Assembly: GCA_022764045.1 (NCBI GenBank)
Contig: JALERU010000042.1
Coordinates: 20,805 to 84,804, forward strand
Reading direction: 5' to 3'
From: Clostridiales bacterium
Lineage (GTDB): Bacteria > Bacillota > Clostridia > Oscillospirales > Oscillospiraceae
Length of the DNA stretch: 64,000 nt
Below are positions 1-64,000 of this stretch, piece by piece (positions within the stretch are counted from its first letter, which is position 1; every line of letters starts with the position of its first letter). The notes beneath the pieces were generated by a model, which was given only the letters and a program-made list of their open reading frames with translations, did no database searches and had not been told where the DNA came from. The translations under genes were made by a program, and so were the position numbers.

Positions 1-7
1 GTTTTTC

Positions 8-1348
8 ATGACAGAGAGAGAACTGGAATCCTTAGGGGCCTCCTGTTCCATTCTAACGGACCTCCGGGCGGGACGGGAAATCGCTTGGATCAACCCCAGC
101 CAAGTCCCCTTTGAAACGGCCAGCCAGAGCTGCGACCTGACCATGGCGGATATCGACCAGGCAGAGGCCCGCCTGGCCCGGTTCGCCCCCTTCCTGATGG
201 CGTGCTTCCCCCAGCTCCGGGCGGCGAAGGGGGTCATCGAGTCCCCCCTGACCCCGGTGCCCCGGCTCCAGGAGAAGCTGGAGGAGAAATACGGCGTCCG
301 GATGCCCGGGCGGCTGCTGTTGAAGCAGGACAACGCCCTGGCCGTGGCGGGGTCGGTGAAGGCCCGGGGGGGCATCTATGAGATTTTGAAGCACACCGAA
401 GACCTGGCCCTGGCTCACGGCCTGCTTACCGGCCCCGGTGACGACTACACCAAGCTGGCCACCCCCCAGGCCAGGGAATTCTTTGGCCAATACACCGTCC
501 AGGTGGGCTCCACGGGCAACCTGGGGCTGAGCATCGGCATCATGAGCGCGGCGGTGGGCTTCCGGGTGATCGTCCACATGTCCGCCGACGCCAAGGGGTG
601 GAAAAAGGACCTGCTCCGCAGCCACGGGGTCACGGTGCGGGAGTATGAAGCCGACTACGGCGAGGCCGTAAAAAACGGCCGCCGTCTTTCTGACCAAGAC
701 TCCAAAAGCTACTTTGTGGACGACGAGAACTCCCAGGCCCTTTTCCTGGGCTATGCTGTGGCCGCCAAGCGGCTGGTGGGACAGCTCCAGGCCCTGGGGA
801 TTCCCGTGGACGCCGGCCACCCCCTCTTCGTCTATATTCCCTGCGGCGTGGGCGGCGCGCCGGGGGGAATCAGCTTTGGCCTGAAGCAGGTGTTCGGAGA
901 CGCCGTCCACCCCTTTTTCGTGGAGCCCACCCAGGCCCCCTGCATGGTGCTGGGGATGGCCACCGGCCTGCACAACGCCATTTCCGTGCAGGATGTGGGC
1001 CTGTCCGGCCTGACCCACGCCGACGGGCTGGCAGTGGGCCGTCCCTCGGGCTTCGTGGGCCGGGTGATGTCCCCCTTCCTCAGCGGGGCTTTTACCGTGG
1101 AGGACGGGAAGCTCTATGCGTACATGCGGGACCTGCTGGAGAGTGAGGAGATCTTCATCGAGCCCAGCGCCTGCGCGGCTATCCAGGGCCCCCTGCTTCT
1201 GCTCCAGCGCCCGGAGGGTTTGGCTTATTTGGAGAAGCAGGGCCTGACTTCCCATCTGGCCCAGGCCACCCATATCCTCTGGTCCACTGGCGGCAGCCTG
1301 GTGCCGGAGGCGACCAAGGCGGACTATCTGCGCACCCACTTGCTCTAA
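8..1348 (+). CDS. dsdA: D-serine ammonia-lyase (PLP-dependent)
   Basis: GSVKARGGIYEILKH PLP-lysine motif, GSTGNLGLSIG, PCGVGGAPGG and THILWSTGG match the DsdA family. Confidence 0.9.
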   Translation: MTERELESLGASCSILTDLRAGREIAWINPSQVPFETASQSCDLTMADIDQAEARLARFAPFLMACFPQLRAAKGVIESPLTPVPRLQEKLEEKYGVRMPGRLLLKQDNALAVAGSVKARGGIYEILKHTEDLALAHGLLTGPGDDYTKLATPQAREFFGQYTVQVGSTGNLGLSIGIMSAAVGFRVIVHMSADAKGWKKDLLRSHGVTVREYEADYGEAVKNGRRLSDQDSKSYFVDDENSQALFLGYAVAAKRLVGQLQALGIPVDAGHPLFVYIPCGVGGAPGGISFGLKQVFGDAVHPFFVEPTQAPCMVLGMATGLHNAISVQDVGLSGLTHADGLAVGRPSGFVGRVMSPFLSGAFTVEDGKLYAYMRDLLESEEIFIEPSACAAIQGPLLLLQRPEGLAYLEKQGLTSHLAQATHILWSTGGSLVPEATKADYLRTHLL

Positions 1349-1371
1349 CCAACAAAATTACATCACCTGTC

Positions 1372-1417
1372 AAACGCCCTGTGCGGTCGGGAATCCCCCG
1401 CCGCACAGGGCGTTTTT
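1372..1417 (+). terminator. Intrinsic terminator after dsdA
   Basis: aaacgccctgtgcgg / ccgcacagggcgttt inverted repeat ending in a T run. Confidence 0.8.
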
Positions 1418-1525
1418 GTGTTGTGGAGGGACGGGATCACTGGGGGGCCAAAAGAAAGAGCCGCTGCGAAAATCGCGACATCCCCTTCTTTTTTCATCTC
1501 GCTAAAAATTTTCTTGTTATTTTCA

Positions 1526-1570
1526 TGTCGGAAAGTGTCGATTTTCATGCATTTTCTAAATTTTGTCGTA
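1526..1570 (+). promoter_or_regulatory. Three 0A-box-like heptamers
   Basis: TGTCGGA 1526-1532, TGTCGAT 1536-1542, TGTCGTA 1564-1570; each one mismatch from TGTCGAA. Confidence 0.5.
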
Positions 1571-1671
1571 TGATTTCTATAGTTGCTATTAGTAATTTTT
1601 TGCTTATAGTAACTATATTACATCCCGCTCTTGGGAGCAGGAAATTTTTGTAAAATACAGAGAAAAGGAGA

Positions 1672-2019
1672 ATGAATCCCATGACCGACATCATCCAAGA
1701 AATTTTGCGCCCCTTTGAGGTAACGCCCCGCTTCGCGGGCTACCCCGCCCTGACCCTGGCCGTAGCCCGCTGCCTGGAGGACCCGGACCGGCTCTCGTCC
1801 GTCACCTCGGAGCTCTACCTTCCCGCCGCCCGGCAGCAGGGGTGCAAGTTGGCCTGTGTAGAGCGCAACCTGCGCACCATCGTCCAGCACGCCTGGGACG
1901 TAAACCCCGCCGAGCTCCGCGTCCTGGCGGGCTATCCCCTCTTCACCGCCCCCACGGTCTCCGCCTTTCTGGCCTTTTTGACCCGGGAGGTGGCCAGACG
2001 CCTGCCCTCTGCCCAGTAA
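1672..2019 (+). CDS. Stand-alone Spo0A C-terminal DNA-binding domain protein
   Basis: GYPAL...SELYLPAARQQGCKLACVERNLRTIVQHAW...PTVSAFLAFL resembles the Spo0A_C fold; AAAGGAG RBS. Confidence 0.8.
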   Translation: MNPMTDIIQEILRPFEVTPRFAGYPALTLAVARCLEDPDRLSSVTSELYLPAARQQGCKLACVERNLRTIVQHAWDVNPAELRVLAGYPLFTAPTVSAFLAFLTREVARRLPSAQ

Positions 2020-2045
2020 CCGAAGAAACGGAAAGGAGAATTCCC

Positions 2046-2384
2046 ATGACTGACATCCTCAAAACCATTCTGCTCCAGATGGACACGACCCACAACTACA
2101 CGGGGTTTCCCCCTCTGGTGGTCACGGTCTCCCGCTATCTGGAGGACCCCCAACGGATTTTTTCCGTGGAGAAGGAGCTCTACGCCCCGGCGGCGGCCCA
2201 GTGCGGCTGCCCCACAAGCCATGTGGAGCGGAACATCCGCACCATCATCCAGCACGCCTGGAAGAAGAACCCCCGCAAGGTGCGGGAACTGGCCCGCTGT
2301 GAGCTCACCACCTACCCCACCGTTTCGGAGTTCATTGAGCTGCTGGCTCTGGAAGCCCAAAAGTATCTGCCGCCCACCGCCTGA
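2046..2384 (+). CDS. Second stand-alone Spo0A C-terminal domain protein (paralog)
   Basis: ATG at 2046 after AAAGGAG; KELYAPAAAQCGCPTSHVERNIRTIIQHAW...PTVSEFIELL. Confidence 0.8.
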   Translation: MTDILKTILLQMDTTHNYTGFPPLVVTVSRYLEDPQRIFSVEKELYAPAAAQCGCPTSHVERNIRTIIQHAWKKNPRKVRELARCELTTYPTVSEFIELLALEAQKYLPPTA

Positions 2385-2402
2385 GGGTTTGGGACAGGAA
2401 AG

Positions 2403-2441
2403 GGTCCCCCGGCGCGTAACCGCGCCGGGGGACCTCTGTTT
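2403..2441. terminator. Terminator between convergent genes
   Basis: ggtcccccggcgcg / cgcgccgggggacc perfect 14-bp stem. Confidence 0.7.
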
Positions 2442-3339
2442 ACCCTTGGGCGTCTATGATGAGATCAAACCGCTCCTGCTGTCCCTCCGCCGTGGTTCCC
2501 TGGCCGGTGAACACGTAAACGGGATAGAGATAGGTCGCGCCGCCCGCCGCTCGGGCGTCTGCGTAATAGGCTAGGCCGCCGGTTTCCAGCCGGGGGGACT
2601 GCAATGCTTGGGAGCAGCTGTCGGAGTAATTCCCCTGGGCAAGGTCCTCTTCCAGCCTCTCCCGAGGCTTCCCTTGGACGAGGACTTTCTCCCCCACCTC
2701 CGCCGCCAGCTTGTGGACGGAAAACAGCCTGCCTTGACAGTCCATGGAGACCACAATGCGGAACACGCCTAAAATCGTCTTCCCTTCTACGCCGGGGTAG
2801 AGATAGACCTCTTTCCCCAGCGAATACTCCGGCACGTTCCCACCGCCGCCGGTGATCTCCGTCACCACCGTGTTGTATCGCTCCCCTGTCCAAAGGCCAT
2901 GCTCCTCCACGAATTTCTCCGCGATCTCTCGGGCGGCCTCGTCGGACAGAGGCGTCTCCGATGGCGCTAAGGAGGAATACCCCTCTTTGGCGTCATAGGT
3001 CCAGTAGCCTGTGGTTTGGTCAATGGTGACCACATAGTCCGGTCCAACATACCTGCCGTCTACCGTGGGCGGGCCCAAGGTAATGCCAAAGGCGGCCTCG
3101 ATTTCTTCCTTTGCTTTCTCCGGGTCCACATGCAGGCGGTAGGCATGGATCGAGTCCCCTTCTGCAACGGAAAGCTCCGCCGGCAAGGCCAGCTCCGCCC
3201 CCTTTAACATGCCTGCCTGGGGAAGGGCGGGCCGGCCCACTTCAGCCGTCCCCGTGCCGCAGGCGCACAAGACAGCACCCATACCAGCCAAGAGCAGCGC
3301 CGCCCATAAAAACCGAACACACCGTTTCAATCCCTTCAC
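2440..3339 (-). CDS. Lipoprotein of unknown function
   Basis: Signal peptide with lipobox LCAC; long open frame; start may be TTG at 3330. Confidence 0.7.
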   Translation of the reverse strand: MKGLKRCVRFLWAALLLAGMGAVLCACGTGTAEVGRPALPQAGMLKGAELALPAELSVAEGDSIHAYRLHVDPEKAKEEIEAAFGITLGPPTVDGRYVGPDYVVTIDQTTGYWTYDAKEGYSSLAPSETPLSDEAAREIAEKFVEEHGLWTGERYNTVVTEITGGGGNVPEYSLGKEVYLYPGVEGKTILGVFRIVVSMDCQGRLFSVHKLAAEVGEKVLVQGKPRERLEEDLAQGNYSDSCSQALQSPRLETGGLAYYADARAAGGATYLYPVYVFTGQGTTAEGQQERFDLIIDAQG

Positions 3340-3534
3340 CTTCCTTCGTTGGGGTTTCTTATGTTTATTGTACCATATTTCCCCGCTGCGTTTCTTCGGA
3401 TTTTCATACGATATGGTAAATTCCGGAGAAACACCGCCCCAGCAGGAAGGCCGCTGCCCTGCGGGCCAGGGACAGGCCGACGGCCACGGCCTCGGACGGC
3501 GGCGTCTCCGATCGTGTTAGCGCATGCCAATCAT

Positions 3535-4128
3535 TCAAGGCTCCCGGTCCATCACAGTGCTATCGATCGAAAAGGAAAGGCTTTCGTCAGGAACCCAAAA
3601 GGTTTGCTCATCTCCACCGGCAACAGGCTGTACTTGGCACCAAGTACCATCCCGAGACAGGATTTTCACATAGCCGGTAAGACTTTCCGCCGCTTCCCCG
3701 TTTATGCTTCGATATGCAGTCTGGTTCGCCGCATTAGCCATATTTCCTTGCCGCAAATCCTCTTCCTTTTCAGAAAGGATACTATCAGAAATCTCTCCAT
3801 ATAAAGACTCCGTGGTGTCACCCGTTGGGACAAACACTCGCACGGTGTCTCCCTCATTTTTCAGGACAAGGACAAGATCTCCCCTCTTCAAAGGATATTC
3901 CTCAGTCAAAGACACCCAAGCTTTTTCTCCGTTTTCATCTGTCAGCGCACAGTAGCAGTTTCTTAATACAGCATCTTCCAGTAAGACAGCAGTTTTTCCG
4001 CTACGTTCTACTGTCTGAACCTGTATATTTTGAATATCCTCCGGTTGATTAGAATCCTCAACTATTGCGCTGTTGCACCCAGTCAGAAACAGAAAACAGG
4101 CAGAAAAGAAAAGAACTACTTCTTTCAT
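3535..4128 (-). CDS. Lipoprotein with SH3-like beta segments
   Basis: Lipobox LTGC; VKILSRDGTWCQVQ...FWVPDESL resembles bacterial SH3; AT-richer than flanks. Confidence 0.65.
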   Translation of the reverse strand: MKEVVLFFSACFLFLTGCNSAIVEDSNQPEDIQNIQVQTVERSGKTAVLLEDAVLRNCYCALTDENGEKAWVSLTEEYPLKRGDLVLVLKNEGDTVRVFVPTGDTTESLYGEISDSILSEKEEDLRQGNMANAANQTAYRSINGEAAESLTGYVKILSRDGTWCQVQPVAGGDEQTFWVPDESLSFSIDSTVMDREP

Positions 4129-4163
4129 TGTGAACCTCCTAAAATAGCATATTTATTTTATAA

Positions 4164-4201
4164 TTCTTCTGGCAGATAGAACACTCTATCTGCCAGAAGA
4201 A
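4164..4201 (-). terminator. Hairpin between the NlpC/P60 gene and the lipoprotein gene
   Basis: ttcttctggcagataga / tctatctgccagaagaa inverted repeat. Confidence 0.65.
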
Positions 4202-4208
4202 TATTCGG

Positions 4209-5828
4209 TTAACCCGTTATCCCCTTATATCTAAGCGCAACATAGCCACCGGAGGAGAGGCTCGCAATCGGTCTATTCGTATGAGAAACCTTGTCGTATT
4301 TGTTAAGCGTAGTCGCTTCAAATAAAACATAGTTTCCTGCTCCATCCGCATATTCATACAGTACAATATGACTACCGCTCTTATTCAATGCGTCCGCAGG
4401 CTTCAACTGATTATATGCTATTGAATTACAAATGCTGCCAATCGTACCGGTGCCATATTTTGTAGACTGCCGCCAACATCTACTCACATACCCAGAGCAA
4501 TCAAGGCCGTATGTATTTGCGACATGTCCCGGTGTAGAGGTGTTAATGTTGCCTACCCGACCAGAATTACTCATTCCAGTTTTATATTGGGCCGTAGTGC
4601 TAAATCCACCCCAGCAATATGGCATATACGAATAAGTTCCTGCTCCAGTAACATACCTTGGACGGGTCCAATTGGACAAAGCTGCTAAATTTTTACTTGA
4701 ACAAGACCAGGTAAAGCTACTATGATATGCTTTAGCATCGTTCATAACAGCCGTTCTGGAAATCGAAGTAAGCGCTTGTGTCTCAATGCCTGTATTATCT
4801 CGGAAAGAAGTAGTAGACATGTTGCTTTCTTTTAATTTAGAAGAAAACTTGTCTGCTGTACCCATGTTCTCTGTCTTCATCTCAGCAATCGTAGCTCCAT
4901 CAATTGTCAAATCAAATTGATAAACCTTTCCATCCTCAACAGTCACGGGATCACACATGCTGGGAGCAACAGATTCTACAGGCGCACAAGCAATTACGGT
5001 ATCATCCGGATCAATCGTCCGAATTGTCTCCTCAACATCACAAGTGCCATCTGCGTAGCAGGCCATATCAATTTGCTTGACAACGTGCTTGTTATCAGCG
5101 TTTTTGCCCAAATACTGCGCTCCGGCAATGTAATTTGTGGAATACAACGTAATAGTATCTGTAACACTACCAGATGTGTTCAGAATGTAAATTGTGCACT
5201 TGTGGCCTGAATTTTCATTATTTTTTGTTTCAATGGAGGTACGATAAAAAGTATTATCATCTACCATATATCCATCAATTGTTTGATCAAGTGTCAACTT
5301 ACCTGTAGAGGAATCCACAAGAAAACGATGTGTCTTTCCTCCTTCAGGAGTTGGCTCAGATACATACACGTATTGACCGCTTGCTTTGAAGTCAACCGCA
5401 TTATCAATGTCCATAGCTTTTCTTGCTGTACCAATAAATTCCTGCTTACCATTTTCAATTTTAGAAATAGTAAGATTATTGTCCAGAACAAGTATCTCGC
5501 TATCATCATTAACAGCAAGCGCCGTCCCTATAATATCAAAGCTATCCAAGGTAATCTTAGCTGCCTGTTTGTTATCTCGATACTGGAACACTGTATTATT
5601 TGCAGTATTCAACATATACATTCCATTGTCCGAGATGCTATAATCACTTGGCCCATAGGCATTTCCTTGTTCATCAGTAGTTGCATACAATGCACCAGTT
5701 TTACCTACGGACAACGGCACCTGCTCCACCGTCTCATATACAGGTGCCGTAGCAGAAGCTCCCATACAAAGAGACATAGCCATAATTACCGCAAGGATAA
5801 CAGCTACTATATGTTTATATTTGCTCAC
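4209..5828 (-). CDS. Secreted protein with C-terminal NlpC/P60-like (C40) domain
   Basis: Signal peptide; PYCWGG...GLDCSGYVSRCW...DALNKSGSHIVLY...FEAT gives the Cys/His/acidic triad spacing; GTG start. Confidence 0.7.
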   Translation of the reverse strand: MSKYKHIVAVILAVIMAMSLCMGASATAPVYETVEQVPLSVGKTGALYATTDEQGNAYGPSDYSISDNGMYMLNTANNTVFQYRDNKQAAKITLDSFDIIGTALAVNDDSEILVLDNNLTISKIENGKQEFIGTARKAMDIDNAVDFKASGQYVYVSEPTPEGGKTHRFLVDSSTGKLTLDQTIDGYMVDDNTFYRTSIETKNNENSGHKCTIYILNTSGSVTDTITLYSTNYIAGAQYLGKNADNKHVVKQIDMACYADGTCDVEETIRTIDPDDTVIACAPVESVAPSMCDPVTVEDGKVYQFDLTIDGATIAEMKTENMGTADKFSSKLKESNMSTTSFRDNTGIETQALTSISRTAVMNDAKAYHSSFTWSCSSKNLAALSNWTRPRYVTGAGTYSYMPYCWGGFSTTAQYKTGMSNSGRVGNINTSTPGHVANTYGLDCSGYVSRCWRQSTKYGTGTIGSICNSIAYNQLKPADALNKSGSHIVLYEYADGAGNYVLFEATTLNKYDKVSHTNRPIASLSSGGYVALRYKGITG

Positions 5829-5896
5829 AAATATTCCTCCTCATCTTCAATTTTGTGTTTGGAACTGGCGGGAAGTATGGCAGTGCCCCTGCCATA

Positions 5897-5941
5897 CTCC
5901 CCTGGGTGGTTAGGGACAAGGTTTGGCAGCGGACCTCTGGG
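5897..5941 (-). pseudogene. Vestigial 3' end of a paralog of the 7594-7953 gene
   Basis: 24-bp identity 5897-5920 = 7581-7604; translates to ...QPQRSAAKPCP* versus ...QSQKSVTRTCP*. Confidence 0.6.
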
Positions 5942-5975
5942 GCTGCGCCGCATGATTTCATATTATGCCAAAGCC

Positions 5976-6719
5976 TCACGGTTTCGCGGGGGGTGCGTCC
6001 ACGCCGAACTTGTCCTTGATCAGCGTGAGCTTTGCCTGAGTGTTCCCGGCGGTCTTGTCCTGGAGGACCACCTTGGTGGCCGTCTGGCCGTTGCCGTCGG
6101 TGACAGTCTGGGTGACATACTCCACCTCACCGGCGTTCAGGGCGTTCCAGATCATCTGGGCGGCGCTGTCCCGGGAGAGGGGCGCGCTGGGGTTCAGGTC
6201 ATCCAAGCCCTGGAACAGGCCGGCCTGGGCAGCCCGGACAGAGACATTCGTCTCCCACATGGGGGTGTTAAAGTTCTCCCGTTCTGCCTCATAGCCCAAA
6301 GCCACCAGCAGCATCTTCGCCGCCTGGAAGCCGGTGACCTGGTCCTCGGGGGCGAACTTGCCGCCGCCCACACCGGCCACCACACCGGCCTTGGTGCAGG
6401 CCTCGATATAGGGGGCGGCCCAGTTCCCGGCGATATCGTTGTAGGTGGGAGTGGCGGCGCTGCTCAGGGCAGGGGCCTTGCCGCCGTTGAGGGTCACGCA
6501 AAGCATCTTGCACATCTCGCCCCGGGTCACGTTCCCAGCGGGCCGATAGCTGCCGTCGGGATATCCGCCAATGATGTGCAGGGCCACGCAGGCGTCCACG
6601 GCCTCCGTGTGCTTGATCTCCTTCTGGTCAGTGAACGCCGCCCCGGCGCTCACCACCATAACGCTGAGCATCATAGCCGCGCAAAGGGCCACGCTCCATA
6701 CTTTTTTCAACTGTTTCAT
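5976..6719 (-). CDS. S-layer homology (SLH) domain secreted protein
   Basis: Signal peptide; FTD...IIGGYPDGSYRPAGNVTRGEM, YNDIAGNWA...GVVAGVGGGKFAPEDQVT and LSRDSAAQM SLH repeats. Confidence 0.85.
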   Translation of the reverse strand: MKQLKKVWSVALCAAMMLSVMVVSAGAAFTDQKEIKHTEAVDACVALHIIGGYPDGSYRPAGNVTRGEMCKMLCVTLNGGKAPALSSAATPTYNDIAGNWAAPYIEACTKAGVVAGVGGGKFAPEDQVTGFQAAKMLLVALGYEAERENFNTPMWETNVSVRAAQAGLFQGLDDLNPSAPLSRDSAAQMIWNALNAGEVEYVTQTVTDGNGQTATKVVLQDKTAGNTQAKLTLIKDKFGVDAPPAKP

Positions 6720-6769
6720 AGGGATCTCCTTTCAGGTTTGATGGCAGAGAATGTTCTCTCTATTTTATA

Positions 6770-6796
6770 AACGTCTCGAGACCCAGTTTTCTGACA
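6770..6796 (-). promoter_or_regulatory. Candidate ECF-sigma promoter TGTC-N19-CGTT
   Basis: Minus strand TGTCagAAA...CGTTtataaa; same motif and spacing at 8021-8047. Confidence 0.5.
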
Positions 6797-6840
6797 AGAT
6801 TTTCAGAAAAAATTACACAAATTTTTCCCTCTGGACCCTA

Positions 6841-7506
6841 TCAGGTTGCCACACCCATCTCCCAAGGGCTGATCCAAACGTTGCAGGTCTGAACCGTCAT
6901 ATAACCGGCGTCGGTCTTTGCGCTCACGGTAATATTGCTGCCCTCCGTCAGGAAGACATTATCCATGCCGTTATACATGGAAACAATAATGCTGGGCCCG
7001 TTTGCCAGCTGTGTGGTCATGCTGTGGCTCCGGCTGGGGTTCTTGCCGCCCTTTACCACAACGGTCAGATTTTTCCCGCCATAGTTGCCGTAGTTTTCAA
7101 ACTGGATGGCCAAGGTGATGTAGTCAGGGGCAGGGATCGTAGCGGCCCCCACCTGGGTGTACATATTAGACACCACTCTAAGATTCTTCTCGGTGGAGAT
7201 CAGATCCATCACACCCCGGGCGGCATCAGCCTGGGAGACGCCTGCGTCTTCCAAAACGGCAGCCTGAACAAGGCGGTTCTGTTCCGCTACGGTGGCGCCC
7301 TCGGGGATCGTCACATCAACAATGGACGTAACCGGTTCGCCTTCGTCAGAGCATTTCACGATTTGGCACGGAACGGTGGTGCCGGCAAAGTGGGAAACCG
7401 CCGTGGCGTCGGCGCTCTCCTGCTGGTCCTTCTCTGCCGCTACGGCGGGGATGGACAGGGCAAAAACCAGGCTCAGGGCCAGGATCAAACTCATCATTTT
7501 CTTCAT
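6841..7506 (-). CDS. Secreted hypothetical protein
   Basis: Signal peptide ending AVAA; GGAGG RBS; beta-rich C-terminus. Confidence 0.75.
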   Translation of the reverse strand: MKKMMSLILALSLVFALSIPAVAAEKDQQESADATAVSHFAGTTVPCQIVKCSDEGEPVTSIVDVTIPEGATVAEQNRLVQAAVLEDAGVSQADAARGVMDLISTEKNLRVVSNMYTQVGAATIPAPDYITLAIQFENYGNYGGKNLTVVVKGGKNPSRSHSMTTQLANGPSIIVSMYNGMDNVFLTEGSNITVSAKTDAGYMTVQTCNVWISPWEMGVAT

Positions 7507-7593
7507 GGGTGTTCCTCCTTTTTTTAATCCTGTAATTTCATACTTAACTGATGGAGAGCATGTCGAGAATTCCTATCATGCTCCCCTGGGTGG

Positions 7594-7953
7594 TTAGGGA
7601 CAAGTTCTGGTGACGGACTTTTGAGACTGGGCCACATCATTGACTGTGAAATCCACCGTCAACTTGTAGGTTGCCCCTCTCGACACTGTTTTCGTTTCAT
7701 TAAATTTGACAGTGCCCGTTCCACGCTTGATCCAGGTTTCCAGGCAGGTATTGCCCTTCCACAACCTCATGGCCGCAGCGATGCGGTCTGTCGATTTGTC
7801 CCCTTGAACAACCGCCACACAGATAGCCGTCGTTCCCGAAAAGCTCAGCTTAGGCGTTGCTCTCGGCGCCCGCATCGGTCCCGCAGCTTGTGCCGCAGTT
7901 CCCAGCAGCATCACCAGCGCAAGAGACAACGCAAGGATCCGTTTCTTCACCAT
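7594..7953 (-). CDS. Small secreted hypothetical protein
   Basis: MVKKRILALSLALVMLLGTAAQA signal peptide; AAAGGGGG RBS before ATG 7953. Confidence 0.75.
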   Translation of the reverse strand: MVKKRILALSLALVMLLGTAAQAAGPMRAPRATPKLSFSGTTAICVAVVQGDKSTDRIAAAMRLWKGNTCLETWIKRGTGTVKFNETKTVSRGATYKLTVDFTVNDVAQSQKSVTRTCP

Positions 7954-8020
7954 ATTCCCCCCTTTCCTTTGAAGTTTCCTTTGCAAAGGTATCACCTCCC
8001 TGCTTCGTTCTATACTTTAT

Positions 8021-8047
8021 AACGAAGCAGGGAGGTGATTTTGGACA
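8021..8047 (-). promoter_or_regulatory. Candidate ECF-sigma promoter TGTC-N19-CGTT
   Basis: Minus strand TGTCcaAAA...CGTTataaag directly downstream of the anti-sigma gene. Confidence 0.5.
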
Positions 8048-8074
8048 CCAATATTTTAATTTTTTTGAAAATTT

Positions 8075-8758
8075 TTATTTTTCTACAGGAACCACACTTT
8101 CCGCCAGCTCAATCAAGGCTTCCTCATCCATAAAGGCAGTCACATCGATCAATGCTCCTGTCTCCTGATCTGTCCAGATCACAGTATTATTGGCATCCTT
8201 ATCATAGGAAAGATAGAGATCCGCGGGATTTCCATGAATCGTAATTTCTTTCCTTTTTGCCTCTCTACTGTCAACATATGTTTCACTTGTCGAATTTGGG
8301 ATTATGTATTGATACGTAAATGATATGTAATCATTTGTTTCGTTGACATAAAAATAGTAAAACATCCCGCCGCTCTCCAACGAATCCTCAAGCCAATATC
8401 CTTCCGGAATATCAATCTGATAATGCACGATCTCCGAAGAAGGGGTAACCCTCCCCTGGTAGAAATACCGCCGAATCCCCTCCACCTGTTCGCTGATCCA
8501 GCCAAACGCCGCCTCCCGGGCCTGGGCATTGGTGCTCAGAAAAACACCGCCGCACAAAACCAGCACCAGCAGGAACCCGGCAATCCGACGCAGGCTTGGA
8601 TAGAGCGCCTTGTGTTTCTCTCGACGAAGCAGGCGCTTCATCCTGCGCTCAAAGGCAGGAGAAAAGGTATGGTGACACTCCTCCGGCTCCGGCAGGCTTG
8701 CCAGGTAAGCCTTTGAGGCCTCTCTGGCTGCTTGGCATAGCCTTTCTTCCGAAATCAT
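8075..8758 (-). CDS. Membrane-anchored anti-sigma factor candidate (DUF4367-like)
   Basis: HTFSPAFERRMKRL N-terminus, one TM segment, C-terminal IPEGY...ITIHGNPA...VIWTD domain; overlaps the sigma stop codon. Confidence 0.75.
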   Translation of the reverse strand: MISEERLCQAAREASKAYLASLPEPEECHHTFSPAFERRMKRLLRREKHKALYPSLRRIAGFLLVLVLCGGVFLSTNAQAREAAFGWISEQVEGIRRYFYQGRVTPSSEIVHYQIDIPEGYWLEDSLESGGMFYYFYVNETNDYISFTYQYIIPNSTSETYVDSREAKRKEITIHGNPADLYLSYDKDANNTVIWTDQETGALIDVTAFMDEEALIELAESVVPVEK

Positions 8759-9282
8759 AATATCCCCTCCTTTTTGCAGAGCTCTTCCAACTTCTTTTTC
8801 GCCCGTTGGTCCAACTTATAGGCCGCCTCCATGGAGAGATCAAACAGCTCCGCCGTTTCCTCCATGCTGCACACCTCTCCACCCGCGCCATATCGAGACA
8901 TCATCCAGTCCCGATACCGGTCAGGCAGTTTGAGAATACACTGGGTCAATTCGTCGCCCCCGTCGTACTCCACATACTCCCCCTGCAGGCCCTCTGAAAT
9001 CTCCACCTGCGGATGCCGATTCTTCCAGCGATTTATGTCGCGGGCTTTGTTCTTAACAATAGTAACGACGTAGGACTTCGTTTTTGGACACTTAATCTCA
9101 GAAATTTTTTCTAAATTTTCAATGATCTTTACCGCTGCGTTCCCCACCGCGTCCTCAGCGTCCTTATCGTTGCCCACAATTTTCCGAGCTACGGAAAACA
9201 TTAGGTTCCGGTAGTACTGATAGAGTTCGTCCATTTTGTCCTTATCTTCGGGGGTCTCGATCATTTCAAGGTAAATGAGCAA
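8755..9282 (-). CDS. ECF-type sigma-70 factor
   Basis: Region 2 (ARKIVGNDKDAEDAV...VVTIVKNKARD) and region 4 (LPDRYRD...SMEETAELFDLS...RAKKKL); TTG start. Confidence 0.85.
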   Translation of the reverse strand: MLIYLEMIETPEDKDKMDELYQYYRNLMFSVARKIVGNDKDAEDAVGNAAVKIIENLEKISEIKCPKTKSYVVTIVKNKARDINRWKNRHPQVEISEGLQGEYVEYDGGDELTQCILKLPDRYRDWMMSRYGAGGEVCSMEETAELFDLSMEAAYKLDQRAKKKLEELCKKEGIL

Positions 9283-9301
9283 AGGATCACCTGCTTTCTC
9301 T

Positions 9302-9829
9302 TTACATCTCCCCGTTCACCAGCACGTCCTTATTCTTCACAAAATACTCAATGCCCGAATACACGGTGGTGACCAAAATCACCGCCACGCAGACCAGGCG
9401 GAGGGTTTCGTTGGGGATGGCAAGGAGCAGGCAGATGCAGACCATGGTAGAGGCGGTCTTCACCTTGCCGGACTTGGCTGCGGCGATGACCCGGCCCTGT
9501 TCCACGGCCACCAGGCGCAGGCCGGTGACGGCCAGCTCCCGGGCGATGACCACGAAGAAGGCCCAGGCGGGCATCCAGCCCACCTCCACAAACCAGGCCA
9601 TGGCGGACATGACCAGGAGTTTGTCGGCCAGGGGGTCCATAAACTTGCCGAAGTCGGTGATCTGATTGTAGTGGCGGGCCACGTAGCCGTCCACAAAGTC
9701 GGTGATGCTGGCCAAGATAAAGACCACCAGGGCGGCCAGCAGGTGGCCGGTAAAGTTTAGGTACAACAGGACGATAAAAACGGGGATCATAACCACCCGG
9801 CACATGGTCAGTTTGTTTGCGGTATTCAT
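9302..9829 (-). CDS. pgsA: CDP-diacylglycerol--glycerol-3-phosphate 3-phosphatidyltransferase
   Basis: ANKLTMCR...TDFVDGYVAR...FGKFMDPLADKLL motif. Confidence 0.95.
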   Translation of the reverse strand: MNTANKLTMCRVVMIPVFIVLLYLNFTGHLLAALVVFILASITDFVDGYVARHYNQITDFGKFMDPLADKLLVMSAMAWFVEVGWMPAWAFFVVIARELAVTGLRLVAVEQGRVIAAAKSGKVKTASTMVCICLLLAIPNETLRLVCVAVILVTTVYSGIEYFVKNKDVLVNGEM

Positions 9830-11163
9830 GCTTCTTCCTCCTCATACAGTACGCCCACCAGCTCGCCGTCGTAGGCGTTTGTGACTTTTACCTGATAAAA
9901 CTCGCCGGGGCGGACGCCCCCTTCCTCCCCTTCAAAGTGGACCAGGCCGTCGATGCCGGGGGAGTCGGCGTCGCTGCGGCCGTAGAAGAGCTCGGTGTCG
10001 TCGTCATAGCCCTCGCAGAGCACAGGGACGATCTTGCCGATCATGGCGGCGCAGTAGTCGTCCACAATGCGCATTTGCAGGTCGGTGATCAGCTCCACCC
10101 GGCGGCGCTTCACGTCCTCGTCCACCTGGTGGGGGAGGGTGGCGGCCACGCTGCCTGGCTCGGGGGAGTAAGGGAAGACCCCCGCCCGCTCCAGTTTGTA
10201 TTCCAGCAGGAACTGGCACAGCTCCTCAAAGTCCTCCTCGGTCTCCCCAGGGAAGCCGGCAATGAGGCTGGTGCGCAGAACCAGGCCGGGGATGCGCTGG
10301 CGCAGCTTGGTGAAGAGGGCCCGGATCTCCTGCCCGGTGCCCCGGCGGTGCATGGCTTTGAGGATATGGTCGCTGATGTGCTGGATGGGGATATCCAGGT
10401 ATTTCACAATCTTGGGCTCGTTGGCGATCACGTCGATGAGCTCATCGGTGATCTCGTCGGGGTAGAGGTAGTGGAGGCGGACCCACTGAATCCCCTCGAT
10501 GGCGCAGAGCTTGGGCAGCAGGTCGGCCAGGGTGCGCTTGCCGTAGAGGTCCAGGCCGTAGCGGGTGATGTCCTGGGCCACCACGATGAGCTCCTTCATC
10601 CCCGCCTGGGCCAGGTTTTCGGCCTCTTCCAGGATTTTTTCCTCCGGGCGGCTGCGGAAGCGGCCCCGAATGAAGGGAATCACGCAATAGGCGCACCGGT
10701 TGTCGCAGCCCTCGGCGATCCGCAGCCAGGCCCAGTAGTCGGAGGTGCACACCACCCGGTCGGTCTCGGGCACCGGGGCGTCTATGTCCCCAAACAGGGC
10801 GGGGCGCTGGCCCTGGGCGGCCTGGTCAATCACCTGGGCGATGTCCTCATAGCCCCCCACGCCCACAAAGCCGTCGGCGGCGGGACAGAGATCGGCGATC
10901 TTGTCCTTCCACCACTGGGCCATGCAGCCGGTGACGATGATTCTTTGAAGCTGGCCGGCGGCCTTCTGCTCCGCCAGCTTCCGGATCTCCTCCATGGCCT
11001 CGTCCCGGGCCTCCTGCAAAAAGCCGCAGGTGTTCACCACGGCCACGTCGCAGTCCTCGGCCCCCAGGGCCACCTCGTGGCCGGCCTCATAGGTCTGCCA
11101 GATCATCTGTTCGCAATTTACCTGATTCTTGGCGCAGCCAAGGGAAATGAATCCTACTTTCAT
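9826..11163 (-). CDS. rimO: Ribosomal protein S12 methylthiotransferase
   Basis: SLGCAKN, NTCGF, radical SAM EGCDNRCAYC, C-terminal TRAM domain (DSPGIDG). Confidence 0.93.
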   Translation of the reverse strand: MKVGFISLGCAKNQVNCEQMIWQTYEAGHEVALGAEDCDVAVVNTCGFLQEARDEAMEEIRKLAEQKAAGQLQRIIVTGCMAQWWKDKIADLCPAADGFVGVGGYEDIAQVIDQAAQGQRPALFGDIDAPVPETDRVVCTSDYWAWLRIAEGCDNRCAYCVIPFIRGRFRSRPEEKILEEAENLAQAGMKELIVVAQDITRYGLDLYGKRTLADLLPKLCAIEGIQWVRLHYLYPDEITDELIDVIANEPKIVKYLDIPIQHISDHILKAMHRRGTGQEIRALFTKLRQRIPGLVLRTSLIAGFPGETEEDFEELCQFLLEYKLERAGVFPYSPEPGSVAATLPHQVDEDVKRRRVELITDLQMRIVDDYCAAMIGKIVPVLCEGYDDDTELFYGRSDADSPGIDGLVHFEGEEGGVRPGEFYQVKVTNAYDGELVGVLYEEEEA

Positions 11164-11200
11164 GGTGTGGTTCTCCTCTTTGTTGTGTTGGTTTTGTGGG

Positions 11201-11690
11201 GGGGCTATGACCTACGCTGTGGAATCCCCAACGCTCGCCCTCATCCGACCCGGCCTGCGGCTGGCCCACCTCCCCCTCCAGGGGAAGGCGATTGGCAAAC
11301 CCTTAAGGTTTATGTAGAAAAATATCGTAGTAATAACCTCAACGTAGCATAGCACGTAGGCTTCCCCTTGGGGGGAAGCTGTCAGCGGAGCTGACTGATG
11401 AGGGGGCGATATGGTAGTGACGGCGGGTAGAAGAATCCCGCTGCCACCTTGGGCCGGTGGGTCTATTACCCACGCCGTGGAATCCTCCAGGCACGCCCTC
11501 ATCCGACCCGGCTTCGCCGGCCCACCTTCCCCCCCAGGGGAAGGCGATTGGCAAGCCCTTAAGGTTTATGTAGAAAAATATCGTAGTAATAACCTCAACG
11601 TAGCATAGCACGTAGGCTTCCCCTCGGGGGGAAGCTGTCAGCGCAGCTGACTGATGAGGGGGCGATCTCGTCGTGACGGGGGATAGAAAG
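11201..11690. repeat. Two tandem copies (~256 bp period) of a REP-like inverted-hairpin unit
   Basis: ccctcatccgacc...ggggaagg at ~11238 and ~11496; ggcttcccc...gatgaggggg at ~11359 and ~11615. Confidence 0.85.
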
Positions 11691-11714
11691 ATATCATCGC
11701 CACATTCCTCTAAA

Positions 11715-11955
11715 AGCGTCGCAGACTTCCGCTGCCCGCAGGCAGCGGAACAAATTCCAATCATTTTTTCCCCGGCTCCGCCGGGGAAAAAATACTTCTC
11801 GCCTCACAAGTGTGCGGCCCCAACGGGGCCGTGCGCGCATGAGCGCCCGCAGGCGCCATGGAAGGGAGCAACCGGGCGCAGCCCGGCTCTTAGCGACTCC
11901 CAGGGAGGCGCTATCCCCTAAATTTTGAAACCCAGCGAAGCGGGTTCAAAATTTC
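11715..11955 (-). repeat. Multi-hairpin intergenic element, copy 1
   Basis: Reverse complement aligns to 45533-45703 at both ends with compensatory changes; overlaps the recX stop codon. Confidence 0.75.
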
Positions 11956-12551
11956 TTAAGCCTTTCTACCCCCGCAGCCACCTGACTCCAGGAAAAGCCC
12001 CGACGCACCAAGGCGTCTGAGGCTTTTTTGATCTCTTTCCTGTCCGCCGGGTCCTTGACCTTTTTCGCCAGAAAAGCGTCGATGATCTCTTCCGGGTCCT
12101 CCAGGTCGACCAGGGCCCCTTCCCAATACTGGCGGGGGACCCGGCGGCGGTACAATTCGTCTTTGATTTTATAGATTCCATAGCCCTTGGCCTGGTAGTG
12201 ACGGGCCAGGGCTTTGGCGTATTCTTCGTCGTTGAGCAGGCCAATGTCGATGGCCCAGGCCACGATCTCCGCCGCCTGGCGGTCCGTGGCGCCTTTGGCC
12301 ATCAGCTTTTCGTTGAGCTGTCCGGCGGACATCAGCCGGGATGAGAGCATATGCACGGCCTTGGTGCGCAGAGCGGCGGAAAAGGCCGCGGCTTTCAGCT
12401 CCGCCAGCTCCTCTTCCGCCAGCTCCCTGCCGTCGTAGAGCGCGTAATCAAGGATGGTCCCCTCGGGGACCCGCAGGGTGTCGCCTCCCTCCAGGGCCAC
12501 GGTCCAGGATTTCCCCGGCTGGGCTGGGGGGAGGAGTTTTTCAATCTTCAT
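11946..12551 (-). CDS. recX: Regulatory protein RecX
   Basis: Downstream of recA; [44 protein letters not shown]. Confidence 0.9.
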
Positions 12552-13713
12552 CGTCGTCAAAATCGTCGGCGCTCACGTCGATCCCCTTGGGGGCGGCGGG
12601 AGCCGGGGCGGGCTGGGCGCTGTGGGTAAGGGTCTCCTCCTGGGGGGCCCGGCCGGCGGCCCGGGCGGCAATCTGGGCCTGGTTGGACAGGAGCTTGAAG
12701 GAGTTCTGGCGGATCTCCGCCTCCACCCGCTCGCAGATCTCGGGGTTGTCCTTTAAGTACTGCTTGGCCGCGTCCTTGCCCTGGCCGATGCGCTCATCCC
12801 CCATGGAGAACCAGGAGCCGCTCTTGTGGATGATATCCAGCTTCACCGCCAGGTCCACCAGCTCGGCGTACTTGGAGATACCTTCGCCGTACATAATGTC
12901 AAATTCCGCCTCCCGGAAGGGGGGCGCCACCTTGTTTTTCACCACCTTGGCCCGGGTGCGGTTGCCGATGATCTCGGTGCCGTCCTTGATGGGCTCGATC
13001 CGGCGGACCTCCATGCGGACGGAGGAGTAGAACTTCAGGGCCCGGCCGCCGGTGGTGACCTCGGGATTGCCGTACATGACCCCCACCTTTTCCCGGAGCT
13101 GGTTGATGAAAATTACCACGCAGTGGGTTTTGGAAATGGAGCCGGCCAGCTTCCGCAGCGCCTGGCTCATTAGACGGGCCAGCAGGCCCACATGGGCGTC
13201 GCCCATGTCGCCCTCGATCTCCGCCCGGGGGACCAGGGCGGCCACGGAGTCCACCACGATCACGTCTAGGGCGCCGGAGCGCACCAGGGCCTCGCAGATC
13301 TCCAGGCCCTGCTCGCCGGTGTCGGGCTGGGAGATGAGCATGTTGTCGATGTCCACCCCCAGGGCCCGGGCGTAGGTGGGGTCCAGGGCGTGCTCGGCGT
13401 CGATGAAGGCCACCTCGCCTCCCCGCTTCTGGGCCTCCGCCGCGATGTGCAGGGCCAGGGTGGTCTTACCAGAGGATTCGGGGCCATAGATCTCAATGAT
13501 CCGCCCCCGGGGCACACCGCCGATGCCCAGGGCCAGGTCCAGGGCCAGGGAGCCGGTGGGGATGCTCTCCACCAGCACCTTGTTGTTGGCCCCCAGGCGC
13601 ATGATGGAGCCCTTGCCATAGGTCTTTTCAATCTGGGCCATGGCGGTTTCCAGGGCCTTCTTTTTGTCAGCGGCGGGCGCCGCGGATTCGATCACTTTCT
13701 TTTTCTCTGCCAT
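12541..13713 (-). CDS. recA: Recombinase A
   Basis: GPESSGKTT Walker [25 protein letters not shown]; start re-assigned to MAEKK. Confidence 0.98.
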
Positions 13714-13714
13714 G

Positions 13715-14626
13715 TTATTCTTCCTCCTCCATGGTCTCGTGGAGCACGTCGGGGATTTCCCGCTCCTTGGGCCGCTGGCCCTCCACCACGCGGTCGATGC
13801 CGCCGGTGTCCCGGGTGATTCGGATGTTCTCATAGCCGGCCTTCACCAGCAGCCAGGCTACCTTTTCCGCCTGGCCAATGCCCACCTCGTAAAGGAGGTG
13901 GCCGCCGGGCTTCAGGGCGGGCTTCCACAGCTCGGTAATACCCCGGTAAAAGTCCAGGCCGTCCTCGCCGCCGTCCAGGGCCAGCAGGGGCTCGAAGTCC
14001 TTCACCGAGGGGTCCAGGGACGCCAGGTCCCCGGTGGGGATGTAGGGGGGATTGCACACCAGCACGTCAAACTGCCCCAGGGCGTGGCTGGGGGCCTGGA
14101 GGGCGTCCCCTTTCAGGTAGACCGCCCGCCCGGTGAGCTTGTGCCGGCGGATGTTGCGCTTGCACAGCTCCAGGGCTCCGTCGGAGAGGTCCACCAGCAC
14201 CGCCCGGGTGGTTTTCAGCAGCGCCGCCGCCGTGAGACCCACGCAGCCGGTGCCGGCGCACAGGTCCAGAATCCGGGTGTTGCCCGGGCACTCCTTCAGG
14301 CGGTTCATGGCCAGTTGGGCCAGCATTTCCGTGTCGATCCGGGGAATCAGGGCCGCCGAGGACACGTAAAAGGGCAGGCCGCAGAAGGACCACTCCCCCA
14401 CAAGGTAGGCAATGGGCTCTCCCGTCAGCCGCCGCTCCAACAGGGCCTGGGCCCGCTGGGCCACATCCTCGTTGGTGTACAGAGAGATATCCCGGTACAG
14501 CTCCTCCGCCGTCTTTCCGGCGGCGGCGCAGAGGATCTCCCGGGCCTCCAGCTGGGCCCCCTCGATCCCCGCTGCCGACAGGGCTGTGCGGGTATTCATA
14601 TACAAATCATGGTAGGTGATCGTCAC
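13715..14626 (-). CDS. prmC: Release factor glutamine methyltransferase
   Basis: [27 protein letters not shown]. Confidence 0.93.
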
Positions 14627-14688
14627 ACATCTCCACCCCTATCAAACAAGTTTCAAATCTCAATTTTTGAAAAAGCAGGCAGTCCGGA

Positions 14689-15696
14689 TTACCAGGCGTC
14701 GGCGCCCTCCTTTTCCGGCAGGACCAGCTTTAGGGCCCGGATGGCCACCTCCAGCATGGAGTCATCGGGCTCGAAGGTGGTGAAATTCTGCATCCACAGG
14801 CCGGGGGCCGACAGGAACCGGGTCACGGGATTGTCGTGGCGGCCGATGAAGCGGTTGATCTCATAGGTCACCGCCACCACAACGGGCAGCAGCACCAGAT
14901 GGAGCAAAATCCGCACAATGGGGTTCGTGGCCACGTCCCGCACCGCCGGCAGGGCGAAGACCACGCAGGAGGCCAGCACCGCGATGACAATGACCACAAA
15001 CAGGAAGCTGGTGCCGCACCGGGGATGGTGCCGGGGCATCTGGCGGGCGTTCTCCACCGTCAGCTCCAGGCCCCGCTCGTAGCAGAAAATGGTCTTGTGC
15101 TCGGCCCCGTGATAGCGGAAGGTCCGTTGGATATCCTTCAGCCGGGAGCACAGGAAGAGGTAAACAAAAAAGATGACCAGCTTCACCACGCCCTCCAGCA
15201 AGTTTCGCAGCCACATGGGGGCGTCTGGGAAAAAGTACAGCGTCCCGGAGGTGACCAGGGTGGGTAGGATGATAAACAGCGCAATGGCAAAGGCCACCCC
15301 CGCCACCACCGAGATGCCGATGATCCATTTCATCAGGGTCTCGCTGCCGAAGTGCTTCTCCAGCCAGGTTTCAAACTTAGAGGGCTGGGCCTCTTCCTCC
15401 TCCGGGTAAAACTCCGCGGACCACATCAGGGCCTTCACCCCCTCCACCAGGGAGGCCAGGAAGTTGACCACCCCGCGGATGAAGGGGACCCCTAAGATGG
15501 GGAAACGGTCTTTGATGAGCTTGAGCTTTTGCTCTTTGATCTCCAGCTCACCGGCTTGGTTGCGCACCACAATGGCCTGCTTCTCCGGCCCCCGCATGAG
15601 GATTCCCTCAATGAGGGCCTGGCCGCCAATGGTGGTGCGAAACTGGCAGTCCTCTGACTGCCCACAGGTTTTTGGGGTTTGGTTTTCTTGGTTCAT
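14689..15696 (-). CDS. DUF1385-type membrane protein
   Basis: GGQALIEGILMRG, FRYHGAEHKTI, HPRCGTSF motifs; typical neighbour of prmC. Confidence 0.85.
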   Translation of the reverse strand: MNQENQTPKTCGQSEDCQFRTTIGGQALIEGILMRGPEKQAIVVRNQAGELEIKEQKLKLIKDRFPILGVPFIRGVVNFLASLVEGVKALMWSAEFYPEEEEAQPSKFETWLEKHFGSETLMKWIIGISVVAGVAFAIALFIILPTLVTSGTLYFFPDAPMWLRNLLEGVVKLVIFFVYLFLCSRLKDIQRTFRYHGAEHKTIFCYERGLELTVENARQMPRHHPRCGTSFLFVVIVIAVLASCVVFALPAVRDVATNPIVRILLHLVLLPVVVAVTYEINRFIGRHDNPVTRFLSAPGLWMQNFTTFEPDDSMLEVAIRALKLVLPEKEGADAW

Positions 15697-15789
15697 AGTG
15701 TCTCCTAAGTAACAGATGCGCCTTGGTTCTGGGGCGATTGTAGCAAACCCAGAAGAAAAAGGCAAGAGAAATGGTGCATTTTATCGAAC

Positions 15790-17223
15790 TTATGTTCCAG
15801 TCGGCAGGCGGACCTCCACCAGGCAGCCCCCTGCCTCGTCCTCGGCGTTGGAGATGATGAGCTCCCCGTTGTGGCGGGTAATGATCTCCTCGCACACGGC
15901 CAGGCCGATGCCGCTGCCCCGGGCAGTGGAGCTCCCCTTGTAAAATTTGTACTTCACGTTTGGCAGCTCCTCCGGCGGGATGCCGGGGCCGTAGTCCCGC
16001 ACGGTGATGACCACATCCCCCTCCTCGGGGAAGATGGCCGTGTCGATGCGTTTGCCCGCCCCGCCGTGCTTGGCGGCGTTGTCCAGCAGGTTGCAGAAGA
16101 CCTGCCGCAGCCGGTCCGGGTCGCCGGGGATGGGAGGGAATTCCTCCTCGCAGTCGGTGTGGTAGACGGCGATGCCCTCGGCGGCCAGGAACTCATGGTA
16201 GGTGTAGACGGCGTCCTCCAGCTCGGCCTTGATGTCCATGGGCTCCACCGACAGGGTGAAGCGGCCGTCCTCGATGCGGGAAAACTCCAGCAGCTCTTCC
16301 ACCATGCCCGACAGCCGCCGGGCCTCACTGGCAATGATCCCCATACCCTTGCGGACGTCCCCCTCGTCCCGAGCCTCGCCGCTCATGATGGTCTCGGCCC
16401 AGCCGGTGATGGCGGTGAGGGGGGTGCGCAGCTCATGGGAAACCGAGGAGATGAACTCCGACTTCATGCTCTCGGCCTGCTTGATGCGCATGGACATGTC
16501 GTTGATGGCGTCGGTGAGATCGCCTACCTCGTCGTCAAACTTCTTCTCCACCTGGATGCCATAGCTTCCCCCGGCGATCCGCCGGGCGATACCGGTGATG
16601 TTCTTCACCGGGTCCACAATGGAGCGGACAAAATAGATGTTGGAAATGTAGACCAAAATGAGGATGCTCACCGACAGGATCACCGCCACCAGGGTCAGGA
16701 TAATCACCTGGCGGTCCACCAGGCGCATGGAGGTCACATAGCGCATGATCCCCACCATCTCCCCATTATACAGCAGGGGGGCGGAGACAGCGGTGATCCG
16801 CTCGCCGGTTTGGCTGGAGGTCCCCTTCCAGGAACAAATGGCCTGGGTGTTTTGCAGTTGGGTGATATCCCCCGTCCCCGGCATGGTCCCCGACAGGGTC
16901 AGGCCGTTGGAGGAGTAGATCACCCGCCCTGCGGGGTTGAGAAACTGCAGCTCAATGCGGGTGCCATCTTCAAAGGAACTGACGTAGTCCTGGGCGACGG
17001 TGACATAGTCCCCGCTGCTGTTGTAGCTGCTGGCCTCGGTGCTGAAGTAGCTGGCCGCCGTGCGGGCCTTGCTCTCCATATCCGTGAGGATGCTGCTGTC
17101 GTAGTAGTTCTTGGTGAACAGGGAGAAGATCACCACCACAACCACCAGGATCATCACCATAATGCTGACGCTGTTGAGCAGCCACCGCTGGCGGATGCCT
17201 TTGACTTTTGGAAATGGACTCAT
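15790..17223 (-). CDS. Sensor histidine kinase (two TM, HAMP)
   Basis: SSVSHELRTPL H-box, NLLDNAAK, DYGPGI, GSGIGL. Confidence 0.93.
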   Translation of the reverse strand: MSPFPKVKGIRQRWLLNSVSIMVMILVVVVVIFSLFTKNYYDSSILTDMESKARTAASYFSTEASSYNSSGDYVTVAQDYVSSFEDGTRIELQFLNPAGRVIYSSNGLTLSGTMPGTGDITQLQNTQAICSWKGTSSQTGERITAVSAPLLYNGEMVGIMRYVTSMRLVDRQVIILTLVAVILSVSILILVYISNIYFVRSIVDPVKNITGIARRIAGGSYGIQVEKKFDDEVGDLTDAINDMSMRIKQAESMKSEFISSVSHELRTPLTAITGWAETIMSGEARDEGDVRKGMGIIASEARRLSGMVEELLEFSRIEDGRFTLSVEPMDIKAELEDAVYTYHEFLAAEGIAVYHTDCEEEFPPIPGDPDRLRQVFCNLLDNAAKHGGAGKRIDTAIFPEEGDVVITVRDYGPGIPPEELPNVKYKFYKGSSTARGSGIGLAVCEEIITRHNGELIISNAEDEAGGCLVEVRLPTGT

Positions 17224-17251
17224 GGCTGGTCTGCCCCCCTTCGCCGGTTTG

Positions 17252-17935
17252 TTAGAATTCCCACTTGTAGCCGTAGCCCCAGATGGTGGTGATAAAGGTG
17301 GGGCTGGTGGGCTCGTCCTCGATCTTCACCCGCAGGCGGCGGATGTTCACGTCCACAATTTTCAGCTCACCCAGGTAGTTCTCCCCCCAGACGAACTTGA
17401 GGATCTCCTCCCGGGAAAGGGCCTTGCCAGGGTTTTCCATGAACATCTTCATAATGGCGTACTCCACCTGGGTCAGCTTCACCCGCTGGCCGTTTTTCTC
17501 CAGGGTGCGCTTGCGGGTGTTGAGCACAAAGGGGGGCTGCTGAATCTCTCCGTCGTCCATCATGTCCCCGCCGATGCGCCGGTAAAGGGCGTCGATGCGG
17601 GCGGTGAGCTCCGCCGGAGAGAAGGGCTTGGTCACATAGTCGTCGGCCCCGGTCATAAAGCCGGTGACCTTATCCATCTCCTGGGTGCGGGCGGTGAGCA
17701 TGATGATGCCGATCTTGGAGTTGCCCGCCCGGATTCGGCGGCAGACCTCAAAGCCGTCCATATCGGGCAGCATGATGTCCAGCAGGGCCACCCGGACGTC
17801 CGGGTTCAGCCGAAGCTGCTCCAGGGCCTCCTCCCCCGTGCCGGCCTCGATGGTCTCATAGCCGGCCCGGTTGAGATTGATCACCACAAAGCTGCGGATA
17901 TTGGCCTCATCCTCCAAAACCAGAATCTTTTTCAT
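17252..17935 (-). CDS. OmpR-family response regulator
   Basis: LLDIMLP receiver Asp, ADDYVTKPF, DVNIRRLRVKIE, TIWGYGY. Confidence 0.95.
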   Translation of the reverse strand: MKKILVLEDEANIRSFVVINLNRAGYETIEAGTGEEALEQLRLNPDVRVALLDIMLPDMDGFEVCRRIRAGNSKIGIIMLTARTQEMDKVTGFMTGADDYVTKPFSPAELTARIDALYRRIGGDMMDDGEIQQPPFVLNTRKRTLEKNGQRVKLTQVEYAIMKMFMENPGKALSREEILKFVWGENYLGELKIVDVNIRRLRVKIEDEPTSPTFITTIWGYGYKWEF

Positions 17936-18060
17936 CTCAGTAAACTCCTTTTTTTGCGAATTTCGGGGCCCGCCGGGCGCCCAAAACAGGGGGACGGCCT
18001 GGGCCAGGCAGTGCAGGTCACCGGCCAGACCGGCAACCCCAGCGTCAACGAACAGCAGCC

Positions 18061-18633
18061 CTATTGCGGCGCAGGGGAATAGAGCCTGTCACAAATGTAT
18101 CGCGCGGGGACCACATCGGTCAGCCAGACCTCATTTTCGGCCATGCCGAAGGAAAAGCCGTCTTCCACCATGGCGCCGGCGTCCACCTTGACCACCACCG
18201 GGGTCAGCCCCCAGCGGCGGGCGGACTGCCAGGCCCGTTCTTCCTCCGGCTGCAAATGCACCCCGTGGCGCTTCCTCTTTTCAATGGCCCCGCTGGCCTC
18301 AATTTTCTTCAGGGCAGCAGTGGTGGTGCCGTGGTAGAGATACCGGGGCGGCGTGCCGTAGACCAGCTCCGGCTCCACCCAGGGGATGGAGTGTCCCTGG
18401 CAGCATTTGATCCGGCTGTGGGCATCGTTGAAGCGGTAGCGCCCCTTTTCGTCCCGGGCCACCAGCTCCTCCAGGGTCTCCCGGTCCAGCCGGTATTTGC
18501 CCCGGCGGTTGACCCCCCGGATCAGCTCCTCCACGTCCACCCAGCCGTGGCGGTCCATGGTCAGGTCCGCCTCCTCCGGGTGGTGCCGCAGCAGATAGCA
18601 GAGATAGACCGATGTCTTTTTCACCCTGACCAA
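18061..18633 (-). CDS. kptA: RNA 2'-phosphotransferase (KptA/Tpt1)
   Basis: YLLRH, GWVDV, KGRY, IKCCQGHS, LYHGTT, RHGVHL, VWLTDVVP. Confidence 0.9.
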   Translation of the reverse strand: MVRVKKTSVYLCYLLRHHPEEADLTMDRHGWVDVEELIRGVNRRGKYRLDRETLEELVARDEKGRYRFNDAHSRIKCCQGHSIPWVEPELVYGTPPRYLYHGTTTAALKKIEASGAIEKRKRHGVHLQPEEERAWQSARRWGLTPVVVKVDAGAMVEDGFSFGMAENEVWLTDVVPARYICDRLYSPAPQ

Positions 18634-18642
18634 CTCCTCTCT

Positions 18643-19995
18643 TTATTCTGTGGTGCTCCAGCCGTCCAGGTCGGCGTGGAAGGAGGCTTTCAGCTCCTCC
18701 TGGGACAAGCCGCAGTCCCAGTCGCTGTCTAAAAATTCAGCGGTGTAAATGGTGGTGGAATCGGCGTAGAGAATAAACCGGTTCTCCTGGCGTGCCTGGC
18801 GGGTTCTGTCGCTGCCCACCAGGCAGCAGATCTCCAGGAAGGGGTCCGCTTTCTTCTCCGGGTCCTCCTCGTCCTCCACCCCACGGGCGAAGGTCACAGA
18901 GCGCACCCCCACGGTGGAGCTCTCCTGCCGGCACATGGAGAAGTCCCCTGTCCAGCTCTCAGGCAACTCCAGGTACCAGCCGTCGCCGCTGTGGTAGGTG
19001 GTCATCACCAGCTCCCGGGTTCCGTCGGACCGGTAGCCCATCCAGTGGAACCACCAGAACTGATCCGCCGAGCTCTCTCCGTAGGCCTTCACCGTCTGGG
19101 CCACGGGGATCTCCATGCGGCCGTCGCTGTCAATGTCCTCGGGCTGGACCCCGGCGTAGTAATGGAAGGAGGTCTCGCTCCTCCGGCTGTCGGGGACCAG
19201 GGTGAGGTTCTTCAGCTCCTGGTTGTCCTTCAGGCAAAACACATCGGTAATGAGTCGGTCCTTGCCGAAGTAAGAGGTGACAAACAGCCCGGGCACGTCG
19301 TCCGCCAGTTGGCCGCCGGTCCAGCTCTGGATGCCCGTGGCCCCCTCGGACAGGGGGGCCACGGAGGTCATCTCCATCCGCCCATCCCGGCCGTCATAAT
19401 ACTCAATGCGCAGTTGGGCGCCCAATCCGCTCTCGGCCTGGGCCAGGATGACCTCCTGCCGTCCGTCGTCGTCCAGATCCACCGTTAGGTAGCTGCTGTA
19501 GCCGCTGCGCATAATCTCCACCGGCTGGCCGTCGGCCAGGGTGTAGCCCACCAGGGAGTGGACCATAGTGCTGACCTGCCAACTGACCAGGATGTCGGTA
19601 CCGCCGGCGCCGCCCAGGTCCAAATATTCAATGGATTCAATCTCCGTCCCCACCCCTTCGATGCGGGTGTAGACCTGATATTCCCCGTGCTCATCCTGCC
19701 GGAAGAAGACGATCTTCAACGGAGCGTCTGAAGTGACGTCCCGAAAAAAGGCCACCGCCTCCTGGTTGCCGTCGCCGTCCACATCCACCAACTGGATGGT
19801 TTGGCGGTTCTCGCCGCTGAGGGGGGCGATGTACTCGGCGCTCCCCTTCTCTTGGTTTATTTTGGCCTGGAGGTTCACATAGGCCTCTGAGGACTTGGGC
19901 AGGGCATACATCTCGTCCACGCTGCCAAACACGCAGCCGCCCAATCCCAGCAGACAAAGCACCGTCACCAGGCAGCCCAGCACCCGCTTTCCCAT
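18643..19995 (-). CDS. Lipoprotein with FG-GAP/VCBS-like repeats
   Basis: Lipobox LGGC; repeated DxDGDG/DxDDDG motifs. Confidence 0.75.
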   Translation of the reverse strand: MGKRVLGCLVTVLCLLGLGGCVFGSVDEMYALPKSSEAYVNLQAKINQEKGSAEYIAPLSGENRQTIQLVDVDGDGNQEAVAFFRDVTSDAPLKIVFFRQDEHGEYQVYTRIEGVGTEIESIEYLDLGGAGGTDILVSWQVSTMVHSLVGYTLADGQPVEIMRSGYSSYLTVDLDDDGRQEVILAQAESGLGAQLRIEYYDGRDGRMEMTSVAPLSEGATGIQSWTGGQLADDVPGLFVTSYFGKDRLITDVFCLKDNQELKNLTLVPDSRRSETSFHYYAGVQPEDIDSDGRMEIPVAQTVKAYGESSADQFWWFHWMGYRSDGTRELVMTTYHSGDGWYLELPESWTGDFSMCRQESSTVGVRSVTFARGVEDEEDPEKKADPFLEICCLVGSDRTRQARQENRFILYADSTTIYTAEFLDSDWDCGLSQEELKASFHADLDGWSTTE

Positions 19996-20118
19996 GGGGG
20001 AACCCTCCTTTTCCCAGCCGCCCCACTGGACGGGCAGCAGATTCTTTCCAGTTTTTTATCATACCACATTCCCGCCGGATTTCCTATGATTTCTTTGAAA
20101 TTTAGGTGAAAAAAACGC

Positions 20119-20147
20119 TTGCCAAGGGCGGCTTCCTGTTGTATAAT
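20119..20147 (+). promoter_or_regulatory. Sigma-A promoter for tRNA-Leu
   Basis: TTGCCA-17-TATAAT. Confidence 0.7.
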
Positions 20148-20167
20148 CAGTGGAGCTTCTTCCCTTT

Positions 20168-20254
20168 GCCGGTGTGATGGAATTGGTAGACGTAGTGGAC
20201 TCAAAATCCACCGGTGGCGACACCGTACCGGTTCGAGTCCGGTCACCGGCACCA
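20168..20254 (+). tRNA. tRNA-Leu(CAA)
   Basis: Cloverleaf with long variable arm, anticodon loop CTCAAAA, GTTCGAGTC T-loop, encoded CCA. Confidence 0.95.
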
Positions 20255-20512
20255 GCTCAGAAATTCCTATCACCGCTCCGTTTCCGCCTTGCGGCGAAAA
20301 CTGCGCTCTGATAGGAATTTCTTCGCTTCCCCACGCGACCCGCTGCGCTGGGCTCGCGTGGGGGCCCCGTTTTTTTGGGGGGACCTTTGGGATTGTTTTT
20401 TGGGGCGCATAGGGGGAGCAGAAGCGACGTGTTAAAATAATTTGTCTGTGGTGCCATGACACAGTAGCTGAAAACCGCCGATTTTTATTCGGCGGTTCTT
20501 TTTTTATTCCTG

Positions 20513-20557
20513 TTGACAACTGTAAACGCTCGTGGTATGCTTTGGTTACAATAGTAA
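20513..20557 (+). promoter_or_regulatory. Promoter with BlaI/CopY-type operator sites
   Basis: TTGACA-17-TGgTATGCT; GACAacTGTA and TACAatAGTA each one mismatch from TACAnnTGTA. Confidence 0.65.
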
Positions 20558-20595
20558 ACAACCAACCAGATTTTTTAGAAAGGGGTGTGCGCGCC

Positions 20596-20997
20596 ATGGC
20601 GGAACACAACGTAAACCTCTCCCCCTCTGAGTGGCATGTGATGGAATTTCTCTGGACCCACGGCCCCGCCACCGGGCGGGAGGCCACCCAGCACCTGGAG
20701 GCCCGGATGGGCTGGAGCCGCAGCACCACCCTCACCCTCCTGCGCCGGCTGGAGGGGAAGGGGGCCGTCGCCAGCGACACGGCGCTGGGGCTGAAAACCT
20801 TCCGCCCCCTGGTGGCCCGGGAGGACGCTATTTTACAGGAAACCGAGGACTTTTTGGGCCGGGTCTACCAGGGCAGCCTGAGCCTGATGGTGAGCTCCCT
20901 GACCAAAAAGCAGGCCCTGCCCCAGGAAGAGATCGACGCTTTATATGCCCTGTTACAGGAATTGGAGGGAAAGCAACATGATGGAATGGATCATTAG
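20596..20997 (+). CDS. BlaI/MecI/CopY-family repressor
   Basis: LSPSEWHVMEFLW, WSRSTTLTLLRRLEGKG, SLSLMVSSL. Confidence 0.9.
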   Translation: MAEHNVNLSPSEWHVMEFLWTHGPATGREATQHLEARMGWSRSTTLTLLRRLEGKGAVASDTALGLKTFRPLVAREDAILQETEDFLGRVYQGSLSLMVSSLTKKQALPQEEIDALYALLQELEGKQHDGMDH

Positions 20998-22981
20998 TTC
21001 GTCCGTGCTCATCGCCGTGGTTATTCTGCTGCGTTATGCCCTGCGGGGAAAGTTGGACCTGCGGCTGCAATACGCCCTTTGGGCGGTGGTTCTGCTCCGG
21101 CTGCTGATCCCGGTGAGCTTTGGGCAGACTTCTTTCTCCGTGCTGAACGCCGCGCCGGCGGAGCATTTTACCACCACAACCGCCGGCGCCAACCTGGACC
21201 AGCCCGCCCCTCTGCCCGCTGGCAGCCAGGGCACAGAATTTGCTCCTCCCGAGACCGGAACCGCTCCCGTCCAAAGCACGTCGGACCCCGGAGCGCAAGG
21301 GGACACGCTGTTGGTCCAAGGGCTCCTGCTCCTCTGGCTGACGGGGGTTTCGGGGGTTGGCCTGTGCTTTGGCCTCTCCAACCTCTGTTTTGCCCGCAGC
21401 CTGGGGCGGTCCAGGAAGCCGGTGGACACCGGCGGGGAAGGGCTTTCCGTCTATGTCACCGACGCCGTTGATACCCCCTGCCTCTTCGGCCTCTTCCGCC
21501 CGGCCATCTATGTGACCCCAGCTGCCTTGGCCGATCCAGCCACTCTGGGCCACGTGCTGGCCCACGAGACCACCCACTTCCGCCACGGGGACCATCTGTG
21601 GGCCCTGCTGCGGGGGATCTGCGTGGCCCTGCACTGGTATAATCCCCTGGTGTGGTGGGCCGCCGTCCTCTCCCGCCGGGATGGGGAGACCGCCTGCGAC
21701 GAGGACACCATCCGCTCTTTGGGAGAGGAGGAACGGGGGTCTTACGGCCGGACCCTTCTGCGCATGACCTGTCAAAGGCCCTCCGGCCTGCTCACCACCG
21801 CCACCACCATGAGCGGCAGCGCCCGGACCCTCCGGGAGCGGATCACCCTCATTGCGAAAAAGCCCAACATGCGGGCCTGCACGGTGGTTCTCCTGGCAGC
21901 CGTCCTCCTGGTGGCGGCGGGCTGTACCTTCACCGGCAAGGCCGCCAGCCAGGACATCCCCATTCAGCACACCCTCACCGCCGGCCAGGAGATCCCCCAG
22001 GCGGCCATCGACGCCGCTGACCGCCTGATCACCCAGCGGATCACGGACTACAACAAGGGCTGGAAAGACGCAGCCCCCGGCTGCTCCGTAGCCGAGGCCA
22101 AGCTCACTGGCCTGATCCCCATCCCCACGGGCGTGGCCGCGCTGGAGGACGGCATGGAGCTATTCCGCGTGGAATACCGCCTGCGGGTGAAGGGGGACAT
22201 TGCCCGCGCCGCTGGAGACAGCATAAAATATGAGACCATCGACGGGGAACACTGGCTCACCGAAGAGGGCCTCGGCGGAACCCCCTACCTCTGCCTCTAT
22301 TGGCAGGATCAGAACGGCACCACCACCTGGGAAGACGCCGGTGCCGTCCACGAGATCTCCCTGAGCCAGTACAACACCTCCGAGCTTTTGGAACAATACG
22401 GCAGCAAATACACCGCCTACGCGGCAGAGCGGTACAACGCCTACCGCAGCGAGAAGGCCGGCCGGGAAGAGATCTCCGTTTTCCTGGCCCTGTCTCCCAC
22501 AGACGACGCCCCCAACCAGGTGCTGGGCTATGCGCAGGCTGTGGTCTCCCGGCAGGCCAAGGCCTATCAGCAGGCCTGGCAGGAGATCGGGTCTGACTGC
22601 ACCATCACCGAGGCAAAGATCACCGGCATGACCCAGATCCCCACCGGCGTTGCGGACCTGAACGGCGGGCTGGCATTGTACCGCCTGGAATACCGCCTGC
22701 GGGTGGAGGGCAACATCGAGGAGGTCCTGGCCGGTGGGGCCAGCTACGAGACCATCGACGGGGCCAACTGGCTGACCGAATGGACCAGCGCCGGGCAGCC
22801 CTACCTCCTGTTCCACTATCAGGATGCGGAGCAGGAGGGCGACTGGCAGCCCATCTGCGTCACCAACGACGATGCTTTTACCCAGTTTACCACTGACGAG
22901 GCCATCTCCCTCTACGGGGACATATACACCGCCGCCGCTGCGGGGCTATACGCCCAATATCTCCAAAAAACTGCGCAGTAA
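20978..22981 (+). CDS. M56 (BlaR1/MecR1-type) membrane metallopeptidase with duplicated C-terminal domain
   Basis: LWAVVLLRLLIP, TPCLFGLFRPAIY, HETTH zinc motif, ETACDE, LRERI; C-terminal tandem repeat. Confidence 0.9.
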   Translation: MMEWIISSSVLIAVVILLRYALRGKLDLRLQYALWAVVLLRLLIPVSFGQTSFSVLNAAPAEHFTTTTAGANLDQPAPLPAGSQGTEFAPPETGTAPVQSTSDPGAQGDTLLVQGLLLLWLTGVSGVGLCFGLSNLCFARSLGRSRKPVDTGGEGLSVYVTDAVDTPCLFGLFRPAIYVTPAALADPATLGHVLAHETTHFRHGDHLWALLRGICVALHWYNPLVWWAAVLSRRDGETACDEDTIRSLGEEERGSYGRTLLRMTCQRPSGLLTTATTMSGSARTLRERITLIAKKPNMRACTVVLLAAVLLVAAGCTFTGKAASQDIPIQHTLTAGQEIPQAAIDAADRLITQRITDYNKGWKDAAPGCSVAEAKLTGLIPIPTGVAALEDGMELFRVEYRLRVKGDIARAAGDSIKYETIDGEHWLTEEGLGGTPYLCLYWQDQNGTTTWEDAGAVHEISLSQYNTSELLEQYGSKYTAYAAERYNAYRSEKAGREEISVFLALSPTDDAPNQVLGYAQAVVSRQAKAYQQAWQEIGSDCTITEAKITGMTQIPTGVADLNGGLALYRLEYRLRVEGNIEEVLAGGASYETIDGANWLTEWTSAGQPYLLFHYQDAEQEGDWQPICVTNDDAFTQFTTDEAISLYGDIYTAAAAGLYAQYLQKTAQ

Positions 22982-23002
22982 CCTTCCCTTCCAAGGTAAA
23001 AT

Positions 23003-23200
23003 TGATTTGATCTCCAACTGTCCCCTGGACAGTTGGACTCCCAGGGGAAGGCATTGGCATGCCCTGTACGCCCATTTAGAAAAATGCCGCAACATATACC
23101 TCAACGTATCGAAGAAGCGTAGGCTTCCCCTTGGGGGGAAGCTGGCACCGAAGGTGACTGATGAGGGGGCGATACGGAAGATCGGCGGGTAGAAGAATAC
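23003..23200. repeat. REP-like unit, variant copy
   Basis: ccaactgtcc/ggacagttgg hairpin + ggggaaggc, then ggcttcccc...gcaccgaaggtgactgatgaggggg. Confidence 0.8.
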
Positions 23201-23403
23201 CGTCCTTCAAAACCCGTAGGAGAGGTTCAAAAGAATATTCGTCTCTTCAGAACACAATCGCTGCGCTTACGAAGTTTTCCAACCAAGACACTTTCTGGGA
23301 CGGTTGTTGATCAGGTTTTGACCAAGTAGTACTCGTTCCTCTACCAAGCGTAGATTGCTTTTCCCCTTCCTTTCCGGTATGATAGAGGACGAGGTGAAAC
23401 ACA

Positions 23404-23748
23404 ATGGAACAACAGCGAAAAAAAGAATTGCAAGCCGCCTACAAAGCCCGCAAGCCGGAGATGGGCGTCATCTGTTTCCGGTGGGAGGCCACGGGAGAGT
23501 CCTTCCTGGGCGCCTCCCAAGACACCCAAAAAGACTACAACAGCAACCAGTTCAAGCTCTCCATGGGAGGCCACCCCAACCGGCGGATGCAGGCCCTGTG
23601 GAACCAATACGGCCCCGAGGCCATGACCTTCTCCGTGTTGGAAACCCTCTCCTACGAGGACCCCCAGGAGGATCACAGCGAAGAGCTAGAACTGCTACGG
23701 GAGATCTGGTTGGAAAAAGATCCCCAGGCAAAAAAGATCTGGCGCTAA
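23404..23748 (+). CDS. Small GIY-YIG-like nuclease family protein
   Basis: RKKEL...YK...MGVICF...GESFLG...H-NRRMQALWNQYG...FSVLE pattern. Confidence 0.7.
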   Translation: MEQQRKKELQAAYKARKPEMGVICFRWEATGESFLGASQDTQKDYNSNQFKLSMGGHPNRRMQALWNQYGPEAMTFSVLETLSYEDPQEDHSEELELLREIWLEKDPQAKKIWR

Positions 23749-23784
23749 CCGCCGCCCGTGCCCTTTGGCCGGGCGGCTTTTTTC
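23748..23784 (+). terminator. Intrinsic terminator
   Basis: gccgcccg / cgggcggc stem followed by a T run. Confidence 0.7.
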
Positions 23785-23909
23785 GTTTCTATCTTCCAAA
23801 ATCTGACTTTTCTGTAAAACAAGAAGAAATTGTTATAAATATCCCTTGACATAATTACGTTCTCCTGCTAATCTAATATTATACATTACCTATTAAGGAG
23901 GCAAAAATT

Positions 23910-24788
23910 ATGTCTTTTGCCATCGTGACAGATTCCCTGGCGGGCCTGCCCCTGAACCTGATCGCCCAAAAGGGCCTGGTGGTCATCCCCCTTTCCTATT
24001 ACGTCAACGGCACAGAGCACACCTGTCTGGCCCCGGAGGGCTGCGATATGGTGGGATTTTATCAGGCCATGAAGCAGAAGGCAGAGGTCTCCACCTCCAT
24101 GATCCCCCCCCAGCGGTTTACAGAGTCCCTGTCTCCCCTGCTCTCCTCGGGGTTCGACGTTCTCTTCATCAGCGCCTCTTCGGGCATCAGCTCCTCCTAT
24201 CAGTCGGCCTGCATCGCCGCCCAGCAACTGATGGAGACCTACCCCGGCCGACAGATCCGGGTGGTAGACTCCCTCTCCTCCACCCTGGGGGAGGGCATCC
24301 TGGTGCTGCGGGCCTTCGGCATGCGGGAGAAGGGCATGAGCCTGGACGAAACCGCCGACGCAGTCCTCTCCCTCCGCCCCCACATCGCCCACTACTTTAC
24401 CGTGGACGATCTCTTTTACATCCGCCGGGGAGGCCGGATCTCCGGGGCCACCGCCCTGCTTGGCACCATGCTCCACATCAAGCCCATGTGCAAGGGCGAC
24501 GAGCACGGCCACATCGTGGCCAACGGCAAGGTGCGGGGCCGGGCCCAGTCCATCAAGGCCCTGGCAGAGAAATATGACCGGCTTGTCCGCTACCCCGGCG
24601 ACCAGACCGTTTTCATCGCCCACGGCAACTGCCCCCAGGACGCCGAGACCCTAGCCGAACTGGTCCGCCGGACCAATCCCCCCAAGGAGCTCATCGTTCT
24701 CCCCTTCGACCCCACCAACGGCAGCCACGCCGGCCCCGGCTCCCTGGGCATCTTTTTTGAGGGAGATGAGGACGCCCGCCTTTATTGA
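23910..24788 (+). CDS. DegV family fatty-acid-binding protein
   Basis: IVTDS, STSM, SSGISSSY, VVDS, GGRIS, SHAGPG; TTGACA promoter at 23846. Confidence 0.92.
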   Translation: MSFAIVTDSLAGLPLNLIAQKGLVVIPLSYYVNGTEHTCLAPEGCDMVGFYQAMKQKAEVSTSMIPPQRFTESLSPLLSSGFDVLFISASSGISSSYQSACIAAQQLMETYPGRQIRVVDSLSSTLGEGILVLRAFGMREKGMSLDETADAVLSLRPHIAHYFTVDDLFYIRRGGRISGATALLGTMLHIKPMCKGDEHGHIVANGKVRGRAQSIKALAEKYDRLVRYPGDQTVFIAHGNCPQDAETLAELVRRTNPPKELIVLPFDPTNGSHAGPGSLGIFFEGDEDARLY

Positions 24789-24886
24789 CCCTTGTCTCAG
24801 CGGACACTTCGTGCTAAAATACCACAAGAACAAAAAATAGCGCAGAGCGCTATTTTTTGTTGCGGTAATTGCGAGGTGACCTTATC

Positions 24887-25375
24887 ATGTCCCGTCCTAT
24901 CAACCCCCAACACATCCAGGCGCTTATGGATCTGCTCAACCACGCCCCTTACTTCTCCCTGCTGGGGATGGAGTTTCAGGCCATGGAGCCGGGATATTGC
25001 CGCTTAGCCCTCCCCCTGTCTTACCCCCGCCACGGCAACGCCTTTGGCAGCATCCACGGAGGGGTCTATTCCTCTCTGATCGACACCGTGGCCTACTGGG
25101 CCGCCTACTGTCAAATGGAGGAGACCCAGGGCTACACCTCGCTGGACCTCTCAGTGACCAACCTGGGCATGGTCCAGTCCGGGTGGATCATCGCGGAAGG
25201 ACGGGTCCTGCGGTCCGGCCGCTCCATTTGTCTGGCCGAAGCCACAGTGAAAACAGGGGCAGGCAAGCTCCTGGCCCACGGCACCTCCAAGCTGATGCTT
25301 CTGGAGGGAAAGCAATCTCTCCGGACCTTGTTGGCCGCAGAGGGCGTCCCACCTCTGCCCCCCAAATTTCTCTGA
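24887..25375 (+). CDS. PaaI-family (hotdog) thioesterase
   Basis: NAFGSIHGGVYSSLIDT motif. Confidence 0.9.
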   Translation: MSRPINPQHIQALMDLLNHAPYFSLLGMEFQAMEPGYCRLALPLSYPRHGNAFGSIHGGVYSSLIDTVAYWAAYCQMEETQGYTSLDLSVTNLGMVQSGWIIAEGRVLRSGRSICLAEATVKTGAGKLLAHGTSKLMLLEGKQSLRTLLAAEGVPPLPPKFL

Positions 25376-25410
25376 CCCCATGAACCCATTGCAGAAAGAG
25401 GCGTATTACA

Positions 25411-25914
25411 ATGCACGACGAACTGACCCAAGTGGACATCGACAAAATGAAAGAGGAGCTCCAGCACCGCATCCACGTCCTGCGGCCCCAGCTCATTGAA
25501 GAGGTCAAGGTGGCCCGGTCCTTTGGCGACCTCAGCGAGAACTTTGAATACAAGGCCGCCAAGCGGGAGAAAAACCGCAACGACAGCCGCATCCGTTACC
25601 TGGAGAATATGATAAAAACCGCCGTGGTCATCGACGGCACCTCCACAGGAGAGGGCATCGCCCTGTTCGACAAAGTCACCTTCTATCTGGAGGACGACGA
25701 CCTGGAGGAGACCATCCAGTTGGTGACTACCCTCCGTCAGGACGCCCTGAAGGGGCTCATCAGCAAGGAGTCCCCTGTGGGGAAAGCCCTGCTGGGCCAC
25801 AAGGTGGGCGACCGGGTGCGGATTCAGGTCAACGACGTCTATTCCTACTACGTTCAAATCCGCAAGGTGGAGAAAACCGGAGAAGACCCGGACATCCCCA
25901 TTAGCACCTTTTAA
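25411..25914 (+). CDS. greA: Transcription elongation factor, GreA family
   Basis: ARSFGDLSENFEY, ISKESPVGKALLG. Confidence 0.88.
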   Translation: MHDELTQVDIDKMKEELQHRIHVLRPQLIEEVKVARSFGDLSENFEYKAAKREKNRNDSRIRYLENMIKTAVVIDGTSTGEGIALFDKVTFYLEDDDLEETIQLVTTLRQDALKGLISKESPVGKALLGHKVGDRVRIQVNDVYSYYVQIRKVEKTGEDPDIPISTF

Positions 25915-25924
25915 TGTTTCTCAC

Positions 25925-25970
25925 CCAGGCCCCGGCGAAAGGCTTCGCCGGGGCCTGGGTGTCTTTTTGC
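25925..25970 (+). terminator. Terminator hairpin
   Basis: cccaggccccggcgaa / ttcgccggggcctggg perfect stem. Confidence 0.7.
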
Positions 25971-26133
25971 AGTCTTTCCTTCACAATTTGCAAGAATCCT
26001 TTTTCGTCTTGCAAGTTTTCTCTTATATTTTTCTATTTTATTCGTAATTTTCTCTATTTCAAAGAAATATCGCACTTTTCCCTCTTGATTTCGCAAGCCA
26101 AAAGGTTTATACTTTCATCAAGAGGTGTTATTT

Positions 26134-26652
26134 ATGATCTTCCAGGACAACATTTGCACAACCTACTCCTGCGCCGTTCCCCTGGAACAGCGGCAGGTTC
26201 CTTCTTTTCACGACTATTCTTCCGCCGAATCCTACCTCACTTTCCTGAAGGGACAGATTCGGGCCCAGCTCCAGGCAAACCCCGCAGGCTGCCACCATGC
26301 CACAGGACACACCACCCTGGAGGGCGGCTCCGAGGACGAGGCCAAGCGGGACCCATCCTCTTGTCTCCTGCTCATCGACGGCGTCTATCCCGAGCTGGCC
26401 GACCCCGGCTTTGTCCGGCAGTATCTGGGGATTCTGGTGACCAAAAAGGGTTACGTTTTCCTCCACGACCTTCAGGAACTGGCGTCCAAGGAGGGCATCA
26501 GCCTCTCCTTCTCCCTGGAGTATCAGAATCAGCTCCTTCCCTTGCCCCTGGACCCCCAAACCCTCCAGCGCAGATTTTTGATTCTCCACAACCCCACCCC
26601 AGGCGAATTGATCCCCAAGGTGCGGATTTCCTATGATTACCAGGTGGCCTGA
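26134..26652 (+). CDS. Hypothetical protein, tandem paralog A
   Basis: GAGGTG RBS; aligns along its length with paralog B (LLIDG...TKKGYVFLHDLQELA...EGISLS). Confidence 0.75.
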   Translation: MIFQDNICTTYSCAVPLEQRQVPSFHDYSSAESYLTFLKGQIRAQLQANPAGCHHATGHTTLEGGSEDEAKRDPSSCLLLIDGVYPELADPGFVRQYLGILVTKKGYVFLHDLQELASKEGISLSFSLEYQNQLLPLPLDPQTLQRRFLILHNPTPGELIPKVRISYDYQVA

Positions 26653-26912
26653 GTCACCTCCTTCCTTTCCAATGCTCCGCATTCTCTTCTTATTGTGTCC
26701 TGTCCCGTTTGCTTCCTCTGACGGGACGAAGTGGTCCCCCAGACGTTGTTCGTCTGGGGGACCGCTTTCTCTTTGTGTTCCGCGTTTTCTTTTCTCTTGC
26801 AAGTGTTCCCGCCATTTTTCCGAATTTCGCCAGGATTTCCCCAGAAAAATGGTGGTTTTTCCCCTTGATTTTGCAAGTTATATGGTGTATTCTTTCATCA
26901 GAGGTGATGATT

Positions 26913-27425
26913 ATGAGTTTCCAAGATGAAATGCGCACCGCCTATCGCATGTCCCACTCCCCCGCCGCCTTAGAGGCGCGCCAGATGCCTGTCGACCATA
27001 ATTATGAGGCTGCCGGCCAGTATTTGGATGGGTTAAAGCGTCAGATCCGCCGCCAGCTTCGGAACAATCCTCCCAACCGCTTCACCGCCCAGGGCTCGGT
27101 TCTTCTGGCCGGGGAGCAGGCCCCCAGGGGCTATGAACACCCCTCTGACTTTTTGCTGCTGGATGGAATCTCCTCCCCCTCTCTCTTCCGGCAGAGCCTG
27201 TCAGTTTATCTAACCAAAAAAGGCTACGTCTTCCTCCGGGATCTTCAGGAATTGGCCGGCCAGGAAGGCATCTCCCTTTCCTACGCCCTGGACTACCAAG
27301 GCCGCCAGTATCCCCTTTCCCTGGATGCCGGTTCTCTACAGACCCGGCACGTCCTCTACCACACCAACCGGCTCACAGAGGTCCGGCCCAAGATCCGCCT
27401 CTTCTATGCCTTTCGGGTGTCTTGA
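26913..27425 (+). CDS. Hypothetical protein, tandem paralog B
   Basis: GAGGTG RBS; LLLDG...TKKGYVFLRDLQELAGQEGISLS. Confidence 0.75.
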   Translation: MSFQDEMRTAYRMSHSPAALEARQMPVDHNYEAAGQYLDGLKRQIRRQLRNNPPNRFTAQGSVLLAGEQAPRGYEHPSDFLLLDGISSPSLFRQSLSVYLTKKGYVFLRDLQELAGQEGISLSYALDYQGRQYPLSLDAGSLQTRHVLYHTNRLTEVRPKIRLFYAFRVS

Positions 27426-27553
27426 CCTCGCTTTCCTCGTCTTACCTTCTTGATAAAACCCTTTCTTGTGTCCTTGTCCTTTCAGCCTCCCTGTAGGGCA
27501 GAGAGAACCCCTCCAGACCAGATTTGGCCTGGAGGGGTTCTCTTTTTTCTGGA

Positions 27554-28249
27554 TCATCCCCGAAACCGATATCCCACGCCCCAGACGGTTTCGATGTACT
27601 GGGTGTGGTCTGGATTGAGCTCAATTTTATCCCGGATGTGCTTGATATGGACGGTAACGGTGGAGACGTCGCCGTAGGCATCCACCCCCCACACGCTGTC
27701 AAAGAGGCGGTCCTTGGAGAAGACAGTGTCCGGATGCTCAGCCAGGAAGAGGAGGAGGTCGTACTCCTTGCTGGTCATGCTGGTCTCCTTTTCGTTCACC
27801 CACACCCGGCGGCTCTCCCGGTCGATTTCCAGGCCGCGGATCTTCAAAATCTCCGGCCGGGGCTTTTCCCGGCTGCCCACCAGGCGCTCATACCGCTGGA
27901 TATGCCCCTTGACCCGGGCCACCAGCTCGCTGGGGGAGAAGGGCTTGGTCATATAGTCGTCGGCCCCCAGACCCAGGCCCCGGACCTTGTCGATGTCGTC
28001 AGCCAGGGCGGAGATGATGATGACGGGGGTGTCCTTCTCCTCCCGCAGCCGGCAGCAGATCTCAAAGCCGCTCAGGCCCGGCAGCATCACATCCACGATC
28101 ACCAGGGCGTAGTCCCCCGCCAGGGCCGCCTGGAGGCCCTGGGTGCCGTTGCTGTACAGGTCGCACTGAAAGCCGCCGTTGATTTCCAGGTAATCCCGCT
28201 CCAGCTCGGCCACGCTCTGGTCGTCTTCAATAATCAGAATTTTCATCAC
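27554..28249 (-). CDS. OmpR-family response regulator
   Basis: IVDVMLP, ADDYMTKPF, VTVHIKHIRDKIE, TVWGVGY. Confidence 0.95.
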   Translation of the reverse strand: MMKILIIEDDQSVAELERDYLEINGGFQCDLYSNGTQGLQAALAGDYALVIVDVMLPGLSGFEICCRLREEKDTPVIIISALADDIDKVRGLGLGADDYMTKPFSPSELVARVKGHIQRYERLVGSREKPRPEILKIRGLEIDRESRRVWVNEKETSMTSKEYDLLLFLAEHPDTVFSKDRLFDSVWGVDAYGDVSTVTVHIKHIRDKIELNPDHTQYIETVWGVGYRFRG

Positions 28250-29400
28250 AACATTCCCTCCTCTTTCTGCAGGGGAAGATAGATAAAGGCCCGGGTGCCC
28301 TCTCCCTCCTCACTGGTGAGCCAGATCTTGCCGTGGTGGCTGTCCACAATGCTCCGGCAGATGGCCAGCCCCAGGCCGCTGCCCGGCACGGAGCTGGTCC
28401 GGGCGCTGTCGGCCCGGAAAAAGCTGTCGAACACGTGGCGGAGGGCTTGGGTGCTGATGCCCTTGCCGTTGTCGGAGACCTGGATCACCAGGCCCTTTTC
28501 ATATTCCTCGGCCACCAAGGCGATCTCCCCCTGGGGCCGGCCGTATTTGATGGCGTTGGAGATCAGGTTATCCAGCACCCGCTTGAGCTTGCTCCGGTCC
28601 GCTGTGACCACATAGTGCCCCCGGGGGATCTGGCTGGTAAAGGACATGCCGTTGCGCCCCACGTCCGCCTGATACTCCTCGCTCAGGTCCTGCAGAAAGG
28701 GACTCATTTCCACATATTCAAAGTGATACTGCATCCGTCCCAGCTCATATTCGGAAAAGTCAGACATATTCCGCACCAGCTTTTCCAGCAGCAGGGACTT
28801 GTTATAGACAATGTCCAGATAATGGCGCTGCTTTTCCGGGGTGTTGGCGATGCCGTCCTGAATCCCCTCCACATAGCCTTTGATGGCGGTGATGGGGGTG
28901 CGCAGGTCGTGGGAGAGGTTGGCCATAAGCAGGCCCCGCTCCTCCTGGGCGGTGGCCTCGGCCACGGCAGCGGTTTTCAGCCGCTGGCGGACGCTCTCTA
29001 AAGACTGGCTCAGCTCGTCCAGCTCCTTCTCGTCGCAGGCCATAATCTGAAAGTCCAAATCCCCTTCCCGCAGGTTGTCCGCCGCCTGGCGCAGAGTCTT
29101 CAGGGTGGCCGTCAGCCGCCCGGTGAGCCGGGAGGTCACCAAGGTGCACACCCCCGCCACCAGCAGGCACAGCAAAACCCCCGCCAAAACCAGCACAGGG
29201 ATCATGCCGCCGGGCCCCATGGTCTCCTTGCCAAAGAGGAAGGACAGACTGCTGACCAGGAACTTGTCCCCGTCCGGCACCCGCTGGGTGAAAATCACCA
29301 TCACCACCACGATGACGGCGACCCCCACCAGCAGAGAAAGGGCCAGCATTTTCAGCGCCGCCCAAAAGAACTGCCCCCGAAGGGTTGGTTTTTCCCGCAT
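28246..29400 (-). CDS. Sensor histidine kinase, intramembrane-sensing-like
   Basis: Two TM segments with a very short loop, HAMP, NLSHDLRTP, NLISNAIKY, GSGLGL. Confidence 0.92.
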   Translation of the reverse strand: MREKPTLRGQFFWAALKMLALSLLVGVAVIVVVMVIFTQRVPDGDKFLVSSLSFLFGKETMGPGGMIPVLVLAGVLLCLLVAGVCTLVTSRLTGRLTATLKTLRQAADNLREGDLDFQIMACDEKELDELSQSLESVRQRLKTAAVAEATAQEERGLLMANLSHDLRTPITAIKGYVEGIQDGIANTPEKQRHYLDIVYNKSLLLEKLVRNMSDFSEYELGRMQYHFEYVEMSPFLQDLSEEYQADVGRNGMSFTSQIPRGHYVVTADRSKLKRVLDNLISNAIKYGRPQGEIALVAEEYEKGLVIQVSDNGKGISTQALRHVFDSFFRADSARTSSVPGSGLGLAICRSIVDSHHGKIWLTSEEGEGTRAFIYLPLQKEEGML

Positions 29401-29441
29401 CCGGCAGACCTCCTTCCGATTAGATCACCCGTATGATATCA

Positions 29442-30194
29442 TCAGGCCTCTCTCCTGTCAAACAGCAGGTAGCCGCAGCAGCCGAAGACCAGGCCATAGC
29501 CCGCCAGCAGGCCGATGCGGGGCAGCAGGGAGAGGAGGGGCAGGGTGATCCCGATCCAGAGATTGTGCCACCGAAGATAGCCGGTGAAGACCAGCCCCCC
29601 CACGGCAGGCGTATAAGTACCCAGGATCAGCAGCCCGACGTAGCACACCACACACAGCAGCACCGTCAGGCTGGAGCCCTTCACCAACTGATTGATCAGG
29701 GAGAAGAAGAGCACCAGCACCGCCAGGGGGATCAAGTCCAAGAGGCTCGCCCCCAGGCTGGTGAGAATCCCCTCGGTGCCGCCTCCCAGGCAGACCTGGG
29801 TCAGGGTGGTGACCACATACATCACCGCCAGGTCAAAGGCGCACAGCAGGAAGGCCGCCGCCGCCTTGGAGAAAAAGATTTTCCCCTTTCCCACCGGGCG
29901 CATGAGGGAAAAGCGGATGGTGTGGTCCACCTGCTCCCCCACGAAAAGGTCACAGGTGGCCATAATGGCCATGAGGGGCAGGAAGAGGAGCAGGAGGAAA
30001 GTCAGGTTGGAGGACATAAGCCCCCCTAAAATCGCCTGGCGGGACACCCCGCCGTCGGTGATATAGTTCACAATGAGCACCCGCAGGGCGCTGGCCACGC
30101 AAATGGCCGAGCCCAGGATGAGGAAAACCAGATATTTTTTCCGCTTGCGGAGCTTGAAGAGCTCGTTGCTCAAATTGGCAAAAAATCGTTCCAT
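29442..30194 (-). CDS. ABC-2-type exporter permease
   Basis: NELFKL start, six hydrophobic segments, LMRPVGKGKIFFSK. Confidence 0.85.
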   Translation of the reverse strand: MERFFANLSNELFKLRKRKKYLVFLILGSAICVASALRVLIVNYITDGGVSRQAILGGLMSSNLTFLLLLFLPLMAIMATCDLFVGEQVDHTIRFSLMRPVGKGKIFFSKAAAAFLLCAFDLAVMYVVTTLTQVCLGGGTEGILTSLGASLLDLIPLAVLVLFFSLINQLVKGSSLTVLLCVVCYVGLLILGTYTPAVGGLVFTGYLRWHNLWIGITLPLLSLLPRIGLLAGYGLVFGCCGYLLFDRREA

Positions 30195-30205
30195 CGCGTC
30201 CTCCC

Positions 30206-30937
30206 TTACAAAACCACAGAGCCCTTTTTGTCCCGAACCTTAGCCAGGAAATAGTCCTCCAGAGAGGGGTTCAAGCGCAGGGCCTCCTCCTTGGTGTCGA
30301 AGGAGAGCATCTCCCCCTCGTGGAGGACCAGGACCTTGTCGCACATCTTCTCAATCTCCGAGGCCAAGTGGCTGGCCACCAGGAAAGTGACCCCCTTCTC
30401 CTTGGCCAGGCGGATGATGATCTCCCGGATCTCCACCGTGGCCTCGATGTCCAGGCCGTTGGTGGGCTCGTCCAGGATCATCAGCTCCGGCTCCGACAGC
30501 AGGGCCAGGCCCAGGCCCATCCGCTGCTTCATGCCCAGGGAGAACTTGCCGCAGCGCTCCTTGCGGTAGGGGGCCAGGCCCACGATCTCCAGCACCTTGT
30601 CCATGCGGGCCTGGTCCACGTTGGGATAGTACCGGGCGGCCATGCGCAGGTGGTCCTGGGCGGTGAGGTTTTCATACAGGGCGGGCTGTTCAATGAGAGA
30701 TCCCACCTTGGCAAGGGCCCGCTCCCGGTCGGCGGCGTCGGCCCCGAAGACGGTGACGGTCCCCTCGGTGGGCTGGGACAGGCCCGTGATGGATTTCATA
30801 ATGGTGGTCTTTCCCGAGCCATTGGGCCCCAGCAGCCCCACCACCTGGCCCCGCTCCACGGAGAAGGTGATGTTCCGGGCTCCCCGGCCGTTGGGATAGA
30901 TCTTGGAAACATGGTCCAAGGATAAAACAGTGTCCAA
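30206..30937 (-). CDS. ABC ATP-binding protein, BcrA/LanF-like
   Basis: GPNGSGKTT, GSLIEQP, FSLGMKQR, LDEPTNGLD; TTG start after AAAGGAG. Confidence 0.9.
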   Translation of the reverse strand: MDTVLSLDHVSKIYPNGRGARNITFSVERGQVVGLLGPNGSGKTTIMKSITGLSQPTEGTVTVFGADAADRERALAKVGSLIEQPALYENLTAQDHLRMAARYYPNVDQARMDKVLEIVGLAPYRKERCGKFSLGMKQRMGLGLALLSEPELMILDEPTNGLDIEATVEIREIIIRLAKEKGVTFLVASHLASEIEKMCDKVLVLHEGEMLSFDTKEEALRLNPSLEDYFLAKVRDKKGSVVL

Positions 30938-31052
30938 GCGTTCTGCTCCTTTCCATCGGGCGACAAGGCCCATGAGGTCGGGACGACCCCGAAGGCCAGA
31001 GGGCCTCCGGGGTTTCGCCCGCAGTGTGTATTTTAGGGGATGGGACTGGTCG

Positions 31053-32207
31053 TTATCCCACATACTTTTCCCGGCCGCCCACATCCAGAGGCTGGATGGT
31101 GGTGGCGCCGTAATTGGTAATGGTCACATCGCCGGTGAGGACCAGGGTATGGGTGCCGCCGTCCTTGTCGGTGGTGGTGAAGGTGGCCTCAATGGAGTTA
31201 GAGGTCAGGTTCCCCTGATCGTCCACGCCAAAGTTGCACAGGACCTTTTCCAGATTCATGTCTTCGCCCACATACCGTTCCAGGTCGTCGCCCATCTGAT
31301 CGGGGACGGCTTCTGCATAGGCGTCGTAATCGGCGTAATAGTCATAGGAGCCGTCGGTCTTAACGTAGACGATGCCGCCGTCCTTTTCCTCCAGAACGTC
31401 GTAGTAGGTCTCATCCCAGTTCTGGCAGGAAAATTCATTGATCTTGTCCATCAGCTCCTGGTTGGCCTCGTACCAGGCCTCGTCCGCGCCGCCATCGTAG
31501 CCCGCCTTGAAGTCGGCCGACAGGGTCTCGCCGGTGGCCTTTTCGTAAGCGTTCAGCAGGGTGGCAGAGTAATCCTCATAGTCCACCATATAGCTGCTGG
31601 CATTGCCCTGACTCACGCCGTAGGCGAAGAGGGAAAGGCCGGCGTTCACCAGAGAAGGCACCTGGTTCTTGGCGATCTCCACCTGATACAGGGTGGAGCC
31701 GTTCTCCTTGCCCACCTGGACGAAGTTGTTTTTCAGCTCGCCCACCACGGTGTCGGCGGCGATCTCGGTGAAGTTCACCAGGCGCTTGGCCATCTCATCG
31801 TCGGCGTCTACCCCCAGCAGGTTGGCGGCGGCGGTGCTGTCTTCGTCCACATAGCCGTCGCTCTCATAGTAGACGTCATCGTCCGCGTCGAAGTAGGTCC
31901 GAACGCCATTGATTTGGGTCATGTAGTTCTCACTGACCTGGGCGCCGGGCTCTTTGGCGGTGGAGTGGGAGTACACATTGTGGCCGTCCATGGCGTACTC
32001 TTCCTGGACGCTCAAAATTTCTTTGCCGTCGAAAGTGGCCTTCATGGTGCCCTGGGCGGTAAAGTTGTCGCTCTTCAGGGCCAGGGACTTGACGGCCTCT
32101 TTGTATTTGCTGTAGCCGTTGACACTGCCGAAGGCCGCCGCGGCGGACACTGCCAGGATGAGCACACCGGCCACCAGGCAGATGAAGAGTCGGTTGCTTT
32201 TTTTCAT
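31053..32207 (-). CDS. Exported protein, paralog 1
   Basis: Signal/anchor then AFGSVNGYSKYKEAVK; aligns with 32469-33608. Confidence 0.85.
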   Translation of the reverse strand: MKKSNRLFICLVAGVLILAVSAAAAFGSVNGYSKYKEAVKSLALKSDNFTAQGTMKATFDGKEILSVQEEYAMDGHNVYSHSTAKEPGAQVSENYMTQINGVRTYFDADDDVYYESDGYVDEDSTAAANLLGVDADDEMAKRLVNFTEIAADTVVGELKNNFVQVGKENGSTLYQVEIAKNQVPSLVNAGLSLFAYGVSQGNASSYMVDYEDYSATLLNAYEKATGETLSADFKAGYDGGADEAWYEANQELMDKINEFSCQNWDETYYDVLEEKDGGIVYVKTDGSYDYYADYDAYAEAVPDQMGDDLERYVGEDMNLEKVLCNFGVDDQGNLTSNSIEATFTTTDKDGGTHTLVLTGDVTITNYGATTIQPLDVGGREKYVG

Positions 32208-32296
32208 GGAAAATCCTCCTTTTGGAATGGTGGGTGAATATCTTCCGGGATATCCCGTGTAACCCGACCCCGGAGCGGGTTTCTTTCTACGGTGTT

Positions 32297-32350
32297 ATTA
32301 TACCGCAGATCTCTAAAAAAAGAATGGGGAAACTCTTAAGATTTCATTAA
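32297..32350 (-). promoter_or_regulatory. Activator box TTAATGAAATCTTAAG plus -10 TATAAT
   Basis: 16-bp motif identical to 33674-33689, with the same 32-nt gap to the -10. Confidence 0.7.
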
Positions 32351-32468
32351 AAAATGGGGGAAACAGCCCAGCCGGAGATCCCCGGAACGCACCCCGCCCC
32401 CCGGGGACAGGAGATCCGGGGGGCGAGGTCCCTTTGGCCGGGCCAAGGGAGAGAGAAAGAGAGAATAC

Positions 32469-33608
32469 TCAGGTCCGTTCCACCCGGTCCCCCACGTCCA
32501 GGGGAGCCACGGTGGTGGTGCCGTAGCCCGTCAGGGTTAGGTCGATGTCCATCTGGATGGTATGACGGCCGCCGGCGCTGTCGATGGTGTTCAGGTTAAC
32601 CTGGAACCGGTTGGCCGTGAGCTTTCCCGCCTCGTCGATGCGGAAGGTGCAGCTTACGTCCTTCACGGCCACGTCGCTGCCCACATAGTAATCCAGGTAG
32701 TCCCCCTTCCGCTGGGGGTGGTCGGCCAGGAAGGCATTGACGGTGTCGTAGTCCACATAGCTGCCGTCGTTTTTCAGGTAGAGGACTCCTTGGTCCTTTT
32801 CTGCCTCCAGCGCCGCGTAGGCCGCGTACCAATCGGAGTTGGCAAAGCGGTTGATCCGCTCCAGCAGCCCCCCATAGCCTTGCTGCCGGATGTCCTCGCA
32901 GCAGTCCTTGCGGTAGGCCGCCTTTTCCTCCTGGGAAAGGGTCTCCCCCGAGGCCCGTTCATAGCAGGCCAGCAGCAGGGCAATGTAGTCCTCCTCATAG
33001 TCCATGTACCGCTGGACAGGCTCCCTCACAGAGTAACAGCTCAGGGCCGACAGGCCGGCGTTCACCAGACCGGGGACCTGGTTGCGGGCCACCTGGACCT
33101 GATAGAGGGTCTCCCCCTCCTCCCGGGCCAACTGGACCACGTTATTTTTCAGCCCCCCCACCACCAGGTCCGCAGCGGTCTCGGCAAAATCGGTCAGGCG
33201 GTCTTCCAGTTCCTCGTCCAGCCGTTCTCCCAGCACATCATTGAGAAAGCTGCCGGGCTCGATGGGTTCCTCCGTGTAATAGTTGCTGCCTGACAAGAAA
33301 CGGGTGCGTGTGCCGTTCAGGGTGGTGCTGTATTCCTGGTAAAGTTTTCCGTCGGTCTGCTGCTGGCTGTGATAGGCGCTGTTGTCGCCGTCCTTGGCAT
33401 AGTCCATCTGGACCGCGCCGGCCTCGTCGCCGTCCACCGTCAGCTTGACTTGGGCCTGGACGGTGAAATTTTCTTCCTGCAGCAGCAGGTCCTTTACCGC
33501 CTGTTTGTAACGGGCGTAGCCGTTGACGCTGCCAAAGGCCGCCGTGGCCGAGATCGCCAGTGTCAGCATCCCCGCCACCAGGCAGATCAGGATTCTGCGC
33601 TTCTTCAT
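32469..33608 (-). CDS. Exported protein, paralog 2
   Basis: AFGSVNGYARYKQAVK; C-terminus GYGTTTVAPLDVGDR like paralog 1. Confidence 0.85.
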   Translation of the reverse strand: MKKRRILICLVAGMLTLAISATAAFGSVNGYARYKQAVKDLLLQEENFTVQAQVKLTVDGDEAGAVQMDYAKDGDNSAYHSQQQTDGKLYQEYSTTLNGTRTRFLSGSNYYTEEPIEPGSFLNDVLGERLDEELEDRLTDFAETAADLVVGGLKNNVVQLAREEGETLYQVQVARNQVPGLVNAGLSALSCYSVREPVQRYMDYEEDYIALLLACYERASGETLSQEEKAAYRKDCCEDIRQQGYGGLLERINRFANSDWYAAYAALEAEKDQGVLYLKNDGSYVDYDTVNAFLADHPQRKGDYLDYYVGSDVAVKDVSCTFRIDEAGKLTANRFQVNLNTIDSAGGRHTIQMDIDLTLTGYGTTTVAPLDVGDRVERT

Positions 33609-33635
33609 GGGGCTTCCCTCCTCTTTTACAACTTC

Positions 33636-33689
33636 ATTGTACCGAAGGAAAATAAAAAAAGGATAGGGATTTTCTTAAGATTTCATTAA
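33636..33689 (-). promoter_or_regulatory. Activator box TTAATGAAATCTTAAG plus -10 TACAAT
   Basis: Twin of the 32297-32350 site. Confidence 0.7.
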
Positions 33690-33743
33690 GGCGAAAAAAT
33701 GGCCGGGAGGATCGCCTCCCGGTCATTTCCACACAGAGTATTC

Positions 33744-34595
33744 TTACCACATTTTGGCGCAGGCCACGCCCAGGGCCCCCTCCCCGGTGTGGCAGCAGAT
33801 GCTCAAAGGCAGGGAGATCAGCCCCACCGAGTGGTTGGGGAAGGCCGCCTGGACCTCTTTCTGCCAGGCCTCTCCCAAGGTGGGGTCGCTGCCGGAGTAG
33901 CCGGAAAAGACCGCCATCTTCATCCCGGCAAACCGGGTGGCCAGGTCATGGTGAAGGGCCTCGATGAGGGTCTTTTTGGCCTGGAGCATCCCCCGGACCT
34001 TTTTATAGGCGTCCAGCTTCCCCCCCTGGATCTGCAGGACGGGCTTGATGTGCAAAATCGCCGCCATGGCCGCCCCGGCGGCAGTGACCCGCCCGCTCTT
34101 TTTCAGGTATTCCAGGGTGTTCACGGCGATGTAGACACTGGAGGCGCTCTTTTCCCCCTCCAAAATATCCCGCACTTCTTCCGCCGTTCTTCCCTGCTCC
34201 AGCAAAATCTTGGCGTTGCGGATGGATTGGGCCAGGGTTACGGCGATGCGGTGGTCGTCCACCACCAGCACCCGCCCGCCATACTCCTGGGACAGGGCCT
34301 TGGCCATCTCACAGGAGCCGCTGAGGCCCGAGCTCATGGGAAAGTGGAGCACCGCGTCGTGGGTCTCCAGCAGTTCCTCCCACAGGGAGGTGATCTCCTC
34401 CGGGGAGGGCTGGGAGGTGCTGACTTCCGCCCCTTCCTTCATTTTGCGAAAAAACATCTCGGGGGTGCAGTCTTTTCCCTCCAGATAGGTGGCGCCGTCA
34501 ATAAAAAAGGGCATTGGGATCAGATAGATCCCCAGTTCTTTGGCTTCTTGGACGGAAAGGTTGCTGTTGGTGTCCGTTACAATGGCTGTTTTCAC
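33744..34595 (-). CDS. DegV family protein
   Basis: IVTDT, STSQPS, SSGLSGS, KSGRV, CHTGEG; GTG start. Confidence 0.92.
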   Translation of the reverse strand: MKTAIVTDTNSNLSVQEAKELGIYLIPMPFFIDGATYLEGKDCTPEMFFRKMKEGAEVSTSQPSPEEITSLWEELLETHDAVLHFPMSSGLSGSCEMAKALSQEYGGRVLVVDDHRIAVTLAQSIRNAKILLEQGRTAEEVRDILEGEKSASSVYIAVNTLEYLKKSGRVTAAGAAMAAILHIKPVLQIQGGKLDAYKKVRGMLQAKKTLIEALHHDLATRFAGMKMAVFSGYSGSDPTLGEAWQKEVQAAFPNHSVGLISLPLSICCHTGEGALGVACAKMW

Positions 34596-34764
34596 AGTAA
34601 AATCCCCTTAATGTCTGGATTGATTCGTTGTCCTATGATACCATATCTTTCCTTCCTTTGCAAGGTTGCTTTCCTCTCTTCCCAGGGCAACAGCAATTAA
34701 ATTTTCAATCTGAAAAAATGAGAAAAACGCCGCTGTAATTCCCTCCTATTCCCCTCCAACGATA

Positions 34765-35105
34765 GAGGGACCCCGTTGCCGCCTTGGGCCGGTGGGGCTA
34801 TGACCCACGCCGTGGAATCCTCAACGCTCGCCCTCATCCGACCCAGCCTCCGGCTGGCCCACCTTCCCCCCCAGGGGAAGGCATTGGCAGGCCCTGTAGG
34901 GCACCTTTTCCTTTGGAAACGTCGGGCGTTCCTTTAGGACACTACCGCCATGGTTTCCCCCAACGTACCGTAGGCTTCCCCTCGGGGGGAAGCTGTCAGC
35001 GCAGCTGACTGATGAGGGGGCGATCTCGTAGTAACGGGAGGTAGAGGAATCCCGTTGCCACCTTGGGCCGGTGGGGTTACTACCTACTCTGAGAAATCCT
35101 CAACG
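34765..35105. repeat. REP-like unit (one full copy plus a partial second)
   Basis: ccctcatccgacccagcctccggctgg...ggggaagg and ggcttcccctcgggggga...gatgaggggg. Confidence 0.85.
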
Positions 35106-35108
35106 CCC

Positions 35109-35345
35109 TCACTGGCTTCCCCCCTTTCCTTTGGAAAACCGGGGGTCGTCGGTGCGGCCCAGGATGTAGTCGGTGGATGTGTGATAAAGGTCGGCCAAAG
35201 CAATTAAAATGTCGCTGGGGATATCCCGGTAGCCCTGCTCATAGCGAAAATACTGGGTCTGGGTCATGCGCAGCTTAGCTGCCAGCTGCCGCTGGGTCAA
35301 GTCGTGGTCTTCCCGCAAGTCACGAATCCGTTTGTAGTATCCCAT
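35109..35345 (-). CDS. XRE-family HTH regulator
   Basis: RIRDLREDHDLTQRQLA...YFRYEQG...LADLYHTSTDYILGR. Confidence 0.9.
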   Translation of the reverse strand: MGYYKRIRDLREDHDLTQRQLAAKLRMTQTQYFRYEQGYRDIPSDILIALADLYHTSTDYILGRTDDPRFSKGKGGSQ

Positions 35346-35357
35346 AGTCCCTCCATT

Positions 35358-35430
35358 GATATCCGTTTGGATATCTTGACATTATCCCGCTCCAATGTTA
35401 TTATGGCTGCATGATATCCATTTGGATATC
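35358..35430. promoter_or_regulatory. Two GATATCC-N4-GGATATC palindromes flanking a promoter
   Basis: 35358-35375 and 35413-35430 flank TTGACA (35376) - 17 - TATTAT. Confidence 0.7.
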
Positions 35431-35462
35431 AATAAATTACAAAGAAGGAGACCCGATTTCCC

Positions 35463-35726
35463 ATGTGCGACACCTCTTTTCCCTTCCGCTGGTCAGCCTG
35501 CCTCTGGTCGGCCTGCCTGCCCCACTGGATGGCCTGGCTTGGAAGTGCCCTCTTCCCCGGCGGCCCCTCCACCGCCCTGCTCTGCCGGGCCCTCCTTCTT
35601 TTCACCGCTGCCCTGCTCCCCTTCTTGCTCCAAACTGCCTGGCTCCCCGCCGGCATTACCCTGAGCGCGGGATGCTTTTTCATTCTGGCCGCCCTTTTCT
35701 GCCTGCCGCCGTGGACGGCCGGATAA
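35463..35726 (+). CDS. Possible small hydrophobic protein or gene remnant
   Basis: AAGGAG upstream, hydrophobic C-terminal half, promoter in front; no recognisable family. Confidence 0.3.
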   Translation: MCDTSFPFRWSACLWSACLPHWMAWLGSALFPGGPSTALLCRALLLFTAALLPFLLQTAWLPAGITLSAGCFFILAALFCLPPWTAG

Positions 35727-35817
35727 AAAGACCGCCGGTTTTTTCAGAATCCCCTTGACAGCCGCGAATCTAAGTGATATGATTTTGATATCAAATAGAT
35801 CGGCAAGGAGGTTTTCC

Positions 35818-36855
35818 ATGAACGAAATTATTTTAACCAACAAAAAGCACGGCATGCCGGTGCTGCTGCTCACCATCGTGCTGTATGTGGCGGCCATTCT
35901 GGGCATCATCGCCTGCGCGGGGTACTATTATTATTACTATCCCACCATCCCCATGGTGATCTGCATCGCCTACCTGTGCCTGGGCTGGCTGGTGATCCCC
36001 GGCCTGAAGGTTCTGGGGCCCCAGGAGGCCCTGGTGCTCACCCTCTTCGGCAACTACATCGGCACCCTGAAGGGGGAGGGCTTCTACTTCGTAAATCCCT
36101 TCTGCGTGGCGGTCAACCCCGCCGCCAAAACCCAGCTGAACCAGAGCGGCGACGTGGACAGCGGCAGTGGCTCCCCGGTCCTGGCCGCCCTGAAGGGCGG
36201 GAACGGTTCCGCCGCCCTGAGCAAGGAGATCGGCTCGAAAAAGATCTCCCTGAAAATCATGACCCTCAGCAACTCCCGTCAGAAGATCAACGACTGCCTG
36301 GGCAACCCCGTGGAGATCGGCATCGCCGTCACCTGGCGGGTGGTGGACACGGTAAAGGCCGTCTTTGATGTGGACAATTATAAGGAGTTCCTCTCCCTCC
36401 AGTGCGACAGCGCCCTGCGGAACATCGTCCGCCTCTACCCCTACGACGTGGTGCCCGGCACGGAGGTGGACACCACTGGTGACGGGGTCCCCGACGAGGG
36501 CAGTCTCCGGGGCTCCAGCGACGTGGTGGCCGCCCGGATTCGGGACGAGATCCAGGCCAAGGTCCAAGAGGCCGGCCTGGAGATCATCGAGGCCCGGATC
36601 ACCCACCTGGCCTACGCCTCGGAGATCGCCGCCGCCATGCTCCAGCGCCAGCAGGCCTCGGCCATCATCGACGCCCGGAAGATGATCGTGGAGGGGGCCG
36701 TGGGCACCGTGGAAATGGCCCTGGACCGCCTGAACCAGAGCGGCATGGTAGCGCTGGATGAGGAGCGGAAAGCCGCCATGGTCTCCAACCTGCTGGTGGT
36801 CCTCTGCGCCAACCACGACGCCCAGCCGGTGGTGAACACCGGCAGCCTGTATTAA
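35818..36855 (+). CDS. SPFH/band 7 domain membrane protein
   Basis: [43 protein letters not shown]; TTGACA-17-TATGAT promoter at 35755. Confidence 0.92.
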
Positions 36856-36858
36856 GCT

Positions 36859-37071
36859 ATGGCTGAGAGCAAAAAGGACACCAAAAAGCAAATCCCTCTC
36901 CGGCTTTCCGCCAAGCTGTACGCCGCCATCGCGGCCTGGGCAGAGGATGACTTCCGCTCGGTCAACGGACAAATCGAATACCTACTCACCGAATGTGTCC
37001 GCCAGCGGAAGAAAAACGGCAAGTACGTCTCCGATGAGATCGACGTGCCACCGGAGCTGGATATCAAGTAA
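36859..37071 (+). CDS. Arc-like ribbon-helix-helix protein
   Basis: KQIPLRL...[17 protein letters not shown]. Confidence 0.85.
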
Positions 37072-37090
37072 TCCGAAAGGAGGGAGTGCC

Positions 37091-37327
37091 ATGGCCTCCC
37101 GCAGGGGAAAGAAAGTGGGGGTGTGGCTGTCAGTCCTGGCCGTGCTGGTCCCCCTGGCTGTTCAGGGGATCGGCGTCTACTGGGCCTGGCGCATGCTGGG
37201 CATGACCCCTCTGTTTTGGGGGCTGGCCGCGCTGCTGCTGGCCGCAGCCATCACCGTAATCGCAGCGGCCATCGTAAGAATTCGTGAAATCAATGGAGGA
37301 GAAGAAGATGATCTTAGTCAATACTGA
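37091..37327 (+). CDS. Small two-TM membrane protein
   Basis: GGGAG RBS; two hydrophobic helices; ends EINGGEEDDLSQY. Confidence 0.7.
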   Translation: MASRRGKKVGVWLSVLAVLVPLAVQGIGVYWAWRMLGMTPLFWGLAALLLAAAITVIAAAIVRIREINGGEEDDLSQY

Positions 37328-37619
37328 TTACATTACCGGAAAAGAGTTGGAAATGCTGGGCCTGGTGAAAGGCAGCACCATCCAGTCCAAGAACATCGGC
37401 CGGGACATCACCCAGGGTTTTAAGACCCTGGTGGGCGGCGAGCTGGGGTCCTACACCGAAATGATGAACGACGCCCGGGCCCTGGCCACCAAGCGGATGG
37501 TAAACGAGGCCGAAGCCCTGGGGGCCGACGCGGTGGTCAACATCCGCTACGCCTCCGCCGCCGTGATGCAGGGCGCCGCCGAGGTGATGGCCTACGGCAC
37601 GGCGGTGAAATTCAAATAA
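37308..37619 (+). CDS. YbjQ/UPF0145 family protein
   Basis: LGLVKGS...LKTLVGGEL..YTEMM..AR...EAEALGADAVV. Confidence 0.9.
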   Translation: MILVNTDYITGKELEMLGLVKGSTIQSKNIGRDITQGFKTLVGGELGSYTEMMNDARALATKRMVNEAEALGADAVVNIRYASAAVMQGAAEVMAYGTAVKFK

Positions 37620-37640
37620 CCACCAACCCCTCTCTATACA

Positions 37641-37687
37641 AAAAGCTCCACCCCGGCGCGTTTGAACCGCGCCGGGGTGGAGCTTTT
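37641..37687. terminator. Bidirectional intrinsic terminator
   Basis: aaaagctccaccccggcgcg / cgcgccggggtggagctttt, 20-bp perfect stem. Confidence 0.85.
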
Positions 37688-37718
37688 GCCAGGGGAGGAA
37701 GTTCCTCCTCCCGCCGCC

Positions 37719-38180
37719 TTAAAAGAGTTTGCTCAGCCACAGAATGATTCCGTAGATCACACTGGCCGAGATGCCGTACACCAGCACCGGCCCGGCCACG
37801 GTGAAGAGCTTGGCAGCGGTTCCCGTCACGAAGCCCTCCTGCTTAAACTCCATGGCGGGGGCCACCACGGCGTTGGCAAAGCCGGTGATGGGAACCAGGG
37901 TCCCCGCCCCGGCGTGCTTGGCGAAGTTGTCGAAGATCCCGATGCCGGTGAGCAAGGCTGTGACGAAAATCAGAGTCACCGACACCGCCGTCCCCGCCGC
38001 CTCAACCCCCAGACCCATGCTTTTGTACCAGTCCATCAGGGCCTGGCCGATGACGCAGATGCCCCCGCCCACCAGAAAGGCCCACACCATGTTCTTCCCC
38101 ATGGGGGAGGGCTTGGCCTTGCTCTGGACATAGGCATTGTATTCCTCGCTGGTCAGTTTGTTCAGATCCATGGATATCAC
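37719..38180 (-). CDS. spoVAC: Stage V sporulation protein AC
   Basis: AFLVGGGIC, AGAGTLVPITGFAN, KLFTVAGPVLVYG. Confidence 0.92.
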   Translation of the reverse strand: MISMDLNKLTSEEYNAYVQSKAKPSPMGKNMVWAFLVGGGICVIGQALMDWYKSMGLGVEAAGTAVSVTLIFVTALLTGIGIFDNFAKHAGAGTLVPITGFANAVVAPAMEFKQEGFVTGTAAKLFTVAGPVLVYGISASVIYGIILWLSKLF

Positions 38181-38327
38181 CTCACCGCCAGTATGTCCCA
38201 GAAGGAGAAAAATTATCCCTTTCCCCCTGGGTGGGAGTCCGCACCCAGCAAACGGCGCCTACCGCCGGTTTTACGCTGTGACGGGAAACTGCGCCCCCTG
38301 GTAATCCGGAAATTCACGCCAGAGCCG

Positions 38328-39236
38328 TCACCCCGCAGGGCCCTCCCAGCCGTCCTTTTCCTGGATGGCCTCCATCAGCTTTTCCAGGTATTTTTCCGCC
38401 GCCCTGGAAAAGCCGCGGTGTTTCTTCCACACCACGTTCATCTCCGCCCTCGGCGCGCCCTGGAGGGCCTTGAAGCACAACGCGCTGTCCTCCGAAACCC
38501 GGACAATGTTGCGCAGGCACACCGCGTATCCCAGGTGATCCTCCACCATCAGGGAGCCGTTGAACAAAAGGTTATACGTCCCGGAGATCCAGAGCTCCCC
38601 GGCCGCCGCCCCCAGCTGCTCTTTCAGAAAGGAGGCGGCGTGGACCTGCCTGGACAGGATCAGGGGCAAGCCCTTCAGGTCCGACAGGGCCACCGTCTCC
38701 TTTCCCGCCAGAGGGCTGTCCTTTCGCATGAGCACCCCCCAGGTGTCCTGATAAGGGATTCGGAGGCTGTGATACTTTGTCCCGTCTGCCCCATCAAAGA
38801 GCAGGCCAAAATCCACCAATCCACGGTCCAGCTGCTCATACACGTCAATGCTGTCCCCGCTGGAGACATGGAAGCGGACGCCGGGGTGCTCCCGCTGGAG
38901 CAGGTGGGCAGCCCGGGTCAGATAGCGCATCCCCACCGTCTCCCCCGCGCCGATGTACACATCCCCGGCCACCAGATCCTCCGACCGGGCAATCTCCCGC
39001 TCCGTTCTGTGGACCAGCTCCAAAATCTCCTCGGCCCGCTTCCGCAGGACCCGCCCCTCTTCGGTCAGGGTGATCTTCCGTTTCCCCCGGAGGAATAACG
39101 GTTTCCCCAGGGACGTCTCCAAATCCTTTAGCTGCCTGGAAAGGGTGGGCTGGGACAGGTGCAAAAACTGCGCCGCCCCCGAGATGCTCTCCTCTCTGGC
39201 CACCGCAAGAAAATATTCCAACACTCTCAGTTCCAC
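38328..39236 (-). CDS. LysR-family regulator
   Basis: MELRVLEYFLAVAREESISGAAQFLHLSQPTLSRQ; divergent from the redox cluster. Confidence 0.95.
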   Translation of the reverse strand: MELRVLEYFLAVAREESISGAAQFLHLSQPTLSRQLKDLETSLGKPLFLRGKRKITLTEEGRVLRKRAEEILELVHRTEREIARSEDLVAGDVYIGAGETVGMRYLTRAAHLLQREHPGVRFHVSSGDSIDVYEQLDRGLVDFGLLFDGADGTKYHSLRIPYQDTWGVLMRKDSPLAGKETVALSDLKGLPLILSRQVHAASFLKEQLGAAAGELWISGTYNLLFNGSLMVEDHLGYAVCLRNIVRVSEDSALCFKALQGAPRAEMNVVWKKHRGFSRAAEKYLEKLMEAIQEKDGWEGPAG

Positions 39237-39380
39237 AGGGCTTCCCTCCTGATTTTGGCAAATTCTATATCAGTATACCACAATCTTATTATACCTTAAA
39301 GCTATGGTAAATTATTTATTATAAGTATTTGCTATTTTTATTCCATTCTGTATAATCAAAAGCAAAAAGGAGGGATTCCC

Positions 39381-39950
39381 TTGGAACTGTCGGAATATTT
39401 AACCTATGTCAAAACCGGGCAGGTTATAAAAGCAGGCTCCCCGGCCCATCAGCTCATGCACAGGCTGAGCCAGGAAGCCCTTCAGATCACCGCCCAAATG
39501 AACACGGGGTATCACACCCCGGAGGAGCTGGCCCAGCTCTTTTCCGCCCTGACCGGCCGCCCCACCCCGGAGGGCTTCGCCCTTTTCCCGCCCTTCCATA
39601 CGGACTGCGGCAAGAACATCCACCTGGGCAAGCATGTCTTTCTCAACGCCTCCTGCCACTTTCAGGACCAGGGCGGCATTTACATCGGCGACCATGTGCT
39701 CATCGGCCACGGCGTGACCCTGGCCACCCTGAACCACTGTCAAGACCCCTTGGACAGGGGCTCCATGGTGCCCAAGGCCATCCACATCGGTGACCGCGTG
39801 TGGATCGGCTCCCAGGCCACCATCCTCCCGGGGGTTACCATCGGCCACGGCGCCATCGTGGCCGCAGGGGCGGTGGTGACGGCGGACGTGGCCCCCAACA
39901 CCATCGTCGGCGGCGTCCCGGCAAAATACATCAAGCACGTGGAAGCATGA
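39381..39950 (+). CDS. Sugar O-acetyltransferase (hexapeptide repeat)
   Basis: [35 protein letters not shown]; TTG start. Confidence 0.9.
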
Positions 39951-39988
39951 CGAAACACCACAGGATATTTTTAGAGAGGAGATCGTTT

Positions 39989-40984
39989 ATGGAAAACACA
40001 TTGCATCTGTCTGCGGCGTGGGACAAGACCTTCCCGAAAAGCCCCCAGGTTGACCACCGGAAGGTCACCTTCCACAACCGCTACGGGATTTTACTGGCTG
40101 CCGACCTCTATACGCCGAAAAACGCAACGGGCCGGCTGCCCGCCCTGGCCGTCTGCGGCCCCTTTGGCGCAGTAAAGGAACAGGCCTCCGGGCTGTATGC
40201 CCAAACCATGGCGGAGCGGGGCTTCCTCGCCCTGGCCTTCGATCCCTCCTACACCGGCGAAAGCGGCGGCCAGCCCAGATACATGGCCTCCCCGGATATC
40301 AACACCGAGGATTTCCAGGCCGCTGTGGATTTTCTCTCTGTCCAGGACAACGCAGACCCGGAAAAAATCGGGATCATCGGCATCTGCGGTTGGGGCGGCC
40401 TGGCCCTGAACGCCGCAGCCCTTGACACTCGAATTAAGGCAACGGTGGCCGCCACCATGTATGACATGAGCCGGGTCAACGCCAAGGGCTACTTTGACGC
40501 CGAGGACAGCGAAGCCGCCCGCTATGAAAAGCGCAAAGCCCTCAATGTCCAAAGAACCAAAGAATATCGGGAGGGCGTCTACCATCGCGGCGGCGGCGTG
40601 GTGGACCCGCTGCCGGAGGACGCTCCCTTTTTTGTCAAAGACTACTATGACTACTATAAGACCAGCCGGGGCTATCACAAGAACTCCCTGAACTCCAACG
40701 AGGGCTGGAACGTCACCGGCTGCATGTCCTTTCTGAACCAGCCCATTTTGCACTACAGCAACGAGATCCGCTCCGCCGTGCTGGTGATGCACGGGGACGC
40801 GGCCCATTCCTGCTACTTTGGCAAAGACGCCTATGCCGACATGGCAAAAGACAGCGCCTACGCCGGAAACAAAGAGCTGCTGCTCATCCCCGGCGCCTCC
40901 CACACTGACCTGTATGACGGCGGCGGAAAGAACGCCATTCCTTTTGATAAACTGGCGGAGTTTATCCGGGAGGCCATGGGGTAA
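39989..40984 (+). CDS. Alpha/beta hydrolase
   Basis: GPFGAVKEQ, FDPSYTGESGG, GICGWGG nucleophile elbow, GASHTDLYD. Confidence 0.88.
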   Translation: MENTLHLSAAWDKTFPKSPQVDHRKVTFHNRYGILLAADLYTPKNATGRLPALAVCGPFGAVKEQASGLYAQTMAERGFLALAFDPSYTGESGGQPRYMASPDINTEDFQAAVDFLSVQDNADPEKIGIIGICGWGGLALNAAALDTRIKATVAATMYDMSRVNAKGYFDAEDSEAARYEKRKALNVQRTKEYREGVYHRGGGVVDPLPEDAPFFVKDYYDYYKTSRGYHKNSLNSNEGWNVTGCMSFLNQPILHYSNEIRSAVLVMHGDAAHSCYFGKDAYADMAKDSAYAGNKELLLIPGASHTDLYDGGGKNAIPFDKLAEFIREAMG

Positions 40985-41023
40985 CTGCCAGGCAGAGAGA
41001 CTGAACAAAGGAGGATCTTACCC

Positions 41024-41650
41024 ATAAAAGTTTTACTGTTCAATGGAAGTCCCAAGCGCACCAACGGCTGCACTTACCTGGCCCTTTCTGAAATCGCCAA
41101 AACACTGGAGTCAGATGGGATCGAAACGGAAATTCTCCAGCTGGGGGGGCAGCCGGTGTGGGACTGCACCGGCTGCGGCCACTGCCAGAAAACCGGCCGG
41201 TGCATCTTTGATCAGGATATGGTCAACGACTGGCTCGAGAAGGCCCGGGAAGCAGACGGCTTTGTTTTCGGATCCCCGGTGTACTTCGCCCACCCCTCTG
41301 GCCACCTGCTGTCCGTCATGGACCGGATGTTTATGGCAGGCGGGGATGCTTTTGCCCACAAACCCACCGCCGCAGTGGTCACCGCCCGCCGGGCCGGGAC
41401 CACCGCCTCCCTGGATGTCATCCAGAAGCACTTCACTGACGCCCAGATGCCCATCGTGTCCTCCACCTATTGGAACATGGTGTTCGGCCCTGCCCCGGAA
41501 CAGCTGGAGCGGGACCAGGAGGGTCTTCAGACCATGCGGAACCTGGGTCGGAACATGTCGTGGCTGCTCCGGTGCATCCAGACTGGAAGAGACCAGGGCA
41601 TAACGCCTCACCCAGCGGAGACGCGGCACTGGACCAGCTTTCACCAGTGA
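41024..41650 (+). CDS. Flavodoxin-fold FMN reductase / iron-sulfur flavoprotein family; apparent start codon is ATA
   Basis: Frame reads (I)KVLLFNGSPK...CTGCGHCQKTGRC...GSPVY from 41024, 9 nt after GGAGG. Confidence 0.8.
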   Translation: MKVLLFNGSPKRTNGCTYLALSEIAKTLESDGIETEILQLGGQPVWDCTGCGHCQKTGRCIFDQDMVNDWLEKAREADGFVFGSPVYFAHPSGHLLSVMDRMFMAGGDAFAHKPTAAVVTARRAGTTASLDVIQKHFTDAQMPIVSSTYWNMVFGPAPEQLERDQEGLQTMRNLGRNMSWLLRCIQTGRDQGITPHPAETRHWTSFHQ

Positions 41651-41719
41651 GAGGCAGACGCACCCCGGAAAGTATCCCTCCATCAAAATCATTTGACCTG
41701 TCCGAAAGGAGGAACCCTG

Positions 41720-44059
41720 ATGAAGAAAAAACTGTTGACTTTGTTATTGGCTGTCTGCACCGTGCTCTCCCTGACCATGACAGCCTGCGCGGCTCAGGAA
41801 GAGCCGGAACCCTCGCCGCTCTCCACAGCGTCTCAGGTGCTGCCCTTTACGGACATTCCGACAGACGCTTGGTACGCTGATGAAGTGCAATACTGCTATG
41901 AGCACGGAATTTTTGCCGGCACCAGCAGCACCACCTTTTCCCCAGAGGACACCCTGACCCGGGCACAGCTGGCCACCGTCCTCTACCGGATGGCAGGAAG
42001 GCCTGCTATAAACAACGAGAATCTGGGATACCCCTTCACCGATGTACCCGGAGACAGCTGGTATACTGACGGCGTTTACTGGGCCCGTCTGAAGGGGCTT
42101 ATGGGCGGCTATGGGAACAATGTATTTGGACCCGACGACCCTGTGACCCGGGAACAGGCGGTGACCATCCTGTGGCGGCAGGCTGGCTCCCCCGCTGCTT
42201 CTGCCGGGAATTTTTCGGATGGTGACCACCTTGCAACCTGGGCCGAGACCGCCGCTGGCTGGGCCCTGGGGGTGGGCCTGCTCGCCGGCTGGGCAGAGGG
42301 AACCTTCCAGCCTCGCACCAGCCTCACTCGGGCCGAGGCCACCGTGTTGATGGCCCGTTACCAACAGCGTGCCGCAACCGGGACAGAGGACGGCAGCCGC
42401 ATTCTGGTGGTCTACTTCTCCGCCACCGGAACCACCCGTCCCCTGGCGGAGTACGCGGCGGATATCCTGAATGCCGACCTCTATGAGATCGTCCCGGCAG
42501 AGCCCTATACCGCCGCCGACCTGACCTATTACACCGACTGCCGGGCCGACCGGGAACAAAACGATCCCTCTGCCCGCCCTGCCATCTATGGCACCGTGGA
42601 GAATATGACGCAGTACGACGTGATTCTCCTGGGCTACCCCATCTGGCACGGGCAGCCGCCCCGGATCGTCAGCACCTTCCTGGAGTCCTATGATTTCTCC
42701 GGAAAAACCATCGTGCCTTTTTGCACCAGTGGCAGCAGTGGGTTCAGCGACAGGGGGCTGAGTGCCCTGACCTCCGGCGCCAACTGGCTCACCGGGTGTC
42801 GGTTTGCCGGCGGCGCCGGCCGGGAGGCCGTGGCGGAGTGGCTGGACAGCCTTGATTTGCCGCGGCAGACCGACGGGGATCTGCTGGTCTCCTTTCATGG
42901 TCACACCTATGCCGCCACCCTGACGGACGACGCCTCGGGCCGGGCCTTCGCCGCTCTGCTGGCGGCCCGAGGCGGCTCGCTCACTGTAGAGGCCCGGGAC
43001 TACGGCGCCTTTGAAAAGGTGGGGGCCCTGCCTGCGTCCCTGCCCCGCAGTGACCAGACGATCACCACCGCCCCCGGTGATCTGATCCTCTATCAAGGGG
43101 ACCAAATCGCCCTTTACTACGCTCCCAACACCTGGAATTTCACCCGCTTGGGCCGTCTGCAGGGGGATCTGTCCGCCCTGCGGGATCACTTGGGCAGCGG
43201 CAGTGTATCCATCACCTACTCCCTGGCAGCGGCCCAAACGGCCCCGGCCTTTGACCTTGAAACAGGCACTGTCACCCTCAACAGCGGCTATGAGATGCCC
43301 ATCATGGGCTTGGGCACCTATTCCCTCAGCGATGAGGCATGTTATAACTCGGTCACCGCCCTGCTGGAGAAGGGCGGACGGCTCATTGACACTGCCTATA
43401 TGTATCACAACGAAGCTGCCGTAGGCCGGGCGGTACGGGACAGCGATATGCCACGGGAAGAAATTTTTGTGATCACCAAGCTCTACCCCAGTCAGTTTGG
43501 AAACGCTGAAGCCGCCATCGACGAGGCGCTGGAGAAGCTGGATATTGGCTACATCGACCTGATGCTGCTCCATCACCCCGGCGCTGGGGACGTAGAGGCC
43601 TACCGCGCCATGGAACGGGCTGTGGCGGATGGCAAGCTCCGCTCCATCGGACTTTCCAACTGGTACGTGAAGGAATTGGAGGAATTTCTGCCCCAGGTGA
43701 GCATCCCCCCCGCCCTGGTACAGAACGAGATCCACCCATATTATCAGGAACAAGAGGTCGTACCCTATATCCAGAGCCTGGGCATCGTCACCCAGGGATG
43801 GTATCCCTTTGGTGGGCGGGGGCACACAGCGGAGCTGCTGGGGGATCCGGTGATTGCCGACATTGCCAAAAACCGCGGCGTCACCCCCGCCCAAGTGATC
43901 CTGCGGTGGAATCTCCAGCGGGGCGTGGTGGTGATTCCCGGCTCCAGCAACCCGGAGCATATCCGGGAGAATCTGGATCTGTTCAACTTCGCCCTGACAG
44001 AGCGGGAGATGGCGCAGATCGCCGCCCTGGATCGAAATGAGAAGCATGACTGGTACTAA
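41720..44059 (+). CDS. Secreted fusion: SLH x3 + flavodoxin + cyclophilin-like domain + aldo/keto reductase
   Basis: Signal peptide; FTDIPTDAWY/FTDVPGDSWY SLH; YFSATGTT and FCTSGSS flavodoxin; DYGAFEKVG..L..PGDLILYQG; GLGTY, IDTAYMY, TKLYP, LLHHP. Confidence 0.88.
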   Translation: MKKKLLTLLLAVCTVLSLTMTACAAQEEPEPSPLSTASQVLPFTDIPTDAWYADEVQYCYEHGIFAGTSSTTFSPEDTLTRAQLATVLYRMAGRPAINNENLGYPFTDVPGDSWYTDGVYWARLKGLMGGYGNNVFGPDDPVTREQAVTILWRQAGSPAASAGNFSDGDHLATWAETAAGWALGVGLLAGWAEGTFQPRTSLTRAEATVLMARYQQRAATGTEDGSRILVVYFSATGTTRPLAEYAADILNADLYEIVPAEPYTAADLTYYTDCRADREQNDPSARPAIYGTVENMTQYDVILLGYPIWHGQPPRIVSTFLESYDFSGKTIVPFCTSGSSGFSDRGLSALTSGANWLTGCRFAGGAGREAVAEWLDSLDLPRQTDGDLLVSFHGHTYAATLTDDASGRAFAALLAARGGSLTVEARDYGAFEKVGALPASLPRSDQTITTAPGDLILYQGDQIALYYAPNTWNFTRLGRLQGDLSALRDHLGSGSVSITYSLAAAQTAPAFDLETGTVTLNSGYEMPIMGLGTYSLSDEACYNSVTALLEKGGRLIDTAYMYHNEAAVGRAVRDSDMPREEIFVITKLYPSQFGNAEAAIDEALEKLDIGYIDLMLLHHPGAGDVEAYRAMERAVADGKLRSIGLSNWYVKELEEFLPQVSIPPALVQNEIHPYYQEQEVVPYIQSLGIVTQGWYPFGGRGHTAELLGDPVIADIAKNRGVTPAQVILRWNLQRGVVVIPGSSNPEHIRENLDLFNFALTEREMAQIAALDRNEKHDWY

Positions 44060-44294
44060 TTGGCGCAGTGACGGCAGCCCGTCTGCCGAACCCGGAACAG
44101 GCTCTCCGGGCGGTGGGTATTGCCCCGCCGCTCCGCCCTAGATACTTTTGCGCAGGAAGGATATGGTCTCATCTTGTTACGTTGCTGTCCGCAGCTTCAA
44201 CCCTCCCATGATAAGGCCGTATCCTTTCTCTTTTTTCACCGGCTGTCCAAGCTGTATTTTAATCCTGCCAAAAGCAAAAGAGAGAACAAAACGC

Positions 44295-44322
44295 TTGACA
44301 AACGGCGATTTTTCGATATAAT
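44295..44322 (+). promoter_or_regulatory. Sigma-A promoter of rpsF
   Basis: TTGACA-16-TATAAT. Confidence 0.75.
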
Positions 44323-44345
44323 AATATAGCCTGTCTTTGATACAG

Positions 44346-44400
44346 GCATATCCTTGCCGGCAGCGAGGACTGCCGGCCAAATGTCCATAAGGAGGTGCAA
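44346..44400 (+). promoter_or_regulatory. Candidate rpsF (S6:S18-binding) leader RNA
   Basis: ccggcag/ctgccgg hairpin; 5' tcctt can pair with the AAGGA of the RBS; position fits the known S6:S18 leader. Confidence 0.6.
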
Positions 44401-44406
44401 CGAACC

Positions 44407-44703
44407 ATGGCAAAGGTAAACGCAAACTATGAAGTGGTCTACATCATGGACCCCGCGCTGGGAGAAGAGGCCATCGCCGCAATGATCGAGAAGTTCAAGG
44501 CTCTGGTAGAGACCCAGGGTACCGTGTCCGCCATCGATGATTGGGGCAAGCGCCGTCTGGCTTATCCCATCAATGACCTGACTGAGGGCCATTACGTCCT
44601 CATGACCTTCACCGCCGCCCCTGAGCTCCCCGCCGAGCTGGACCGTGTGCTGAAGATCACCGAAGGCATCATGCGCTCCATGATCATCTGCAAGGATGAG
44701 TAA
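44407..44703 (+). CDS. rpsF: 30S ribosomal protein S6
   Basis: YEVVYI, WGKRRLAYPI, GHYVL. Confidence 0.95.
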   Translation: MAKVNANYEVVYIMDPALGEEAIAAMIEKFKALVETQGTVSAIDDWGKRRLAYPINDLTEGHYVLMTFTAAPELPAELDRVLKITEGIMRSMIICKDE

Positions 44704-44717
44704 GGGGGGTCCTCAGC

Positions 44718-45206
44718 TTGCTGAATAAGATCTTCCTTCAGGGCCGGCTGGTGGCCGACCCGGAGCTCCGCCACACCCCCAACGGCGTGGCCGTAGCCTC
44801 CTTCCGCATAGCCGTAGACCGGGACTTTAAGGACCGGGAAACCGGCGAGCGGAAAGCAGATTTCATCAACGTGGTCGCCTGGCGCCAGACGGCAGAGTTC
44901 GTCTCCCGCTACTTCACCAAGGGCCGTATGGCCGTGGTAGAGGGCAAGCTCCAGACCCGCGACTACACCGACCGGGACGGCAACCGCCGGTACGCCACGG
45001 AAGTGGTGGCCGACAACATCTATTTCGGCGACTCCCGCCGGGATAGCGAAGGCGGCGGCTACGCTCCCGCGCCCCAGGCCAGCCGAGGCAGCTACAATTC
45101 TCCCGCTGGCAACAGCTCCCCCTCGTCCGGCGGCGGTTACTCCGCGGCCCCTGCGGTGGATCAGTTCGCTGACCTCACCGACGACGACGGTGAACTGCCC
45201 TTCTGA
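44718..45206 (+). CDS. ssb: Single-stranded DNA-binding protein
   Basis: LNKIFLQGRL..DPELR, ADFINVVAW, VEGKLQTR, acidic tail DDGELPF. Confidence 0.95.
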   Translation: MLNKIFLQGRLVADPELRHTPNGVAVASFRIAVDRDFKDRETGERKADFINVVAWRQTAEFVSRYFTKGRMAVVEGKLQTRDYTDRDGNRRYATEVVADNIYFGDSRRDSEGGGYAPAPQASRGSYNSPAGNSSPSSGGGYSAAPAVDQFADLTDDDGELPF

Positions 45207-45284
45207 GCACTGCTCTGCTGACTGCCTTCCCGCCGGGAACGGCTCTCAGACCACTTTCATTCTATTTTAAGGAGGTTTGCTATC

Positions 45285-45527
45285 ATGGCTATGGATAGAG
45301 AACGCCCTCGCGGCGGCCGTAAACGCCGTAAGGTTTGTACTTTCTGTGTCGATAAGGTCGAGCACATCGATTATAAGGACTCCGCCAAGCTGCGCCGTTT
45401 CCTTTCTGAGCGCTCCAAGATTCTGCCCCGCAGAACCACCGGCACCTGCGCCATGCATCAGCGCCAGCTGACCGAGGCCATCAAGCGTGCCCGTCAGATC
45501 GCTCTGCTGCCTTACGTTACAGACTAA
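45285..45527 (+). CDS. rpsR: 30S ribosomal protein S18
   Basis: [35 protein letters not shown] (Cys-containing form). Confidence 0.97.
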
Positions 45528-45532
45528 AATAT

Positions 45533-45703
45533 GAAATTTTGGACCCGCTTCGCTGGGCTCCAAAATTTGGGGATTGCAGTCCGAACCGCGCCTGGCAGAG
45601 CCAGGCACTCTCGGACTGAGAAGTATTTTTTCACCGGCGGAGCCGGTGAAAAAATGATTTGATTTTGTTCCGGCTTTTGCGAAAGCCGGAAGTCTGCGAC
45701 GCT
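45533..45703 (+). repeat. Multi-hairpin intergenic element, copy 2
   Basis: Shares terminal hairpins and linkers with the reverse complement of 11715-11955. Confidence 0.75.
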
Positions 45704-45812
45704 GATTGCGCTGTTTTGTGAATAGGAGAGGCGATAGTGAACTGCTATCGCCTTTCTTTTTTAGGATGGGTTGTTGTCCGCCTCCGATCCTCTTTAGAAA
45801 GGAGATCGAGAA

Positions 45813-46508
45813 ATGAAAAAAGGTGTTATCGTGGCGCTTTTATCCCTGTTATTTGGCCTTCTTTCCGGCTGTTTTAATCCAAACGAATTTGCTGACCCCG
45901 ATAATGTGGCGAATCATTATCTGACGACCCACCCCAAGTTTTTGGAAAAGTATGGAGAGGATTATACGCTGGAATATACCGGCGGCGGCAGTCTGCAGGA
46001 GATTGGTGGGCGGAATGGACTCTCGGGAACGGGTTCCTATGAATGTACAATAAACGGAACGGATCAATTTTCAGTCGCCCTCATGAAGGAAAAGAACCAT
46101 CCGTGGACAGCGCGGGGCGTTGTCTGCACCTCCGCGAAGTATGCCTGTAATGAGTTGAACCTCATCTTTGAGGGCAGCACGATGGGTGATGTACCAAGTT
46201 ACGAGCTGGACTCATTGCAGCCCAATGGCGTTCTATACTTAAATGGAGAAAAGATCGACGTCATCGTAACCCTTGTCTCTTCCCGCGTCCTTGTCTATGA
46301 TGCTTCCTTATATCGGCAATACAAGGAAGAGCTGGCGTTGACAGAACCCAATAGACTCGACTTACCGAAAGAAAAAGAAGAAGCCTGTACATTACTTATT
46401 TGCCGTATCATTGGAGACTTCGATATGTTCACAGCAACGCCGGAACCCGAGTATGAGGACTTCAGCTCTGTGAAAGAGTATCATTTCTATGTGATAGAGG
46501 ATTCTTAA
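45813..46508 (+). CDS. Lipoprotein of unknown function
   Basis: Lipobox LSGC; AAAGGAG RBS; AT-richer than flanks. Confidence 0.7.
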   Translation: MKKGVIVALLSLLFGLLSGCFNPNEFADPDNVANHYLTTHPKFLEKYGEDYTLEYTGGGSLQEIGGRNGLSGTGSYECTINGTDQFSVALMKEKNHPWTARGVVCTSAKYACNELNLIFEGSTMGDVPSYELDSLQPNGVLYLNGEKIDVIVTLVSSRVLVYDASLYRQYKEELALTEPNRLDLPKEKEEACTLLICRIIGDFDMFTATPEPEYEDFSSVKEYHFYVIEDS

Positions 46509-46547
46509 CTCCCTTAACCGCTGATACATTCTGAAAGGAGCGATTGT

Positions 46548-47366
46548 ATGACCCCATTCAAAACCTGTATCGTCCAGACCACCTCCCTGCCCTATGACAA
46601 GCAGGCCAACCTGAACCGGGCCCTTCAGGCCATGGAGACTGCCGCCGGGCAGGGGGCTTCGCTGATTCTGTTTCCCGAGATGTTTCTCACCGGCTACCTC
46701 ATTAAGGACAAGCTGGCGGAGCTGGCCGAGTCCTTGGAGGACGGCCCCGGGCTGACGGTTCTTCGCCGGAAGGCCCAAGAGCTATCCATGGGCGTGGTCA
46801 TCGGCACTCCCCTGTTAAACCCCGGCGGCAAGCCCTACAACGCCGTGGTAATGATCGACCGGGACGGCTCCATCCCCGGCTTCCAGGCCAAGACCCACTT
46901 TTTCGGTGGCGAGGAAAAGATGTTCGACCCCGGCACCAGCTTAAAGGCCTTTGACACCTCCTTCGGGCGGATGGGGATTCTGGTGTGCTACGACGGGGAG
47001 TTCCCCGAAACCGCCCGGACCCTGGCCCTGGACGGGGCCAAGCTCCTCTGCATGTGCGCGGCCAACATGAGCCCCTATGAGGACTACCACTTCGTCTACA
47101 TGCGCACCCGGGCCATGGAGAACCGGATCTATACCCTGTACTGCAACTATGTGGGCACAGAAAAGAAGTTCCACTACTGCGGCCAGAGCGGGGCCTTCCA
47201 TCCCACGGGCAAAATCCTGGCCGAGGCGGACACCCAGGAAGAGGTTCTGCTTTATGCCGACGTGGACATGGCCGACACCACCGCGCCGGACGATTTTTTG
47301 AACTATCTGAACCACCGGCGGCCGGGGCTCTACCACCCGGCCCTGGCAGGCGCCCAGAACGGATGA
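46548..47366 (+). CDS. Carbon-nitrogen hydrolase (nitrilase superfamily)
   Basis: FPEMFLTGY, AKTHFF, VCYDGEFPE catalytic E-K-C. Confidence 0.92.
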   Translation: MTPFKTCIVQTTSLPYDKQANLNRALQAMETAAGQGASLILFPEMFLTGYLIKDKLAELAESLEDGPGLTVLRRKAQELSMGVVIGTPLLNPGGKPYNAVVMIDRDGSIPGFQAKTHFFGGEEKMFDPGTSLKAFDTSFGRMGILVCYDGEFPETARTLALDGAKLLCMCAANMSPYEDYHFVYMRTRAMENRIYTLYCNYVGTEKKFHYCGQSGAFHPTGKILAEADTQEEVLLYADVDMADTTAPDDFLNYLNHRRPGLYHPALAGAQNG

Positions 47367-47387
47367 TTCCCCCTTCGGCGACAACAG

Positions 47388-47427
47388 GAAAGAGGCTGCT
47401 GCAACCCACATTGCAGCAGCCTCTTTC
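47388..47427. terminator. Bidirectional terminator
   Basis: gaaagaggctgctgcaa / ttgcagcagcctctttc. Confidence 0.8.
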
Positions 47428-47456
47428 TCATGAGGATACCATATGGTAAACTCCCC

Positions 47457-49775
47457 TCACCGTCTCTCCAGGTGGACCGCCAAAACGGTGCCGTCGTCCT
47501 CCCCCTGGCAGATCTCCTCGCTTTGGCGGAGGATGCGCTGGGCCAGGTCGCTGGGGCTGTCTCCCCGGTAGCCGGTCATCAGATCCCGAATCCAGACGTC
47601 CTCCCGTCCGCAGAGGACGCCGTCGGTGACCATCACGATCCAGTCCCCTTTCTCCCCCCGGAACTTGTGGATGTCTGGCTTGGCCTTCTCCCCGGTGACA
47701 ATGCCCGCGGGGAGAGAGTTGCCTACGGCGCACCTGACCCGTCCTCCCCGGCAGACATAGGTGGGGGCGGCTCCCTGCTTGTGCAGGCAGCACCGGCCGG
47801 AGAAGAGGTCCACCGAGAGCAGGTCGATGGTGGTGCTCCCACCCGCTTCTCCCCGCAGGGCCAGGGCGGAGCTCACGGTCTCCACCGCCTCCTCGGGGTC
47901 CATGCCCGCCCGGAGAAAGCTCTCCATGAGCTTGGCCGCCTGGGTGCTCTCCTGGCGAGCCCCCGGGCCGGAGCCCATGCCGTCGCACAGCAGCAGGAAG
48001 AGAATCCCGTCCTCCCGGCGGAACCAAACCCCCGTGTCCCCGCTGACAGGCTCTCCCTGGCGGGGCGCCCCTGCCAGGCCGGCCGTGGCCCGGAAGGGCT
48101 CGGCCTGGGCGAAGAGGAGACGACCCTTCTCCTCCCTGTCTTCCCGCAGGGGGGTGCCCAGAACCTCCGACAGCTCCCGGCAGGCGGAGCGGGTTTTCAG
48201 CTCCTCGGTGGCGGGAACCTCCACCCGAAGGTGGCCCTCCTTGTTGTAATAGACCACCCCGCCGGTGAGGTTCATGCTTTTGAGAAATGCGGTCAGCTTT
48301 TCCTGTCGGGGCAGGTCGGGGGTCAGGCCGGTGGAGACCTCTGCGGCGGCGTTGCGCATGAGCTTGTCCATCCGCTGGTACTGGCTGCACAGGGCCAGGC
48401 GGGCCTGCTGGGTCCGCCGGAGGGCCTGCCGCCGCCGGAGAAAGGCGGTGAGCTGGCGGTTGACCTCCCCCAAAAATTCCGGGAAATGGACGCAGCGGGT
48501 GGGGAAGGGACCGGTAAAGTCTGTGGCCAGGGCCCGGCCTCGGGCCAAGATCGGGCCGGTGGCGTCGTTGAGGGCGGTCCGGGTGTCCTGGTAGTCCTTC
48601 TGCCAGCAGCCCGACCGCAGGACGCACTTGGCGCACACCTTGTCCGCCGTCTGGGTGAAAATTTCCGCCGGGTTTTCCGTGTTGTTGTCCTCGGGGTGGA
48701 GGGTTTCCTTCACGTTGCCATAGAGGGTGTGAAAGGCCGAGGCCATCTCCCCCATTTTCCGGGAGAGGGTCTGGCGGCTGGCATCTAATTCGGGGCCGCT
48801 CTCCAGCCCGGCGGCGGGAACAGCCTGTTCCTCCTCAAGGTGAAAGGGAATCACCAGGAAGAGGACCGCGCCCACCACGGCCTCCAGGAGCAGGCCCAGG
48901 TGGAGGCCTCCGTCCCAGCTCCACAGCACCGCCGCGAAGCAGGTGAGCACGTAGGCCAGGGCCGCCCAGATCTTCCGGTGATTCTTGCACAGCCCGCAGG
49001 CCAGGCCCGCCAGGGCAAAAACCATGCTGTAATAGGGCTGCTCCCCGGAGGCCAGGTCCAGGGCCACCCCGGTGCAGGCCCCGGTGAGGACGCCTCCTCT
49101 GGCCCCTCTCCGGGCGGCCAGCATCACCCCCACCGCCGCCAGGAGACGGCCCAAGGAGAAGGTCTCCAAAATCTCCACCCGGGACAGGGACATGAGCACC
49201 GTCCCCGCCAGCATCAGCAGGCCGATGGCCTGCTTGGGGCTCAGGTCCTGGGGGTGGTCCAGGGCGTCGGGCCACTGGGTGAAGATGATCCGGTAGCCGT
49301 AGGCCGCCGCCCCTGTGAAGAGGACCTCGGTGACAAAGTAGACCAGATCCTCCCCGTGCCAGCCCTCGCCCCCCCGGCAGATGATCCCCGTGAGCACGCT
49401 GAGCAGGGCCGTGATGGAGGGCATGAACCACACCCGCCGGTAGAATTTCGCGTCGTAAAAGGCAAAGGCCACCGAGTAGGTCAAAATGGCCGAGGCCGCG
49501 TAGCGCATGCCGTCGGTCATCCCCTCCAGACAGAGGTAGCCCAGGCAGGTCCCCGCCAGGGTGCAGAACCCGCTGAGCCCCGACCCGGCCGCCGCCACCG
49601 CCGCCACGCCGAAGGGGGCATAGAGCCCGAAGATCTCCGCCCCCGACAGCACAGCCCCCAGGAGGAATCCCACCCCCGCCTCCGCCAGGCCCATAAAGGC
49701 CCGCCGGGAAAGATTGACTGTGTCCCGCCGGGGAAACCGGAGCAGCCGGCCCCCCGTTCTTTCTTTCGTTGCCAT
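47457..49775 (-). CDS. spoIIE: Stage II sporulation protein E-like (multi-TM + PP2C phosphatase)
   Basis: About ten TM segments, C..CVLRSGCW central region, VSGD, CDGMGSG, TDGV, DDGTV. Confidence 0.82.
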   Translation of the reverse strand: MATKERTGGRLLRFPRRDTVNLSRRAFMGLAEAGVGFLLGAVLSGAEIFGLYAPFGVAAVAAAGSGLSGFCTLAGTCLGYLCLEGMTDGMRYAASAILTYSVAFAFYDAKFYRRVWFMPSITALLSVLTGIICRGGEGWHGEDLVYFVTEVLFTGAAAYGYRIIFTQWPDALDHPQDLSPKQAIGLLMLAGTVLMSLSRVEILETFSLGRLLAAVGVMLAARRGARGGVLTGACTGVALDLASGEQPYYSMVFALAGLACGLCKNHRKIWAALAYVLTCFAAVLWSWDGGLHLGLLLEAVVGAVLFLVIPFHLEEEQAVPAAGLESGPELDASRQTLSRKMGEMASAFHTLYGNVKETLHPEDNNTENPAEIFTQTADKVCAKCVLRSGCWQKDYQDTRTALNDATGPILARGRALATDFTGPFPTRCVHFPEFLGEVNRQLTAFLRRRQALRRTQQARLALCSQYQRMDKLMRNAAAEVSTGLTPDLPRQEKLTAFLKSMNLTGGVVYYNKEGHLRVEVPATEELKTRSACRELSEVLGTPLREDREEKGRLLFAQAEPFRATAGLAGAPRQGEPVSGDTGVWFRREDGILFLLLCDGMGSGPGARQESTQAAKLMESFLRAGMDPEEAVETVSSALALRGEAGGSTTIDLLSVDLFSGRCCLHKQGAAPTYVCRGGRVRCAVGNSLPAGIVTGEKAKPDIHKFRGEKGDWIVMVTDGVLCGREDVWIRDLMTGYRGDSPSDLAQRILRQSEEICQGEDDGTVLAVHLERR

Positions 49776-50075
49776 GGATGATCCCTCCTGTTATTTGGCT
49801 AACCTGATGGTTTATGCGTCGTGTGCTCAGATTATACCGACCAGGAGAAAAAAAGGCTGTCGGACGGTGCATGGGGAAAGAAGGGGGCTTTCCCCAGCAT
49901 TTTCCCTTGTCCCGTTTTCTTCGGGGGCAAGGAGCGGCGTTCCAGAAAAAAGGGCGGGCGAATGGTGGGGGGAAGGCGAAAAGGGTGACGGGCAATTTTT
50001 CGGAGGGATTTTGGGTGTGAAAAAAGGACAGGAGGCAAATTTCCTCCTGTCCTTTGGTTGTTTCTGTTCCCGCTG

Positions 50076-51272
50076 TTACCGGCGGCGTTGGATCTCGTCC
50101 AGCAGGTGGGCAGCCACCTCATCCTTGCCCATGAGGGGGAGCTCCTGCTCTCCGTCCTTGGTGAGGATAGTGACCACGTTGGTGTGCCCGCCGAAGCCGG
50201 CGCCGGCCACCTTCAGGTTGTTGGCCACGATCATGTCCAGCTTCTTCCGCTCCAGCTTGCCCCGGGAGTTGGCGATCATATCCCGGGTCTCCATGGAGAA
50301 GCCGCAGACGAAGAGGCCGGGATGGCGGTGCTCAGCCACCCAGCCCAGGATGTCATGGGTGCGCTCCAAGGGGATGGAGAGGTCGCTGTCGGACTTCTTC
50401 ATCTTGTCGTCAGCCACGTTGGCGGGGCGATAGTCCGCCACGGCGGCGGCTTTGATGAGGATATCCGTGGTGGGGAGGAGCTTTTGAATCTCCCCGTACA
50501 TGTCCTCGGCGGTGGTCACCGGGCGAGTCTCCACAAAGGGCACCGGGTCCAGGGCCACCTGGCCGGAGACCAGGGTTACCTGGGCCCCACGGAGCATGGC
50601 CTCCCGGGCGATGGCGTAGCCCATTTGGCCGGTGCTGTGGTTGGTGAGGTAGCGCACCGGGTCCAGGGATTCCTGGGTGGGTCCCGCGGTCACGGTCACC
50701 CGGACGCCGGCCAGGGACTTCTCCCGGGCGATCTCCCGGGCGATGTGGTCCAGCAGGACCTCGGGCTCGGGCATCTTCCCGCTGCCCACCGCCTGGCAGG
50801 CCAGCAGGCCGCTGGCCGGGGGGATGATGGCAAAGCCGTACCGGGCCAGGGTGGCGAGGTTATCTTGGGTGATGGGGTTTTCCAGCATGGCGGTGTTCAT
50901 GGCCGGGGCGATTAACTTTTTGCACTTGGCCGCCAGGATGGTGGTGGTGAGCATATCGTCGGCGATGCCGTGGGCCAGCTTGGCAATGACGTTGGCGGTG
51001 GCCGGGGCTACCAAAATCAGGTCGGCGGCGGTGGCCAGGGAGATGTGGGTGACGTCATACTGAAAATCCCGGGCAAAGGTGTCGACGACACACCGGTTGT
51101 TGGTCAGGGTCTCGAAGGTCAGGGGGGTGATGAACTGGGTGGCGTTCTGGGTCATAATGACGTGGACCTCCGCCCCCGCCTTTCGCAGGGCGCTGGCCAC
51201 GTTGGGCATCTTATAGGCCGCGATGCCGCCGGTGACACACAGCAGCACGCATTTTCCGTTCAGGTTTTCCAT
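50076..51272 (-). CDS. coaBC: Bifunctional PPC decarboxylase/synthetase
   Basis: GGIAAYK, PAMNTAM, TAGPT, NHSTGQMG, AAVADY. Confidence 0.95.
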   Translation of the reverse strand: MENLNGKCVLLCVTGGIAAYKMPNVASALRKAGAEVHVIMTQNATQFITPLTFETLTNNRCVVDTFARDFQYDVTHISLATAADLILVAPATANVIAKLAHGIADDMLTTTILAAKCKKLIAPAMNTAMLENPITQDNLATLARYGFAIIPPASGLLACQAVGSGKMPEPEVLLDHIAREIAREKSLAGVRVTVTAGPTQESLDPVRYLTNHSTGQMGYAIAREAMLRGAQVTLVSGQVALDPVPFVETRPVTTAEDMYGEIQKLLPTTDILIKAAAVADYRPANVADDKMKKSDSDLSIPLERTHDILGWVAEHRHPGLFVCGFSMETRDMIANSRGKLERKKLDMIVANNLKVAGAGFGGHTNVVTILTKDGEQELPLMGKDEVAAHLLDEIQRRR

Positions 51273-51404
51273 GGATCTGTCTCCGTTCTCGCCGGGACGG
51301 CGGTGTTCTCCTGGGGGCGCGTCTCCCCGAAAAGGCCCCGCGCCAGGCGGGCCAAATCCTCAAACGGCTGACCGCTCGGCGCGGGTGTGGGGTCTTTTTG
51401 TGCT

Positions 51405-51806
51405 TTAGTCCAGGGGCTGGTCCTTCAGCAGGCCGTGTTTCTCATAGGTGCTGATGCGGACGGGCTTGTTGGCGTCGTCCACAAAGACCACGGTGGGGTG
51501 GTAGTTGTTCTTGACCTCCTCAGGGGTCATCTGGGCGTAGGACATGATGATGATCTTGTCCCCGGTGCTGACGCAGCGGGCGGCGGCGCCGTTGAGGCAA
51601 ATCATGCCCGAGCCCCGCTCGCCGGCGATGGTGTAGGTCTCAAAGCGGCTGCCGTTGTCGATGTCCACAATCTGGACCTTTTCGTACTCCAGGATGCCGG
51701 CGGCGTCCAGCAGGTCCATATCCACGGTGATGGACCCCACATAGTTGAGCTCCGCCTGGACCACAGTGGCCCGATGAATCTTTCCTTTCAGCATTTCCAT
51801 TGTCAT
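51405..51806 (-). CDS. panD: Aspartate 1-decarboxylase
   Basis: KIHRATV, YVGSIT self-cleavage site, CLNGAAAR. Confidence 0.95.
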
Positions 51807-51808
51807 GG

Positions 51809-52660
51809 TTATTTCCCCTCCACGATAAAGTTGTCGATCAGTCGGGTCTTTCCAATGTAAACAGCCATGGCCACCAGAACCGTGCCCTGGATCTGGCTGA
51901 CCGGGTCCATGGTGACGCCGTCCACGGCGGAGACGTAGTCGATCTTCGCCAGGGGCTCGGCGGCAATGTGGGCGGTCATGGCTGCCACAATCTTGTCTGC
52001 GTCGGTCTCTCCCTGCTCCGCCATCTTCTGGCCCAGGAACACGGCCTGGGACAGGACCAGGGCGGCCTTGCGCTCTTCGGGGTTCAGATAGGTGTTGCGG
52101 GAGGACTTGGCCAGGCCGTCCGCCTCCCGGACAATGGGACATCCCACGATCTCAATGCCATAGGACAGATCCCGCACCATCCGGCGGATGATGGCCAGCT
52201 GCTGGGCGTCCTTCTGGCCGAAGAACGCTTTGTCGGGGGTTACAATGTTAAAGAGCTTAGAGACCACCGTGCACACGCCACGGAAGTGGATGGGCCGGGT
52301 CTTGCCGCATAGCTGCTTGGGCATGTCGGAGAGGATCTCCACATAGGTGGCGGCGCCGGGGGCGTACATCTCCTCCACAGAGGGGTAGAAAACCATGGCG
52401 CAGCCGTGCTCCTCCAGCAGGGCGCAGTCCCGGTCAAAGTCCCGGGGATAGGCTTCCAGGTCCTCGTTGGGGCCAAACTGGGTGGGGTTGACAAAGTCGG
52501 AGGCCACCACCCGGTCACACTGGCGCACGGCCTCGTCTACCAGGCTGGCGTGGCCCTCGTGAAGGTAGCCCATGGTGGGGACCAAGCCCACGGTGAGGCC
52601 CTCCTTCTTCCAGGCCGCTACCTGGGCCCGGACCTCTTCAATGGTCGTTGCAATGATCAT
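51809..52660 (-). CDS. panC: Pantoate--beta-alanine ligase
   Basis: [35 protein letters not shown]. Confidence 0.96.
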
Positions 52661-52720
52661 AGCTCATTTCCTCACAATATATAAAATAGCGGTAAGCCGT
52701 TTTCCCTTGTTCTCAAATGA

Positions 52721-52885
52721 CTCATACTATCATTCGATAAAAAGTAGACTTTGCAAAAGGCTACTTTTTATAGCACCACAGGTGCGTCGAATGATGTATG
52801 AGACGTCTTTTCAGCGGCAAAGCCGCTGAAAAGTGCAACGCGTTCGCGTTGCTGATTCCATAAAAATCTTGTTTTTATGGAATCA
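52721..52885. other. AT-rich multi-hairpin insert between panB and panC
   Basis: Six inverted repeats within about 165 bp. Confidence 0.6.
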
Positions 52886-52890
52886 TAGTA

Positions 52891-53748
52891 TCAGCGGTTG
52901 CCGCCGGGATTGCCGCCGTACAGCTGCGTCAAAAACTCATCGGAGCAGTCGCTCTTCACGAAGGACTCCTGGGGGCTGGGGAAGGTACCCGCCTTCACCT
53001 CCTGGTCATAGGCCCGGCAGGCATCCTGGAAGGCCTGGCCCACCTGGCCAAAGGTCCGGGCAAACTTGGGCTTCCAGTCGCCCATGCCCATCATGTCCTG
53101 CCACACCAGCACCTGGCCGTCGCAGCCGTTGCCGGCGCCGATGCCGATGGTGATCATGGAGGTCTTTTGGGTCACCAGGGCCGCCAGCTTGGGGGGCACG
53201 CACTCCAGCACCACCATGAAGGCCCCGGCAGCCTCCACCGCCGCGGCGTTTTCCAGCAGCCGGCGGGCCTCGGCCTCGCCCTTGCCCTGGACCTTAAAGC
53301 CGCCCAGGCAGTTGTGGGACTGGGGGGTCAGGCCGATGTGGGCGCAGACGGGGATGCCGCTGGCAGTGATGGCCCGGATCTGGTCGCAGACCTCCTTGCC
53401 CCCCTCCAGCTTCACGGCGTTGGCGCCGCACTCCTTCATCAGGCGGCCGGCGTTGGCCACAGCCTGCTCCACAGACACCTGGTAGCTCATAAAGGGCATA
53501 TCCAACACCACGAAGGCATTCTCGCAGGCCCGGCACACGCTGCGGCCATAGACAATCATCTCTTCCATGGTGACAGGAATGGTGTCCGCGTAGCCCTGCA
53601 TGGTCATGCCCAGGCTGTCGCCCACCAGAATGGTGTTGATCCCGCACTGGTCCATCAGGCGGGCGGTGGTGTAATCGTAACAGGTCAGCTGAGAGATTTT
53701 TTCTCCTCTGGCCTTCATCTCGGCCAGCGTGACAACAGTGTTCTTCAT
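52891..53748 (-). CDS. panB: 3-methyl-2-oxobutanoate hydroxymethyltransferase
   Basis: LTCYD, LVGDSLG, VKLEGG, HIGLTPQ, IGIGAG...DGQVLV. Confidence 0.95.
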   Translation of the reverse strand: MKNTVVTLAEMKARGEKISQLTCYDYTTARLMDQCGINTILVGDSLGMTMQGYADTIPVTMEEMIVYGRSVCRACENAFVVLDMPFMSYQVSVEQAVANAGRLMKECGANAVKLEGGKEVCDQIRAITASGIPVCAHIGLTPQSHNCLGGFKVQGKGEAEARRLLENAAAVEAAGAFMVVLECVPPKLAALVTQKTSMITIGIGAGNGCDGQVLVWQDMMGMGDWKPKFARTFGQVGQAFQDACRAYDQEVKAGTFPSPQESFVKSDCSDEFLTQLYGGNPGGNR

Positions 53749-54605
53749 GTCCTCGATCCTTCCTCTAATAGTTCCTTCATGGGGTGATAGGCAATGTCCG
53801 GGTGCTTTTCCTCTGCCAACTGCACCAGCCTTCTGGAGGCCGCCCGGTACAGTTGCCGGCTGCCGCCCTTTGGCAGGCAGGCCAGATGCTTGGCCACGGT
53901 GGCCGTGTCCCCCCGCTCCACAGGGCCGGTGAGGGCGTCCCGGGGCCCGTCCTGGATCAGATGCTCCAGGTTGGCCCGCATCAGGGGGGCCAGGGCCGAC
54001 AGGGCCTCCTGCTGGGAAAAGCCGCAGCCGGCCAGCAGGTCCACACTCTCTTTCACCAGGGCGCACACCAGATTACTGGCAATGGCGCAGGCAGCGTGAT
54101 AAGCCACCTTCCCCTGGCTGGGGATTCTCCGCACCGTGGCGCCCAGAGCGCCCAAGGTATCCTCCCACCAGGACAGGTGGGGGCCATGGCCCTCCAGGCA
54201 GAAAAAAGCACCCGGTAATTCCCGCCAAGCAGCATATTTGTCGCTGATGGGGAACAACGGGTGGATCGAATAGTGGTCAGCGCCGGTCTCCTCCACCCCG
54301 GGAAAGGCCTCCCGGGCGGTCATGGCGCCGCTGCAATGACAAATTTGTTTTCCTGTCAGGTCAAACTCCCTCAACTGCTGAAAGACTGAGGAAATCGCTC
54401 CATCCGGAACGGTTAAAAATAACGCGTCACTCGCCCGAACCAATGCCCCTAAGGACTCGTACCATTTCGTGCCAGTCATTTGCGCCGCTTCCTGGGCCGA
54501 TCCTGGGTGCCGGCTGTAATAGCCGGTCACGGGGATGCCGCCCTGGGCGAAAAACATACCCAAGGAGAAGCCAACTTTTCCCGCTCCAATGAATCCAATC
54601 TTCAT
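53745..54605 (-). CDS. Rossmann + DUF2520 oxidoreductase (PanG-like ketopantoate reductase candidate)
   Basis: IGAGKVG, CHCSG, SIHPL, YHAAC..ASN, ALTGPVERGD; first gene of the pan operon. Confidence 0.8.
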   Translation of the reverse strand: MKIGFIGAGKVGFSLGMFFAQGGIPVTGYYSRHPGSAQEAAQMTGTKWYESLGALVRASDALFLTVPDGAISSVFQQLREFDLTGKQICHCSGAMTAREAFPGVEETGADHYSIHPLFPISDKYAAWRELPGAFFCLEGHGPHLSWWEDTLGALGATVRRIPSQGKVAYHAACAIASNLVCALVKESVDLLAGCGFSQQEALSALAPLMRANLEHLIQDGPRDALTGPVERGDTATVAKHLACLPKGGSRQLYRAASRRLVQLAEEKHPDIAYHPMKELLEEGSRT

Positions 54606-54621
54606 CCGATCACCTTGCTTT

Positions 54622-54724
54622 CCAAACGCAGAGGCAGGGTGACGCGATGGGGTTCCGTGCCGGAGCAGCGGACCCACAGGAACTATGCCGGTACAGTTTC
54701 CTACTCGGAATACCATCCGTTTGG
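54622..54724 (-). promoter_or_regulatory. Structured 5' leader of the pan operon (pan-motif-like)
   Basis: Two tandem bulged hairpins with the same apical TGY-NCCG-GCA, closed by a ccaaacg/cgtttgg stem. Confidence 0.55.
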
Positions 54725-54943
54725 GGCCAGCGTGCAGCCAAAAAGGCATACGCCGGCCAACGCGGCTATTGTATCATCCACGCCCCCAAAAGTAAAGGCT
54801 TCTCCTTTCCATTTTCCCAGGCCGACTGCACAACATTTTCCCACCTTTTTCGGGCACTTTCCACAAAAACACCCCGGAGCGGCCGGTTTGAACCAGTCAC
54901 TCCGGGGTAGGTGGAATTGTTTCTTGGGTCGCCGGGGACGTCT

Positions 54944-55279
54944 TTACGCCCGTCCCGGGGTGTACCGCTTGTCCAGGGTGTGGCGGAAGGTCTCCCTTCC
55001 CTCGTCCCCGGTGGTGCCACGGAGCAGGGATGCGCCCCCATAGCGCAGGCACCGGTGAATCCGGGCCTCTCCCCGCTTCATGGTCCGGGAGACCGTGGTC
55101 CGGTCGATGCCCAGCAGCTCGCCGATCTCCCGCATGTTCAGCCCCTGGTCATAGTAGAGAAACAAAATCTGCCGCTGACGGGGGGTCACTTCCTCCCGCA
55201 GAGCCTGGGCCAGGTCCCGGCGGAGCTGTTGGAGCTGCCCCCCGTTGTCCTGGGCCATGAGGCGGGTGTAAACCGTCAT
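54944..55279 (-). CDS. Sigma-70 region-4-type HTH protein
   Basis: TPRQRQILFLYYDQGLNMREIGELLGIDRTTVSRTMKRG. Confidence 0.75.
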   Translation of the reverse strand: MTVYTRLMAQDNGGQLQQLRRDLAQALREEVTPRQRQILFLYYDQGLNMREIGELLGIDRTTVSRTMKRGEARIHRCLRYGGASLLRGTTGDEGRETFRHTLDKRYTPGRA

Positions 55280-55304
55280 GTCCGCCCCCAGGTTTCTTCC
55301 CTTT

Positions 55305-55538
55305 CTATAACGTGTACCTTGCATTGCGGCGATACCCCCTCTCGTAATAGCGCTCCAGCAGCACCGCCTGGTCCCGGGCCTCCCGCCAAAGGGTGTCCAG
55401 GGCCCAGATGCGCACCTGAAGCTTCTCCTGTTCCACCGGGTCCCGGGCTGCCCGGCGGGCGGCCTCCAGTTCCTTGATCCGTCCCCGCAGCACCTGGGCC
55501 TGGGCCCGGTACTCCACGGACATCTCCTGTAATGTCAT
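55305..55538 (-). CDS. Small coiled-coil hypothetical protein
   Basis: GGAGG RBS before MTLQEMS; the frame stays open upstream to GTG 55739 with a CxxC...CxxC segment. Confidence 0.6.
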   Translation of the reverse strand: MTLQEMSVEYRAQAQVLRGRIKELEAARRAARDPVEQEKLQVRIWALDTLWREARDQAVLLERYYERGYRRNARYTL

Positions 55539-55769
55539 AGCATCCTCCTCTCGTTTTCGCTCCCTCCGGCGGCATCGAAGGCAGAGGCCTCCCTCCGCCG
55601 GCGGGTCGTAAGTATACTGCTCCTGTCCGCAGCCCTGGCAGATAAACCGGGGCTCCTCCCGCTGCCGGTCCCGGAAAGGGTAGTTTGCTCGTATGTTTCC
55701 TCTCGTCGCCGTCCTCCTTTTCCCTCTTCCCCACTCCACAAAAAATCCCTCATTTTTTCAAAAAAGTGC

Positions 55770-55798
55770 TTGACAAATTCCCGGCCATCTGTTAAAGT
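55770..55798 (+). promoter_or_regulatory. Sigma-A promoter of the tRNA pair
   Basis: TTGACA-17-TGtTAAAGT. Confidence 0.7.
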
Positions 55799-55824
55799 AA
55801 TCTTCGCTGCGGATGAGTGCCTAC

Positions 55825-55900
55825 GCTGGTGTAGCTCAGTTGGTAGAGCAGCTGATTTGTAATCAGCAGGTCGGGGGTTCGAGTCCGTCCACCAGCTCCA
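55825..55900 (+). tRNA. tRNA-Thr(TGT)
   Basis: 76-nt cloverleaf, anticodon loop TTTGTAA, encoded CCA. Confidence 0.96.
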
Positions 55901-55909
55901 ATTTCATAT

Positions 55910-55994
55910 GGAGGAGTTCCCGAGTGGCCAAAGGGGGCAGACTGTAAATCTGTTGTCGACGACTTCGATGGTTCGAATCCATCCTCCTCCACCA
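55910..55994 (+). tRNA. tRNA-Tyr(GTA)
   Basis: 85-nt cloverleaf with long variable arm, anticodon loop CTGTAAA, encoded CCA. Confidence 0.96.
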
Positions 55995-56033
55995 AAACAA
56001 TGTGAATGGCTTTGTCGTTCACATTGTTTTTTT
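55995..56033 (+). terminator. Intrinsic terminator
   Basis: aaacaatgtgaa / ttcacattgttt followed by a T run. Confidence 0.75.
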
Positions 56034-56229
56034 ATTCCGCCAAAACTTCCTTACGTCAGACGCCTGTCCCCTCTCGATTTTAGAACATGCGTTCTACTCA
56101 AATCATAGCACGATCCCCTTTTTCCTGTCAACGCGCTCCCCTCCCCACCCAAAAAGTCCGCTCCAATTTTATGGACAAGTGTACGTTAAAGAAAATTATC
56201 TTCCCGGAAACCAGAAAGAGCAGGGTAGC

Positions 56230-56545
56230 CGCATTGAAACTTTGGGGTGGGTGCGTCTATTACCCACGCCGAGAAATCCTCAACGCTCACCCTCATCCGA
56301 CCCGGCTTCGCCGGCCCACCTTCAGAGCAAAGGAATTTTTTGATTTGATCTCCAACTGTCCCCCGGACAGTTGGACCCCCAGGGGAAGGCGATTGGCATA
56401 TCCTGTATGGCTTACTGTAGAAAACTACCGTAGCACCCCCCCAACGTAGCCTAATAGCGTAGGCTTCCCCTCGGGGGGAAGCTGTCAGCGCAGCTGACTG
56501 ATGAGGGGGCGATTTCGTAGTATCGGCGGGTAGAAGAATACGGTT
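56230..56545. repeat. REP-like unit with internal insertion
   Basis: ccctcatccgacccggcttcgccgg...[insert]...aggggaaggcgattggca and ggcttcccctcgggggga...gatgaggggg. Confidence 0.85.
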
Positions 56546-56753
56546 TTTGCCGAAGCGTATCACCTTTCCTCCTCCCCTCTCCCCCTCGGGCAAGGGCCAC
56601 AAAATACCGGGGAGATTCCTTAGGATTACGCTGACCGGGCGATAGAGGAAATCCGCTGCCCTGCCCAGAAAACTTTTCCCATTGCTTTTTCCCCCATCCT
56701 TTGTCATAATGAGAACAGAAAGCGACACAATCCACTGAGAAGGAGTGCGTTCC

Positions 56754-57347
56754 ATGAAACAGACGATCATTTCCCTGGGCCGGCAGGTGGGCAGCGGCGG
56801 CCACAAGATCGCGGCCGCCCTGGCCCAACGACTTTCCCTGCCCCTGTATGACAAAAACCTGATCGCCGAGATCGCCGCCCAGCGGGACCTGGACCCCAGC
56901 GTCCTGCGCCAATACGAAGAAGCTCCCAAGAATCCCTTCCTCTCCCGAAGCGTCCGTGGGCTCAGCAACTCCGCCCAGGCCGGGTTAGCCAGCATGCAGT
57001 TCCGCTTTTTGCGGGAAAAGGCCGCCAGCGGCGAATCCTTCCTGATCCTGGGCCGCTGCTCCGACTATATCCTGCGGGAATACGAGGGGCTCATCTCCAT
57101 TTTCGTCAGCGGTGATTTGGAGGACCGGGTGGCCAGCATCCAGCAGGCCCATGGCTTCTCCCAGGAGGAGGCCTTGGACTTCATCCGCACCGGCGACAAA
57201 CGCCGGGCAACCTATCACAGCGAGCACTGCCCCACCCAGTGGGGCCACGGCGACGCCTATGACCTGACCATCAACTCCTCCCGCTTAGGGCTGGAAGGAA
57301 CCACCGACTTTTTGGCCGAGTACCTCCGCCGACGCATGGAGAAGTAA
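56754..57347 (+). CDS. Cytidylate kinase-like family protein
   Basis: ISLGRQVGSGG, YDKNLI, ILGRCSDY, DKRRATY, YDLTINS. Confidence 0.88.
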   Translation: MKQTIISLGRQVGSGGHKIAAALAQRLSLPLYDKNLIAEIAAQRDLDPSVLRQYEEAPKNPFLSRSVRGLSNSAQAGLASMQFRFLREKAASGESFLILGRCSDYILREYEGLISIFVSGDLEDRVASIQQAHGFSQEEALDFIRTGDKRRATYHSEHCPTQWGHGDAYDLTINSSRLGLEGTTDFLAEYLRRRMEK

Positions 57348-57359
57348 CCCCCCACGCAA

Positions 57360-57399
57360 AACCGCCGCCGCGAGAGCTCTCGCGGCGGCGGTTCCTTTT
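57360..57399. terminator. Bidirectional terminator
   Basis: aaccgccgccgcgaga / tctcgcggcggcggtt. Confidence 0.8.
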
Positions 57400-58270
57400 A
57401 TGGGGCCTGTTTCAGCTGGATCAAGACCACCTCGGGGCGGTTGTTGAACCGAAAGGGGAAGAGGCTGTTGCCAATGCCCCGGCTGACCACCATGCTGGTG
57501 GCCCCCTGGATGTAACATCCCCCGTCATATTTGGGGTGCAGCCCCTGGCCGGGGGCCAACAACCCGCCCACCCAGGGCAGCCGGAATTGGCCCCCGTGGG
57601 TGTGGCCGCTGAGGACCAGGTCCACCCCGCTTTCCCGGTAGACTGCAAACCATTCCGGCCGGTGGGAGAGCAGGATGATATAGGGGGCTTCCTGTCCCAC
57701 AAGCCCTTGCAGCTTGCCTCTCATCACCGTTTTCGCATCCCTCCGTAAATCGTCCCTCTGAAAGCTGGGGTCCTCCACCCCCAGTAAGGTGATCTCTGCC
57801 CCCGCACGCTGAATCGTAACTGCCTCATCGGTGAGGACAACAATTCCCCTGTCCCACAGCCCCTCCCTGAGCCTGCCGTACTCAGGCACCCGCGCCTCGT
57901 GGTTGCCCGGAACATAGTAGCAGGGTGCGATCTTCCCGGTTTCCGCCGCAAAGTCCAGGGCCACGGTGAGGTCAGTCCGGCGGGAGTCAATCAGGTCTCC
58001 GGTAATGGCGATGAGGTCCGGCCGGGCCCTTTCCAGCATCCAGAGGAGCTTTTTGTTTCCTTTCCCCAGTTGGGCATTGTGCAGGTCCGAAACCTGGGCA
58101 ATGCGATAGCCGGAAAATTGCTTTGGCAATTTCCCGCTGGAAAGGGTGTAAGTGGTCAGCACAAGGGCGGTGTTGCCCCAGGCGATCCAACCGGCCAGAG
58201 CCCCGGCGGCGAGGCCGCCCAGGGGAAGAAGCCCTGCTTTCAGAACCGTCTTTTTCATCCAATCTCTCAC
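57398..58270 (-). CDS. Membrane-anchored metallophosphoesterase
   Basis: SDLH, TGD, GNHE, LSH, SGHTHGG. Confidence 0.92.
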   Translation of the reverse strand: MRDWMKKTVLKAGLLPLGGLAAGALAGWIAWGNTALVLTTYTLSSGKLPKQFSGYRIAQVSDLHNAQLGKGNKKLLWMLERARPDLIAITGDLIDSRRTDLTVALDFAAETGKIAPCYYVPGNHEARVPEYGRLREGLWDRGIVVLTDEAVTIQRAGAEITLLGVEDPSFQRDDLRRDAKTVMRGKLQGLVGQEAPYIILLSHRPEWFAVYRESGVDLVLSGHTHGGQFRLPWVGGLLAPGQGLHPKYDGGCYIQGATSMVVSRGIGNSLFPFRFNNRPEVVLIQLKQAP

Positions 58271-58444
58271 TCCGTCATGTTTTTTCGTTTTGTTTTTTAA
58301 TCGCGCTCACTTTTAGTCCATTATAACACTGTGAAGTTTCCCCTTCAAACCTTTGCTCTCCGGCATAAAAAATTCTGTTTCCGAAAACCCTCTCATTGCA
58401 TCCCCCAAAAAATCGTGGTACCCTATGCCCAGGAGGTGACTTTT

Positions 58445-58924
58445 ATGGCAAAGGAAGACCAGAAGGATTTTAACGCCATGCTCCAGAAAAGCAACGGCAT
58501 GCCCAAGATCCAGATCGTCACGGACCCGAAGACCATTGAAAAATACGGCGGCAGCCGGATGTATTTCGCCCCGCCCCTGGCCTATGACCGGGCCATGAAG
58601 CAGGTGCCCCCAGGAAAGGTGATCACTGTGGGGGAGCTCCGCCGGCACTTTGCCGCCCTGGGGGGCGCCGACTTCACCGACCCCATCACCGCCGGCATCT
58701 TTGTCTCCATCGCCGCCTGGGCCAGCCACCAGCGGACCCAGGACAAGACGCCCTATTGGCGAACTCTGAAAGCGGGCGGCGAGCTCAACCCCAAGTACCC
58801 TGGCGGGATCGAAGCCCAGCGGGCCAAACTGGAGGCCGAGGGCCACACCATCGTGCAAAAGGGCCGGAAGACGCTCAAATACTTTGTCAAAGATTATGAA
58901 CAAGCCCTCTTTTCTCTGGCGTAG
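58445..58924 (+). CDS. MGMT/alkyltransferase-like family protein lacking the acceptor Cys
   Basis: VPPGKVITVGEL, TPYWR in place of PCHR, AQRAKLEAEG; GGAGG RBS. Confidence 0.75.
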   Translation: MAKEDQKDFNAMLQKSNGMPKIQIVTDPKTIEKYGGSRMYFAPPLAYDRAMKQVPPGKVITVGELRRHFAALGGADFTDPITAGIFVSIAAWASHQRTQDKTPYWRTLKAGGELNPKYPGGIEAQRAKLEAEGHTIVQKGRKTLKYFVKDYEQALFSLA

Positions 58925-58963
58925 CCCCCGCCACTTTGGGAGAGCAAAGCGTTAAATTCCCTC

Positions 58964-58992
58964 TTGACAACTGAGGAAAAGCGTGATAAAAT
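58964..58992 (+). promoter_or_regulatory. Sigma-A promoter of the aro operon
   Basis: TTGACA-17-TGaTAAAAT. Confidence 0.8.
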
Positions 58993-59023
58993 AGGCCAGT
59001 CATAAAGGAAGGAATGGTTTCTG

Positions 59024-59104
59024 ATGAACAAGCAGACCATCAACATGAACAGCGCATTCGCCTTTACCTACTATTACTTTATCACCTGCAAGGGAATAGA
59101 GTAA
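59024..59104 (+). CDS. Phe/Tyr-rich leader peptide MNKQTINMNSAFAFTYYYFITCKGIE
   Basis: AAGGAAGGA upstream; codons TTC GCC TTT ACC TAC TAT TAC TTT at 59057-59080. Confidence 0.8.
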   Translation: MNKQTINMNSAFAFTYYYFITCKGIE

Positions 59105-59160
59105 TGGCAATTTGTGCTGGATAAAACCCATGGTCCTTCTTTTTGAAGAAAGAGAACGAC

Positions 59161-59198
59161 ACGCCACACAGATTCCGTTCTGTGTGGCGTTTTTATTT
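59161..59198 (+). terminator. Attenuator terminator
   Basis: acgccacacaga / tctgtgtggcgt 12-bp stem + TTTTATTT, 60 nt before aroF. Confidence 0.85.
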
Positions 59199-59257
59199 GA
59201 CCAAATTCGCCCCCTGGAACACCCCCAGCGGAGCTTACATCGAAAGGAGTTTTTCTT

Positions 59258-60265
59258 ATGATCGCAGTCTTGAAACCCGGCGCCTCCCCCGAGCGCACCC
59301 AGCACCTGATCCACTGGCTGGAAGAGCAGAACTTAGGGGTCCATGTCTCCCAGGGAGAGTACCAGACCGTTCTGGGCCTCATCGGCAACACCGACAAGGT
59401 GGACATGGAGATGATCCAGAGCCTGGACATTGTGGAGACCGTCACTCGGGTCTCCGACCCCTTTAAGGCCGTCAACCGGAAGTTCCATCCCGACAACTCC
59501 ATCATCCAAGTGGGCCCCGCCGCCATCGGCGGCGGCCACTTCGCCCTCATCGCCGGCCCCTGCTCGGTGGAAACCGAAGACCAGATCACCTACGTGGCCC
59601 AGGAAGTGAAAAAGGCCGGAGCCACCTTCCTGCGGGGGGGCGCCTTCAAGCCCCGCACCTCCCCCTATGATTTCCAGGGCCTGGGCGCCGAGGGCATCCG
59701 CCTGCTGCTGGAGGCCAAGAAGGCCACCGGCCTGCCCATCGTCACCGAGCTTATGGACATCCGCAACCTGGACCTCTTTGAAGAAGTGGACGTGATCCAG
59801 GTGGGCGCCCGGAACACCCAGAACTTCGATATGCTCAAGGAGCTGGGGAAAACCAACAAGCCCATCCTCCTCAAGCGGGGCCTGGCCGGCACCATCAAGG
59901 AGCTGCTCATGAGCGCCGAGTACATCATGGCCAACGGCAATGAGAACGTCATTCTCTGCGAGCGGGGCATCCGCACTTATGAGTCCACCTACACCCGGAA
60001 CACCCTGGACCTGTCCGTGGTCCCCGTGCTCAAGGGCCTGACCCACCTGCCCGTGGTGGTGGACCCCAGCCACGCCACCGGCCACGCCAACCTGGTGGAG
60101 CCCATGGCCATGGCCGCCGCCGCCGCCGGGGCCGACGGCATTATGATCGAGGTCCACAACGATCCTCCCCACGCCCTGTGCGACGGCGCCCAGTCCCTGA
60201 CCCCGGAGGAATTCGCCCACACCGCCAAGAAGATCCTGAAGATCCGGGAGGCGATGGAGGGATGA
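59258..60265 (+). CDS. aroF: DAHP synthase (type I-beta with N-terminal regulatory domain)
   Basis: AGPCSVE, RGGAFKPRTSPY, QVGARN, KRG, CERGIR, DPSH. Confidence 0.93.
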   Translation: MIAVLKPGASPERTQHLIHWLEEQNLGVHVSQGEYQTVLGLIGNTDKVDMEMIQSLDIVETVTRVSDPFKAVNRKFHPDNSIIQVGPAAIGGGHFALIAGPCSVETEDQITYVAQEVKKAGATFLRGGAFKPRTSPYDFQGLGAEGIRLLLEAKKATGLPIVTELMDIRNLDLFEEVDVIQVGARNTQNFDMLKELGKTNKPILLKRGLAGTIKELLMSAEYIMANGNENVILCERGIRTYESTYTRNTLDLSVVPVLKGLTHLPVVVDPSHATGHANLVEPMAMAAAAAGADGIMIEVHNDPPHALCDGAQSLTPEEFAHTAKKILKIREAMEG

Positions 60266-61098
60266 CCGTCGGTATCATCGGCCTGGGCCTCATTGGAGGC
60301 TCCCTGGCCAAGGCCTTCCGCCGGACCGCCGGCATCACTGTTCTGGGCTGGGACACCGACAGCAGCATTGTCGAGTTCGCCGAGATCGCCCAGGCCATCC
60401 ACGGCCCCCTCACCGATGAGCGGCTGAAGGAGCTGGACCTTCTTCTCCTGGCCACCTACCCCGAGGCTGTGGTGGCCCACATGGAGCGCCTGGCCCCCCT
60501 GCTGGACAAGGACACCATGGTCATCGACTGTGCCGGCACCAAAGAGAAGGTCTGCTCCGGGGTCTTCCCCCTGGCAGAACAATACGGCTTTCCATTCCTG
60601 GGCGGCCACCCCATGGCGGGCACCCATTACTCCGGCTTCAAATACAGCCGGGCCGATCTCTTCGACGGCGCCCCCATGGTGATCGTGCCCCCCAACTTCG
60701 ACGACATCCGCCTGCTGGACAAGGCCAAGCGCCTGCTGGAGCCCGTGGGCTTCGGGCGGATCTCCATCACCACCGCCCGGGAGCATGACCAGCGCATCGC
60801 CTTTACCTCTCAGATGGCCCACGTGGTCTCCAACGCCTATATTAAAAGCCCCACCGCCCGCAGCCACGACGGTTTCTCCGCCGGCAGCTACAAGGACCTC
60901 ACCCGGGTGGCCTGGCTCAACCCCGCCATGTGGGCGGAGCTCTTTTTGGAAAACAAGGAAAACCTGCTCTTTGAGCTGGACACCCTCATCCAGAATCTGG
61001 AGCAGTACAAAAAGGCCATGGAGGCCGAAGACTTTGAAGCCCTCCGCCAGCTGCTGGACGAGGGCCGGCGGATCAAGGAGGAGGTGGACGGCCAGTGA
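60262..61098 (+). CDS. tyrA: Prephenate dehydrogenase
   Basis: IGLGLIGGS, GGHPMAG, HDQRIAFTSQMAH, LTRVA. Confidence 0.9.
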   Translation: MTVGIIGLGLIGGSLAKAFRRTAGITVLGWDTDSSIVEFAEIAQAIHGPLTDERLKELDLLLLATYPEAVVAHMERLAPLLDKDTMVIDCAGTKEKVCSGVFPLAEQYGFPFLGGHPMAGTHYSGFKYSRADLFDGAPMVIVPPNFDDIRLLDKAKRLLEPVGFGRISITTAREHDQRIAFTSQMAHVVSNAYIKSPTARSHDGFSAGSYKDLTRVAWLNPAMWAELFLENKENLLFELDTLIQNLEQYKKAMEAEDFEALRQLLDEGRRIKEEVDGQ

Positions 61099-62153
61099 CC
61101 ACTGTCACCGTGAAGGCCTCTCAGACCTATGAGGTCAAGATCGGCCACCGGCTGCTGGACACCCTGGGCCAGGAGGCCGCTGCCCTGCTGAAGGGCCGCC
61201 AGGCGGCCATTGTCTCCGACTCCAACGTAGCCCCCCTCTACCTGGACCGGGTCCGGGCCAGCCTGGAGGGGGCGGGTTTTCAGGTCTGCTCCTTCGTCTT
61301 CCCCGCGGGGGAGGAACACAAAAACGGCCAGACTTACCTGGACCTGCTGGAATTTCTGGCCCAGCGCCACATCACCCGGGCCGACGCCCTGGTGGCCCTG
61401 GGGGGCGGCGTGGTGGGGGACCTCACGGGCTTCGCCGCCGCCACCTTCCTGCGGGGGATCGCCTTTGTGCAGCTCCCCACCACCCTGCTGGCCGCCGTGG
61501 ACGCCTCTGTGGGGGGTAAGACCGCCATCGACCTGAAAAACGGCAAGAACCTGGCCGGGGCCTTTTACCAGCCCAAGGCCGTCCTGTGTGACCTGGACAC
61601 CCTGGCCACCCTCCCCCAGGCCGTCTTCGCCGACGGCTGCGCCGAGGTCATCAAATACGGCATGATCGGGGACCCCGGCCTGCTGGAGCAATTGGAGACC
61701 ACCGACTTTCAGGCCGACCCCGAGGCCATCGTCGCCCGGTGCATCGCCCAGAAGCGGGACCTGGTGGAGCAGGACGAGTTCGACACCGGAGCCCGGCAGC
61801 TGCTGAACCTGGGCCACACCGTGGGCCACGGCATTGAGGCCTGCAGCTCCTATCAGCTCTCCCACGGCAAGGCGGTGGCCATTGGCATGATCCTGGTCAC
61901 CCGGGCGGCGGTGGCCCTGGGCAAGTGCCCGGCGGAAGTCCTGCCCCGGCTGCAAGGGCTTGTGCGCAAATACGGCCTGCCGGAGGCCACGGAATACCCC
62001 GCCCGAGACCTTTATGAGAAAACCCTGTCGGACAAAAAGCGCGCCGGCAACACCATCTCCCTGGTGGTTCCCACCGCCTGGGGCAAGAGCCAGTTGACCC
62101 CCATCCCCGTGGCGGAACTGCTGGACTGGATCGAAAAGGGGCTGAGCCTATGA
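61095..62153 (+). CDS. aroB: 3-dehydroquinate synthase
   Basis: GEEHKN, GGGVVGD, PTTLLAAVDASVGGK, LNLGHT, HGKAV. Confidence 0.95.
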   Translation: MTTVTVKASQTYEVKIGHRLLDTLGQEAAALLKGRQAAIVSDSNVAPLYLDRVRASLEGAGFQVCSFVFPAGEEHKNGQTYLDLLEFLAQRHITRADALVALGGGVVGDLTGFAAATFLRGIAFVQLPTTLLAAVDASVGGKTAIDLKNGKNLAGAFYQPKAVLCDLDTLATLPQAVFADGCAEVIKYGMIGDPGLLEQLETTDFQADPEAIVARCIAQKRDLVEQDEFDTGARQLLNLGHTVGHGIEACSSYQLSHGKAVAIGMILVTRAAVALGKCPAEVLPRLQGLVRKYGLPEATEYPARDLYEKTLSDKKRAGNTISLVVPTAWGKSQLTPIPVAELLDWIEKGLSL

Positions 62154-63430
62154 CTGTCACCATCCAAGCCGGGTCTGCCACCGGCACCCTGGCCGCCATT
62201 CCCTCCAAGTCGGCGGCCCACCGGCTGCTCATCTGCGCCGCCCTGGCGGACAGACCCACCCAGGTCACCTGTCCCCAGAGCTCCCAGGACATCGCCGCCA
62301 CCATTCGGTGCCTCACCGGGCTGGGGGCAGACATCCAGCCTCGGGAGGACGGCTACCAGGTGACCCCCATCCCCCGGGACAAGCCTGCGGAGGCCTGCCT
62401 GCTGGACTGCGGGGAGAGCGGCTCTACCCTCCGCTTCCTGCTGCCTGTAGCGGGGGCTTTGGGCGCGGAAGCCACCTTCCAAATGGCCGGCCGGTTGGCC
62501 CAGCGGCCTATGGGGCCCCTCACCGACCAGCTCCAGGCCAACGGCTGCGCCATTGACTTAAAGGAAGGGGAAAAAACCTTGACCATCACCGGCCAGCTTC
62601 AGCCGGGAACCTATACTTTGCCGGGGGACGTCTCCTCCCAGTTCATCTCCGGCCTTCTCTTCGCCCTGCCCCTGCTGGGCCGGGCGAGCAAGCTGACGGT
62701 CACCGGCCAGCGGGAGTCGGCAAGCTATATTCGCCTCACCCTCCGGGCCCTGGCTGGCTTTGGGCTGACCCCCCAGGAAGAGGCCGACGGCTGGACCATT
62801 CCCGCCCAGAGCTACACCAGCCCGGGCCTGGTCCGGGTGGAGGGGGACTGGTCCAACGCCGCCCCCTGGCTGTGCCTGGGAGCCCTTGGGGGCGAGAGCG
62901 TCACCGTCAAGGGCATGGACCTGGACTCCCTCCAGGGAGACCGGAAGATCTGCCAGGTCCTCTCCCGCATGGGGGCCCGGATCAGCTGCACCGCCGGCCG
63001 GGTGACCTCCCTTCCGGGTCAGCGCACCCCCACCCACATCGACGCCCGGGACATCCCCGACCTGGTCCCCGTTCTGGCCGCCGTGGCCGCCGCCACCCCC
63101 GGCACCACCACCATTACCGGGGCCGCCCGGCTGCGGCTGAAGGAGTCCGACCGGCTGAAGACCACCGCCCGGACCCTGAACGCCCTGGGGGGCCAGGTGG
63201 AGGAGACCGAGGACGGCCTCGTCATCCACGGCAAAGCCCAGCTCACCGGCGGCACGGTGGACGCCGCCGGCGACCACCGGATCGCCATGGCCGCCGCCGT
63301 GGCCTCGGGGGCCTGCGCCGGTCCCGTCACCGTCACCGGGGCCCAGGCGGTGGAGAAATCCTACCCCACCTTCTGGCAAGAACTGCGGAAACTGGGAAAA
63401 TCCGTGGACGAAACCCCCGATCACCCTTGA
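62150..63430 (+). CDS. aroA: EPSP synthase
   Basis: SKSAAHR, CGESGSTLRF, SSQFISGLL, LRLKESDR, DHRIAM, KSYP. Confidence 0.95.
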   Translation: MTVTIQAGSATGTLAAIPSKSAAHRLLICAALADRPTQVTCPQSSQDIAATIRCLTGLGADIQPREDGYQVTPIPRDKPAEACLLDCGESGSTLRFLLPVAGALGAEATFQMAGRLAQRPMGPLTDQLQANGCAIDLKEGEKTLTITGQLQPGTYTLPGDVSSQFISGLLFALPLLGRASKLTVTGQRESASYIRLTLRALAGFGLTPQEEADGWTIPAQSYTSPGLVRVEGDWSNAAPWLCLGALGGESVTVKGMDLDSLQGDRKICQVLSRMGARISCTAGRVTSLPGQRTPTHIDARDIPDLVPVLAAVAAATPGTTTITGAARLRLKESDRLKTTARTLNALGGQVEETEDGLVIHGKAQLTGGTVDAAGDHRIAMAAAVASGACAGPVTVTGAQAVEKSYPTFWQELRKLGKSVDETPDHP

Positions 63431-63467
63431 CGGACCGCCCAGGATATTTCATAATGAGGACAGCGCT

Positions 63468-64000
63468 ATGAGCAGTATTTATCACGGTCAGCTGACCGTC
63501 TCCATCTTCGGCCAGTCCCACGCCCCGGCCATCGGGGTGACGGTGGACGGCTTGCCCGCCGGAGAGGCCATCGACTTAGAGGAGCTCCAGGCATTTCTCC
63601 GCCGCCGGGCCCCCGGCACCGGGGACTGGTCTACCCCCCGCAAGGAGGGGGACCAGCCGGAATTTCTCTCGGGCCTGGACCAGGGTCACACCTGTGGGGC
63701 CCCCCTGGCGGCCATCATCCGCAACACCAACACCCGGTCCAAGGATTACTCCAACCTGCGGGACATCCCCCGGCCCGGCCACGCCGACTTCACCGCCCAG
63801 GTGAAGTACGGCGGCTTCCAGGACGTGGCCGGCGGCGGCCACTTCTCCGGCCGCCTCACCGCCCCTCTGTGCATCGCCGGGGGGATCTGCAAGCAGATTT
63901 TAGCCCGCCAGGGGATTTATGTGGGGGCCCACATCGCCGCCATCGGCGGCATCCCCGACGCGCCCTATGACCCGGTGGACCTGACCCAAGAGGCCCTGCT
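63468..64000 (+). CDS. aroC: Chorismate synthase (5' part, runs off the window)
   Basis: IFGQSH, RRRAPG, RPGHAD, GGGHFSGRLT; absent from the ORF track because no stop codon lies in the window. Confidence 0.93.
   Translation, partial: MSSIYHGQLTVSIFGQSHAPAIGVTVDGLPAGEAIDLEELQAFLRRRAPGTGDWSTPRKEGDQPEFLSGLDQGHTCGAPLAAIIRNTNTRSKDYSNLRDIPRPGHADFTAQVKYGGFQDVAGGGHFSGRLTAPLCIAGGICKQILARQGIYVGAHIAAIGGIPDAPYDPVDLTQEAL

What the first reader, a model, noticed from the sequence alone, without database searches (positions are those of the whole stretch)
41720..44059. Cell-surface-anchored four-module fusion: SLH x3, flavodoxin, cyclophilin-like, aldo/keto reductase
Seen: one uninterrupted ~779-aa frame with a signal peptide, three SLH repeats, a flavodoxin (YFSATGTT...GYPIW...FCTSGSS), a cyclophilin-like barrel (DYGAFEKVG...PGDLILYQG) and a complete AKR with D/Y/K/H catalytic residues (IDTA, MYHNE, TKL, LLHHP). 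Established: AKRs are NAD(P)H-dependent and normally cytoplasmic; these three domain types often occur as separate genes in LysR/AraC-controlled clusters of gut anaerobes. Inference: a wall-tethered redox assembly in which the flavodoxin could feed electrons to an extracellular reductase or detoxification step, which raises the question of the cofactor supply outside the cell.
Basis: partly seen in the sequence, partly recalled or inferred. Interest (0 to 1): 0.75.

Follow-up and report, generated by a model that had tools for sequence, protein, structure and literature searches.

The report
Wall-anchored exported aldo-keto reductase fusion
A pig-gut Clostridia bacterium tethers to its cell surface a real four-part protein (wall anchor, flavodoxin, cyclophilin-like barrel, aldo-keto reductase) that belongs to a large, unstudied family of exported reductases whose normal cofactor, NAD(P)H, is not expected outside the cell.

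Summary
Window 41720-44059 (+) is one uninterrupted 779-aa gene with a lipoprotein signal (Cys23), three SLH repeats, Flavodoxin_4, Cyclophil_like2 and a DkgA/YvgN-type aldo-keto reductase (AKR), all above Pfam cut-offs. It is not an assembly artefact: identical or near-identical copies span every domain junction in independent metagenomes.

The fusion is not unique. It is one variant of a widespread but patchy clade of exported AKR lipoproteins in gut Clostridia and Erysipelotrichia. Nine architectures occur, including AKR alone, Fld-AKR, Cyc2-AKR, and forms with or without SLH, and they have been shuffled repeatedly. They usually sit in a LysR cassette with an acetyltransferase, an alpha/beta-hydrolase and an Isf-like FMN reductase.

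The catalytic tetrad, nicotinamide contacts and FMN loops are invariant. The 2'-phosphate site carries G741/H747, the same residues as the engineered K232G/R238H mutant (PDB 1M9H). I found no TatC, no DUF4405 cytochrome and no ApbE flavinylation motif, so export is by Sec and the electron and cofactor supply remains unexplained.

I found no paper describing exported AKRs. The nearest precedent is the flavinylated extracytosolic Flavodoxin_4 class (mSystems 2024).

This scan had already flagged the same family on other DNA several times, without follow-up.

The parts
38328..39236 (-). LysR-type regulator, divergent from the operon
   Evidence: Pfam HTH_1 plus LysR_substrate. A LysR homolog is present in 54 of 80 related loci.
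39329..39356 (+). Promoter-like site (TTGCTA-16-TATAAT) in the LysR-divergent region; probable operon promoter
   Evidence: Consensus scan, 10 of 12 matches. No comparable site lies directly upstream of the fusion gene. Consensus match only.
39381..39950 (+). Hexapeptide-repeat (Maa-like) O-acetyltransferase, cytoplasmic
   Evidence: Pfam Hexapep. Homolog in 36 of 80 related loci.
39989..40984 (+). Alpha/beta-hydrolase (DLH / Peptidase_S15-like), no signal peptide
   Evidence: Pfam. Gene call of 331 aa in independent assemblies. Homolog in 29 of 80 loci.
41024..41650 (+). Isf-like FMN reductase with a CX2CX2CX5C motif; apparent ATA start codon
   Evidence: The FMN_red profile matches from position 1 only when the gene is read from ATA 41024. 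ATA is conserved in three other assemblies. Homolog in 30 of 80 loci.
41720..41788 (+). Lipoprotein signal peptide with lipobox L-T-M-T-A-C23
   Evidence: By my reading of the listed N-termini, a Cys ends the hydrophobic segment in all but about three of 120 homologs, and it is present in at least 60 of 79 related loci. Lgt and LspA are in the genome. There is no RR motif and no TatC was found.
41840..42364 (+). Three SLH repeats (residues 41-215), cell-wall anchor
   Evidence: Pfam SLH, 3 stretches, E 3.9e-35. The genome has 117 SLH repeat matches and a PS_pyruv_trans (CsaB-type) gene.
42398..42850 (+). Flavodoxin_4 domain (residues 227-377), predicted to bind FMN non-covalently
   Evidence: Pfam 2e-43. 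Matches PDB 4J8P, 4ICI and 3KLB at E 1e-35 to 1e-39, and aligns without gaps to 3KLB through the beta1/alpha1 region where flavinylated members carry an insertion. FMN loops are invariant in 120 homologs. No [S/T]GA[S/T] motif.
42890..43213 (+). Cyclophil_like2 beta-barrel (residues 391-498), function unknown
   Evidence: Pfam 2.2e-18. AlphaFold pLDDT 95.5. Foldseek finds TM1367 (1ZX8), AF2241 (2NNZ) and the KslB/McbB barrel at TM 0.64-0.69, E about 1e-3. A profile search found no solved relative by sequence.
43268..44059 (+). DkgA/YvgN-type aldo-keto reductase domain (residues 517-779) plus stop codon
   Evidence: Pfam 2.8e-47. PDB 1VP5, 4FZI and YvgN at E 1e-53 to 1e-57. D557, Y562, K587, H618, S646-N647, Q668 and the motif IPG741SSNPxH747I are invariant in 120 homologs.
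44240..44254 (+). Terminator-like hairpin after the fusion gene, ahead of the rpsF promoter
   Evidence: Consensus scan. Consensus match only.

Best explanation
The gene encodes a surface-displayed oxidoreductase.

Export and anchoring. The protein is exported unfolded through Sec and lipidated on Cys23 by Lgt/LspA. Its three SLH repeats additionally hold it on the pyruvylated wall polymer. This is shown at sequence level only.

Domains. The outer part carries a non-covalent FMN flavodoxin (Flavodoxin_4), a cyclophilin-like barrel, and a catalytically intact DkgA/YvgN-type aldo-keto reductase (AKR).

Operon and family. It is the last gene of a four-gene LysR-controlled operon (acetyltransferase, alpha/beta-hydrolase, Isf-like FMN reductase). 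It is one architecture of a large, uncharacterised clade of exported AKR lipoproteins of gut Clostridia.

Inferred mechanism:
- The AKR reduces a carbonyl (or oxidises an alcohol) of an exogenous dietary or xenobiotic compound at the cell surface, and the cytoplasmic enzymes of the same regulon handle the compound inside.
- The nicotinamide site is of the NADH-tolerant type (G741/H747) and must be loaded outside the cell.
- The fused flavodoxin is the likeliest partner to re-reduce or re-oxidise that cofactor, or to exchange electrons with soluble flavins or quinones.
- The Cyc2 barrel is an accessory substrate-binding or adaptor module.

My odds for the separate steps: export, anchoring and family membership about 0.9; catalytic competence about 0.75; the flavodoxin-to-AKR electron route about 0.3.
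For: - Architecture and motifs.
- Lipobox Cys conserved across 120 homologs and about 80 named-genome loci.
- Lgt, LspA, CsaB-type gene and 117 SLH repeats in the genome.
- No TatC.
- Catalytic tetrad, nicotinamide contacts and FMN loops invariant.
- The C-terminal cofactor segment's best match in the whole PDB is 1M9H, the K232G/R238H mutant of 1A80, aligned PGSvrrEH against PGSsnpEH: with the mutant table in PMC4580623.
- Conserved cassette of LysR, acetyltransferase, FMN_red, hydrolase and Fe-ADH.
- Fld4, Cyc2 and AKR are fused in nine architectures and two domain orders, with many switches on the AKR tree (Rosetta-stone evidence).
- Separate Fld4 lipoprotein genes lie beside standalone AKR lipoproteins in L036, L037, L052 and L082.
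- Published precedent for extracytosolic Flavodoxin_4: PMC11334425.
Against: - No source of NAD(P)H is known outside a monoderm cell.
- No membrane electron carrier recurs in 80 loci.
- No DUF4405 was found in this genome, which is 90% complete.
- At least 13 standalone exported AKRs have no Fld4 or Cyc2 gene within 6 kb, so flavodoxin is not obligatory.
- AlphaFold gives confident domains but pTM 0.53, so no fixed Fld-AKR interface.
- The G/H motif also occurs in signal-less relatives (L025, L081), so it is not an adaptation to export.
- The substrate is unknown, and no expression or localisation data exist.
Confidence: 0.55

Rival explanations
1. Bound-cofactor ('nicotinoprotein'-type) enzyme. 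The AKR holds one NAD(P) molecule that never leaves, and it catalyses a redox-neutral reaction outside the cell. That could be dismutation, isomerisation, or ping-pong transfer between two extracellular substrates, as in glucose-fructose oxidoreductase. Flavodoxin and Cyc2 would be dispensable add-ons.
For: Many exported AKRs stand alone without Fld4 or Cyc2 nearby. There is no external NAD(P)H supply and no membrane conduit in the loci. The cofactor pocket is strictly conserved. The C-terminal tail ...RNEKHDWY is invariant and the loop GGRGHT nearly so, and these could lock a cofactor in place.
Against: From my own knowledge, known exported enzymes with bound NAD(P), such as GFOR and GH109, use Tat so that the cofactor is loaded in the cytoplasm. 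Here there is no twin-arginine motif and no TatC was found. The repeated independent fusion to an FMN protein argues for a redox partner.
Confidence: 0.25
2. Non-catalytic surface module. The AKR, flavodoxin and Cyc2 domains serve as ligand-binding or sensing parts, for example in flavin capture, as a redox sensor like the Kv-beta AKRs, or as an adhesin.
For: The cofactor problem disappears. Cyc2 has no known activity. SLH display is typical of binding proteins in this genome.
Against: All four catalytic residues and the nicotinamide-contacting residues are invariant over 120 homologs with overall identities down to about 50%. This is what purifying selection on catalysis would produce. Tandem cytoplasmic and exported AKR paralogs in many loci suggest the same chemistry on both sides of the membrane.
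Confidence: 0.07
3. Artefact: mis-assembly or a frameshift error has joined separate genes, or the protein is in fact cytoplasmic.
For: The genome is a 94-contig MAG. The three catalytic domain types do occur as separate genes elsewhere.
Against: The identical 2340-nt gene was assembled independently (0-3 nt differences). Contigs from three further studies bridge all junctions without indels. Dozens of homologs at 50-57% identity have the same four-domain order. SLH repeats and a lipobox make no sense for a cytoplasmic protein.
Confidence: 0.02

Closest known systems
ApbE-flavinylated extracytosolic Flavodoxin_4 proteins with DUF4405 cytochromes (Huang et al., mSystems 2024, PMC11334425)
   Same: The same Pfam family (PF12682) is placed outside the cytoplasmic membrane of Firmicutes, including Oscillospiraceae. 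Both concern extracytosolic flavin-based redox chemistry.
   Different: Ours has no beta1/alpha1 insertion and no [S/T]GA[S/T] motif, so FMN should be bound non-covalently. No apbE lies in the operon, and no DUF4405 was found in the genome. That paper does not mention AKR, SLH or cyclophilin-like partners.
Cytoplasmic DkgA / YvgN / YtbE-type aldo-keto reductases (PDB 1VP5, 3D3F, 3F7J, 1A80, 1MZR)
   Same: About 40-45% identity over the whole barrel by inspection of the alignments, with the same D/Y/K/H tetrad and nicotinamide contacts.
   Different: - Ours is exported as a lipoprotein.
- It scores far below the DkgA and DkgB equivalog cut-offs (200 against 425, and 182 against 327).
- G and H replace the Lys and Arg that bind the 2'-phosphate.
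- The chain ends in an invariant ...NEKHDWY.
Engineered Corynebacterium 2,5-DKG reductase A carrying K232G/R238H (PDB 1M9H)
   Same: The same two residues sit at the 2'-phosphate site. It is the best PDB match for the C-terminal cofactor segment, and the mutations are listed as specificity-altering in PMC4580623.
   Different: In 1M9H the residues were engineered, and from my own knowledge the aim was to admit NADH. Here they are the natural, invariant state of a whole clade. Cofactor preference has not been measured.
Extracellular flavin-dependent reductases of Gram-positive EET (Listeria PplA/FrdA type; cited in PMC11334425 and from my own knowledge)
   Same: Surface lipoprotein reductases that act on extracellular small molecules.
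   Different: Those enzymes use covalently flavinylated FMN_bind domains and flavocytochrome-type reductases fed by Ndh2/EetAB. None contains an AKR or needs a nicotinamide cofactor outside the cell.
Tat-exported oxidoreductases with bound NAD(P), such as Zymomonas glucose-fructose oxidoreductase (own knowledge)
   Same: A nicotinamide-dependent enzyme working outside the cytoplasm.
   Different: GFOR is a Gfo/Idh/MocA-fold enzyme exported folded by Tat with NADP already bound. Ours is an AKR exported by the Sec/lipoprotein route in a genome where TatC was not found.

Membership tests
Aldo-keto reductase superfamily (PF00248) | Profile match above the gathering score across the (alpha/beta)8 barrel | tested here: met
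   161.6 bits against a cut-off of 24, covering profile positions 3-290 of 291. AlphaFold gives alternating strand/helix elements consistent with a barrel, block-mean pLDDT mostly 85-97.
Aldo-keto reductase superfamily (PF00248) | Catalytic tetrad Asp-Tyr-Lys-His | tested here: met
   D557, Y562, K587 and H618 are present and invariant in 120 of 120 homologs.
Aldo-keto reductase superfamily (PF00248) | NAD(P)H binding and turnover | not testable with these tools
   The nicotinamide contacts S646/N647/Q668/W694 are conserved, but the 2'-phosphate binders are G741/H747. Binding needs biochemistry.
DkgA / DkgB 2,5-didehydrogluconate reductase (NCBIfam equivalogs NF008598, NF008377) | Score above the equivalog cut-off | tested here: not met
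   200.4 against 425 bits, and 182.2 against 327 bits. It is related to these enzymes but not an equivalog.
Flavodoxin_4 (PF12682) | Profile match and FMN-binding loops | tested here: met
   148 bits, profile positions 1-154 of 155. The loops YFSATG[TN]T, GYPIW and FCTS[HG]SS are near-invariant. It aligns without gaps through the N-terminal FMN-binding region to the FMN-bound structure 3KLB.
ApbE-flavinylated Flavodoxin_4 class (PMC11334425) | Insertion between beta1 and alpha1 carrying an [S/T]GA[S/T] flavinylation motif | tested here: not met
   There is no insertion relative to 3KLB and no such motif anywhere in the protein.
ApbE-flavinylated Flavodoxin_4 class (PMC11334425) | Co-localised apbE and a DUF4405 cytochrome | tested here: not met
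   The only ApbE gene is on another contig (C87). DUF4405 was not found in the 90%-complete genome. Neither recurs in the 80 related loci.
SLH-anchored cell-wall proteins | Three tandem SLH repeats following an export signal | tested here: met
   Pfam SLH with 3 stretches, at residues 41-215 after the signal and linker.
SLH-anchored cell-wall proteins | Host makes the pyruvylated wall polymer (CsaB-type pyruvyl transferase) | tested here: met
   PS_pyruv_trans match at E 9e-49 in the same genome, together with 117 SLH repeat matches. Actual wall binding was not tested.
Bacterial lipoproteins (Lgt/LspA substrates) | Lipobox with an invariant Cys at the end of the hydrophobic region, and the maturation enzymes present | tested here: met
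   The LTMTA-C23 lipobox Cys is conserved in nearly all homologs. Lgt and LspA are present. Lipidation itself is not testable here.
Cyclophil_like2 (PF18050) | Profile match and cyclophilin-like barrel fold | tested here: met
   66.8 bits against a cut-off of 22.7. The model has pLDDT 95.5 and resembles TM1367 and AF2241 at TM 0.67-0.69. Prolyl-isomerase activity was not tested and is not implied.
Tat-exported cofactor-loaded oxidoreductases | Twin-arginine signal and a Tat translocase | tested here: not met
   The N-terminus is MKKKLL... with no RR. TatC was not found in the genome.

The most novel reading that the evidence does not exclude
A self-contained extracellular hydride relay. The exported AKR captures and keeps one NAD(H) molecule. 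The fused or neighbouring non-covalent FMN flavodoxin recycles that molecule and trades electrons with soluble flavins, quinones or thiols in the gut lumen. A nicotinamide-dependent enzyme family would then work outside the cell with no free NAD(P)H, no Tat export and no dedicated membrane conduit. Cyc2 would act as the substrate-presenting module.
Probability: 0.2. Interest if true: 0.85.

Novelty: new variant of a known kind. Interest (0 to 1): 0.62.

Why it matters
AKRs are textbook cytoplasmic NAD(P)H enzymes. This work shows a whole clade, with at least 564 loci among species-representative genomes, that gut Clostridia export as lipoproteins with the active site and cofactor pocket under strict conservation. 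The clade includes cultured species such as Anaerotruncus colihominis, Eisenbergiella tayi, Dielma fastidiosa, Bariatricus massiliensis and Enterocloster hominis.

That makes a sharp, testable question: how does a nicotinamide-dependent enzyme work outside a monoderm cell after Sec export?

If these proteins are active, they are candidates for surface transformation of dietary, host or drug carbonyls by gut bacteria, and they would extend the known repertoire of extracytosolic redox chemistry beyond flavinylated proteins and cytochromes. The recurrent partners (Flavodoxin_4 and Cyclophil_like2) would also gain a first functional context.

Tried and rejected
- **Complex prediction.** Complex prediction on the AKR domain (508-779) against the Fld domain (222-384) scored 0.00 and gave no verdict. 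It is evidence neither way.
- **Three-domain AlphaFold model.** pTM was 0.53, so it cannot be used to claim that the FMN and NAD(P)H sites face each other.
- **Solved relatives of Cyc2.** Sequence and profile searches of the PDB found nothing significant.
- **Literature.** Searches for SLH + AKR + flavodoxin, for lipoprotein, extracellular or periplasmic AKRs, and for the Pfam names found no description of exported AKRs. Only PMC11334425 was relevant.
- **DUF4405 conduit** (a lead from an earlier scan note). Not found in this genome and not recurrent in related loci.
- **Tat export of a cofactor-loaded enzyme.** Rejected: no RR motif and no TatC.
- **ApbE flavinylation of the Fld domain.** Rejected: no insertion and no motif.
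- **The G741/H747 motif as an adaptation to export.** Rejected, because the signal-less relatives L025 and L081 share it.
- **Assembly chimera.** Rejected.
- **Not used.** I did not run the large representative-protein search or the second and third homolog searches, because the named-genome loci already answered the architecture question.
Full report
**1.

- Window 41693..44059 (+) is a single open frame. The ATG at 41720 follows a strong RBS (gaaaggagga, 5-nt spacer) and gives a 779-aa product, P0001.
- Pfam finds three SLH repeats (E 3.9e-35), Flavodoxin_4 at 227-377 (2e-43), Cyclophil_like2 at 391-498 (2.2e-18) and Aldo_ket_red at 530-771 (2.8e-47). All are well above their gathering scores.
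- NCBIfam places the last domain nearest DkgA/DkgB but far below the equivalog cut-offs.

**2. It is not an artefact**

- The identical protein, with identical neighbours, is encoded in an NCBI MAG and two independent SRA assemblies. The 2340-nt gene differs at 0-3 positions.
- At least 19 gut metagenome runs from seven studies, mostly pig gut, hold the operon.
- Single contigs from two of those studies span 39300-44300 with only 19-22 SNPs and no indels or joints. A contig from a third study bridges 41539-43716, which covers every domain junction.

**3. The signal is a lipoprotein signal**

- The N-terminus MKKKLLTLLLAVCTVLSLTMTA-C23 ends in a lipobox. By my reading of the listed N-termini, a Cys at the end of the hydrophobic segment is kept in all but about three of 120 homologs, although the surrounding residues drift (LTMT[AS]C, LPAC, ITACG, LSACG).
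- The same holds in named genomes.
- The genome encodes Lgt and LspA.
- There is no twin-arginine motif and no TatC was found (the genome is 90% complete). Export should therefore be by Sec, with the protein unfolded and without cofactors.
- The genome has 117 SLH repeat matches, which I estimate at several dozen proteins, and a CsaB-type pyruvyl transferase. SLH anchoring is a general strategy of this organism. Neighbouring SpoVA and SpoIIE genes fit a spore-forming Clostridia.

**4. The domains look functional**

- In 120 homologs (overall identities down to about 50%) the following are invariant or nearly so:
  - the AKR tetrad D557/Y562/K587/H618;
  - the nicotinamide contacts S646-N647, Q668-N-E and W694;
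  - the flavodoxin FMN loops YFSATG[TN]T, GYPIW and FCTS[HG]SS.
- The Fld domain aligns to the FMN-bound structure 3KLB with no gap where flavinylated members carry an insertion, and the protein has no [S/T]GA[S/T] motif. It is therefore not of the ApbE-flavinylated class described in PMC11334425.
- The AKR's 2'-phosphate site reads I-P-G741-S-S-N-P-x-H747-I, invariant in the clade. The best match for this segment in the whole PDB is 1M9H. PMC4580623 lists that entry as the K232G/R238H specificity-altering mutant of 1A80. From my own knowledge, those mutations were made to admit NADH.
- Signal-less relatives share the motif, so it is a subfamily trait and not an export adaptation.
- The C-terminal tail ...RNEKHDWY is invariant and the loop GGRGHT nearly so.

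**5. The real unit is an exported AKR clade, not this one fusion**

- A homolog search gave 3468 hits from a capped candidate list. All but one of the top 120 combine SLH with the AKR, with or without Cyc2.
- A scan of species-representative genomes gave at least 564 related loci. In the best 80, the same AKR clade (63-85% identity) occurs as:
  - a standalone lipoprotein of 320-345 aa;
  - Fld-AKR of 480-520 aa;
  - Cyc2-AKR of 440-530 aa;
  - Fld-Cyc2-AKR, Cyc2-Fld-AKR, and the SLH-bearing forms.
- These loci come from Oscillospiraceae, Lachnospiraceae, Christensenella, Dielma, Eisenbergiella, Enterocloster and Bariatricus.
- On a tree of 182 AKR domains the nine architectures switch many times. 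P0001's AKR nests among standalone AKR lipoproteins rather than with the main SLH-Fld-Cyc2-AKR group, so the modules have been recombined repeatedly. Caveat: this is a FastTree on about 265 residues, rooted on two signal-less members, and many supports are moderate.
- The clade is patchy. Members at 68% identity or more were found in about 8 of 301 sampled genomes of the order, and in neither of two same-genus genomes.
- It is the only DkgA-like AKR found in this genome with this query.

**6. Genomic context**

- The fusion is the last of four co-oriented genes downstream of a divergent LysR: a hexapeptide acetyltransferase, an alpha/beta-hydrolase, an Isf-like FMN reductase and the fusion.
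- The only good promoter-like site lies in the LysR-divergent region, and a terminator-like hairpin follows the fusion gene.
- Across 80 loci the recurrent neighbours are LysR (54), acetyltransferase (36), FMN_red (30), hydrolase (29) and Fe-ADH (21). No membrane electron carrier recurs.
- Many loci carry a signal-less AKR paralog (266-286 aa) next to the exported one. This suggests the same chemistry on both sides of the membrane.

**7. Structure**

- AlphaFold of residues 218-779 gives confident domains (mean pLDDT 85.7) but pTM 0.53, so no fixed packing.
- Cyc2 alone folds at pLDDT 95.5. It resembles TM1367 (1ZX8), AF2241 (2NNZ) and the barrel of the KslB/McbB Pictet-Spenglerases at TM 0.64-0.69 and E about 1e-3. 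That is a fold assignment only.

**8. Mechanism**

- *Shown at sequence level:* export, double anchoring, intact active sites and operon context.
- *Inferred:* a surface carbonyl/alcohol oxidoreductase acting on an exogenous compound under LysR control. It would have an NADH-tolerant cofactor site loaded outside the cell, with flavodoxin as the probable redox partner.
- *The weak point:* the electron and cofactor supply. This genome has no DUF4405 and no Tat. Many standalone exported AKRs lack a nearby flavodoxin.
- *Main rival:* a non-exchanging bound-cofactor enzyme doing redox-neutral chemistry.

**9. Comparison with what is known, and novelty**

- I found no paper on exported AKRs.
- The nearest described system is the flavinylated extracytosolic Flavodoxin_4 with DUF4405 (PMC11334425). 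This protein fails both defining features of that system.
- I rate it a new variant of a known kind. The enzyme families are ordinary, but the compartment, partners and cofactor problem are not.
- The scan had already noted the same family in other genomes: a lipoprotein AKR, a Fld-AKR lipoprotein and an exported Cyc2-AKR operon. None of these has been followed up. Those notes are leads, not independent evidence.

Noticed in passing
window 41024-41650 (+): The Isf-like FMN reductase just upstream appears to start with ATA, 7 nt after the RBS aaaggagga. The Pfam profile matches from position 1 only with that start. The next canonical start (GTG 41156) would remove the flavin P-loop. ATA is conserved in three other assemblies, and one gene call (208 aa) uses it.
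   Followed up: partly
L025, L028, L036, L038, L042, L043, L045, L052, L053, L079, L081: Many related loci carry two AKR paralogs side by side: one signal-less (266-286 aa) and one exported lipoprotein (about 320-380 aa). This suggests matched intracellular and extracellular versions of one activity.
   Followed up: no
window 44033-44056 (residues 772-779) and 43814-43831 (residues 699-704): The C-terminal tail ...RNEKHDWY is invariant and the loop G-R-G-H-T nearly so across the aligned homologs. These are clade signatures absent from the aligned PDB AKRs (for example 1VP5) and may shape the substrate or cofactor site.
   Followed up: no
L002 1063-2001 (-) = G000:C45: The genome's only other Flavodoxin_4 is a cytoplasmic Fld4-cupin fusion (312 aa, no signal). 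It lies beside another LysR regulator and a 241-aa ORF that looks RibD_C-like to me (not scanned).
   Followed up: no
window 44295-44322 (+): A perfect sigma-70 consensus (TTGACA-16-TATAAT, 12 of 12) lies upstream of rpsF-ssb-rpsR. It marks a separate transcription unit immediately after the fusion gene.
   Followed up: no
G043, G300 (same genus) against G000: The two sampled same-genus genomes lack any match to this AKR clade, and the clade is patchy across the order. The LysR cassette therefore looks like an accessory, probably horizontally moved, block inserted upstream of rpsF.
   Followed up: partly
L017, L027, L066, L073: Some related loci also hold small signal-less Flavodoxin_4 genes (153-193 aa) next to the exported AKR fusions, so cytoplasmic and exported flavodoxins co-exist in one cassette.
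   Followed up: no

Follow-up and report, generated by a model that had tools for sequence, protein, structure and literature searches.

The aro operon that runs to the 3' end of the window (the whole stretch of 64,000 nucleotides that was analysed) can be assigned with high confidence to a classical ribosome-mediated leader-peptide transcription attenuator, placed 5' of a cluster that includes the Tyr and Phe branches. A ribosome-stalling attenuator with Phe and Tyr codons had been proposed in a first-pass annotation of this DNA, and that reading is supported by the anatomy of the leader, its conservation and its gene context. Together with the mutually exclusive folds obtained in silico, these are the grounds on which it very probably holds.

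The leader carries a translatable ORF with a Shine-Dalgarno-like site (SD) and a start codon, a cluster of cognate codons, a terminator before the first gene, and regulatory codons that lie within the segment sequestering region 2 (Table 1). For the promoter at 58964-58992, 0.4 such sites were expected in shuffles of the region, and the predicted transcription start lies near 59000. Six of the eight codons in the uORF run are aromatic (three Phe, three Tyr), with both synonymous codons of Phe and both of Tyr present. The uORF stop TAA (59102-59104) falls within region 2, which also contains the near-invariant box GTAATGGnAATTTGTGCTG. The terminator (59161-59190) is the sole terminator-like site within 58300-59700, and its stem has 12 bp, of which seven are G-C pairs. 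Between this terminator and aroF no separate strong promoter was found, the single match there being weak (9 of 12 positions). The promoter, the 26-codon F/Y-rich uORF, the 1:2 hairpin (59071-59082/59096-59107) and the 3:4 terminator (59161-59172/59179-59190) with its T tract had all been called in the first-pass annotation; each was found where it had been placed, the 1:2 hairpin as part of the MFE fold of the leader.

Table 1. Coordinates of the leader elements and of the aro genes within the window.
Feature	Position	Strand	Details
Sigma-70-type promoter	58964..58992	+	TTGACA-17-TAAAAT, extended -10 TG; 11/12 matches
Shine-Dalgarno-like site AAGGAAGGA	59006..59014	+	9 nt 5' of the uORF ATG; read from sequence
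Leader peptide uORF	59024..59104	+	26 codons plus TAA; MNKQTINMNSAFAFTYYYFITCKGIE; kept in 29/29 testable same-genus loci
Regulatory codon run F-A-F-T-Y-Y-Y-F	59057..59080	+	codons 12-19: TTC GCC TTT ACC TAC TAT TAC TTT
Region 1, 5' arm of the 1:2 hairpin	59071..59082	+	built from Tyr/Phe codons
Region 2	59096..59120	+	59096-59107 pairs with region 1 and contains the stop; 59104-59120 pairs with region 3
Spacer hairpin	59133..59160	+	inside the antiterminator loop; dG -9.8, z -3.3
Regions 3 and 4, intrinsic terminator	59161..59198	+	stem 59161-59172/59179-59190, loop of 6, then TTTTTATTT
aroF, DAHP synthase with N-terminal ferredoxin-like domain	59258..60265	+	PF00793 6e-78, PF18152 4e-23
tyrA, prephenate dehydrogenase	60262..61098	+	start overlaps the aroF stop (ATGA)
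aroB, 3-dehydroquinate synthase	61095..62153	+	
aroA, EPSP synthase	62150..63430	+	
aroC, chorismate synthase	63468..64000	+	extends off the window end

The genes downstream are tightly packed, with overlapping start and stop codons at aroF/tyrA, tyrA/aroB and aroB/aroA, and with aroC beginning 37 nt 3' of the aroA stop; the SD of aroF (AAGGAG) lies at 59244-59249. Past the window, on the same contig, come pheA (chorismate mutase, prephenate dehydratase, ACT; CM-PDT-ACT), then an aroE/aroK fusion and aroQ, the type II dehydroquinase gene, which gives the order aroF-tyrA-aroB-aroA-aroC-pheA-aroE/K-aroQ. As the cluster reaches pheA, aroE/aroK and aroQ, the leader precedes all seven shikimate steps as well as the Tyr and Phe branch enzymes, and the earlier proposal of a gate on the whole shikimate pathway is upheld. 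This gene content fits a signal composed of Phe and Tyr and lacking Trp.

The alternative structures of the leader were explored by folding computations in which the ribosome was modelled as a mask on the RNA. The whole leader folded at -67.8 kcal/mol, compared to -43.8 kcal/mol for shuffles (z = -5.96), and its MFE structure consisted of the 1:2 hairpin, the spacer hairpin and the terminator. Duplex energies were -16.8 kcal/mol for 1:2, -15.8 kcal/mol for 2:3 and -22.8 kcal/mol for 3:4, the 1:3, 1:4 and 2:4 duplexes being weak. In the ribosome-free model, 1:2 and 3:4 folded. When 59024-59092 was masked to represent a stalled ribosome and the RNA ended at 59178 (no region 4), the MFE structure was the 15-bp antiterminator with two bulged C, enclosing the spacer hairpin; this is the 2:3 pairing (59104-59120/59164-59178) that the first-pass annotation had drawn, recovered as the MFE with region 1 masked. 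With a ribosome at the stop (mask through 59117), the terminator folded.

A course of events can be proposed on this basis. Transcription would start at about 59000, and a ribosome would load on the 26-codon uORF. With abundant Phe-tRNA and Tyr-tRNA, it would reach the TAA with its footprint over region 2; because this stop lies inside region 2, most of the antiterminator's 5' arm would be hidden under a terminating ribosome, so that the 3:4 terminator could fold and RNA polymerase would halt at the T tract near 59195. A leader that is not translated would pair 1:2, leaving 3:4 free to form, and termination would also be expected. If charged Tyr-tRNA or Phe-tRNA were short, the ribosome would stall on the TAC-TAT-TAC-TTT codons that form region 1, thereby freeing region 2, which would pair with region 3 once the latter is made; no terminator would then form, and the operon would be transcribed. 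We infer the stalling response, which of Phe and Tyr counts in it, and the in vivo 3' end near 59195.

The leader is well conserved within the genus (Evtepia), where its DNA was matched in 34 of 36 genomes. All 30 loci that were fetched lay directly 5' of aroF, and the F/Y-rich uORF was present in all 29 testable ones (L020 is incomplete and was not counted). The N-terminal half of the leader peptide varied freely across the genus; the aromatic run varied in sequence and register and remained aromatic (FAFTYYYF, FYFTYYYF, FFAYRYF, FYAYYYF, FFYGYYYF, FFFGYYYFF, SYYYY, with YYYYYY also found in relatives). Conservation of an F/Y-rich uORF with synonymous variation upstream of aroF in relatives, as the attenuator reading had been expected to entail, was thus observed, with all four Phe and Tyr codons in use. 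The C-terminal residues KGI-G/K/E were fairly conserved in the genus. The spacer hairpin (59133-59160) reached dG <= -5 in 83% of the genus set, with a variable sequence on a CTTCTT...AAGAAG theme; in other genera it was mostly absent, and the spacers there were about 10 nt shorter.

Support for the paired regions came from a covariation alignment of 33 leader sequences. Stems 1:2 and 3:4 taken together were 94.8% paired, with eight pairs changed on both sides, a result equalled in 0 of 500 shuffles, and the slid-register controls reached 35-52% pairing. Helix 1 (1:2) by itself was 94.9% paired with three pairs changed on both sides, and RNAalifold independently predicted helices 1:2 and 3:4. 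The 2:3 helix was 89% paired, compared to 34-49% when slid, with zero double changes in the genus-level alignment because region 2 is almost invariant. In loci L031-L150 the search pattern itself accounts for part of the strong invariance of AATTTGTGCTG, and an additional constraint could also contribute to it. Pairing of region 2 with the leaders' own terminator arms averaged -13.4 kcal/mol, compared to -7.2 kcal/mol (sd 2.8) for 637 generic terminators of the genome. Leaders ending in GTGCTGG had CCA... terminator arms in 19 of 19 cases, and those with GTGCTGC mostly had C(C/T)GCAC. Pairing of region 2 with an arm of its own class was 2-5 kcal/mol better than pairing across classes, the class association being confounded by phylogeny. 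The covarying stems anticipated by the first-pass annotation were therefore borne out in part: 1:2 and 3:4 showed double changes, whereas 2:3 showed conserved pairing with covariation at the class level only.

Beyond the genus, a pattern scan of the species-genome collection, using stem 1 and the region 2 box as query, matched at least 120 stretches; at least 118 further species-genomes, belonging to Oscillospiraceae, Acutalibacteraceae and related groups, carry the same leader. About two chance matches were expected, and two were seen among the matches listed (a Bacteroidaceae record and a Magasanikbacteria record). Carriers among the matches listed were Faecousia, other Oscillospiraceae, Acutalibacteraceae, Evtepia, [Clostridium] viride DSM 6836 (L059) and other Clostridia, and nearly all the loci listed had an F/Y-rich uORF and a downstream terminator. 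Among 129 unique leaders, 126 had an in-frame ATG and 123 an SD-like site; the peptides had a median length of 22 aa and a median of 8 F+Y residues, Trp represented 0.2% of residues, and all four Phe and Tyr codons were in use. Of the 126 leaders that have an in-frame ATG, 85 stop at a TAA inside GTAAT.

A survey anchored on aroF, and hence without pattern bias, drew on 23 families of the order and took in the regions 5' of 80 aroF genes. In 35 of these 80 regions there was a uORF with 6 or more F/Y residues in 8, and in 50 there was one with 5 or more, while none of 80 reverse complements and none of 80 dinucleotide shuffles reached 6 in 8. The encoded peptides were unrelated in sequence (e.g. 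MTKNFAFAYFYFYFYFEK, MSDCSRKNGYFYFSFSFAGYYFGKACSAVEDVRA), and most of these uORFs were followed by a terminator 20-50 nt later and then by aroF. In family f29, no F/Y-rich uORF was found 5' of aroF in seven genomes (L210, L212, L213, L216, L218, L219, L227), and this family probably regulates aroF another way. A different conserved leader ORF, with F, Y and W mixed, lay 5' of aroF in other genera of the window's own family (L200, L202, L204, L211); its motif resembles ...F.F..GWARF.GAG.FGMG (e.g. MSVSNLTTASFLFSYGWARFMGAGLFGMGK), and it may represent a second leader family or a small protein.

The gene 3' of the pattern-found leaders was most often the start of the aroF-tyrA-aroB-aroA-aroC cluster. 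In Acutalibacteraceae, loci with the leader directly 5' of tyrA were found (L038, L057, L066, L070, L080, L083, L097, L112, L114, L115, L117, L122, L131, L150); their leader peptides (e.g. MKQFNAVTYYYYYYFV) can be nearly pure Tyr, and their terminator arm differs (TTGCAGTATAA) and pairs with region 2 in a shifted register. At about eleven loci (L031, L035, L051, L071, L085, L091, L099, L110, L120, L126, L147), the leader preceded a gene for a PF04392 (TrpX-like) ABC substrate-binding protein. These leaders had the same region 2 box and a terminator, and several read the box in frame as S-N-G-C-L-C-C, with the stop further downstream. One more leader with the same box and a terminator (L148) lay 5' of a phenylacetate-CoA-ligase-like gene. 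These targets form a coherent aromatic supply set. We lean, by a small degree, towards regarding the uncatalogued Tyr/Phe attenuators across Oscillospirales as an RNA-level aromatic regulon, comprising the aro operon, tyrA alone, TrpX-like ABC transporters and the phenylacetate-CoA ligase-like gene, which would replace the T-box at the common pathway because the peptide sums two signals.

When 56000-64000 was run through cmscan with all 4227 families of Rfam 15, the leader (58900-59260) gave no match at E<=10, the T-box (RF00230), Phe_leader (RF01859), Trp_leader and leu/phe leader models included. As the same T-box model found 10 sites elsewhere in the genome (C56, C87, C22, C25, C32, C34, C62, C58, C68; loci L232-L241), the first-pass remark that no T-box core is visible here stands. 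The T-box sites precede pheS, tyrS, a TrpB-like gene, a gene for a TrpX-like binding protein, leuA, thrS, alaS, metN, cysE and the gene for a PorC-like 2-oxoacid oxidoreductase subunit. One T-box is located just upstream of the window (C68:20431-20628). The organism has T-boxes for single-amino-acid genes and a leader peptide for the shared pathway, and the ability of a peptide to sum two signals may be the reason for its use there. When the whole 2.55-Mb genome was scanned for uORFs with SD and ATG ending near a terminator, only the aro leader had at least 5 aromatic residues in 8; the same genome-wide scan for amino-acid-run uORFs beside terminators gave no other convincing leader, the remainder being noise. 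The core box occurs once in this genome, and the leader peptide had no Pfam or NCBIfam match. The RNA-library runs yielded only short contigs from relatives (word shares <=0.12). One of them, 195 nt long, covers 59075-59273 and reaches past the terminator into aroF; it is compatible with read-through transcripts but proves little.

The near-invariance of box GTAATGGnAATTTGTGCTG in the genus set, which was found by BLAST and not by pattern, together with a 2:3 helix lacking strict covariation, could also point to a protein- or ligand-responsive switch (T-box-like, TRAP/PTB-like or a riboswitch) acting on the terminator through the box, with the uORF being incidental. However, conservation of the box is explained by its double duty, because both the Tyr codons and the terminator are its pairing partners and the stop codon lies within it. 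An incidental uORF is also difficult to reconcile with the retention of SD, ATG, open frame and F/Y run in 123-126 of 129 unique leaders, or with the F/Y uORFs in sequence-unrelated leaders of other families (controls 0/80); moreover, no Rfam family matched at E<=10. Such a switch is thus very unlikely. Slightly less probable again is a nascent-peptide arrest of the TnaC type, in which the signal that makes the F/Y-rich peptide stall the ribosome would be free Phe or Tyr, or some other small molecule, and not tRNA charging. The fairly conserved C-terminal KGI-G/K/E speaks for it, but the codons of these residues form region 2, so RNA constraints explain their conservation, and outside the F/Y run the peptides differ widely across the family. 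The logic would also be inverted, as a surplus of the amino acid would induce a biosynthetic operon.

Least probable of all, to the point of being hardly credible, is that the uORF is a gene for a small, functional hydrophobic protein and that the hairpin is merely the terminator of that gene, with no role in aroF control. The ORF is short and rich in aromatic residues and has a promoter, an SD and a terminator of its own, as such a gene would. Against this, the uORF always lies immediately 5' of, and co-oriented with, aromatic-supply genes, its N-terminus and length are freely variable, and it matches no Pfam or NCBIfam family; aroF would moreover be left with the weak 9-of-12 promoter match, and the RNA contig of the relative (59075-59273) crosses the terminator into aroF. 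The ribosome-mediated attenuator is therefore retained as the preferred reading.

Teaching usually assigns leader-peptide attenuation to Proteobacteria and Actinobacteria, and T-boxes to Bacillota. In E. coli, pheL and trpL each respond to a single amino acid, and one branch enzyme is under the control of pheL. The present leader shares with E. coli pheL-pheA and trpL-trpEDCBA the regulatory codons in region 1, the stop near region 2, the 2:3 antiterminator and the 3:4 terminator. Unlike them, it has two kinds of regulatory codon and precedes the common pathway and both branches, and it has no sequence or structure-model match to either. A T-box recognises a single uncharged tRNA by direct binding at one specifier codon, and no translation is needed. 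The aro leader resembles the T-box (RF00230) in reading tRNA charging and in the choice between terminator and antiterminator in a 5' leader, but it is without the T-box core, would need a ribosome and could in principle sum two amino acids.

Closer analogues exist upstream of aroF itself. In Corynebacterium glutamicum, the aroR leader peptide (Phe-Tyr-Phe) lies upstream of aroF, and stalling there raises transcription (Neshat et al. 2014, via PMC11802643); according to the latter source, Phe limitation raised transcription and Tyr limitation did not. Sensing of both Phe-tRNA and Tyr-tRNA by the one leader, as put forward for the present locus by the first-pass annotation, is accordingly suggested but not assured, because Tyr supply was without effect in this analogue. 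As far as the description of aroR in that source goes, both are leader peptides with Phe and Tyr codons 5' of a DAHP synthase operon; aroR, which is actinobacterial, has three aromatic codons, whereas here there are six (three Phe, three Tyr) and the codons themselves form stem 1, and the present operon comprises the whole pathway with tyrA and pheA. The uORFC-13-1 motif, a computational prediction with 24 representatives, was described 5' of aroF only from Acholeplasma and from environmental sequences, and was interpreted as sensing Phe by means of a U run (Brewer et al. 2021, PMC8632094). Like the present leader, it combines a predicted uORF, promoter, RBS and aromatic codons, with an intrinsic terminator and aroF following immediately, and its host lineage is related to Bacillota; compared by architecture and gene association only, the present family differs in belonging to Oscillospirales, in being Tyr+Phe-rich and in its conserved box. 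In 2010, leader peptides were regarded as exceptions in Firmicutes (PMC2965389). The published analogues also include His leaders in Bacilli.

A full-text literature search, with subscription journals not covered, did not turn up any account of this family from Oscillospirales or Clostridia. The first-pass remark that no description was known in this lineage agrees with that result; the idea itself is not new, given the aroF analogues in Actinobacteria and Acholeplasma. What is new is the lineage and the family; the mechanism is a textbook one, and its understanding is unchanged. The family is large, widespread in gut Clostridia and uncatalogued in Rfam, Pfam and NCBIfam. Its interest lies in a ribosome-sensing leader on the whole aromatic pathway of abundant gut Clostridia, alongside pheS and tyrS T-boxes. 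If the reading is correct, the annotation of uORFs and leaders missing from these three databases would improve, the leader would constitute a natural two-amino-acid sensor, and prediction of aromatic amino-acid prototrophy and regulation in uncultured gut Oscillospirales would be helped.

On the 5' side of the leader, the gene at 58331-58924 (+) matched only the O6-methylguanine methyltransferase DNA-binding domain, and at 24.4 bits this match fell short of the cut-off of 27. Further upstream, just 3' of a metallophosphoesterase gene (57398-58270, minus), a perfect G+C-rich palindrome (AACCGCCGCCGCGAGAG/CTCTCGCGGCGGCGGTT) followed by TTTT occupies 57356-57397 on the minus strand. It gave weak chance matches to FinP and to a miRNA family, and is most likely the intrinsic terminator of the metallophosphoesterase gene.
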